Shown here: positions 1 through 35,650 of the stretch, piece by piece
Position numbering within the stretch: the stretch's first letter is position 1
Layout: each line of letters starts with the position of its first letter
Origin: Euprymna scolopes
Lineage: Eukaryota
DNA length: 35,650 bases
Assembly (NCBI GenBank): GCA_053919585.1
Contig: CM132805.1
Reading direction: 5' to 3' (one strand)
The notes under the pieces: generated by a model
The model's database searches: none
What the model saw: only the letters and a program-made list of their open reading frames with translations
What the model was told of the DNA's origin: nothing
Program-made: the position numbers and the translations under genes

Positions 1-309
1 TGGAAAAGTTTTTTGCAGCTAATTCTGTATGATAAACTGAATTATCTCCCTTGCTTTAAAGTAAAATCTGCCATTTTAAAAGACAAAATGTCGGACCAGT
101 ATTTTTTTTTAATTTTTTTTTTTTTTTTTTTTTTTTGTAAGATCTAGCACATCTAAATCATTTTTCATGATTTTGGAAATTTACACTAATTTCGACACGT
201 ATATGTAAATAGTGTTTTTACCTGAAATGCATTTGTTTCGAATTCCATTAAAATGTAGATGCATTAAACTGTCAGATTAATAATCAAATTTTTTAAAATC
301 CTGTTAATG

Positions 310-358
<49 letters not shown>

Positions 359-1158
359 CTTTCCTTTCTCATTAATCTGTGATATGAGAATGTTTTTGTA
401 AGCCATTTTGAAACAGGTTTATCGTTGAATAATATTAATGCTGTATTCCTCTTTTTTTTTCTTTTTTTTTTTTCCATATTCTTTCAAATAATTCAGAACT
501 CCATCTTTAATAATAGCTAAAATACGCAAAGAATATAACTTAAATGTATAGTGCTGTAATATATATTCTGCAGTCTCCCAGCAATTTATATTAACTATTC
601 TCCTTAAAATTTCTTATCTCAAAATTCCATACACATCTGACAAAACTCACTTCTGTCAAAAAGAATGCCTTTCTCTGGTCAAGCTTTTTATTTAAACCGT
701 CTGCCTTTTATATGCCCTGAAGTCTCGTTACCTCATGAGTATCTTGTCTGACGTGAACACTGCATGCTGTACAAAATCAGGTTTGTACTAATTTTTAATC
801 TCATCTTTTGAAAGTATTATTTTGTAAGGTTAAATTTGTAAATTTTAGAAAACCTAGTTATGCTGTTTAATTTTTTTTTATTAAATGAAAACTTTTTTTT
901 ATAATTTTTTTTTTTTTTTTTTTCTCCCATAATTTTTATTTCTTTATTTTGTGAAACTTTCGGTGTCATCCATACTAATCATAAAAGAAGGCTGTAATTT
1001 TTTTGTTTGTTTTTCACCCTCGTTTTGTTGATGGTGTTAAGTCCAGGGGTGATGGCCCATAGAAGAGTCCAATTTTGTTGACAAGTAAAATAAAATTTCA
1101 GTTCTTGTCCTCCAGCAAAACCAAAAAATAAAGACAAATCTCTCTCATGTACATACCT

Positions 1159-1462
1159 CTGACAAAACAAAAATATCATATTCCAAAAATCCTATTTTAT
1201 TTTTAACCAAGAAAATCAAATTTTACAAGTAACTGAAAAACAGCTGTCTTGTTTGCCATTTTGAAAACAATCTAAAAAAAAACAAAAAAAAAAAACAAAA
1301 AAAAAAACAAAGGGAGATAACTCAACAGTAATTAAAACTCACAAGATTTATGTTGTAATGCCTACGAATTCCCATTGATAACTTAAAAATGATTTTCTTC
1401 ATAAGAAATATAAATACTTGATTAATTTATGTAAGCTTTGGAATATATTTTTGTTTTGTCAA
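1159..1462. mobile_element. Fold-back/MITE-like element, family B (central GGGAGATAACT motif)
   Basis: Inverted arms TGACAAAACAAAAATATCATATTCCAAA and TTTGGAATATATTTTTGTTTTGTCA. Internal AAGAAAATCAAATTTTA...GCCAT...AGGGAGATAACT is shared with the 24089-24521 element. Boundaries approximate. Confidence 0.55.
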
Positions 1463-1640
1463 GACTTCAAGATTCACGATGGGTGTATAGTTGTTCCATC
1501 AACGAATAACTTTGTTCCTTTCCTTCACATAGACACTCGGTGTCTTTCTGTTAATATTAACATTCTTACATGAAGCTGATTGTTTAGAAAAAGCACACAG
1601 GGGGTCATGGTGCCCAGGTTGGTAAATTCATTTCAATTTC

Positions 1641-1673
<33 letters not shown>

Positions 1674-1937
1674 CCTCTTCATTGGCTACTTACCTCTCTG
1701 CAAATACAATTATACAATGAATCCTTTAATTTTTAAATAACCAAAAGAATGGGGGTGAGAGAGATGATGTTACAGAGATAAACCAATGGAGTGGGATACC
1801 AAGAAAATGAAGGATTTCCATTTTTATAAAATCTGTTGAAACTTTTATGTTACTATCAAAATGAAATTCTTTAAGTAATGATTTAATACTCCCCACCACC
1901 ACAACACCACAGCAAAAAGTTCCTCCCTCCCTTCTCA

Positions 1938-1972
<35 letters not shown>

Positions 1973-2251
1973 ATTTACTTCTCCAAAATAAAAATGCAAT
2001 TCATTGGATCTGGTCTGAAATACAAAAAATTTTATAAATGCACCCGCAGGGCACTTAAGAAAAAAATGTCTTTTCACTGAAAAAAAAAAAAAAGAATTTT
2101 TTTTTTTTTTTTTTTTTTAAACTCTTTCTCAAGCAATATTCCTAATTCTTTACCCTCTCAAAATCCCAAAACTTCTATCCAACAATACGTCTAGCTGCGT
2201 TTAGCTCCTGAAACCCCTCTTCCCTTTTAGCTTTTAAAATTTATAAAACAG

Positions 2252-2302
<51 letters not shown>

Positions 2303-2766
2303 TTTCTATACAACTTCTTGTCGTTATTGGCCTCTTTCTCCCCCTCCCTACTTGTTCTTATAGCGTTTTATTTTTAAAAAAATCTTTTTTTTTTATTTAT
2401 TTATTTTTTTTTTTAAACGATCGCACCATAACGGTAGTCCCTCCCCCTCCTCCGGCGTATCACTGTTCTATCAAAATTTCTTAGTTTTCCTTTCTCTCAT
2501 CTATGTACACTATTGTTGTAGTGATAACACTTCTTGTATCCTCAACATTGTAGATATTATGTATGATATCTGATGATGTCATTTGATTGACACAATACAA
2601 CATTTTTTTTTTTTTTTTTTCACCTTCAAAGTGTTTTTGTCTTTTTTCTTTTTCTTTTTCTTTTTTTCCTGGGATGACAAAATCTCTTGCAAATCCGTCT
2701 TTTATTTGCAAATATGTTTTGGAACTTTTTTTTTTTTTTTTTTTTTTTTTAGGTGAGGATTGATCA

Positions 2767-3177
2767 TGTATATTATTTGGACTGTCCGGACTATTGCTCT
2801 CATCTTGGTTGTTTTTTCTCACAACGTTGCGGCTGATGTAACCTCCAACCTTCTTCAGGCGCTTCTTGTCAAACTCAGAAATCTGTACGGAAGTTCAAGC
2901 GGAACCTTTTAATTTCATCCATGGGGATAACTTGCGTTTATTCTATGGATTAAGTAAACGATTCTGCTCTTATCTGAAATGTTATTCTTAGAACGTTTTG
3001 GCCGATGTAACGTCCAATTTTCTTCAGGTGGGTCATATCAAACTCTGGAATCTTTTCGAAATTCTGTACTGTTTTCCCGAATTCACTAAGATATACCTGA
3101 AGAATGTCGGAAGTTACATCGGCTGAAACGTTATGAGAATAACATCCAAAATGAGAATTATGGTCCAAATAATACAG
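2767..3177. mobile_element. Palindromic Penelope-like (PLE)-derived element, family A, with three hammerhead-like motifs
   Basis: Termini TATTATTTGGAC and GTCCAAATAATA. Motif CTGAAGA-A-GGTCG..CGGCC-GAAACGTT occurs at ~2820-2861 (-), ~2990-3030 (-) and ~3094-3135 (+). Homologous to 14349-14491 and 16074-16388. Confidence 0.7.
3094..3135 (+). ncRNA. Minimal type I hammerhead ribozyme motif (family A, slightly decayed)
   Basis: CTGAAGA 3097-3103, stem II GTCG/CGGC, GAAAC 3125-3129, palindromic AACGTT helix III, putative GUU cleavage triplet. Confidence 0.6.
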
Positions 3178-3225
3178 AGTAGAATCGATCGCTCAACAGT
3201 TGAATTTTTATGACGAATCGAAATT

Positions 3226-3562
3226 GGCACTTGTACAGTTTAGTCAAGACATTAAAAAATGAAAATATCGAAAAAAAGGTTATATTGTACGTATCCGTTT
3301 TGGACTGAAGATCTCCGAAAAAAAAAAAATTCACTTAATTTGATCGAGTATTTTTTATTTTATTTATTTTTTTTTTTTTACAGCTGAAAAACACATTTTT
3401 ACGAGAGCTCAAGGTAGTCATCTTTCGAATTTTTTGAACACGACATGGGGAGATAACTCAGTTTAAAGCGCCAACACTTCCTCCCCATCTTTAATATTAG
3501 CTTTTCTTCCTAAAAATTGAAACATGATTACCTTTTGCTCTCTATCATAAAGTGGTTTTTGC

Positions 3563-3604
<42 letters not shown>

Positions 3605-3734
3605 TTGATCAAATTAAGTGAATTTTTTTTTTTCTGAGAACTTCATTCCATAATGAATACATACAATATAACCTTTTTTTTTTTTTTCTCGATATTTTCA
3701 TTTTTTAACGTCTTGATTAAACTGTACAAGTACC
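3226..3734. mobile_element. Long fold-back MITE-like element, family B
   Basis: ~200-bp imperfect inverted arms (GGCACTTGTACAGTTTAGTCAAGAC... and ...GTCTTGATTAAACTGTACAAGTACC; TTCACTTAATTTGATC and GATCAAATTAAGTGAA) around a central GGGAGATAACTC. Confidence 0.8.
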
Positions 3735-4720
3735 TCGAAATTCATTAAAACTGCAGTATGGTTCAGTTAAGAAATCGTTTTAAAAAAAAAAAATACCAAA
3801 CGCAATTGAATTTAATTTTCTACCTACTTTTAGTGTGCTGAATTTGTTTTCAATGTTCGTGTGGCTTATACTAAAATAAAAATTTCTGACCATATGTAGC
3901 CTTACTTTAGTTAAATTCATGCAAAATAGTAAAAATGAAAAAAAAACAAAATAAAACCAAATTATTTACATTAACCCAAGTCCGTGTGATAAAACACCTC
4001 CTTCTACACCCCCCCAAATAAAGAAAACTTTATAAAACCAAATTTAATCACCTAGATTTAGCAAACTAAAATCATTAATTCAATCCCCATGTTTTTTTTG
4101 TTTTTTTCCTATTTGTCTTAGCAGCACACAATGATCGAAAGAAAATTCTAAAGTAAAAAAAAAAAAAATTTTTAGTTTCCACACATTAAAAGTATGAGTC
4201 AGAGAATACTACTTTTTTATTGCGATAAAACGAAAATAAGTTTTTTGAAAATGTCAAAAAAAAAAAAAAAAAAAAAAAAAAAATTATTCAATAAAAATAA
4301 ATAATAGTTAAAACAAATTTCCTTTTTTAAAACAAATATGCAAAAACATCAGGAAATTTTCTTGGATGTTTTGCTGGTTTGGCAGGCTGAGAGCAGGCTC
4401 AAAGCATTCCCATGAATAAATCCAAATGAAGTCAATTTATGGTGGTTCCACGTGTGGTGCATCATTAACAGACAAGATCATGGCAGTCTCACCGTGTTTT
4501 GTTTCCACGATGATCAGTTGGAACACAAATCTGTCAAACTTTGGCATATTTTGCTGACTCTGCTACATGTCCAGGGTTGCTATTAAAAAACATTTTTTTC
4601 CCCCAATTTCTTGACTGTCAGCTATACTACAATTTTACCCGAAAATTAAAAAAAATTCAAACCTCTATTTTGACTCTATTCTGTTATTCATGTCGTCGAT
4701 CGATGTTCAATTGGTGAAAT

Positions 4721-4778
4721 AAGCTTTATTACGCAGAACTTCTCTGTATAAAATGCAGAGTTCTGTGTAATAAAGCTC
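4721..4778. repeat. Short inverted repeat/hairpin
   Basis: AGCTTTATTACGCAGAACT ... AGTTCTGTGTAATAAAGCT. Confidence 0.75.
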
Positions 4779-5123
4779 GTTTTATTTAAAATAATATCGC
4801 TGAACTAATCAAGCAAAATATCTTTGTTCAGTTTTAATGATGTGTTTGTGTCTTTATTTCTATTAGCATGTTTACTTGCTTATCAATATTTCCATAAACC
4901 AATTTTCCAAAGCAGATTATGTTAATTAACACATTAACAAAAGGCTTTGGATTTCAACATGAAATAACAAACCAAAAAAAAAAAATGGGTTGATATGCAT
5001 AAGATTTAAACGTTACTCTATGAGTGGCTCGCTTTAGCCATTATTCAAGAGAATCCCTTCAGTTTACTCTTGACTCCTTAAAGCCAGCAGAATATCCAAT
5101 GAAACGGCCTAATGTTCCAAATA

Positions 5124-5353
5124 CAGTAGAACCCCGGGATATGGAGGCCCTAAGATACGTTTTTTTAAATTTTTATTTATTTATTTATTTATTTATTTTT
5201 TTAATACAGATTATGATGTGAAATACAATGTTTTCTGGACCCTGGTTAAGTTATTTGTCCCGTCTTATAGTGTTATTTGATTATATACATGTGTATTATA
5301 TACTGTACTGTATTTTGTTAATAATTTTTAATGCCATATCCCGGGTTCTACTG
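5124..5353. mobile_element. Tc1/mariner (pogo/Tigger-type) MITE
   Basis: TA|CAGTAGAACCCCGGGATATGG ... CCATATCCCGGGTTCTACTG|TA: ~20-bp TIRs starting CAGT with a TA duplication. Confidence 0.85.
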
Positions 5354-6058
5354 TATAGGTTTTTTAAATTTGATCTTGTCAACTGTTGAGTTATGCATTT
5401 ATTAATTCGAATTAGGAAGAGAGCCTTTATTTATTTCCGTTCCACAACTGAAAGACACAAGGTCAGGAAAGTAAGATTTGAAAAACCTAGAGGAAAAGAA
5501 CTCTGGCTGACCAAAAATTTCCTCTGCAGCTCTGTTGGCATTCCCCAGTATGGGCGTCTCAGCGATATTATGGGGGCCCGTCACCTGTTAGGAAGGAAGT
5601 AAAAAAAACAAAAAAAAAAACAAAAAAAAACACGAGAAAAAAATAGAAAAGAAATAAGTTTATCAGCATGACAAAGATATAGGAAGTTATTCACCAAGAT
5701 ACACACACGAGAACTAAAATAGGATTGTTAATCAAGGTGTTGCAGTGATTTGGAACAAAAGGACTGGACAGTAGAGATCGATACATTCAAGAGTTAGTTT
5801 ATGGGCAGTGCTAGGAGTTTCAGAGAATTTTTTTTTTTTTTAGTTCACAATAATTAGGGACAGTTTAAAACTGCGAGTTTGTAACAGTTGAGAACAATAT
5901 CCAGTTGGCGACTCGGAGCTCCTCAAAAAGAGATTGGAGTTGAAGCTGGTCAAGAGTAGGTCGGGTTGAGAAAAAAAAAAATCGCCTGGGACTGACACAA
6001 GCAAACAGCTAGCAACAGACAATGTCTTCGTTTTCTTCTTCTATGCCGTATGACAGTA

Positions 6059-6099
<41 letters not shown>

Positions 6100-6258
6100 C
6101 TTGTCTTGTGTTGTTTTATCGAGCACGATCACAAAGCCAATCATTGGGTTACACCTTAGTTGATTAGCAATAAACTATGTCCTTCTCAAAGCTTGAGAAG
6201 GTAAAGCTTGGGAAGGTGGATTTCCTAGAATTACAAAGCCATACCAGCACAGTCTGCC

Positions 6259-6866
6259 CAAAGGAGTCACCACTTATCAAAGCCCGAAGGCCACTCAAGG
6301 ATAAGGGTTAAAGAGTGTACAATAGTCAATGAGAAAATGTCGTAATCGTTAGAAGTGTAAATTTGGTAAATTGGATTACGAACGGGGAAAGGCTTATCAA
6401 GAACTTGTTTACATTGAACTTGAAGACGACCATATTGTAGTCAGTTGAAAAGCAGGAAAACAGAACAGAGTTCCACAAGTGTGCAGTTCTAAGAAAGAAG
6501 CTTTGTTCACGGAATCCATGTTTAGGTTTAGGCACAAATAAAGAGTGGGAGAAATTATTGATAGTAGTTTCAGCTAGATGAGTGTTTTTCGTGAAAGTCA
6601 GGCAAGGGGGACCATAGATTAGTTTGGACAGGCACTTGCCATGAAAATAACGATAAAGCAGAGACAGGCTCACAACATCTCTTCTGTGGGAAGGAGGTTG
6701 CAGGGAAGAGCAAAGGGCATCTCCCACTAGGTTATGAAGTCTATTTTGAACTCTGTCAAGGGAGGATAGGGTGCTTCTAGCAGCTCCTGCCCAGATGTGG
6801 CAACAATGCTCCATCCCTGGACATTCTTGACTCTTATACAAGTAGAGAATTGCATTAGCAGTGAAT
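6259..6866 (-). mobile_element. CR1/Jockey-group LINE 3' fragment (ORF2 C-terminus plus 3' UTR)
   Basis: ORF 6326-6889 reads AILYLYKSQ..MEHCCHIWAGA..LDRVQNR..HRRDVVSLSLLYRYFHGKC..SFFLRTAHLWNS..FKFNVN, typical of the post-RT region. Closely similar to 29599-30243. Confidence 0.9.
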
Positions 6867-7299
6867 TTAAAAACTATAATCTTGTGCATTTTAAAATTAG
6901 CAAATCACAACTTTTGTTGGATTTTAGATCGGTGACAGATTATTGTGCCCTTTAAAATTTTTTTTTTTTTTTAAATTTTTCTTCTCAGGCAAACTAGTTT
7001 TCCCTTTGGGTCATCAGTAAATTGTTTCATGTAAATAATCAATAATCTTAATTTTTGGTGGATTTTAAACAAATATTAATGGAGTTTAGATATTTGTACA
7101 TCAGACAATTGCTATTCAATCTGGACAATTGGGAGCTGGTTTCCCTCTCCCCAACATCTGTTGGGGAAGAAAACAGTCAAATTTGCGTAAACAACTGCAT
7201 GACTTCTATTTGACCTTCTTAATTAGGTCAAATGGAAGCAGCAGAGTTAACTTTTATTGCACACGCCTGTTTTTATAGTTCAATAAATAAATTCAAACC

Positions 7300-7524
7300 T
7301 GTGTATATTGTATGTATGTCGCGGTGGCCTAATGGGTAATGTCGCCCGTTTTTTTTTTTTTGTTTTTTTTTTCACACAATTATTTCCAACTCAAGGGTAC
7401 AGGTTCGATTCTCATACTCACCTACCAAAACATTTTTTTTATTATTATTTACCCCCCCCCCCTCGGGGTTTTGATTTACCTCAAGACACCCGGGCATCGC
7501 CGGGTACCCCCCCCCCCCCGCTAG
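7300..7524 (+). mobile_element. Non-autonomous Helitron 3' part containing tRNA-like A/B boxes
   Basis: Ends with hairpin CCCGGGCATCGCCGGG then CTAG|T at 7521-7525. Internal GTGGCCTAATGG (A-box-like) and GGTTCGATTC (B-box-like). Left boundary uncertain. Confidence 0.65.
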
Positions 7525-8260
7525 TATATATATAAAGAGCAGTTGTCCATGTGTGTGTGTGTATGTATGTATGTATGTCCAGCTAAAAGCAAAAAACCTA
7601 CATTGGTATATTCTTGATCAATGTTGCCCAGGATGAACAGTACTTAAAATTTAGAAAAAAAGTTACTCATACTTTTCGGATCAATTGGATCAGGTTTCAT
7701 CAGAGGGATCTTTTGCGGCCATTTTCTGTACTAATTTGGAAAGAAAATGCTGACTCGTTATTCGAGAAATCTATTATAGGAAGGAGAGTCGTCTGTATGT
7801 ATGTACGTATGTCTTTGATGACGCGGATATGTTGTTGGATAACGCTGACAGATGGGGGATGTTAATGACGTGGGTACATTTTCAGACAACATCATGACGA
7901 ACAGTTGACTTCACTGGCACATTCTCTGACAACAGCGTGTCGAATGGCTGATGTCAATGACATGGTGTACGTTCTCAAGCAACATAGTGATGAACGGCGG
8001 ACCTCAACAACACAGTAGGTTCTTGGACAACACCGTGACGAACAAAGGCCTTAATGATACAGAGTACTTTTTGGACAACACCATGACTAATGGTGGACTT
8101 CAACAACACGGGCGGGGTGAGGGTATATTCTTGGACAACACCATGATGCTATTAACAGTTCAACTGTCAAATACTTGCTGCCTGAATTCTACTGAGCCAA
8201 AATCTCAAAGCATGTTGGTGGAATCTGATCCATGTGCACAAACGAGTTCCGGCATTCATT
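7525..8260 (+). mobile_element. Two stacked Helitron-like 5' ends (7525 and ~7770) plus internal minisatellite
   Basis: TATATATATAAAGAGCAG..(TGTA)n and A|TCTATTATAGGAAGGAGAG..(TGTA)n resemble animal non-autonomous Helitron 5' ends. No clear CTAG 3' end. Confidence 0.5.
7835..8150 (+). repeat. Degenerate ~48-bp minisatellite, ~7 units
   Basis: Recurring TTCTTGGACAACACCRTGACGAA core, spaced ~43-60 bp. It accounts for the FLDNT repeats in ORF 7951-8274. Confidence 0.8.
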
Positions 8261-8310
8261 TTCTTTTAAGATGAGGTTTTGCGGACCAGATAAACGCAAA
8301 CATATGCCAA

Positions 8311-8713
8311 TCTATAATATAAAGCTCACCTGTCTGTTTAAATGTATGTAGGTTTGTATGTCTGCCTAAAACTTCCGATAGCAGCGATGGATTTTCACGA
8401 GATCAGTATCATTTGGAAGCTCGACGTCCCAGACGAAAAATTTCGAAAAATTGGCCAAAAACATTAATTCCTTCACCCTCGACTAGGCAGTTTTCTACAA
8501 GGAGGGGTGGACTTTTTGCGAGCCATTTTTACAAGCCATTGTATCGGTTGGATTAACTTTACCTAATTTTAAAGTTCTGAACTTCCGGTCGCATCATGGA
8601 GTAGTGGTAAGGCGTCAGATTTTCTTTTCCGTTTTTGCAGCATGGGTACTACCATTTTTTTTTTCTCAACACACACCTACAAATATCTGGACAACGCTGG
8701 GCACCCAGGCTAG
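8311..8713 (+). mobile_element. Complete non-autonomous Helitron (~400 bp)
   Basis: A|TCTATAATATAAAG start, decayed subterminal hairpin TCTGGACAACGCTGGG, and CTAG|T end at 8710-8714. Confidence 0.8.
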
Positions 8714-8886
8714 TCTATAATATAAATCTCACCAGTTTGTTTAAATGTATGTTTGTCTGTCTGTCTAAAACTTTCGACAATAGCAACAGATTTTAACGAG
8801 ATTGGTATCGTTTTGAAGTTCGACCCTTCGGACGACAAATATTGAAAAATTGGCTAAAAACATTAATTCCTTCATCCTAAACTGGG
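8714..8886 (+). mobile_element. Second, 3'-truncated copy of the same Helitron, head-to-tail
   Basis: TCTATAATATAAATCTCACC...AAAATTGGCTAAAAACATTAATTCCTTCA aligns with 8311-8487. Confidence 0.8.
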
Positions 8887-10517
8887 CACACACGGACACA
8901 ATGCATAACACTGTCAGTTTGAGACACGATTATCGCCCCTTGTTTCCAGTAATTGCATGTTTCAGCCCATAGGTGGCGATATAAACTTCCTTTTTCTTCT
9001 TACATCTCTCTTTTTCTTTTCCTCTGGGGCATGCAACAGGACGGATGTGCTCCATGTACTCCAACTCTGGTTTACACACGCAAACCGACTTGGTGATGAA
9101 CCAAATTGCTGGCATACTGATACAACCTTATACAGAACTAAACTTTGCAAAATCATGAACAAACGGGCTCTACAATCCCGGAATTAACTTTGCAACCACA
9201 TTAAACAAAATATGTTAATCTCGATCCACACATGATTGCAGAGATTAACAAATGCATACGCATGCTGGTATCGTCTCGGAATCATGAAGCAAGAAAATTT
9301 CCAAAGGTAAGTGACCCGAGAAAAAAGAAAAACAATATCAATGTTTGGTGCATTTAAGTCAGGAAGCCAATATCTTCAGACAGCCTGATCTAGCAGTACT
9401 AAAGCAAGTATTTTGAAAATTAAAGAAAAATTCGTTCGTTCACCTTTATTTCTGAAAATGGTCACTTAAAAATGATATGTAAGAATCAGTTCTATCCATT
9501 GCACCGCAGGCCCCTACGGAAGACAGTTGCAACTAACTCGGTCATCAAAATGCATGCCACAAATTCCCTCAAGTGAGAAATTATCCACTCTTTGTTTTTG
9601 TATATTCAACATCTATTGATACTGGGAAAGAATTTTATGAGCAAATTTTTCCAATTGAACACATATTCCCAGAGTGAATTTTTTTTTTTTTTTTATTTTT
9701 TTTAACAAAAAATTTCAAAATGGCTGCCAACTCTTGATTTCAAATTAAGCTTTAAAAATTTAATGAATAAATAAAACTTCATTTCAGGGCGTTTTGGGGA
9801 TAAATTCTTAAATCTAGACCAAAATTTGTACTCTGGAAGTAAAATTCAATTGTCATGAATGCTTAAAATTGCAGAAAAAAGAAAAAAAAACCTAAATGAC
9901 CCCAGTCCATACAGATACTTACCTGATGCAGTTCGAGTAGATTTTGTTCATACCAATAGAGATTAATTAATTAGGTGGTGACCTTGCATATGCCTCCATG
10001 GAATTCTATCCTCCCAGGTTTTACCTTTGCTCTTTGGTGGCACTATTGAGGAATGCTTACAGAGCTGCTCAAGCATTTTTGACAGCATATCTCTCTTGTG
10101 TGCTAACTTTTTAATTCCTGTCTTGTGTAACATCTTTCCTGGTGAAATGCAAATACTTTAAGATTTTTTTTTTTTTTTTTTTTTTACAGAATCGAAAGCC
10201 AAAGTTTTAAGTTATAAAGATATTTTGTAAAAAAAAAAAATAAAATGCCACAAAAGAGGATTAAGAACGTAACGTATTCAGAGTGATAAGACTAAGAAGG
10301 ATAAATTTTTGAATTTTTAGGCCTCAAATCAAAGTTCTAAAAAAATCTACCAGTTTCTCTGAAGTATTTAACTACCTGGATACTTTTAACAATATTTAAC
10401 AAAATAGAAAAGTTCAATAAATGTATAGGCAACAGGTAAATGTTACTAAAGGAAAGCTACTCTTCTATCTACCTATTATGAGGCTTAATTTATTTCCCCT
10501 ATATATATATATATATA

Positions 10518-10547
10518 CTAGCAAAGATACCTGCGTTTTGCACAGGA
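10518..10547 (-). mobile_element. Helitron 3' terminus remnant
   Basis: Minus strand reads CCTGTGCAAAACGCAGG-TATCTTTG-CTAG|T (hairpin then CTAG) next to (TA)n. Confidence 0.55.
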
Positions 10548-10599
10548 CTTTACTGTACACTCGCAAAAATGGATACCCTTACAGTAAGTGGATGTTATA

Positions 10600-12537
10600 A
10601 GAGCAACTATTGCCTAGAACGCCATCCTCCAACGTAGACACCTACTACCAGGTCTCCTTCTCCAACATCAGGGGTCTACGTTCCAACCTTCCAGAGGTTG
10701 AAACACAATTACAGGAGACAAAACCGGACATATTCTTTCTAAGTGAAACTGGCATAGGGCCAACCACTTCCCTAGACGAATTCATAATTAAAGGATACTC
10801 TAACTTAACATCTAAATCTGACCCCCAAGATCGCCATGGGCATGGAATATGTGCCTACATCAAAGATGGCTTTCCATGTGGTAGGGATATCTCCAGAGAA
10901 GACCCTAATTTACCTTATATGTGTTTCCGAGTTGCACTAGCTTACTGCATTTATATTTGCCCTCTATCGCCCCCACAACAGTGGGGTTACTACCTTTAAG
11001 AGCATATCTGAGAAAATTGACCACATCCTGTCTGTTCATCCTTCGGCTAACATTCACATTTGTGGTGACTTCAATGTCCATAATGTGGAATGGCTGACCC
11101 ACTGAAATAAAAGCGATGATGAAGGGAGGTTCTGTCATGATTTTGCCACTGCCTATGACTTCACTCAGATTGTCCACGAACCCACCCGTGTGCCCGATAC
11201 CGGTTAGTATGCAAGCCTTCTGGACCTTTTCCTCACAACTTTCCCTGAGCTTTGTTCATGCTCCGTTCTATCTCCTCTGGGATCCTCCGACCATTCTGTT
11301 GTAGCAGTTAAGATAAAAATGAAATACAATAAGTCTTCAGACGTACCTCTCCACCGTACTGTATATCGATACTCTATGGCTGACTAGGATAGCTTCCGTA
11401 CATTCATATCTGACCTACCTCTGCATTCTAGGTTTTAAAAAAAATGTGTCCTCTATAGTATCAGACCTGACCGAATGGTTAATTGTAGGCATAGACCGAT
11501 TCATACCATCTAAAAAATTCCAACAAAAACCTAACAGCCAGTCATGGTTCTCCCCTGAATGTGCTGCTGCCATCGCGCACAGAAATCGCTTTCTCCATAG
11601 CTACCAACGTAATAGATGTACTGAGACTAAAGCTGCTTTCAGGACTGCCAGCAACCACTGTAAAAGAGTAATAAAACCATGCAAGAGAGCTATATGCTCA
11701 GTTTGTTAAATGTAAAGTAGCTGAGCAGTGGCTTGGTTCCCACCAGTTTTGGCAGATGGCAAACAGGATCCTGAACAGAAGCGTGCGTTCTATTCCAACT
11801 ATCATCAATGGACCTGAGGTCATCTCGTCAGCATCAGACAAGGCCAGACTATTTGCCAAGAACTTTGTAGCTAATTCTACCCTATGCGACAAAGGCCATC
11901 AAATACGTCATATGTATTTCCTCCTATAACAGACAACACGCTATGCAACATACAAATATCTGTGCGTGAGGTCGCCAAGCTAATCAAGAACCTTGATTCC
12001 AGTAAAGCAACTGGCCCTAACGGCATTCCAGTTATAGTGCTGAAAAAGCTCCAACCACAACTTGCCCCCCATGCTTACAAAACTGTTTAAGCGTTGCCTT
12101 AAGGAGAAGTGCTTTCCAACACCCTGGAAAACCTCATCAGTATGCCCTGTATTTAAAAATTCAGGTGAAAAGTCATCTCCCTCTCAGTACAGACCAATAA
12201 GTCTCCTGTGTGTCATGAGTAAGTTGTTGGAATCCATATTAAATAAAGTAGTAGTCAACCACCTCAACAGAAACCTTAGTGACATGCAATATGGTTTCCG
12301 CTCTGCAAGATCTACAGCAGATGTGCTAACGGTTATATCTCATAGGATTAGTGAATCTCTTGACAAACGCTTCCTTTCCAGGGCAATTGCTCTTGACATA
12401 TCGAAGGCCTTGATAAGGTATGGCATAAGGGCCTACTTCACAAGATTTCCAGCTACGGTATCACTGGAAATGTTTTCTCAATCATTAAATTATTTCTCTC
12501 TGATAGGTTCATAAGATTAGTGGTTGATGGGCAGAAA
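10600..12537 (+). pseudogene. Decayed CR1/Jockey-group LINE ORF2 (APE endonuclease plus N-terminal RT)
   Basis: Endonuclease motifs SNIRGLRSN, FFLSET, GICAYIK and (read off-track) GDFNVH, LDLF, LGSSDH. RT motifs KATGPNGIP, WKTSSVCPVFK, YRPISLL..SKLLE, QYGFRSARST, ALDISKA. Multiple frameshifts and stops; truncated before YADD. Confidence 0.95.
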
Positions 12538-12625
12538 TGGTCACCCATCTGGTACTGGCCAGGCTCATCATTGCTTAACTTTGGTGATCTGACTGGAACT
12601 GGTGCGTCAAGCGTGATTGTGTTGT
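12535..12625 (-). mobile_element. 5S rRNA-derived SINE head (truncated) or 5S pseudogene
   Basis: Minus strand CACGCTTGACGCACCAGTTCCAGTCAGATCACCAAAGTTAAGCAATGATGAGCCTGGCCAGTACCAGATGGGTGACC resembles 5S rRNA, including box A (AGTTAAGC) and box C (GATGGGTGACC). Confidence 0.8.
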
Positions 12626-12685
12626 ATATAAAATAAACATAGCTACTATGGCAAATTGCTATAAAAAAAAAAAAAAAATTAGTAG

Positions 12686-12779
12686 TAGTGGGGGCAGGTT
12701 ATCTCAATATTCCATAAGAATTTTTCAATTTGCGATACAAGCACGAAGTGAAAGATTGTTTCAGCAATCTGCCCCACTA
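12686..12779. mobile_element. ~95-bp mini-MITE
   Basis: TAGTGGGG(G)CAG...CTGCCCCACTA termini; a close second copy lies at 27086-27180. Confidence 0.8.
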
Positions 12780-13170
12780 TAGAAACAAATTCAATAGATA
12801 TCAATTATGTGAAAACGTAATGTTCTAGTTTAAGTGCCATTTGGTTGGTTCTAACCAAGATGATGGACGCTTTGTTAGTATTTAGCTCCCTTCCATAGCG
12901 GATAGGTTAAGTACTAAAGTTCGAAAGTGGGATTGAAAAGCCAGTGCCCGAGGAGGAGAACTTTGGCCTGCAAAAAAATGCTTGGGAAGCACCATCTGCA
13001 TTTCCCCAGTAGGGGTGCCTAAACCGATTAGTAATAAACTTCTTAAAGGGAGAAGGCAAGGCCTGGGTGGGTGGACGTTCTAAGACAGTACAGGACTCTT
13101 TATTTCTGTGCTAAGGTTAAAAAAAAAAAAAAAAAACCCTAGAGGTGCCGAGGTACCAAGTAAAAGAAAA

Positions 13171-13204
<34 letters not shown>

Positions 13205-13960
13205 CTCTCCGCCGTTAGAATAAAAGAATAAATATTGCATTTTTTTTTTTAAGAAAAAAGTCATAAAAATCCAAAGAACTTGTCAAAATATTTTATTTGA
13301 TAAATGTACAAATCAAAGACCACTGTTAAGATGAAAAGCAGAATTTTTTTTTTGTTGTTTCTGTCAAAATTTGTCATTGAAAAAAAAAAAAAAAAAAAAT
13401 GGGGAAGAAATAAAAAGGGTTTTAAAGAAAAAACAACAACAAAAAAAAGGCCTCTACAGAATTGGCAGCAGTAAGCAGCCCTGAGCCATCATCATCAATG
13501 TAGAGGCACAGGAGCCACATGACAGGTCGTGAGATTGATTCGGGGTTGGGGGGGGGGCAGAGTGATTAGAGTGTTGCATCTAGTTGCGAGGAATGGGGAG
13601 AGTAGGCCAGATCAATAAAAAGTATTGAGAAGAGGAGTGGGAGGGTGTAGATTGAAAGTCACAAATGTGAGTGGAGCAAGAGGTGGTCAGAGAGAAGAAA
13701 AAAAAAAATGCCCCTCTCCCAACATAGTCCAATGATGATGTCAAAGAAACAAATAAGAAGGCTAGGTCAAAATAAAACAAGGTTAGGTGTTGAGAGGGGG
13801 ATTGTAGGGGGGGGGGGAGATATAAATTAGCATTCAGAATCAATATGCTGCTTATGTATGTGCATGTGTTTATGTATATATATATATATTTTTTTTTTTT
13901 AAAAATCATCTTTAAAATGGTAGCCACTTGTGATACATAAAAACTGGAATGTTATGCAGT

Positions 13961-13994
<34 letters not shown>

Positions 13995-14348
13995 GTTCAT
14001 TCTTTAGATGAAGTCATATTGTAAAAAGGTTTTGGTTTTCAAAATATTCTTGTATTAGCATCAGATTTGGGGGAAGGGGGACTTTATTCTTTTTTTAGAT
14101 ATTTAAATTTGGAAAGCAAAAAAAAAAAAAAAAAAATTATCAAATAATATCCCATGCCAAAATTACAATCAAAATTAAAAGCTGTTGATAAAGAGTTACT
14201 GTTTAGCAAGGCTTAAAGATTCATAGGAAAACTGCTTTTTACCGGTTGTACAAATTCTGATATCCTGAAAGAGAATTATGCAGTTTCTGTTTTAAAAATA
14301 GAATCTTTTCAGCAAAATAATTTTGGTAAAAGATTCCTTTTTATTTTC

Positions 14349-14491
14349 TGTATATTATTTATACTATTATCCTCTTCATAATGTTTCAGTCTTTGTACTC
14401 TCCAACATTCTTCAGGTGCCAGAAAATATACGAGAACTGAAATGGTATCTATATAACAACCATGATGAGAATTGGTAAAGACAAATAATAC
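14349..14491. mobile_element. Internally deleted family A element with one minus-strand hammerhead-like motif
   Basis: Ends TGTATATTATTT and ATGAGAATT..CAAATAATAC as at 2767-3177. Minus strand CAC-CTGAAGA-ATGTTGGAGAGTACAAAGACT-GAAACATT (14418-14380). Confidence 0.6.
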
Positions 14492-15691
14492 TTTGAAATA
14501 TTAGAATTTAGAAAAAAATAAGAAATAATGATTTTTATTAAAAAAAATGTATGTTAGTTTTGTTTTTGTTTTTTTTTTAAGAAAAATGAGAATTTTTTTT
14601 AAATGAAGAAAATGAAAAATTAAAGATAAAAAGATAAAAACGAAGAAAAAATGAAAAAAAAAAATAGAGAAAAAATATAAATGAAAAAAAAAATCATGGA
14701 AAAACCAAAAAAAAAGAAAAATCAAGAAAATTTAAAAAAAAAAAAAAAAAAACGAAAAAAAAAAATCAAGAAAAAATTCAAATTAAAAAAATCAAGAAAA
14801 AAATAAGATTAAGAATTTTTTTTTTAAAAAATCAAGAAAAAAAAAATGAAAATTTATGAAGAAATGAGTATCAGAATATTTTACGCTTTCTGCAATAATG
14901 ACATCATCTAGAAAATTACTTCAAAAAAATAAATAAAAAAAATACACCTTTTTTATAATTTTTTTTTTAGATTTAGACAACGAACAAGAGCAATAAATAT
15001 AATTCCCAACAAATAACTTAAATAGTAATAAGTGATAAATATAATGATGATAGCAATAATATTAATCATGATGATGATGATGATGATGAACAGACCTCCA
15101 CAAAAGAAAAATTAAATAAGTGAGGGGGGGGGTTAATAAAGTTGAGGATGTTGGGTAGGGAGAAGGGGTGGGATTCACAATGTTTGATAACAACAAAATA
15201 TTTCAATCAAGTGAACAAACAATGCACCATGACAACAGGAAATAATAATCTTGGGTGTTTTTTTTTTTTTTTCTTTTTGTCTTGTTTTGTTTTATTCTGT
15301 TTATTTGCTGGGTAGTTTATGACCTGAGTATCGACAATCAAATGGTCAGGGTGCTACCATCCCCCTGTTCCCACCAACCATATGGATTCATAAACTCACT
15401 AGACCATTAATAAATCCCGTGACTAGAGTAGGACAAATATCAGGAAAACAAACGAGAAAGTCTTCATCGCATGAGGCTTAAAACCTGGTTAAATAATAAT
15501 AATAAAAAAAAAATTTGATCTATGATTTGAGGAAAGTATTTTCTGACTAAGAATCCCCATTTTGAATGACATTAAATTACTCTGTGTCTGTATAGATTTG
15601 ACGAAGATACAATTCGTACGTTGGTAGCTAATATAAATTATTCTTTGGCTACAACTAGAATAAAAAAAATAAAAAAATAACATTTTTTATT

Positions 15692-15912
15692 TAATTTTTT
15701 TTTAAGTAAAAAATACATTTTGTCATTGTAAATATTGTTCTCACAAATTAAAAAAAAAAAAAATTTGAATCTTTAGAATTTTATCTTCTAATTTAATTTT
15801 TTTTTAAGTAAAAAAATACATTTTGTCATTGTAAATATTGTTCTCGCAAATTAAAAAAAAAAAATTTGAATCTTTTTCTATTTAGAATTGTATCTTCTAA
15901 TTTAATTTTTTT
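15692..15912 (+). repeat. Tandem duplication, ~105-bp unit x2
   Basis: TAAGTAAAAAATACATTTTGTCATTGTAAATATTGTTCTC...ATCTTCTAATTTAATTT is repeated. Confidence 0.9.
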
Positions 15913-15918
15913 GTAATT

Positions 15919-15987
15919 TAAAAAAAATTTAAAAAGTTAATCTGTATATTAAAAAATATACAGATTAACTTTTTAAATTTTTTTTAA
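15919..15987. repeat. Perfect AT-rich palindrome, ~32-bp arms
   Basis: TTAAAAAAAATTTAAAAAGTTAATCTGTATATT-aaa-AATATACAGATTAACTTTTTAAATTTTTTTTAA. Confidence 0.9.
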
Positions 15988-16073
15988 GTTAAGGTGGATG
16001 TCACGTTACAAAAATATTTTCGACATCTTTTTCCTTACATTTCTGAATTTTTGAGATGAGGATTGGTTATGAA

Positions 16074-16388
16074 TATTTGGATTCTTCGAACTAATGTTCT
16101 TGTCTTGAATGTGATTTTCACAATGTTTTCGCCGATGTAACCTCCGACCTTCTTCAGGTGTATTTTATTGAACTCTTAAAATCCGCACGGAATTTTGAAT
16201 GGAACTATTATATTCTCGGAACTGAAGAGGAGCATACTACCTCCATGAATTAAATAAAGGGTTCTACTCGAAATTCCATGCAGATTTCAACAAGATACAC
16301 CTGAAGAAGGTCGTAGGTTATATCAATGGAAACGTTGTAAAAATGACACTCAAGATGAGAACAGTAGTCCGATGAATCCAAATAATAC
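16074..16388. mobile_element. Palindromic family A element with divergent hammerhead-like motifs
   Basis: ~135-bp inverted arms. TCTTCAG at 16151-16157 (-), and CTGAAGA 16301-16307 with GAAAC 16329-16333 (+). Confidence 0.8.
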
Positions 16389-16512
16389 GAGAAACCTTTT
16401 TGCTTTTATTTCTTTGATATTTGATTTCTGCCAACAAGATGTGATTGGGAGAAGTTCAAAGCAACAAGTGAGATGACATTTTTGATCAATTATTTTTTGT
16501 TATTAAACCTAG

Positions 16513-16547
<35 letters not shown>

Positions 16548-16651
16548 TGCGAACTTAGTTGCTAACCCAATATTTTCATTTGTTTAAAATTTATCAGTGA
16601 TATAGTGTAGCTTAATTGGATTTGGGATTTCACTTTGGAGTGTCCAACATG

Positions 16652-16682
<31 letters not shown>

Positions 16683-16948
16683 GGCCTCTGTCCTATCTCG
16701 AGACAATGGATACCTTCTGTAAAAGTGCCTGCATGTGTACTTGTGAAGTAAGGGTTGCACAATCTCCAACCTCACCTGAATCGGTATTGCCCGATTACCC
16801 ATGGCAAGGAGAAAATCAGAACGATTGGAAACAATGCATAGATAAGCGGAGAGCACATACAGCACTTGGTATTCCCAAATTATCACCCATTTTAGTACTA
16901 ACATTGCTTAACGTTGATGATTTGGTGTGTCAGCATGTATTATGCCAT
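16683..16948 (-). mobile_element. 5S-derived SINE (SINE3-type) with RTE-like tail
   Basis: 5S-like head at 16857-16948 (GTTAAGCAATG..AGTACTAAAATGGGTGA..TTGGGAATACCAAGTGCTGTA). Body aligns with 20074-20345. Confidence 0.75.
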
Positions 16949-17132
16949 AAAAGAAATACAAAATGTATTTCATTACAACCTGTTTGCCAACGAAATCCTT
17001 AAAAAATGTAACAAGTGGAAATTTAAAAAAAAAAAAAAAAAAAAAAAACATTTTTGATGTCGAAGAATATTAAAATAATCAAAACTGGCATCAAATCATT
17101 TTTGAATTTTTTTTTTTTTTTTTTTTTTTTTT

Positions 17133-17300
17133 ACATGGAGGTCACCACTTATCAAGGCCCGGAAGCCACTCAGGGATAAGGGTTATTGCGTGTACAGTAA
17201 TCAATGGGATAGTATCGTAGTAATCATTATTATTGGAGATTTGATAGTGTCTTACTTAAGGGGGCGGTTTGTCAGGAATTTGTTTATGTTGGACTTGAAT
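17133..17300 (-). mobile_element. LINE 3' UTR fragment (family related to 6259-6866)
   Basis: CACCACTTATCAAGGCCCGGAAGCCACTCAGGGATAAGGGTTA..GTGTACA matches 6268-6322; poly(A) on the minus strand. Confidence 0.85.
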
Positions 17301-17951
17301 TCCTGATAAAATTACAAGTATTTTTTCAAAACTTAAATTCAAGGATTTACACTATTCTTTGGTGTTTTGTTTTCAAGACTGTGTGATTGTAAACTCCAGA
17401 AATTAAACTTCCTGGGTAAATAAAAAAAAAACCCCAAAAATAAAACCCTTAATGCAACCCAGTTTCTTGCCTAAAAACAATGAAGTGAGAATTTTTTTTT
17501 TTTTTGAAAAACAGTTTCAATGTGAATCCAAATTTTAGAAATAGAAACAGTTTTTTTTTTTTTCTTTTTTCTACATTTTCAAACTTCTTATTCTGAGAAA
17601 TATTAAAATTTTTCTTTCCCCTTTTGACACAAAAGTTGATAAGTAAATTGTATTTGGGCAGCCATGATTTTAATTACACATGAATCGTTTTTAATGAATA
17701 ATTAAATGGTGTTTAAATCATTTGTTTTGTTCAATATTTTCTGTCTCTTCTAGGCGAGTTAAAGTAAGATTGGGTGAGAGAAATGAAACACACCATTCTT
17801 TAGTGTAGGAAGGACCTTCCTGTTTTTATAAAGCTGCAGGGGGTCTGCGTTCACACCGGACGTCCATAGAATAGAAAATATTCTCTTCCCCATAATCAAA
17901 TATATTCTGTAACTACATTAACCAGAATACTATTTCTGCTTGAATAAACAA

Positions 17952-18046
17952 TAGTATAATAATATCATGTGATCTGCGTTTAGATAGTATAATAATATCA
18001 TGTGATCTGCGTTTAGATAGTATAATAATATCATGTGATCTGCGTT
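17952..18046 (+). repeat. 33-bp tandem repeat x~3
   Basis: TAGTATAATAATATCATGTGATCTGCGTTTAGA units, identical and without spacers. Confidence 0.95.
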
Positions 18047-18954
18047 CACGCAGGGTGTTCATAGAATGGAAAAACTTAAGCATAGCAGCAATATACAACA
18101 GATGAAAGATTCAGCTGTGGACTTTTCATGGGTCCCGCTAATATGAAAATAATCAAATTGGCAGAGAATCATTGTCTAATTCCTGATAAAATTAGTTTAT
18201 TTTTATTTTTTATTTTTTTTACTTTATTTTGAAAACTTGAATTCACTGATTTACACAGAGATGACCAATATCCTCATCTTTGTTTGTTTTTGATGAGACT
18301 TTTTTTTTTTTTTTTAATTGACGAGATAATCAAGATATTTACAAATGGTAAAGATTGGGGGAGATGTTTCATGTTTCAAAATAGTTTTTTTTTTTTTTTT
18401 TTTTAAATTTATTTCCGAACGTTGGAATGAATTTATATATATATTTATATATAAAAAACAAAAAATAAAAGCAACAATATTTATTCAACTGGTCACATGT
18501 AGACAAAAGCCTGAAATAAGGAGGGGGTAGGGAGTGGGAGATAGAAAACCAATTCAGTTGAAAGTCGTTCATTTTCTGGTGAGGGTTGAGAAAGAAAATA
18601 AGCATAAAGGAGGTAGGAGTGAAGTGGATTAAAGTAGGAGGAGAACAAAGAGAGGGTATAACTATTGTGAATGAAGGTCAACAATTAAGACACTGAGAAA
18701 GGAGAAAAAAAGGACCAAAAACCCCCAGGAAAACTATATTTATATAGATATCTCAATCTAAACTGTATAGACATAAAAATTAATGTTGGAGTGAATGAGA
18801 GTTTTATAAATTTATACTTATCTTAAATTATGCAAGTTATAATAACCAGTGTGTGTGTGTGTGTGTGTGTGTGTATAAACTGGAGTTAGCAAAAGAAGTA
18901 TATCTTATACAAAGCAAACTTATTAAGATTGGAAAAGCTCAATGCTGTTTTTTC

Positions 18955-18990
18955 TCCTGATGAGAAGCATTTAGCTTTGAAATGCCATAG
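18955..18990 (+). ncRNA. Decayed minimal hammerhead motif
   Basis: CTGATGA-GAAGC-ATTTA-GCTTT-GAAA-TGCC-ATA. Deviations fit CpG transitions; helix I is weak. Confidence 0.5.
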
Positions 18991-19364
18991 ACTAAAAAGT
19001 TTTTTTTTCTCCCTTATTTTCGTTTCTAATTAATCTGATGCTATAATATTATATGTAACCTTTATTCCTCATCTTTCAGAACACACACACACACACAGTG
19101 TCCCAAAATACTGTATACGCCTTTAAAATCATTCCCTTTAATGATTTTTTTTTCATCAGTAAATAAGATTAATAGAAGAGTAAGAATAAAGATTTGAACC
19201 GACAATAAAATTAAGAAACTTTTAAAAAATAACTTTTAATAACGCTAAAGAATACTTGAAGCAATTTCAGAACGTTCCCAAAATGAGCGCTAACCTAAAT
19301 GCAACCGGTTCTAAAAACGTCCTATAACATTTCTTCTGCTACTTGAGCATGTTCTTTTCAGTCT

Positions 19365-19559
19365 ACAATCATGACTTTCATTTTTATTATTATTTTTTTT
19401 ATTATTTTCATAAGTGTTTTACATGGGTTTCATTGTGCATATAGCCGAAACACGTGTAAGATGTTTATGCAAATAAAAAATAAAAATCATGATTGTTGTT
19501 TGATTGTTTGTGGTGACTGGAATATATACTCTGAAGGCGAAAATACATCTTCATTGAGC
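19365..19559. mobile_element. Decayed palindrome with hammerhead 3' half and terminal motif
   Basis: Inverted arms 19365-19496. GCC-GAAACACGTGTA (palindromic ACACGTGT, GUA), then AATAAA, then ACTC..ATTGAGC at 19528-19559. CUGANGA is absent. Confidence 0.5.
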
Positions 19560-19685
19560 TTATTTTACTTTCTTTTTTTGTTTTGGTGAACAATTATGAC
19601 TATCTTATAAAGAATATATACTTAAAAATATATTATATACCTCTCTCTCTCATATAATTATTTACTATAATAATTATTAAATACT

Positions 19686-19727
19686 TACAGACACTAGTGT
19701 TTCATCCTTTTGGGAATCGTCAGTGCA
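19686..19727 (-). ncRNA. Type I hammerhead ribozyme, Sm-alpha-like
   Basis: UGCA-CUGACGA-UUCC-CAAAA-GGAU-GAAAC-ACUAGU-GUC^UGUA: 4-bp helix I, helix II, palindromic helix III ACACUAGUGU, GUC site. Confidence 0.75.
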
Positions 19728-19790
19728 GGGTGTCACGATTAATACCATAAATTCGAACCCACCGACAGAAGCCATCCCTGGCTCCATTAG

Positions 19791-19835
<45 letters not shown>

Positions 19836-20073
19836 CGAGAGAGAGAGATAGATAAAAAAAAAAAAAAAAAAAAGAAAAAAAAGGGGGACAAACCATTATA
19901 CAAAAAATATATTTTCAAATATTTGTACTGGTGTTTTGTTTTCTTAATTTCATTCACCCAGAGGAAGTCTTGCAATAAAGATTAAACGTTGATGAACACA
20001 TAACTTGGTTTGTTCCTTTATCTATCCATCTTGTCGGAATACTATCCTCATAATATATATATATATATATGAA

Positions 20074-20345
20074 AGCCTCCGTTCAGTCTCAAAAGATGTA
20101 AGTGTAGCTGCATGTGTAATTGTGAGGCAAGGGTTGTGCAATTCCCAACCACACCTCTCCTGAATCGGCACTGTTTGAGTCCAGTGACAAGGAAAGATTC
20201 AGGACAACTGGAAACAATGCAGAGATAAGCAGAGAGCACATACAGCACCTGGAATTCCCAAATGGTCACCCATTTTAGTACTGATCAGGCTCGACATTGC
20301 TAACTTCATGATCTAATTGGAACTAGTGTGTCAACGTGGTTATTT
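20074..20345 (-). mobile_element. 5S-derived SINE (SINE3-type) with RTE-like tail
   Basis: Head ACCACGTTGACACACTAGTTCCAATTAGATCATGAAGTTAGCAATGTCGAGCCTGATCAGTACTAAAATGGGTGACCATTTGGGAATTCCAGGTGCTGTA is near full-length 5S-like. Tail ...GAGACTGAACGGAGGC followed by (AT)n. Confidence 0.85.
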
Positions 20346-21847
20346 TAAATATATATATATATATAGACAATATTAAGCTAAATTCCAATAGCCAAGACTT
20401 TATACATTTTGATGGACTGTTTCCTGTATAGACGAACAACCAAAATTAATATTCTTGATCTTCTGACCACATGCTCTTCAGAAATCCAAAGTCAGCCGCC
20501 AGAAAAAATATATTATAAGGCAGCAATTAAGATATTACTTTTGGTTGTGCGTCATAAAAAAAAAAAATGGGAGAGTTGTCATAATCACATAAAAAAAACT
20601 TCCATAACAATGAAAATGATAATTTTATACTGCTATCCCAAAATGAAATCCCAAATGCCCAAATTCGAAAGACGTGAAAGAAAAAAAAAAAAAAAAAAAA
20701 ATCCAAGCTTAAGATTGCAGTCGACATTAAGGAAGAAAAATGAGTGGGGGAAAAAAAAAAAAAAAAAAAAAAAACGAAGGGGAAGGAGTAAGCCTCAAAA
20801 TTAATTATAATTCTTGTTATTTACCTGTCTCTTTTGTTAGGGTCATGGTCTTGGGGTGAGGAGAAGGAGTCATAATAAAGAGATGGTGGGGGGGGGGATG
20901 AAGACAGGTAGCGCCAGGTGACAGTGATGTAATCCAGAACAAATCACCTTATAAGGCACAGGAATACACAGTTTGGAGCCACGACCCCCTCCTGCGACCC
21001 CCTCCTGTGTCAGGTTCTAAGTCACACATGACATCACTTGTCAGGTGATGAGAAGAAATTAGACAACAGACCAGGGTTTTTGTCATCCTTGTGAAACAGA
21101 AGAGTTTAGCTAAAAATGGTAAAGAAAAATTAAGGCAGCACTGTGAAAAGAAAATGGGACAATTAAAAAGTGTGAAAAAAGATGAAAAAGAAGGGGCAGA
21201 AACACATTAGTCAGTGGGATTGGTCAAACTGAGGTCAAACTCATCATCAACATAAAGCTGACCAAACTAGAACCGTTCACGCCTATTGTCTGTTCGCATT
21301 AAACAGCTGTTTAAGAGCTCACGACAATTGATATTTCAGGAGGAGATTAACCACCGTTTCTGAAAGGTCAGTTTCTTTGAAAAACCCATTCTTCAGACAA
21401 CGAAAGTTTCTGACAAATGCTTGGCTGAACATAATTACAAAGTAGACAGAAAAATTTTAAATCCAACCAATATAACAATTCAGTTTGTTGACAAAATGAC
21501 ATTTCCACTACATTATTCATGATAGTAGTAATTTTATTAAACCTAAGCACGTGAAATTTGAAATGATAGATGTCAAGTTATATTTGTGTGTCTAGGCAAA
21601 AAAGAAAAGTGGTCAATGTAAAATAAGTTTCTTTTTGGAAAAAAAAAAAAAAAAAGAAAAGACCAAGAAATTACAGTTAATAAACATTGATATTCGCAAA
21701 TGTTACGATGTAATACCAATCTGACAAAAAATCGTCTGCACTGATACAAACAACTGAAAATCCCGTTGTGAAAACGGAATTAGAGATGGAGGACCCTGGG
21801 TAAACACTAAGAGAATGCCCGAAACAAAGGTATTCAGGTACTCTTCC

Positions 21848-22249
21848 TGATTCCAATACAATTACAGATTCCATACTAAATTTCTGATTCCGATTCTTTA
21901 TAAATCTCTAAAAATTTAACAATAGAGTTATTAGTTATTCCGATTACACTAAAAAAATTAAAAAAAAAAACAACAAAAAAAAACGCATGTTGAATATGTA
22001 GATATTTTCTTAAAACATAAAAATACATTTGTGGGGTGGGATCTTTAGATTTTAGTGTCACTTAAAAAGCAATAAATATTTATTATTTTATTAATACTAC
22101 CAGCAGTGGAAGATTTTGCTTTTAACAAAGTCAAATAGAAAAGACAATTAAAAGAATCGCTTTTGGCATCAGAAAATAAAAATTTTTTCCGATTCTGATA
22201 CCCTCAAAAATTCCGATTTTTCCGATTCCAATTAATCGTCCCGACACTA
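21848..22249. mobile_element. Non-autonomous DNA element with (CCGATT)-type subterminal repeats, hAT-like end
   Basis: Ends ATTAATCGTCCCGACACTA, repeated CCGATT(C), and aligns with 26555-26845. Confidence 0.55.
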
Positions 22250-23687
22250 CTTGGTACTCTTACCAAGATCTGAAGACAATTGAACTTCATCCCAACCAAG
22301 CCTTTAACCGTGCATGGTAGATAAAGAAATCCAGACTCTGCTGTACGAGATAAACTCCAAAGAAAGAAAAAAGTAATGATTTTACATATTCTGATCAATT
22401 TAAACGATTATATGCTTAAATATGGCCGATTTTTTTTTTTTTTTTAAATGTAAATTTTTATTTCTGATTTTTTTTATAACGGAAATTACAAAACTGATAT
22501 CGAAATAGATCTCTAGTAGTAGAGAAAGGGGAGGTAACTTGCTGCATTATCATTTCATTTATTCTTGTAAATTTCGATAAGCGAGGTTTGGCTGCATTGC
22601 AATAAAAAGTAAATGTATTAACTATTTTACTCAAACTTTTGATTATAATGAGAAAGGCAGGTTTTTGAAACTGGTCTACATGATACGATTAAAAATAAAT
22701 ATATATGTTCCATTTTTATTTATTTTTTATCAAAGAGTACATTAAAAAAAAGAAAAAAGATCACTCGAAATATTAAAATTTAAATTATAATAACACCTAT
22801 AATTTTACATGCTTTTATATTTTGCATAAGGCTATTTTGTTATTATTTGTCAAGAATTGCATTTTATTTATATAGATACAATTATATATATAGTTAGATA
22901 TATAGATTTTCATTGGAAGATAATGTTTATATTAAAATAATCTCAAAATTTTCTTTGAATTACAAATGAGTTCGAGCAAACAAAATATAGATTTTTTTTT
23001 TTTTTTTTTTTAGAGATGTCATGAAAAATCCTTGCTTTTGTAATGAATTTGGAAAACTAAGATTTCTTGAAAAATATTTAAAACGCACAGAACAACTATA
23101 TCCATTCGAGATTAAAATTATTATAACAATTATATATATATTTTTTTCTTTTTTTTTGCCTTTTTAAAGTTTTTTGTTTGTTTAAAAATAGTGACAGGGG
23201 AGAGAATAAAATAAAAATTTAATTAAAAACGAACAAACAAAAAAAAACACTGAAAAAAAAAAGAAAAAAAAAAAAAACCCAGGATGGAGAGAGAAAAATG
23301 AAGAAAAAAAAAAACAACAAAACATATGGAAGAAAGTTTTCAGTGAGGAGGAAAGATAATGTGTTCTATATAGAAAAAAATCACTGAGACAAAACGGTTG
23401 ACACCAAAAACAAAATAATAGAGAGAAAAAGATTCCCAAAAGGCACTTTGAAGTATACAAAATAGAGAGGTGAGTAATGGAGAAACGAGGAGGGGGTGGA
23501 TATAGAATAGATATGGGGAATGGGGATAATTCTGCAGTTTTTGAGATCTCTCTCTCTCTGCACCTACTCACACCAGTGCACCTACCACATGTAGGTGGAA
23601 TCGACTGGAAATGGAAATAGGGACATTATATCTTTTATGGTTGGCATGACATTCCACCACAAAAAATACAACCTGTTATCGGTTAGG

Positions 23688-23719
<32 letters not shown>

Positions 23720-24005
23720 TGGTGGTGGTGTAAGAAATGAAGAGGGGTGGGGGAAGAACTTTTGTTTTGGAAAGAGGTTGATATAGGTAGAAAAAGGATA
23801 CAAATTAAAACGATATGGATTGTAGAGAGAATTAATCTTGAAATGTTCAGATGTGAGAACAGAAAACACTGGAACCAGCGAAGCAAAATAAACAGAAAAT
23901 GAAACAATCCATTTCCTGCATCCAGTAAGAATTACTAACAGGAAACAAAAAAAAAAAAAAAGAAAAGGATTGTCAACTGGGCAAAACAAATATTCAACAA
24001 ATAAC

Positions 24006-24759
24006 TGTTACCAAAGGCAATAAAAATTACTTTTCTACCTACCTAGGTAGTATTTTTTGTGATGAAAATATTTTAAAGTGCATTTTTGGTGCTTTATTCA
24101 GAATTACACTTAAAAAAAAAAAAAAAAAAAAAAATCTTCATGATGAACATACTCGTCACGGAATGAAGATGTCACATTCCAAAAATCATAAATTGATCAA
24201 GTAGTTTTTTTGGGGGGTTTTTTAAACTAAGAAAATCAAATTTTATGACAAAGCGAGTCATAGAAGTTTTGATAGGCCATGTTGAATAAATAAGAGGGAG
24301 ATAACTTAATTCGAACTACAGAGATCAAAATTATAATGTATACATTAATGTATTATAAAAATCACTAAAAATCGGAGATTTTTATTTTCTTAGTTAAAAT
24401 CAAATCTACACGATTTTTCTCAAATCTTTGTTCCATGACAAGTGCGAACATCAAAGATTTTTCTGCATTTCAAAAAAAAAAAAAAAAATTTTATTAGATA
24501 TGTGTAATTCTAAATAAGCACTGCTTTTGCTTTTGCATGTTCAATTTTCATCCAATTTACAATCTTTTCAATTCAGCACACTTTCTGAAGGCAAACGAGT
24601 ACTGGTCATTGAGTGAGGTCAGCCATGTTGCCTTAACAGGCTTAAAAGATAATATATTGAATGAAATTTTAATATGCAAAAGTAAAAGCACTTACTAAAA
24701 AAAAAAGAAAAAAAAAAAAGATCCAGGTAGAAAAATAAATTTTATTGCCTTTGGTAACA
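24006..24759. mobile_element. Fold-back MITE interrupted by a nested element
   Basis: TIRs TGTTACCAAAGGCAATAAAA..TTTTCTACCT and AGGTAGAAAA..TTTTATTGCCTTTGGTAACA; inner inverted arms at 24523-24690. Confidence 0.75.
24089..24521. mobile_element. Nested family B fold-back element
   Basis: GTGCTTTATTCAGAATTACAC and GTGTAATTCTAAATAAGCAC ends, further inverted blocks, central GGGAGATAACT. Confidence 0.7.
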
Positions 24760-25046
24760 CATCTTTGTTAACCATGCTTATTTCGACCATTTTTCGTCCA
24801 TCAAAAACTCTTCACAATCAAGTTCCAAGATAACCATTTATCTCAAAGACTGATGGCAATTCTTCATTAGAAAAAAAAAAAAAAAGGTTCAGAACTGTTC
24901 TTAATACTCAGCAAACTATTAATATAAACACAAACACTGACTACAATGGGCGTTCATTTTGATCAGATTATTTTTAGCCAATAATAATCCACGCAACATC
25001 TATACAAATAGGGTAATCTGGAGAATCTTTACTGTGCTTGTACAAT

Positions 25047-25300
25047 AGTGCTCAATCATAAAATAGAGCTATTTATATATAATAAAAGTTTTATTTAAAC
25101 AAGCATATCATGGCTACATATCCTAAACATGTTTCAATTGTAATTTTTTTATAAGTTTGATTTCCTCAGGTGACAAAAATAAATGTCAGTTCTATATGTT
25201 TTTATATTGATGAATGAACATTTTATATTGAAAAGTAAAACATGTTCTGGATGCGTGATCATATGTTTATAAAAAATAAAAGTATATATATATATATAGG
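25047..25300. mobile_element. Decayed palindromic hammerhead module with terminal motif
   Basis: Minus strand: CTGAGGA (25169-25163), GAAAC-ATGTT (from 25135), AATAAA, then GCTC-N9-ATTGAGCACT (25069-25047). Degenerate mirror arm on the plus strand. Confidence 0.55.
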
Positions 25301-26554
25301 CTGTATAGTAAAACTCAAGTGCACAATGGATATATAAATTGATATTATTTTCAGCAAAACTAAAAATCTCATATCAAGCAAATCAATTTTTATTTCAAAA
25401 TAACTTCTTCATTATGGCTATACAGTTAAAGATGGAGAGCTGTAAAGGTTTATTTTAGCATGTGTATCGTTAAATATGGTTGTCTTTTCGTAAAATGTGC
25501 CAAAAGCTTTTAAAAAAATTTTTTTTTTATTTTGTATTTGTATTTATGAAGATTCATCAACTCTGTAAGATTCAAACTTTGTAAAAAAAAACCCCCAATA
25601 AAACAACAAAAAAAAAACATTACCAATGTCTTCATTGTACAGCAGCCAGGGGTTAACTCTAGACATGTTTAAATCAAGGAGATTTGATAGATTTTTTTTT
25701 TTTTTTCTTTTTTTTAACATACTTAGAACTTACATCCTCCCCATCATGGATTTAACAGAGTTTTCATTTGAGCAGTTGTTGCTTATTTTATAACATTAAA
25801 AAAAAGTGATATTTCAAATTTTTTATCCTGCTTCTTTTGGACTCATTGTTTTCATCATCTTTCGGCTTGGCCTTTGAGTCAAGATCACAGTGTAGTATCT
25901 GATGCTACACTTCATCTTTTCTGTCCTCTGTCAGTAGAGGAGAAATCCTTCATGATTGAGATAATTTTTATTTTTTTTCCTATCCAGAGTGCTCCTTTTT
26001 CTCAGGAACTGGATTTTCCCCCCCAAATTAAAAACCGACCTTGTGTCTAACTCTGCCCTCGTGGGGAGGCAAGTAAATAGGAATATGCAGGTAGTACTAA
26101 AACGTAATTGCTTTTGCATAAAGTTGCTAAATGTTTATATAATAAATATTTATAAAGCTCTAACTAGTATTGAGCACGTTTGAAAAAAAATATTAGTTTT
26201 GAGTTCATTTTATTAATATATTTGAACAATATATATATATATATATAAAATTTCATTTTAGGATTTTAATTTTTTTTTTTTTTTAATGAAGAGTTTTTAT
26301 TAAATATTGATTTAGGTGAATTTTCTAGAAATTCTCTTTTTGTCATAATGGCGTTTTTTTTTTTTTGTTTTTTTTTCAAGAAACAAATTTACTGCTGAAA
26401 CCTTTTGGAGAATAGTCTGACTTAATTGAAATCAAGAAAACTGCTTTAATATGAGGAAAACAATTGTATGAAAAAAAGAAAAGAAAAATCAATATAAAAT
26501 GTTTTAAACAAGTAACTCAGAATTTTATTATTTCATTATTACATATATATATAT

Positions 26555-26845
26555 TAGTAAGGGGACAATTTTAATATTTTTAATGATTTTGATACAATCA
26601 CCAATTCTCTACTAAATTCCTGATTGATACAATTACTGATTCCGATTCTTTTAAAATTTTTAAATATAGAGTTGTATTATAGAGGAAGGGGTTGGATTAC
26701 CGTAAAATGTAATGTAATATATGCATATATTTTTTTCACAGATAAAAAAAATCGTTTTTGGCATTAAAAAAATGAGCAAACATTTTTTGATTCTGATATC
26801 CCAAAAAGCTTTTCCAACTCTTGATTCTGATTAATCGTCCCAAAA
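26555..26845. mobile_element. Second copy of the 21848-22249 family
   Basis: Shared ATACAATTAC.GATTCC, GATTCCGATTCTTT, AATCG.TTTTGGCAT and ATTAATCGTCCC. Confidence 0.55.
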
Positions 26846-26850
26846 ATAAT

Positions 26851-26890
<40 letters not shown>

Positions 26891-26893
<3 letters not shown>

Positions 26894-27081
26894 TAAATGA
26901 CTAAAGTCTATTCCAAATTTCAAGATGTTAACCATCTTACCTTTTATTTTTTTATTAAGTATGTTGAATTGCACAATTCTTAAAGTACTTACAGAAATAA
27001 TGGGTAAGATGGTCAACATTTTGAAATTTGGACTATAGACTTTTGCCATTTATTTATATATGCTCTGTAGTTACATTGAGC
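26891..27081. mobile_element. Palindrome with ~50-bp arms followed by the GCTC-N9-ATTGAGC motif
   Basis: AAATAAATGACTAAAGTCTA..CCATCTTACC and GGTAAGATGG..TAGACTTTTGCCATTTATTT; motif at 27062-27081. Confidence 0.6.
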
Positions 27082-27085
27082 TTCA

Positions 27086-27180
27086 TAGTGGAGCAGGTTA
27101 TCTCAATATTCCATAAGAATTTCTTTCACTTAGTGATACAAGCAGCTAGTGAAAGATTGTTTCAGCAATCTGCCCCACTA
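27086..27180. mobile_element. ~95-bp mini-MITE, second copy
   Basis: Aligns end to end with 12686-12779. Confidence 0.8.
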
Positions 27181-27444
27181 TCATACCTTAAAGAATTGGT
27201 ATAAATAAAAGGCGAAATATAATTAAACATATTTTCCCATATATATGTGTTTATTTATTTTTTTTTTTGCATACTTTAGGATTTTACTTAACCCATTACC
27301 AGCCAGTGTCCCCATCAAAAATATCTATATTTACATTTGAATGTTTCCCTTAATTCAGCCACTAATGAGTTAAGTAAAAAAATAGCAACACTGTTCCATT
27401 CATTTTCAACAGTAAAATAATCCTATTATCCAAATTTGAATTAG

Positions 27445-27475
<31 letters not shown>

Positions 27476-28594
27476 AAACACCGAGAGGAAATCAACGGCA
27501 GAAGCAAATAATGGAATGATTTTTTTTTGTTTTTCAACATCACTATAAAAAAAAGAAAAAAAAAAAATGGATTCATTACTATTGCTAGTATACAAGTACC
27601 ATCTGATTTAATTTAGGATGACAAAGTCCATGCAGGGGAATGGGTGGAATGCGTAAGCAGGTCTTTCTTGCTGACCTAAGAAAGTTAAATAGTGATAACA
27701 CACTCTAAACTGGCCTTGTAAATAAAACTCACATATGAGGTGGGGAGGAGGGAGCTGGGGGTTATTAGAAATAGGAGGATGCAAGTCATTCTTTGGAATG
27801 TTTATCATTTTTTGTCTTTCGACAAAAGGCTACTGATTTCAATTGGTTATCATTTTTGGTTCAATAATTTAGTAAAAATCTGGGCGTAAATGCTGTAACA
27901 CTTGGTACCAGCACAAACACAGCCGACAGAAATGTATAGGCACAACGCGCATACGCATCTTGACAAGAATGCATACAAACGAATCAGATTAGTTTGTATA
28001 TAAGCACAATCATAGAATTTTTTTTTTTTTTTATGCAAACGACAGCAAAATAGATTTTGGTTAATCATTTTCGACCTTAAGAAAAAATAAACCACATAAA
28101 AAAAAGCAAACACTGAAAAGTTCCCAGAGAATAGTGTTATATATAAAAAAAAAATTTATACATAATTTTAAATTCAAGGCAAAGTCTTAAAAAATAGATT
28201 TATAAAATTAATTTTTATTTCATGTATTTTTTTTTTTTATGTTTTTAAATTATTTTTTTAAATTAATCTTTTTTGTCTTTATTTTAATTATTCTTGAAAT
28301 AATTAAAAGGAAACCGAGAAAAATAGATTAACAGAGTTATCGTCCTTGTTTTTTTTGTTTCAAGGGGTGGGGGAGAACATAATTTCATGAAACTTCTTTA
28401 TCATTTTGTAAGAGTCAATTTGAACAACCACCCTTATCTCAGTCGGTTAATGGCAGCCAAATATAAACTAATCTTTATTCTCAGAAAAATTATCATTTAT
28501 CGAATTTGGAAAGAAAAATATATTAAGCATCATGTTTGATGAGAAATAGATAAATATTATATATATAATTCTGTATTTTTAGAGAAATAAAAAC

Positions 28595-28851
28595 AGTGCT
28601 CAATTACATTTGCAAGAGGAGCATAATATATTTATTATATATCATATTATACAGTGATATTTTGATTAGTCATTGATATCTGTAGTTTCAGGAAGTATAG
28701 GAAATACTATCTATTTGGCTAAAAAAATATATCTTCATCAGAATGTAGAATATATGCAAGATGTAACAAATATTTAAAAAGAAATTGATTTTAAATATTT
28801 TTTATCATTTAAAAAAATTATTTTAAAGCTCTATCTTAAGGGATATTGAGC
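28595..28851. mobile_element. Old module bounded by outward-facing GCTC..ATTGAGC motifs, with a decayed minus-strand hammerhead core
   Basis: Motifs at 28595-28622 (-) and 28828-28851 (+). Minus strand CTGATGA 28741-28735, GAAAC 28689-28685, then AATAAA. Confidence 0.45.
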
Positions 28852-28921
28852 CTTTTGTGTGTGTAAAATTTGTTGTCTTGAATTGGATATGTTCTGACTC
28901 CGAAAAGTTAATTTTTTTTTT

Positions 28922-28955
<34 letters not shown>

Positions 28956-29040
28956 GTGGAGATGGTAATTAATAAAAACTGAAGAAAGTGCTCAATACTG
29001 TTGTAGAGCAAATATGCGTTTTATTTTTTATTACCGTATC

Positions 29041-29119
29041 TTTCTGTTAAGTTACATTATTGTTTCGGCTTCACGGCCGTTTTTTTGGCCGTCTGTAGCG
29101 TCCTCAGACTTTTACAAAA
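29041..29119 (-). ncRNA. Type I hammerhead ribozyme (left arm)
   Basis: AAGU-CUGAGGA-C-GCUACAGACGGCC..GGCCGUGAAGC-C-GAAAC-AAUAAU-GUA^ACUU; one extra mismatch in helix II relative to the right arm. Confidence 0.75.
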
Positions 29120-29151
29120 ATTTTCGCTATTTCATCCCAAAATAGCAAACA

Positions 29152-29231
29152 TTTCTGTAAAAGTCTGAGGACGCTACAAACGGCCAAAAAAACGGCCGTG
29201 TAGCCGAAACAATAATGTAACTTAACAGAAA
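29152..29231 (+). ncRNA. Type I hammerhead ribozyme (right arm)
   Basis: Helix I AAGU/ACUU extended by UUUCUGU/ACAGAAA; CUGAGGA 29165-29171; helix II GCUACA/UGUAGC plus CGGCC/GGCCG; GAAAC 29206-29210; helix III ACA/UGU; GUA site, cut after 29219. Confidence 0.8.
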
Positions 29232-29319
29232 GATACGGTAATAAAAAATAAAACGTATATATATATATGTACACACACACACACACAGTGCTTTAGGGCA
29301 TGTTGAAAAGAATTAATAA

Positions 29320-29556
29320 AGTGCTCAATTGCAAAAATGTGAGAGCTAAAATACAAATTATTTATTTAAAAACTATATGCTACATATTTCAGAGATGTAC
29401 CATGGTTTCATTGACATGGATTGACGTTTTATCATTGAAAAGTATATAAAGATGCTGGAATAAATTCAAATTATTAGTAACTCACACAATGAAAACAAAC
29501 ATGCCAATGAAACCATGATATGTTTCTGAATATGTAACAGTTTTTAAATAATTTGT
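29320..29556. mobile_element. Decayed palindromic hammerhead-type module with terminal motif
   Basis: Inverted arms CATGGTTTCATTG and CAATGAAACCATG. Minus strand GAAAC-CATG-GTA (palindromic ACCATGGT), AATAAA, then GCTC-N13-ATTGAGCACT (29346-29320). Confidence 0.6.
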
Positions 29557-29598
29557 TTGTATGTGGGTGTGTGTGTGTGGGGGGGGATATAATCTAAT

Positions 29599-30243
29599 AA
29601 AATGGTGGGATCCTTCTATCGATCCAGTAGATAGATACCTGCTGATGCAATTCTCTACTTATATAAGAGCCAGGTACGTCCAAGGATGGAGTATTGTTGC
29701 CACATCTGAGCAGGAGCTTCTAGAAAGAGCTTATCCTGCCTTGAAAGAGTTCAAAATAGACTTCACAGCCTAGTGAGGAATGCCCTTTTCTCTTCCCTGC
29801 AACCTCTTTCTCACAGAAGAGACATTTTGAGCCAGTCTCTGCTTTATCATTATTTTCATGGCAAGTGCTCGTCTGAGCTCCAATCTATACCTCCCCCCTC
29901 ACCAAACTTTCACAAGAAAAGCTGAAAACACTATCAATAGTTTCCCTCAATCTTTATCTGTGCCTGAACCTAAACGTAGATTCCATGAACAAAGCTTCTT
30001 TCTTAAAACTGCATATTTATGGAACTCTCTTCCGTTTTCCTGCTTTCCAATTGACTACAATATAGTCGTTTTCAAGTCCAATGTAAACAAGTTCTTGATG
30101 AACCGTTCCATTTAATCAAATTTATCAAATTTACACTTCTAATGATTATTATGATTATTGTCCCTTTGACTACTGTACACTCTTTACCCTTATCCCCGAG
30201 TGGCCTCTGGGCCTTGATAAGTGGGAATTCCTTTGTTAAAAAA
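29599..30243 (+). mobile_element. CR1/Jockey-group LINE 3' fragment
   Basis: Reads KMVGSFYRS..PADAILYLYKSQVRPRMEYCCHI* and ..EQSFFLKTAYLWNSLP..FKSNVNKFL, followed by 3' UTR stem-loop and an A-rich tail. Confidence 0.9.
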
Positions 30244-30982
30244 TATAAATAAATAATGGTATATATGTATTATTATTTTTTACCTAGTTCTAAGAGATCG
30301 AAATGTTTTTTTTTGTCTGTTTCACTTGAGAAAAATCATGAAAAAAAAGAAAAAAGAAAAAAAAAAAATTGCCATCAGTAAAGATAGGTCTCCACAAGCC
30401 ATCTATAAACAGTTACTCAAAGTTGAGAGAGGGGAGAGATGGAGAAGGGGAAGGGGAGAAGGATGGAGAGAGAGAGAGAGATGAAGGAGAGAGAAAGAAA
30501 GGGGGGGGGAGTGCAAAATTAAGATAAAAAGGCTGTAGAGAATTAAAGAAAAGGGAATGAAGATTAAAAAAGAAAAAAAAGAAATGTGACTCAATCTGTA
30601 TATTTTTGTTGGAATTTTCTTCAGACACTGACGATTATATATATATATATCTATATGTATATATATATATATATATGTATATGTATGTATGTTTCACATA
30701 TTCAAACCAATATTGACTATAACTAAGATAGGTGAGGCTAGGTCAGGTGATCAACCTAACACTTAATATCAGGGTTCATTTAATAACCATATATAGGTAT
30801 ATGTATATATATATATATATATTTACAATGTGGAGGTTACCTGTTCTACAAGATGCCAGACAGGTTCAAAGATAGACAGCGTGCGTATTGTTAGTACAGT
30901 TGTCCTTGCTCCAAGCTGACATGTGGGATTGCACCAAGCATTCATTGTGACAACACCCACCCACATATGCACGCACAGGTAA

Positions 30983-31020
<38 letters not shown>

Positions 31021-32465
31021 CATTTATTAGTGCAATCAACAAGCAGGAAAAAGATAATACAATGGAAAAAAAAAAGACCTGGAAATACCAAGATAAAAAT
31101 AAGATAAAGCAACACTTTTAACATAAATATCTTTTATAATTTTTTTTTTTTTAAAGTTTTTTTTTTTCAATTTTAAAATTTCCAGAAAAAAAAAAAAAAA
31201 TTTTTTTTTTTTTTTTTTTAAATATATTCTTTTTCAATTTGTCTTTCTTTTCTTTTTAAAAATTGTGTTTGTTTAATGTTTGAAAATTTAAATTATAGTT
31301 TTTTTTTTTATAATAATTTTGGGAGATTTTATTTATTCATATATATTCACATATATATATATATATATATATAAAAGAGGAAATAAATTTACATTTTCCC
31401 CCTTTTTTTTTTTTCTTGTCTTTACATTTGGAATGATCAACACAAAAATCTATGGCAAATTTAAGAATATAGATTAAGAATGTACAGTATGATTAATAAG
31501 AAATGTTGATGATAGATTTAAATATAGAATTTATTTATTTTTATTTTTTCTATTGTGTGCCTAGTCCGGTTTCTGTAACTAGACAAAGCAGATTTTTTTT
31601 TTTTTTTTTTTTAATCCCCATATTTCTTGCGGATTTTTACAGGCACACAAAATCGACTGAAGAGGGCACGAAGAGTGAAAGACTTGCCCAAGGCCTAGAT
31701 GCCTACCCACAGATTATGACAAATGTCCAACTAGCCATAGTTAAACATTTCCACTTAGAGAAACGTCTATTTTTACAAAAGGAGTTGCTAACCTGGCAGC
31801 TATATTGCACGGCATTACATTGTCTTTTTTTTTTTTTTTTTTAAATTATTTTAAAGTTTAAGATGTAAAAGGGTCATAGGGGATAGGGCTTATTTTTATC
31901 ATTTAATTTCTGTGAATACAGAACATCTTTATGCGAGAGAAGATAGGAGAAAGGAAGCTAGGCACATAACATAAGGGCCGTGATAACAGGTTAGCGTTTT
32001 ATCTGTACAATGGAAAGATGTAACGAGCAGTGGGAGCTTTTGGTATCTAGCACCGTAGCAGTAGTGGTGGTCCAGCTAGCAGACACAAGGGTCTCCCTAT
32101 TCATACAAAAAAAAAAAAAAAAACTAAGGAAAAGAGAGAGGAAGGAAAAAGAAAAAAAAAACAAAGAAAAGGAAAAAACACACACAAAAATTAAACAACA
32201 TGGTCAGCGGGAGAGATAAAAATGAGATTCAGTGCTGTGCAGTAAGAAAAAAAGTGAGAGCACCCACTGCACGCACTTTGGTCTACAGAAGAAATTTTCT
32301 TTAAATTTTTGAAATAATCAATGTGGTGGGAGGAGGAATGATGAGGAGGGATGGGTGGAGGGTATTTTTTTGTGAAATACAAGGCATCTGCCATTTCTTG
32401 GTAGTGAAGGAAGAGAGAAGATATAAATAGTATTTATTGTCAACAGAAATGTGTGTGTGCGTGTG

Positions 32466-32515
<50 letters not shown>

Positions 32516-34458
32516 CAGGAATAACTTTCCTTTTATCTCCTCCCCCTTCCAAATAGAAATGTCCACAAAAAAAAAAAAAAAAAAAAAAAAAATGATGGAA
32601 TGAGAGAAAATATATTCTATTATTTTAAGAGCGAAAGAGCAAGGTGAGGTGGGGGCGTTCACAAATGATAGAAATTTATACAAGTTGAAAAACTAAATTT
32701 TATAAATACAAAATTCACTGTGAGAAAAGAAAGGGAAAAGTGGTTGAAAGAGATTCCCAAGATCTGGATGCCAGATATAAAACACACAACCCAAGTTAAG
32801 GTAGTTCAACTCTTTACAAGCCAGTGTGTAAAGGTTTACCAAGTTTGTTAATGTCCTACAAAGATGCAGAAAGAAAGAAAAACGCTTGTCTGAAATTTAG
32901 ATCCAGAAAGATTTAAGATACATAGCTAACTGGTCATAGATTATTTAGTGCTTTCCAACGTGCGACTTACTGTTACAGATTTTAAAATGAGTGTTGTCTG
33001 AGAAATAACCACATAAAAATGATACAAGGATGAAAGGAAGCCTTTAACAAATTTATTCAATAACTTACGAGCAAAATTATAAAGGGGGAGCCACCAGATG
33101 TGCAATGATAAATCTCTCATAGAAAGTTCTGTTTTCATTCTTAAAGTGTTATGGCTGACTGACATCCAAACGTGATCACTCCCTTGTCATTCCAAGGGAG
33201 ATAACTATATTTATCTTTTTTTTGACCTGACACTTACTGAATGGTTTTTAATCAAATACAAGATCTACAGAGTTGTTCACATTCCAATATGGGATAAACT
33301 CATTAAACCTAAACCTTGCAAAATGGCTGATACGAGACACACGAGATCGTACGTTGTTTTGGTGTTGTGCCAATCCGTGATCTACTCATGAACCCTAACT
33401 GCATTAATTATATTTAATTGCACTTTTAGGAATTTAAGCTTTGACTTGATTGAAATTCGGAACATGTCCTTGGTTACGTGCAATTCAGTTTTTAGTTTTA
33501 TCCAGGTTAGTTGGATATTTGATGTGCAAATAAAATTCGCTGAGTAATGTAATTTCTTTTTAGGTGATTCTCAAATCATTAAAAACAGCTGTTATCCGAA
33601 GTTGCTTCTAGCCTCCTACATAGATACAATCTATTTATAAATATGTTTGCCTATTGTGATATCTATGCCTGTCCATGTTGAAAGAGCACTGAATAACCTC
33701 TGTTGAATATAAACTTGATATCAGAAATTAATAAATATTATTTTTATTTATTTTGTATTTTTTTTTTTTTTTTTACAAATTTTCATAAGCAAGAAAACAA
33801 ATTTTGCCCAATTAAGAAATAAAGAAGAAAACAGAAAAAGGGTAATCCTAAAAAACACAGAAGGTTGGAAAGTTTTATAATGGGAACTCCTTCAATCTGT
33901 AAGGATTGCAATGGGTTGTATACAAAATGTGTAAAAAAAAAAGTTGTAATGTTTGTTTTAAATATAAATAAATAAATAAATAATGCCTCACTGGGTGATG
34001 AATTGTCAAGCAATCCACTGGATTAACACAATTATTAGTGGTTATCAAACACAAGGTGGATTTGACAGTAAAAAAAAAAAAAAAAAAAGGATGGGGCGGG
34101 GAATATTAGTGTTATTATAACAATCATTAACAAACAGAAATTAATTTTGACTATACACAAGTGAGGGAGAGAGAGAGACCGAGAAAAAAAAGTAAAAAAA
34201 ATACAAACAATGATAAGTTACTGCTCTGTACTTTTTCTGGTTTGTAAGAGTTAAGAGAAAGAAAGAAAAAAAAAAAAAAAGATGAAAAGGATATGAAAGA
34301 TATATTTCTGTAGTTGCTTAAAATATATTTCTTTTCAAGTGAACTTTTTTTTTCCAATTTAAGGCTAATGTGAATTTTCTAGACAAATTTATGCCATATA
34401 TAATTATATAATAAATAAGCACATATTTTTTTCATTTTAAAATTTCACACACACACAC

Positions 34459-34504
<46 letters not shown>

Positions 34505-34625
34505 CGAGTTACAGGAATTGAATGTTTTTAGAACGCTCCTTGATCTCCTTGAGTAAGGGATAAGAAGTGAGGAAGGTACTCTTTAAACCTTCTTAAGATC
34601 CGTTTCCCATGACTCCCTTTGTGTG

Positions 34626-34665
<40 letters not shown>

Positions 34666-34732
34666 GTATATGGAGGCAAAAAATTTAAATTTTTCTCATT
34701 CATATATAAATTGTTGAAAATGGGGAAATGTT

Positions 34733-34885
34733 AATTTTGTAATTTTATTTCCTTATTAGTTTGATAACAAAATGATTAAAAAATTTTGTAATTTTATTTC
34801 CTTATTAGTTTGATAACAAAATAATTAAAAAATTTTGTAATTTTATTTCCTTATTAGTTTGATAAGAAAATGATTAAAAAATTTA
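34733..34885 (+). repeat. ~49-bp tandem repeat x3
   Basis: AATTTTGTAATTTTATTTCCTTATTAGTTTGATAACAAAATGATTAAAA units. Confidence 0.95.
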
Positions 34886-35453
34886 ACATTGGATTATTCT
34901 CCCCAGTGGCACACAGAGAAGGTAGATTAGCCCCGGGCGGGGGGTCCCCGCTGAGCATCCGAATTGAAGAGGGGGTGAGGCATTCAATCATATTGAAATC
35001 TATCTCTCCCTTTCTCGTAACATTTCTCAGTACTAGGACTTATACTGGAGTCTTTGGAGTATACAATCCAGGAGTTGATTCCAGGCATCACCAAATCCTA
35101 GCACACCACGGGTTTGAATCGCTTTGGCCCTTTTGTTAGAATAAAGAGAAAGTAGAAGTGAATTAAAAAAGTCCATCGTTTTCAAGAATAAATGCTTGAA
35201 ATAATATGCACATTAAATTTATGTATATTTATCATAATGTGTAATAATTATTTCATAATCATTAATAGGACGGCAAAGATGAGAGTTCAAGTTTAATATA
35301 GATCTGAACTCTCTAAAATGCAGCAGCTCTGATGTAAAAAGACGATACGTAGAGATGAGAAAGATCTGCAATGGAGGCGTCGAAAATTGTGTGTATTTTT
35401 AAAACCACTTTGATATATGGATGTATCGGATTAACGCAATTATTTTAAAAACG

Positions 35454-35502
<49 letters not shown>

Positions 35503-35650
35503 ATTGATTTTTGTTTTTTCATCCAAAATTTTTCAACATATCTCCTTGAAAATTTGCCAAGCAAAATGGAAACAATTACTAATGAATATATTACATTTTA
35601 TTTATTTATTTTTTTTTATTTAAAAACATTTCCACTTAACTTTTATGAAG

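What the first reader, a model, noticed from the sequence alone, without database searches (positions are those of the whole stretch)
19640..19790. Sm-alpha-like hammerhead downstream of a Pol III B-box: candidate ribozyme-carrying SINE
Seen on the minus strand: GGTTCGAATTT (B-box-like, 19759-19749), then about 20 nt later UGCA-CUGACGA-UUCCCAAAAGGAU-GAAACACUAGUGUC^UGUA, then an AT-rich tail. Helix III is a perfect 10-nt palindrome (19691-19700). Established: Schistosoma Sm-alpha repeats couple a tRNA-like Pol III head to a hammerhead whose core I recall as CUGACGAGUCCCAAAUAGGACGAAA, and palindromic helix III allows dimeric cleavage. Inference: an analogous SINE-hammerhead family in this animal. 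The A-box is not clearly visible.
Basis: partly seen in the sequence, partly recalled or inferred. Interest (0 to 1): 0.7.

Follow-up and report, generated by a model that had tools for sequence, protein, structure and literature searches.

The report
Truncated hammerhead-carrying SINE-like retroposon copy
The stretch is a worn, 5'-truncated copy of an abundant 343-base non-coding mobile element of this animal genome, which joins tRNA-gene-type promoter boxes to a small self-cutting RNA motif and inserts into (TA)n repeats; the design is already known from blood flukes and animal "retrozymes", so this is a new family of a known kind, not a new kind.

Summary

It is not a chance motif. It is one copy (window 19793-19653, minus strand) of a dispersed 343-nt repeat with at least 7,000 first-look candidates across 30 or more chromosomes of the 5.9-Gb genome. 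Full units carry an A-box 54 nt upstream of the B-box, then the hammerhead, then an AT-rich end fused to (TA)n. They also carry a Penelope-type tail hairpin motif.

The window copy starts at unit position 201, so it lacks the A-box. It is 9% diverged, has a 5-nt deletion and a helix I mismatch, and is a fossil.

- Family helix II is UUCC/GGAU (U.U at 10.1/11.1 in 71 of 76 copies), not GUCC/GGAC.
- The promoter boxes sit mid-unit, not at the 5' head.

Copies have a fixed 3' end and variable 5' ends, and most carry a seamless extra partial unit upstream. This pattern fits reverse transcription of a circular or multimeric RNA, as proposed for Penelope-dependent retrozymes.

Cleavage and expression could not be tested. 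Earlier notes of this scan describe what appear to be the same or sister tRNA-box-plus-hammerhead families elsewhere in this genome.

The parts
19653..19793 (-). 5'-truncated copy (unit positions 201-343) of the 343-nt repeat family; 91% identical to the family majority; 5-nt deletion just after the B-box
19749..19759 (-). Pol III B-box-like GGTTCGAATTT (family majority GGTTCGAATCT, unit 235-245)
19684..19729 (-). type I hammerhead motif (helix I 5' strand through helix I 3' strand); Rfam RF00163 26.6 bits, below gathering score 34
19717..19723 (-). core C3-A9, CUGACGA
19704..19716 (-). helix II and loop UUCC-CAAAA-GGAU; U.U at 10.1/11.1 as in the family; loop CpG of the majority (CGAAA) decayed to CA here
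19691..19703 (-). G12-A14 (GAA) followed by the 10-nt palindromic helix III ACACUAGUGU
19684..19690 (-). C17 (19690; expected cut 19690|19689) and helix I 3' strand UGUAAG, which has one G-to-A change versus the family UGUAGG, giving a C.A mismatch
19653..19683 (-). AT-rich 3' end of the unit, ending AAUAAUUAUA; the constant 3' terminus of family copies
19794..19828 (.). (AT)18 microsatellite abutting the truncated 5' end; (TA)n flanks most family copies on both sides

Best explanation
Window 19793-19653 (minus strand) is a dead, 5'-truncated insertion of a 343-nt non-coding retroposon family.

Shown here:
- The full unit carries, in order: a Penelope-type tail hairpin motif (ACUC-N-GUUGAGCACU, unit 22-44); about 130 nt of spacer; A-box-like and B-box-like Pol III promoter elements (unit 181-191 and 235-245) inside a long closing stem; a type I hammerhead (unit 270-315, cut at 309|310) with a 10-nt palindromic helix III; and an AU-rich end (unit 335-343) fused to (TA)n.
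- Copies have a constant 3' end and variable 5' ends.
- Copies usually carry a seamless extra partial unit upstream.
- Copies are flanked by (TA)n.

Inferred mechanism:
- A master copy of more than one unit is transcribed. Pol III acting from the internal boxes is the likeliest polymerase, because the sense strand has no T4 terminator.
- Two hammerheads pair through helix III as a dimer and cut out a 343-nt monomer.
- A host RtcB-type ligase circularises the monomer.
- A Penelope-like element's reverse transcriptase/GIY-YIG nuclease nicks a (TA)n target, primes on the AU-rich stretch of the RNA and copies around the circle (or along a multimer) for more than one turn. This gives [partial unit][full unit](TA)n insertions.

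The window copy stopped after 143 nt. It has no A-box and no second hammerhead, and it can neither be transcribed on its own nor be excised.
For: - Family and copy number: 2,522 first-look candidates for the 3' part and 7,077 for the full unit. The scored copies are 88-94% identical and lie on 30 or more chromosome-scale contigs.
- Architecture: the majority profile from 82 distinct copies gives the unit map.
- Ends: 84 of 92 hits end at unit 340-346, while starts are spread over the unit.
- Partial tandems: about 21 of 29 full copies have a directly abutting, 5'-truncated upstream unit with a seamless 343-to-1 junction.
- Flanks: (TA)n lies on both sides in most copies.
- Literature on targets: (TA)n preference, partial-tandem pseudo-LTRs and 3'-proximal hammerheads are described for Penelope-like elements (PMC8557442).
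- Hammerhead state in the family: of 76 copies covering the motif, 47 keep the core and 31 keep the core plus all helices.
- Subfamilies: copies only 74-83% identical to the majority still keep the hammerhead block and the B-box far better than the linkers.
- Dimer: homodimer co-fold of the majority motif gives the trans hammerhead with a 10-bp helix III (-29.0 against 2 x -11.2 kcal/mol). The monomer MFE is a non-hammerhead fold.
- Excised monomer: a natural monomer lying between two cut sites (L050:1535-1877, exactly 343 nt) folds at -87.4 kcal/mol, z = -3.4, with 0 of 100 shuffles as stable.
- Terminators: the sense strand of the majority has no TTTT and the antisense strand has six.
- Tail motif: TTGAGCAC occurs five times in this window's Penelope-type elements against 0.6 expected, in the same hammerhead / AT-rich spacer / hairpin order.
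- Helpers: Penelope-like elements are extremely abundant and partly open. There are 15,396 GIY-YIG candidates with frames up to 870 aa, and RVT_1 plus GIY-YIG were confirmed for one element.
- Precedents: Sm-alpha (PMC2770079); animal non-LTR retrozymes of about 150-350 nt, including a 353-nt mussel unit (PMC7229834, PMC7761336); and their derivation from Penelope pseudo-LTRs (bioRxiv 10.64898/2026.07.22.740005).
Against: - Transcription, cleavage and circles are therefore all inferred.
- The hammerhead lacks the G10.1-C11.1 pair that PMC4209133 calls highly conserved. G10.1 contributes to a metal site together with the A9 phosphate (PMC7151607), so activity may be low or absent.
- Rfam scores are below the gathering score for the window copy (26.6 against 34) and for near-majority copies (about 21 bits).
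- tRNA ancestry is not demonstrated.
- The absence of TTTT is only weakly unusual (6% of shuffles).
- None of 30 Penelope loci showed nucleotide similarity to the unit, so the helper is unidentified.
- Insertion ends do not coincide with the ribozyme cut site, so cleavage does not define the ends of the copied template.
- Inverted partial copies, common for Penelope elements, were seen once in about 60 loci.
Confidence: 0.68

Rival explanations
1. The family is an ordinary Pol III SINE (or Penelope-dependent SINE) in which the hammerhead-like block is a non-catalytic relic. On this reading the block is kept only because it is part of the 3' module that the reverse transcriptase recognises.
For: U.U replaces G10.1-C11.1 in 71 of 76 copies. 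Rfam scores are sub-threshold. Copy ends do not map to the cut site. PMC4209133 reports low in vitro activity for Penelope-associated hammerheads, and PMC8557442 notes that Penelope clades without hammerheads proliferate well.
Against: All 11 minimal-core positions plus A15.1-U16.1 and C17 are intact in the majority. Helices I and III are perfect and helix III is palindromic, as in dimer-active hammerheads. The block is the best-kept part of divergent subfamily copies.
Confidence: 0.2
2. The family is a retrozyme transcribed by read-through or Pol II, as proposed for other animal retrozymes. On this reading the A- and B-box-like strings are vestiges of a tRNA-derived ancestor with no present promoter role.
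For: PMC7761336 states that animal retrozymes seem to carry no promoters. No tRNA model hit was found. The boxes lie mid-unit rather than at the 5' head.
Against: The B-box is conserved in subfamily copies whose neighbouring linkers have diverged. The A-to-B spacing of 54 nt start to start is in the working range for type-2 promoters. The sense strand has no T4 run while the antisense strand has six. Sm-alpha shows that the combination exists (PMC2770079).
Confidence: 0.1
3. The motif is a chance hammerhead-like string or part of a satellite array, not a mobile element.
For: The Rfam score is below the gathering score. The surroundings are AT-rich and full of microsatellites.
Against: Thousands of dispersed copies keep the same arrangement on many chromosomes. 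None in the sample exceeds two units, each lies in unique flanks, and the copies show 5' truncations with a fixed 3' end.
Confidence: 0.02

Closest known systems
Schistosoma Sm-alpha / Sj-alpha SINE-like elements
   Same: A short (about 335 nt, from my own memory of Ferbeyre et al. 1998, which I could not open), non-coding, high-copy element. It combines tRNA-type Pol III promoter elements with a type I hammerhead whose weak or palindromic helix III favours dimeric cleavage. Copies are dispersed and partly tandem (PMC2770079; PMC4209133).
   Different: Sm-alpha heads are recognised as tRNA-Gln by tRNAscan-SE (PMC2770079); here no tRNA model fires. The Sm-alpha hammerhead has the canonical GUCC..GGAC helix II (Rfam consensus); here it is UUCC..GGAU. 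Here the boxes lie mid-unit, and the unit ends in (TA)n with a Penelope-type tail hairpin. The host is a different phylum (a mollusc according to earlier scan notes, not verified here).
Animal non-LTR retrozymes (Cervera and de la Pena 2020; Li, Clavereau and Pollet 2026 preprint)
   Same: Repeats of 150-350 nt, each with a type I hammerhead, without LTR, PBS or PPT. The monomer RNA is highly self-paired, and mobilisation by Penelope-like elements is proposed. The mussel unit of 353 nt is close in size to this 343-nt unit (PMC7229834, PMC7761336).
   Different: Retrozymes are described as lacking promoters (PMC7761336), whereas this family carries A- and B-box-like elements. Most invertebrate retrozyme hammerheads are reported to cleave as monomers with a stable helix III; here the monomer fold is not a hammerhead and the dimer is. 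circRNA is not shown here. Copies in my sample are 1-2 units long, not long tandems.
Penelope-like element pseudo-LTR hammerheads (Cervera and de la Pena 2014; Craig et al. 2021)
   Same: (TA)n targets, partial-tandem structure, a hammerhead near the 3' end, palindromic 15.2-16.2/loop 3, and a tail hairpin motif shared with Penelope-type elements in this same window (PMC8557442; PMC4209133).
   Different: There is no ORF. This hammerhead is the canonical-size type I form (4-position helix II with a CCCGAAAGG-like loop) rather than the minimal Penelope variant with a 6-8 bp helix II. There was no nucleotide similarity to 30 sampled autonomous Penelope loci.

Membership tests
Hammerhead ribozyme (type I) | Core C3U4G5A6N7G8A9 ... 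G12A13A14, A15.1-U16.1 pair, H17 at the cleavage site | tested here: met
   Window copy: CUGACGA, GAA, A...U closing helix III, and C17 at 19690. Family: core intact in 47 of 76 copies. Core definition taken from PMC7151607.
Hammerhead ribozyme (type I) | Three helices around the core, with helix I open (type I) | tested here: met
   Majority: helix I 6 bp, helix II 3 bp plus U.U, helix III a 10-nt palindrome. Window copy: helix I 5 of 6 pairs.
Hammerhead ribozyme (type I) | Conserved G10.1-C11.1 pair closing helix II | tested here: not met
   U/U in 71 of 76 copies, including the window copy. PMC4209133 calls this pair highly conserved.
Hammerhead ribozyme (type I) | Score at or above the Rfam gathering threshold | tested here: not met
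   RF00163 scores 26.6 bits against 34. Near-majority copies score about 21 bits to HH9 or type III models.
Hammerhead ribozyme (type I) | Site-specific self-cleavage | not testable with these tools
   Needs in vitro transcription of monomeric and dimeric constructs.
tRNA-derived SINE (Sm-alpha type) | Internal Pol III A and B boxes at tRNA-like spacing | tested here: met
   Family: TAGCCGAATGG at unit 181-191 and GGTTCGAATCT at unit 235-245. The window copy has only the B-box because it starts at unit 201.
tRNA-derived SINE (Sm-alpha type) | Head recognisably derived from a tRNA (cloverleaf or sequence) | tested here: inconclusive
   No default ARAGORN hit in 25 loci. No Rfam tRNA hit at E<=10 in two near-majority copies. 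ARAGORN at an 80% threshold gives a 96-nt class-II-like cloverleaf, and 7 of 300 shuffles also hit.
tRNA-derived SINE (Sm-alpha type) | Short, non-coding, dispersed, high copy number, fixed 3' end with 5' truncations | tested here: met
tRNA-derived SINE (Sm-alpha type) | Promoter at the 5' head of the element | tested here: not met
   The boxes lie 180 nt into the 343-nt unit as delimited by insertion ends.
Animal non-LTR retrozyme | Repeated units each bearing a type I hammerhead, so that two cuts release a monomer | tested here: met
   13-14 of 29 full copies have a second upstream hammerhead. Cut sites are exactly 343 nt apart in L050.
Animal non-LTR retrozyme | Accumulation of monomer-size circular RNA | not testable with these tools
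Penelope-dependent non-autonomous element | (TA)n target preference and partial-tandem (pseudo-LTR-like) insertions | tested here: met
   Criteria taken from PMC8557442.
Penelope-dependent non-autonomous element | 3' module shared with an autonomous Penelope-like element of the same genome | tested here: inconclusive
   There is motif-level sharing of the hammerhead / AT-rich spacer / GCUC-N-UUGAGCACU hairpin with Penelope-type elements in the window and in L074. There was no BLAST similarity to 30 GIY-YIG loci with 1.5-kb flanks. No more genome sequence could be fetched.

The most novel reading that the evidence does not exclude
This family would be a self-promoted retrozyme. Its own internal Pol III promoter would drive transcription of units of more than one length. 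A hammerhead variant lacking G10.1-C11.1 would cleave only as a helix-III dimer to release 343-nt circles. A Penelope reverse transcriptase, primed from (TA)n, would then copy those circles in rolling-circle fashion. That would be the first case outside flatworms of a retrozyme that carries its own promoter, and a natural test of how dispensable the 10.1-11.1 pair is.
Probability: 0.25. Interest if true: 0.55.

Novelty: new member of a known kind. Interest (0 to 1): 0.33.

Why it matters
The review literature says animal retrozymes seem to lack promoters and that no motif points to their helper (PMC7761336). A very abundant family that carries Pol III boxes, a Penelope-type tail and (TA)n-targeted, longer-than-unit insertions gives both questions a concrete test system. 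Its systematic U.U at 10.1/11.1 is a natural experiment on a nearly invariant hammerhead position. For the window itself the matter is ordinary: a dead repeat fragment in a repeat-rich, apparently non-coding region.

Tried and rejected
- Rfam scan of 8 whole loci in E-value mode returned only AT-repeat miRNA noise and lost the hammerheads to the filters.
- tRNA detection: default ARAGORN on the window and 25 loci found nothing, and Rfam tRNA gave no hit. I therefore do not call the head tRNA-derived, only Pol III-box-bearing.
- Helper search: 30 GIY-YIG loci showed no BLAST similarity to the unit and few hammerheads within their 1.5-kb flanks. One abundant Penelope element (L080) ends in (AT)n about 75 nt after a hammerhead-like motif with a different tail.
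- An apparent hotspot of 5' ends at unit position about 201 (window, L005, L013, L021) was rejected as selection bias. Those loci were ranked by similarity to a query that included the (AT)n junction, and the unbiased second sample shows no such cluster.
- An apparent fixed 5' end at unit 293 is an artefact of how candidates are clipped. The upstream partial units start at many positions.
- Per-column conservation among copies shows only CpG decay and no extra conservation of the core. This is expected for neutrally decaying copies and says nothing for or against function.
- Ferbeyre et al. 1998 and Lunse et al. 2017 are not held in the library.

Full report
**1. Observation**

- B-box-like GGTTCGAATTT at 19759-19749.
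- Helix I 5' strand CCUGCA at 19729-19724.
- Core CUGACGA at 19723-19717.
- Helix II and loop UUCC-CAAAA-GGAU at 19716-19704.
- GAA at 19703-19701.
- The perfect palindrome ACACUAGUGU at 19700-19691.
- C17 at 19690, so the cut would fall between 19690 and 19689.
- UGUAAG at 19689-19684, followed by an AT-rich stretch ending about 19653.

Rfam's type I hammerhead model aligns end to end with 26.6 bits. The gathering score is 34. E is 0.00056 in a 1.2-kb scan and 0.017 over the whole window, where it is the only hammerhead-clan match with E<=1. No tRNA is found in the window.

**2. It is a repeat family**

A search of the window's own 5.9-Gb assembly with 19640-19800 gave 2,522 first-look candidates. 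The 40 scored copies are 88-90% identical over 142-147 nt and lie on many chromosome-scale contigs.

Aligning 29 of them with flanks showed that most copies extend about 200 nt further upstream than the window copy. I took the most central natural copy (L023:1498-1843, minus strand) as a 346-nt query. It found 7,077 candidates, and the 40 scored copies are 90-94% identical over the whole unit.

A query-anchored profile of 82 distinct copies gives the unit map:

| Unit position | Feature |
|---|---|
| 1 | UAUGUCAGCCCC |
| 22-44 | hairpin ACUC-N-GUUGAGCACU |
| 181-191 | A-box-like TAGCCGAATGG |
| 235-245 | B-box-like GGTTCGAATCT |
| 270-315 | hammerhead, cut at 309\|310 |
| 335-343 | AAUAAUUAU, fused to (TA)n |

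The median copy is 94% identical to the majority. The window copy is 91% identical. It covers only unit 201-343 and has a 5-nt deletion just after the B-box. It has a G-to-A change in the helix I 3' strand.

It is the only copy of this family in the window. It has no A-box because it is 5'-truncated, and (AT)18 abuts the truncation point.

**3.

"Other copies do not link the B-box with the ribozyme" is not what is seen. Every copy long enough has both at the same spacing.
- An intact A-box is present in full units.
- The expected GUCC..GGAC helix II is not present. Positions 10.1/11.1 are U/U in 71 of 76 copies, and this holds in subfamily copies only 74-83% identical to the majority.

So the U.U is a family trait, not damage to this copy.

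The minimal core as defined in PMC7151607 is complete: C3-A9, G12-A14, A15.1-U16.1 and H17. However, PMC4209133 lists G10.1-C11.1 as highly conserved, and G10.1 helps bind a metal ion together with the A9 phosphate (PMC7151607, PMC6257768). Activity is therefore an open question.

Of 76 copies covering the motif, 47 keep the core and 31 keep the core plus all helices.

**4. Dimer behaviour and RNA structure**

The majority motif folded alone takes a non-hammerhead fold (-11.2 kcal/mol). Two molecules together form a 10-bp intermolecular helix III with helix I made in trans (-29.0 kcal/mol). This is the classical dimeric hammerhead.

The window copy's dimer loses helix I. Dimer-dependent cleavage through a weak or palindromic helix III is the documented behaviour of many animal type I hammerheads (PMC4209133, PMC7761336).

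In L050 two cut sites lie exactly 343 nt apart. That natural monomer folds to -87.4 kcal/mol with z = -3.4, and none of 100 shuffles is as stable. The box-bearing region is enclosed by a long stem. Retrozyme RNAs are likewise described as highly self-paired (PMC7229834).

**5. Promoter question**

The A- and B-box-like strings each match the type-2 consensus at 10 of 11 positions (consensus from my own knowledge). They lie 54 nt apart, start to start.

The B-box stays intact in divergent subfamily copies whose neighbouring linkers have changed. The sense strand of the majority has no TTTT while the antisense strand has six, although 6% of shuffles also lack TTTT.

No tRNA model recognises the head. 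ARAGORN does so only at an 80% threshold, which 2.3% of shuffles also pass. I therefore describe the head as Pol III-box-bearing, with tRNA ancestry unproven.

The boxes lie mid-unit. A Pol III transcript from a single unit would therefore lack unit 1-170. Only copies of more than one unit could give a full-length template.

**6. How copies are made**

Eighty-four of 92 hits end at unit 340-346, while their starts are scattered. About 21 of 29 full copies carry a directly abutting, 5'-truncated extra unit upstream with a seamless 343-to-1 junction. 13-14 of the 29 thereby contain two hammerheads, and three contain a complete upstream promoter as well.

Both flanks are usually (TA)n. One head-to-head inverted pair was seen (L056).

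A fixed 3' end, variable 5' ends and copies longer than one unit indicate target-primed reverse transcription of a template longer than one unit. That template would be either a multimeric transcript or a circle copied for more than one turn.

The insertion ends do not coincide with the ribozyme cut site. A linear, ribozyme-cut monomer therefore cannot be the template, but a religated circle can.

(TA)n targets, partial-tandem pseudo-LTRs, tails and 3'-proximal hammerheads are hallmarks of Penelope-like elements (PMC8557442). A 2026 preprint argues that animal retrozymes derive from Penelope pseudo-LTRs.

The octamer TTGAGCAC of the unit's hairpin occurs five times in this window's Penelope-type elements at 25048-29328, against 0.6 expected. 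There, and in L074, it follows a hammerhead and an AT-rich spacer just as it does in the unit.

The genome holds at least 15,396 GIY-YIG candidates with open frames up to 870 aa. One element was confirmed as RVT_1 plus GIY-YIG. However, 30 such loci share no nucleotide similarity with the unit, so the helper is not identified.

**7. What could not be done**

I have no RNA evidence for transcription, cleavage or circles.

This stopped both the comparison with the species' own tRNAs and a deeper helper search.

I did not establish the species. Earlier scan notes call it a mollusc.

**8. Comparison and verdict**

The closest known things are the following:
- Schistosoma Sm-alpha/Sj-alpha, which are SINE-like, have a tRNA-Gln-like head and carry a hammerhead (PMC2770079).
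- Animal non-LTR retrozymes (PMC7229834).
- Penelope pseudo-LTR hammerheads (PMC4209133).

The family works like a blend of these. It fails two membership features of a textbook hammerhead: the G10.1-C11.1 pair and the Rfam threshold. It also fails one feature of a textbook SINE, because the promoter is not at the 5' head.

Earlier notes of this scan describe 345-348-nt tRNA-box-plus-hammerhead units inserted in (TA)n elsewhere in this same genome, and they reached the same class (s1-295506, s1-241402). These are probably the same or sister families, but I could not compare sequences.

It is a new family of a known kind, and the window copy itself is a fossil.

Noticed in passing
window 20236-20353 (-), extending below 20180: A 5S rRNA-like sequence (Rfam RF00001, 42.9 bits, above the gathering score) belongs to a dispersed repeat. 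There are 4,724 first-look candidates, and the 40 scored copies are 83-89% identical, start near the 5S start and run past the query end. This looks like a 5S-derived SINE family (SINE3-type). It lies about 440 nt upstream of the hammerhead copy on the same strand but is not part of that family.
   Followed up: partly
G000:C11:1.68-2.16 Mb: The best-scoring tRNA matches in the genome (more than 60, 64-80 bits) almost all lie on one strand within about 0.5 Mb of contig 11. This is a very large tandem tRNA gene cluster. The first look counted about 506,000 tRNA-like candidates genome-wide, which suggests massive tRNA-derived repeats.
   Followed up: no
L076 about 2130-2385 (-): A second, different element joins tRNA-like boxes (TGGCATAACGG ... 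GGTTCGAATCC) to a hammerhead (CUGAUGA-GAGG..CUUU-GAAAC, palindrome ACGCGU) and ends directly in (TA)n. It sits about 560 nt upstream of a Penelope GIY-YIG remnant on the same strand. Here position 10.1 is G.
   Followed up: no
L080 870-960 (-), and L068/L075/L080 in general: An abundant Penelope-like element (RVT_1 plus GIY-YIG, frames to about 806 aa) has a hammerhead-like motif about 480 nt after its stop codon. The motif reads UUGAAGA, one unpaired A, GCCCG..CGGGC, GAAAC. About 75 nt after the motif the element ends in (AT)n. The first core base is U rather than C.
   Followed up: partly
window 25048, 26170, 28596, 28988, 29321: There are five copies of the tail motif (A/G)CUC-N8-14-AUUGAGCAC, against 0.6 expected for the octamer. 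Each is preceded by an AT-rich spacer and, in several cases, by a hammerhead-like core. This is the same module order as in the 343-nt family.
   Followed up: partly
window 19854-19882 (+): An A29 run on the plus strand lies right next to (CT)n and (AT)18, upstream of the truncated copy. It may be the tail of another retroposon on the plus strand.
   Followed up: no
L048 1460-2127 (+): One insertion spans exactly two units and both begins and ends near unit position 302, inside helix III and close to the cut site. This is unlike the usual 3' end at unit 343.
   Followed up: no

Follow-up and report, generated by a model that had tools for sequence, protein, structure and literature searches.

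A repeated GCTC…ATTGAGCACT hairpin in the genome of the cephalopod Euprymna scolopes is, in the interpretation that we favor, the conserved end-piece, or "tail", of one clade of Penelope-like elements (PLEs), the Hydra clade, and of the short protein-less elements that use their machinery, and it probably marks where the telomerase-like enzyme of these elements starts copying the RNA. The hairpin came to attention in an earlier note on a 35,650-nucleotide stretch of contig CM132805.1 (the window), and its observation of a recurrent hairpin is confirmed by our analysis. The structure has a fixed GCUC/GAGC lower stem, a 2-nt 3' bulge, a covarying upper stem and a single-stranded ACU. It is not special to this cephalopod genome, as in unrelated public contigs the same motif lies 33-59 nt downstream of minimal hammerheads, and these contigs include complete ~2.8-kb Hydra-clade PLEs from jellyfish-like and bivalve sources. 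We found no published description of the motif.

Hairpin copies in the window

To ask whether the motif is present more often than expected, we searched the window with the pattern GCTC-N(6-22)-ATTGAGC and obtained seven exact matches, at 25050-25069(-), 26157-26175(+), 27062-27081(+), 28598-28622(-), 28828-28851(+), 28990-29009(-) and 29323-29346(-), whereas shuffled sequences gave a mean of 0.09 and a largest count of 2. These agree with the coordinates in the earlier note, and five copies add a trailing ACT. A MAFFT alignment of the hairpins misplaced the 5' arm when loops were long, and we therefore built a covariance model from six hairpins of equal length. The model found only these seven copies in the window (E 4e-7 to 0.05), and the decayed copy at 19525-19567 scored E 1.2. 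As the note had claimed, the loops all differ while GCTC/GAGC and ATT are invariant. The bodies of the adjacent modules share no similarity apart from microsatellites. An additional ATTGAGC at 18937-18943(-) was rejected as a copy, because it is part of a long stem that overlaps a hammerhead on the other strand and the model does not find it.

The note had further proposed that in most cases the motif follows a hammerhead, AATAAA and an AT-rich or (TA)n stretch, and this claim held only in part. The order [GAAAC-N4-5-(G/A)UA], AT-rich sequence and motif holds for the copies at 28990, 28598, 29323 and 19528, is doubtful at 25050, and is absent at 26157, 27062 and 28828. AATAAA is not a conserved part, since most autonomous relatives lack it and have a short UAUA-like stretch instead. 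In addition, not every hammerhead family in the window carries the motif: family A, at 2968-3156 and 16074-16384, does not. Hammerhead cores were identified by direct reading. Rfam hammerhead models do not score this minimal type; no Rfam hit overlaps any hairpin copy, and the palindromes gave spurious microRNA hits.

Copy c1 (25047-25069, minus strand; GCTCT-N-ATTGAGC followed by ACT; E 7e-7) was one of the seed sequences of the model. Upstream of it lies a low-copy module (25070-25284, minus strand; depth about five times single copy) with a decayed hammerhead core (CTGAGGA...GAAAC), bounded by (TA)n at 25285-25300; there is no microsatellite after the c1 tail. Copy c2 (26157-26178, plus strand; E 0.003) has a trailing ACG and a 51-nt tail (26179-26229, plus strand) that runs into (TA)n at 26230-26247. 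Copy c3 (27062-27081, plus strand; a seed sequence) lacks ACT and is preceded by a palindromic module at 26893-27055, with arms of about 82 nt that are 79% complementary, no hammerhead core, and (CA)n on its left. This module belongs to a family of about 2000 copies, and family homology runs through c3 to about 27250. No hammerhead core is present for c2, c3 or c5.

Copy c4 (28595-28622, minus strand; E 0.05) is a GCTCC variant with ACT, and its 27-nt tail (28568-28594, minus strand) joins (TA)5 at 28558-28567; a hammerhead-like core (CTGATGA...GAAAC-tacag-ATA) lies 54 nt upstream at 28677-28741 (minus strand). Copy c5 (28828-28851, plus strand; E 0.01) lacks ACT, and a (TG)n run follows 4 nt later. 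The c5 and c6 elements share, tail to tail, a (TG)n(TA)n microsatellite at 28920-28955. Copy c6 (28987-29009, minus strand; a seed sequence) has a 31-nt tail (28956-28986, minus strand), a long-form end, and other genomic copies cover 28965-29065. Next to c6 is a near-perfect palindrome (29017-29255; 121-nt arms, 95%) that consists of two head-to-head 3' ends, each with a hammerhead. Its left arm continues into hairpin and tail (the long form), whereas its right arm stops 7 nt short of the hairpin position and joins (TA)n(CA)n at 29256-29287 (the short form). Copy c7 (29320-29346, minus strand; E 0.001) has a 32-nt tail (29288-29319, minus strand) and a weak palindromic module (29347-29560, minus strand; 69% over 226 nt) with GAAAC-catg-GTA at 29398-29409, 51 nt upstream of c7, and (C)n(CA)n at its far end. 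The decayed copy (19445-19567, plus strand) retains the same architecture, with a hammerhead 3' half (ccGAAACacgtGTA at 19445-19458) followed by ACTC-TGAAG...CTTCA-TT-GAGC at 19528-19559, and carries G>A in the first stem pair.

These elements have several properties of PLE-type insertions. Minimal type I hammerheads were read in both arms at 29017-29255 and at 28677-28741, and as 3' halves at 29398-29409 and 19445-19458. Copies c2, c4, c6 and c7, the right arm of the c6 palindrome and the left end of c3 all abut (TA)n, (TG)n or (CA)n. The palindromes at 26893-27055, 29017-29255 and 29347-29560 each have the hairpin and tail on one side only, as is typical of head-to-head pairs of 5'-truncated PLE copies. 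The window has no ORF with a telomerase-like RT and a GIY-YIG endonuclease, its only RT being a LINE fragment, and we conclude that the window elements are non-autonomous or truncated. Read mapping gave copy numbers and family limits but, at low depth, no transcript ends at the motifs.

Hairpins in autonomous Penelope-like elements

We next took advantage of DNA from other sources. Among 128 pattern matches in metagenome and viral contigs, nine have a hammerhead core within 220 nt upstream, against a background of 0.97% (p 5e-6), and all nine are in AT-rich, eukaryote-like contigs; viral contigs gave only random matches. One related locus (L124/L127/L128; related loci are numbered with the prefix L) is a full element, with a pLTR, a 701-aa ORF, a second pLTR and then (TA)n, in a unit of 2765 nt. 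Read against the published list, the L124 ORF has the Hydra-clade marks RWK, DKT and CxCX5C and lacks CCHH, and 23 homologues keep C561-N-C563...C569. Pfam and PDB searches with this ORF, the latter by sequence and by profile, were blank, and only a fold search identified the RT: the AlphaFold2 model (pLDDT 86.9) best matches the telomerase RT (TERT). The C-terminal GIY-YIG is seen by Pfam only weakly, in 2 of the 23 homologues. On these features, together with the hammerhead, the (TA)n target and a length under 3 kb, we place L124, L130, L131 and L134-L138 in the Hydra clade. Elements that were fetched by protein similarity alone (L130, L131, L134, L135, L136/L137 and L138, plus L129 from Solemya) carry the same hairpin.

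In L124, L134, L135, L136/137 and L138, two hairpins lie in tandem between the hammerhead and the ATG. Hairpin 2 was seen only in autonomous copies from other organisms, never in the window. Insertions end in (TA)n at two fixed places, either 2-10 nt before hairpin 1 (the short form) or 27-36 nt after it, just before hairpin 2 (the long form, with the tail). The 27-36 nt distance, from ACU to the microsatellite, was obtained from 12 insertions of 10 distinct hairpin families, and the spacing from ACU to hairpin 2 is 32-38 nt. One family shows both forms (L124 versus L127).

The hairpin also shows evidence of a conserved structure. Of the cells in the alignment, 96.3% are paired, against 84.8% in shuffles (0/500), and the two upper-stem pairs each show five pair types, although these pair counts were made on an alignment that had been fitted to the model. 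Stacking averages 2.93, against 1.26 in matched random hits (p 1e-5), and the fold has the same shape in 15 examples. Sense and antisense strands fold equally well, and folding energy therefore does not tell which strand, or which molecule, acts.

Comparison with known tails and alternative readings

The closest described system is the tail of the Poseidon PLE of Anolis (PAc), in which the tail lies between two internal RT start sites in a stem-loop about 85-92 nt past the hammerhead cut (Frangieh et al. 2024, PMC11167929); PLE tails are optional and found at one inverted pLTR (PMC3846280, PMC8557442). The hairpin described here likewise belongs to an optional extension at one end of insertions, bracketed by two adjacent ends, with a stem-loop at that place, roughly 85-95 nt downstream of the hammerhead cut, and an AT-rich target. 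However, the clade is different, the tail is about 55-65 nt rather than 30-40 nt, the region lies in the leader rather than inside the ORF, and the hairpin has a sequence conserved across phyla (GCUC...AUUGAGCACU), not merely an AC-rich one, and is present twice in tandem. In the Anolis element the RT start site was not homologous to the target and no conserved hairpin sequence was reported, so the analogy is positional, and that the two fixed ends seen here are RT start sites is inferred from that work.

The Hydra clade of Craig et al. (2021, PMC8557442) comprises elements under 3 kb with a single ORF of about 700 aa carrying RWK, DKT and CxCX5C and lacking CCHH, with canonical hammerheads, insertion into (TA)n, and aquatic invertebrate hosts that include Cnidaria and Mollusca; the text of that paper, supplements aside, does not mention a conserved tail hairpin, and the window holds only protein-less or truncated derivatives. 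Animal non-LTR retrozymes (Cervera and de la Pena 2020, PMC7229834; Li et al. 2026 preprint) are also short non-coding elements with type I hammerheads that are thought to be moved by PLEs, but they are described as tandem units that give circular RNAs, whereas the copies here are dispersed head-to-head pairs or truncated ends, and term searches of the first of these papers turned up no shared terminal hairpin. In the 3' stem-loops of stringent LINE/SINE partners and in the R2 3' UTR, a structured RNA element near the template's 3' end is recognized by the element's own RT and borrowed by non-autonomous partners. Those lie at the very 3' end, and copying starts at or after them; here copying appears to start 5' of the hairpin, inside the RNA, and the enzyme is telomerase-like.

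We therefore propose, with reasonable though not complete confidence, that the window holds a nest of Hydra-clade-dependent insertions in (TA)n/(CA)n microsatellites, although no autonomous Hydra-clade PLE was seen in the window or shown for this genome and the partnership is accordingly inferred from elements of other organisms. In this view, each GCUC-stem-GAGCACU hairpin in the element's RNA is bound by the telomerase-like RT, and cDNA synthesis starts a few nucleotides 5' of it on a nicked (TA)n target. Master copies carry two hairpins about 60 nt apart; a start before hairpin 1 would give the short end, with no hairpin in the DNA copy, whereas a start before hairpin 2 would give the long end, with hairpin 1 plus about 31 nt in the DNA copy. 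Our data show the motif, its covarying structure, its place in autonomous PLEs and the two fixed ends, whereas binding by the protein and control of the start site are inferences. Exceptions in the window are c3 and c5, which lack ACU, c1, with no microsatellite after its tail, and c2, with its longer tail. The earlier note's interpretation, of a conserved cis signal (RT template/priming or endonuclease site) shared by diverse ribozyme-bearing mobile elements and possibly a PLE terminus, is supported: the motif is shared by many unrelated families, in the window and in contigs from other animals, it sits in complete Hydra-clade PLEs, and insertion ends fall at two fixed places on either side of it, as expected of a tail bounded by two RT start sites.

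Of the two functions named in that interpretation, covariation favors, without settling the matter, a folded single strand over recognition of the motif as double-stranded DNA by the PLE GIY-YIG endonuclease, a reading that we consider unlikely but that is not exclusive of the RNA role. In that reading, new copies land next to old tails, which builds nests and tandems. Work on the Drosophila Penelope endonuclease, as cited in PMC11167929, found that the tail was needed for recognition and cleavage, and the clustering of seven copies in 4.3 kb, the tails that face each other across shared microsatellites, and the invariant lower stem, ATT and ACT, which could be read as a sequence-specific site, are all compatible with it. 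However, the upper stem keeps its pairing through changes on both sides, which duplex recognition does not need, all junctions lie in microsatellites rather than inside or at the motif, and short-form ends carry no motif yet are inserted in the same way.

We rejected the remaining readings as very unlikely. A transcript 3'-end signal (AATAAA, then a hairpin carrying a CA cleavage site, then a U-rich downstream element) is suggested by the presence of AATAAA 14-27 nt upstream in 5 of 7 window copies and by U-rich sequence after GAGCA, but autonomous relatives mostly lack AATAAA there, the motif lies upstream of the ORF, inside the 5' leader, and occurs twice, and no read ends or poly(A) loose ends were reported at the motifs, albeit at low depth. 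Less likely still is the end of a DNA transposon (MITE terminal inverted repeat or Helitron 3' hairpin) or the 3' stem-loop of a LINE/SINE pair. Copies c4 and c5 face outward 205 nt apart, like inverted repeats, and hairpins near 3' ends are typical of Helitrons and of stringent LINE/SINE partners; yet the c4 and c5 ends share only the motif, there is no target duplication or CTRR end, the hairpin being followed by ACU plus about 31 nt, the LINE fragment in the window (10610-12514) has no motif nearby, and the motif lies in PLEs that have a telomerase-like RT.

A broader and more tentative possibility, which we consider somewhat less likely than not, is that the hairpin is the specific RNA handle of Hydra-clade RTs and fixes the internal start of cDNA synthesis a few nucleotides 5' of itself, and that its tandem duplication is what creates the two start sites and hence the long-puzzling PLE tail. 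In that case any RNA carrying the hairpin, hammerhead-bearing or not, could be mobilized, which would explain the many unrelated short families in cephalopod and other invertebrate genomes. PLEs are the least understood class of retrotransposon, and only one has been reconstituted in vitro. While the PLE tail and the Hydra clade were already described, a short hairpin that is conserved from cnidarians to cephalopods, and that sits exactly at the two alternative insertion ends, gives a concrete, mutable candidate for the RNA element that a telomerase-like RT recognizes to start copying inside its template. It also provides a practical marker, as the motif and its fixed distance to the junction allow Hydra-clade-dependent short elements to be annotated and their ends defined in repeat-rich invertebrate genomes, where they are now mostly unclassified.

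The hairpin copies and their setting in the window

We asked first whether the pattern GCTC-N(6-22)-ATTGAGC was more frequent in the window than chance would allow. It occurs seven times, all between 25050 and 29346, whereas dinucleotide-preserving shuffles gave a mean of 0.09 and a largest count of 2. The observation made in the earlier note therefore held, with the coordinates and strands that it gave. Five of the copies continue with ACT, and the others continue with ACG, TTC and CTT. A covariance model built from six hairpins, three of them from the window, found only these seven copies in the 35.6-kb window; the four that were not in the seed scored E 0.001 to 0.05, and a decayed copy at 19525-19567 scored E 1.2. 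Pairwise BLAST of the oriented flanks revealed no similarity between the adjacent modules apart from microsatellites, although it did reveal three palindromic modules, upstream of the copies at 27062, 28990 and 29323.

Direct reading of this molluscan sequence showed a repeated architecture: a microsatellite; a module, often a head-to-head palindrome whose arms end in GAAAC-N4-5-(G/A)UA plus about 45-55 nt; a few TA-rich bases; the hairpin; about 27-32 nt; and a second microsatellite. The clearest case is the palindrome at 29017-29255, the left arm of which runs on into the hairpin and a 31-nt extension before (TA)n, whereas the right arm stops 7 nt short of where the hairpin would begin and joins (TA)n directly. 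Neighboring elements face each other tail-to-tail across shared microsatellites (28920-28955 and 29256-29287).

To estimate copy number and family limits, we took advantage of contigs from a DNA sequencing run, placed on the region, for which single-copy depth was about 15-20. The family at 26893-27250 has roughly 2000 copies, and its homology runs through the hairpin. Judging by joints at 27087 to 27189-27195, most other copies of this family skip about 103 nt (27088-27190), which represents either an extra insertion in this copy or a deletion in the majority. Other genomic copies at about 92% identity cover 28965-29065, that is, the tail, the hairpin and the start of the arm, while the modules of c1 (the first hairpin copy along the window) and of c4/c5 (the fourth and fifth) are low-copy. 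The hairpin is therefore part of the elements and not of the target. A very abundant SINE-like repeat at about 25859-26083, at a depth of about 250,000, ends 75 nt before c2 (the second hairpin copy) and is unrelated to it; its 5' part resembles U2 snRNA (Rfam U2, 22 bits, below threshold), and other copies end at 26077-26085 in A-rich tails.

An inverted-hammerhead family at 2968-3156 and 16074-16384 lacks the GCTC...GAGCACT hairpin, so that not every hammerhead family in the window has the motif; this family presumably depends on another clade of Penelope-like elements (PLEs) or keeps only short ends. A decayed LINE at 10610-12514 (+), with an AP-endonuclease fragment and an RVT_1 fragment, has no tail hairpin near it. 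A 5S rRNA-like sequence at 20236-20353 (-), flanked by (TA)n, scores above the Rfam gathering score (42.9 against 38) and may be a pseudogene or a 5S-derived SINE. Two inverted copies (87%) of a repeat of about 450 nt, at 6386-6861 and 29639-30109, hold a 187-aa ORF with no Pfam match.

Related elements in other DNA

We next scanned public metagenome contigs for AATAAA-N-GCTCT-N-ATTGAGCACT. Most hits were chance matches in bacterial DNA, but a distinct AT-rich subset was different: in these contigs (loci L035, L050, L057, L078/L091, L124 and L126) the motif lies 33-59 nt downstream of a canonical minimal hammerhead, twice in L124 and, in L050, on both arms of a palindrome. Of 128 pattern hits, nine have a hammerhead core within 220 nt upstream, against a background rate of 0.97% per window (p 5e-6).

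L124 is a complete element, consisting of a terminal repeat with hammerhead and hairpin, a 701-aa ORF (457-2562), the same repeat again 2765 nt later, and then (TA)n. The ORF shows YRDD and a C-terminal IIY...YIG block, and it has the diagnostic marks listed for the Hydra clade of PLEs, namely RWK, DKT, a CxCX5C linker and no CCHH. Sequence-profile searches did not recognize it, whereas an AlphaFold2 model (pLDDT 86.9) had telomerase reverse transcriptase (RT) as its best solved-structure match, followed by other RTs. The protein has more than 2800 relatives of about 700 aa, of which the few that carry a name come from a jellyfish and a bivalve. Hydra-clade PLE proteins are invisible to the Pfam RVT and GIY-YIG models and to PDB sequence profiles although the predicted fold is clearly telomerase-like, and annotation pipelines will miss them. 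Hammerhead or (TA)n palindromes (29085-29187 in the window, 83-212 in L050 and 2034-2186 in the PLE locus L130) score well below threshold against several Rfam microRNA families (mir-9261, MIR4387, MIR4208), which hints that some of those families were built from such repeats.

We also examined loci that were found only through protein identity. L129, L130, L131, L134, L135, L136/L137 and L138 carry the same hairpin, and in these unbiased copies the T after GCTC and the ACT after GAGC are kept, while the A before TTGAGC is kept in most. A further locus, L132, has a diverged form, GACTC-N-GTCGAGCACT. In every tandem autonomous copy there are two hairpins between the hammerhead and the start codon: hairpin 1, GCUCU-N-AUUGAGCACU, and hairpin 2, GCUCC-N-(G)U(A/C/U)GAGCACU, which lies 57-69 nt further on, start to start.

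Insertion ends and hairpin structure

Insertions end at two fixed places. Long-form ends join a microsatellite 27-36 nt after ACU, which holds in 12 insertions from 10 distinct hairpin families, drawn from the window and from the loci retrieved by the pattern and protein searches. The spacing from the ACU of hairpin 1 to hairpin 2 is 32-38 nt, so the long end lies 0-6 nt before hairpin 2. Short-form ends lie 2-10 nt before hairpin 1; examples are the second copy in locus L127, the 3' copy in L130, L133, L134, the inverted copy in L131, and the right arm at 29255 in the window. One family shows both ends at different insertion sites (L124 versus L127), and several insertions have one arm of each kind. 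In the window, c5 is followed by (TG)n only 4 nt after GAGC (28852-28866), which may be a third kind of end, directly after the hairpin, although this is a single case.

Fifteen examples fold to the same shape: a 4-bp lower stem GCUC/GAGC, a 2-nt bulge on the 3' side, a U-A pair, 2-4 further pairs of variable sequence, a variable loop, and ACU left single-stranded. Single-sequence z-scores are modest, as expected for short hairpins. On 24 distinct copies, 96.3% of cells pair, against 84.8% in shuffles (0 of 500 reach the observed value); the two variable pairs each show five pair types, and sliding the partners abolishes pairing. Because that alignment was fitted to the model, we additionally applied a test that needs no alignment, in which the number of stacked pairs counted inward from the fixed stem averaged 2.93 in 15 eukaryote-like copies and 1.26 in 125 chance matches to the same pattern (p 1e-5). 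Sense and antisense strands fold equally well, so G-U pairs do not decide the acting strand.

Relation to the PLE tail

PLE insertions are known to consist of pseudo-LTRs, often with an adjacent inverted 5'-truncated copy, and to carry an optional short "tail" at one end (PMC8557442, PMC3846280). Hydra-clade elements insert into (TA)n. For an Anolis PLE, reverse transcription in vitro starts at two adjacent internal sites in a stem-loop about 85-92 nt past the hammerhead cut; the tail is the stretch between the two sites, and genomic ends fall on them (PMC11167929). The tail and internal initiation are already known, whereas we found no description of this motif or of tandem hairpins in the papers that we read or in Rfam.

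The anatomy found here fits that scheme point for point in position, although it is inferred from the Anolis element that the two fixed ends are RT start sites, and it adds that the stem-loop is conserved in sequence and structure across phyla in the Hydra clade, and that it is duplicated, with one alternative end just 5' of each copy. We therefore read the hairpin as the element that positions the start of cDNA synthesis. The motif, its paired structure, its place in autonomous PLEs and the two fixed ends are what our analysis shows directly; the control of the start site, and binding by the RT, we infer. A role as a DNA site for the endonuclease is not excluded and may coexist with the positioning role. 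It is also inference that the short UA-rich stretch just 5' of hairpin 1 could pair with the nicked (TA)n end. The proposal in the earlier note, that the motif is a conserved cis signal for RT priming or endonuclease recognition shared by diverse ribozyme-bearing mobile elements, is supported by these results. The cluster of seven copies is a nest of repeated insertions into microsatellites.
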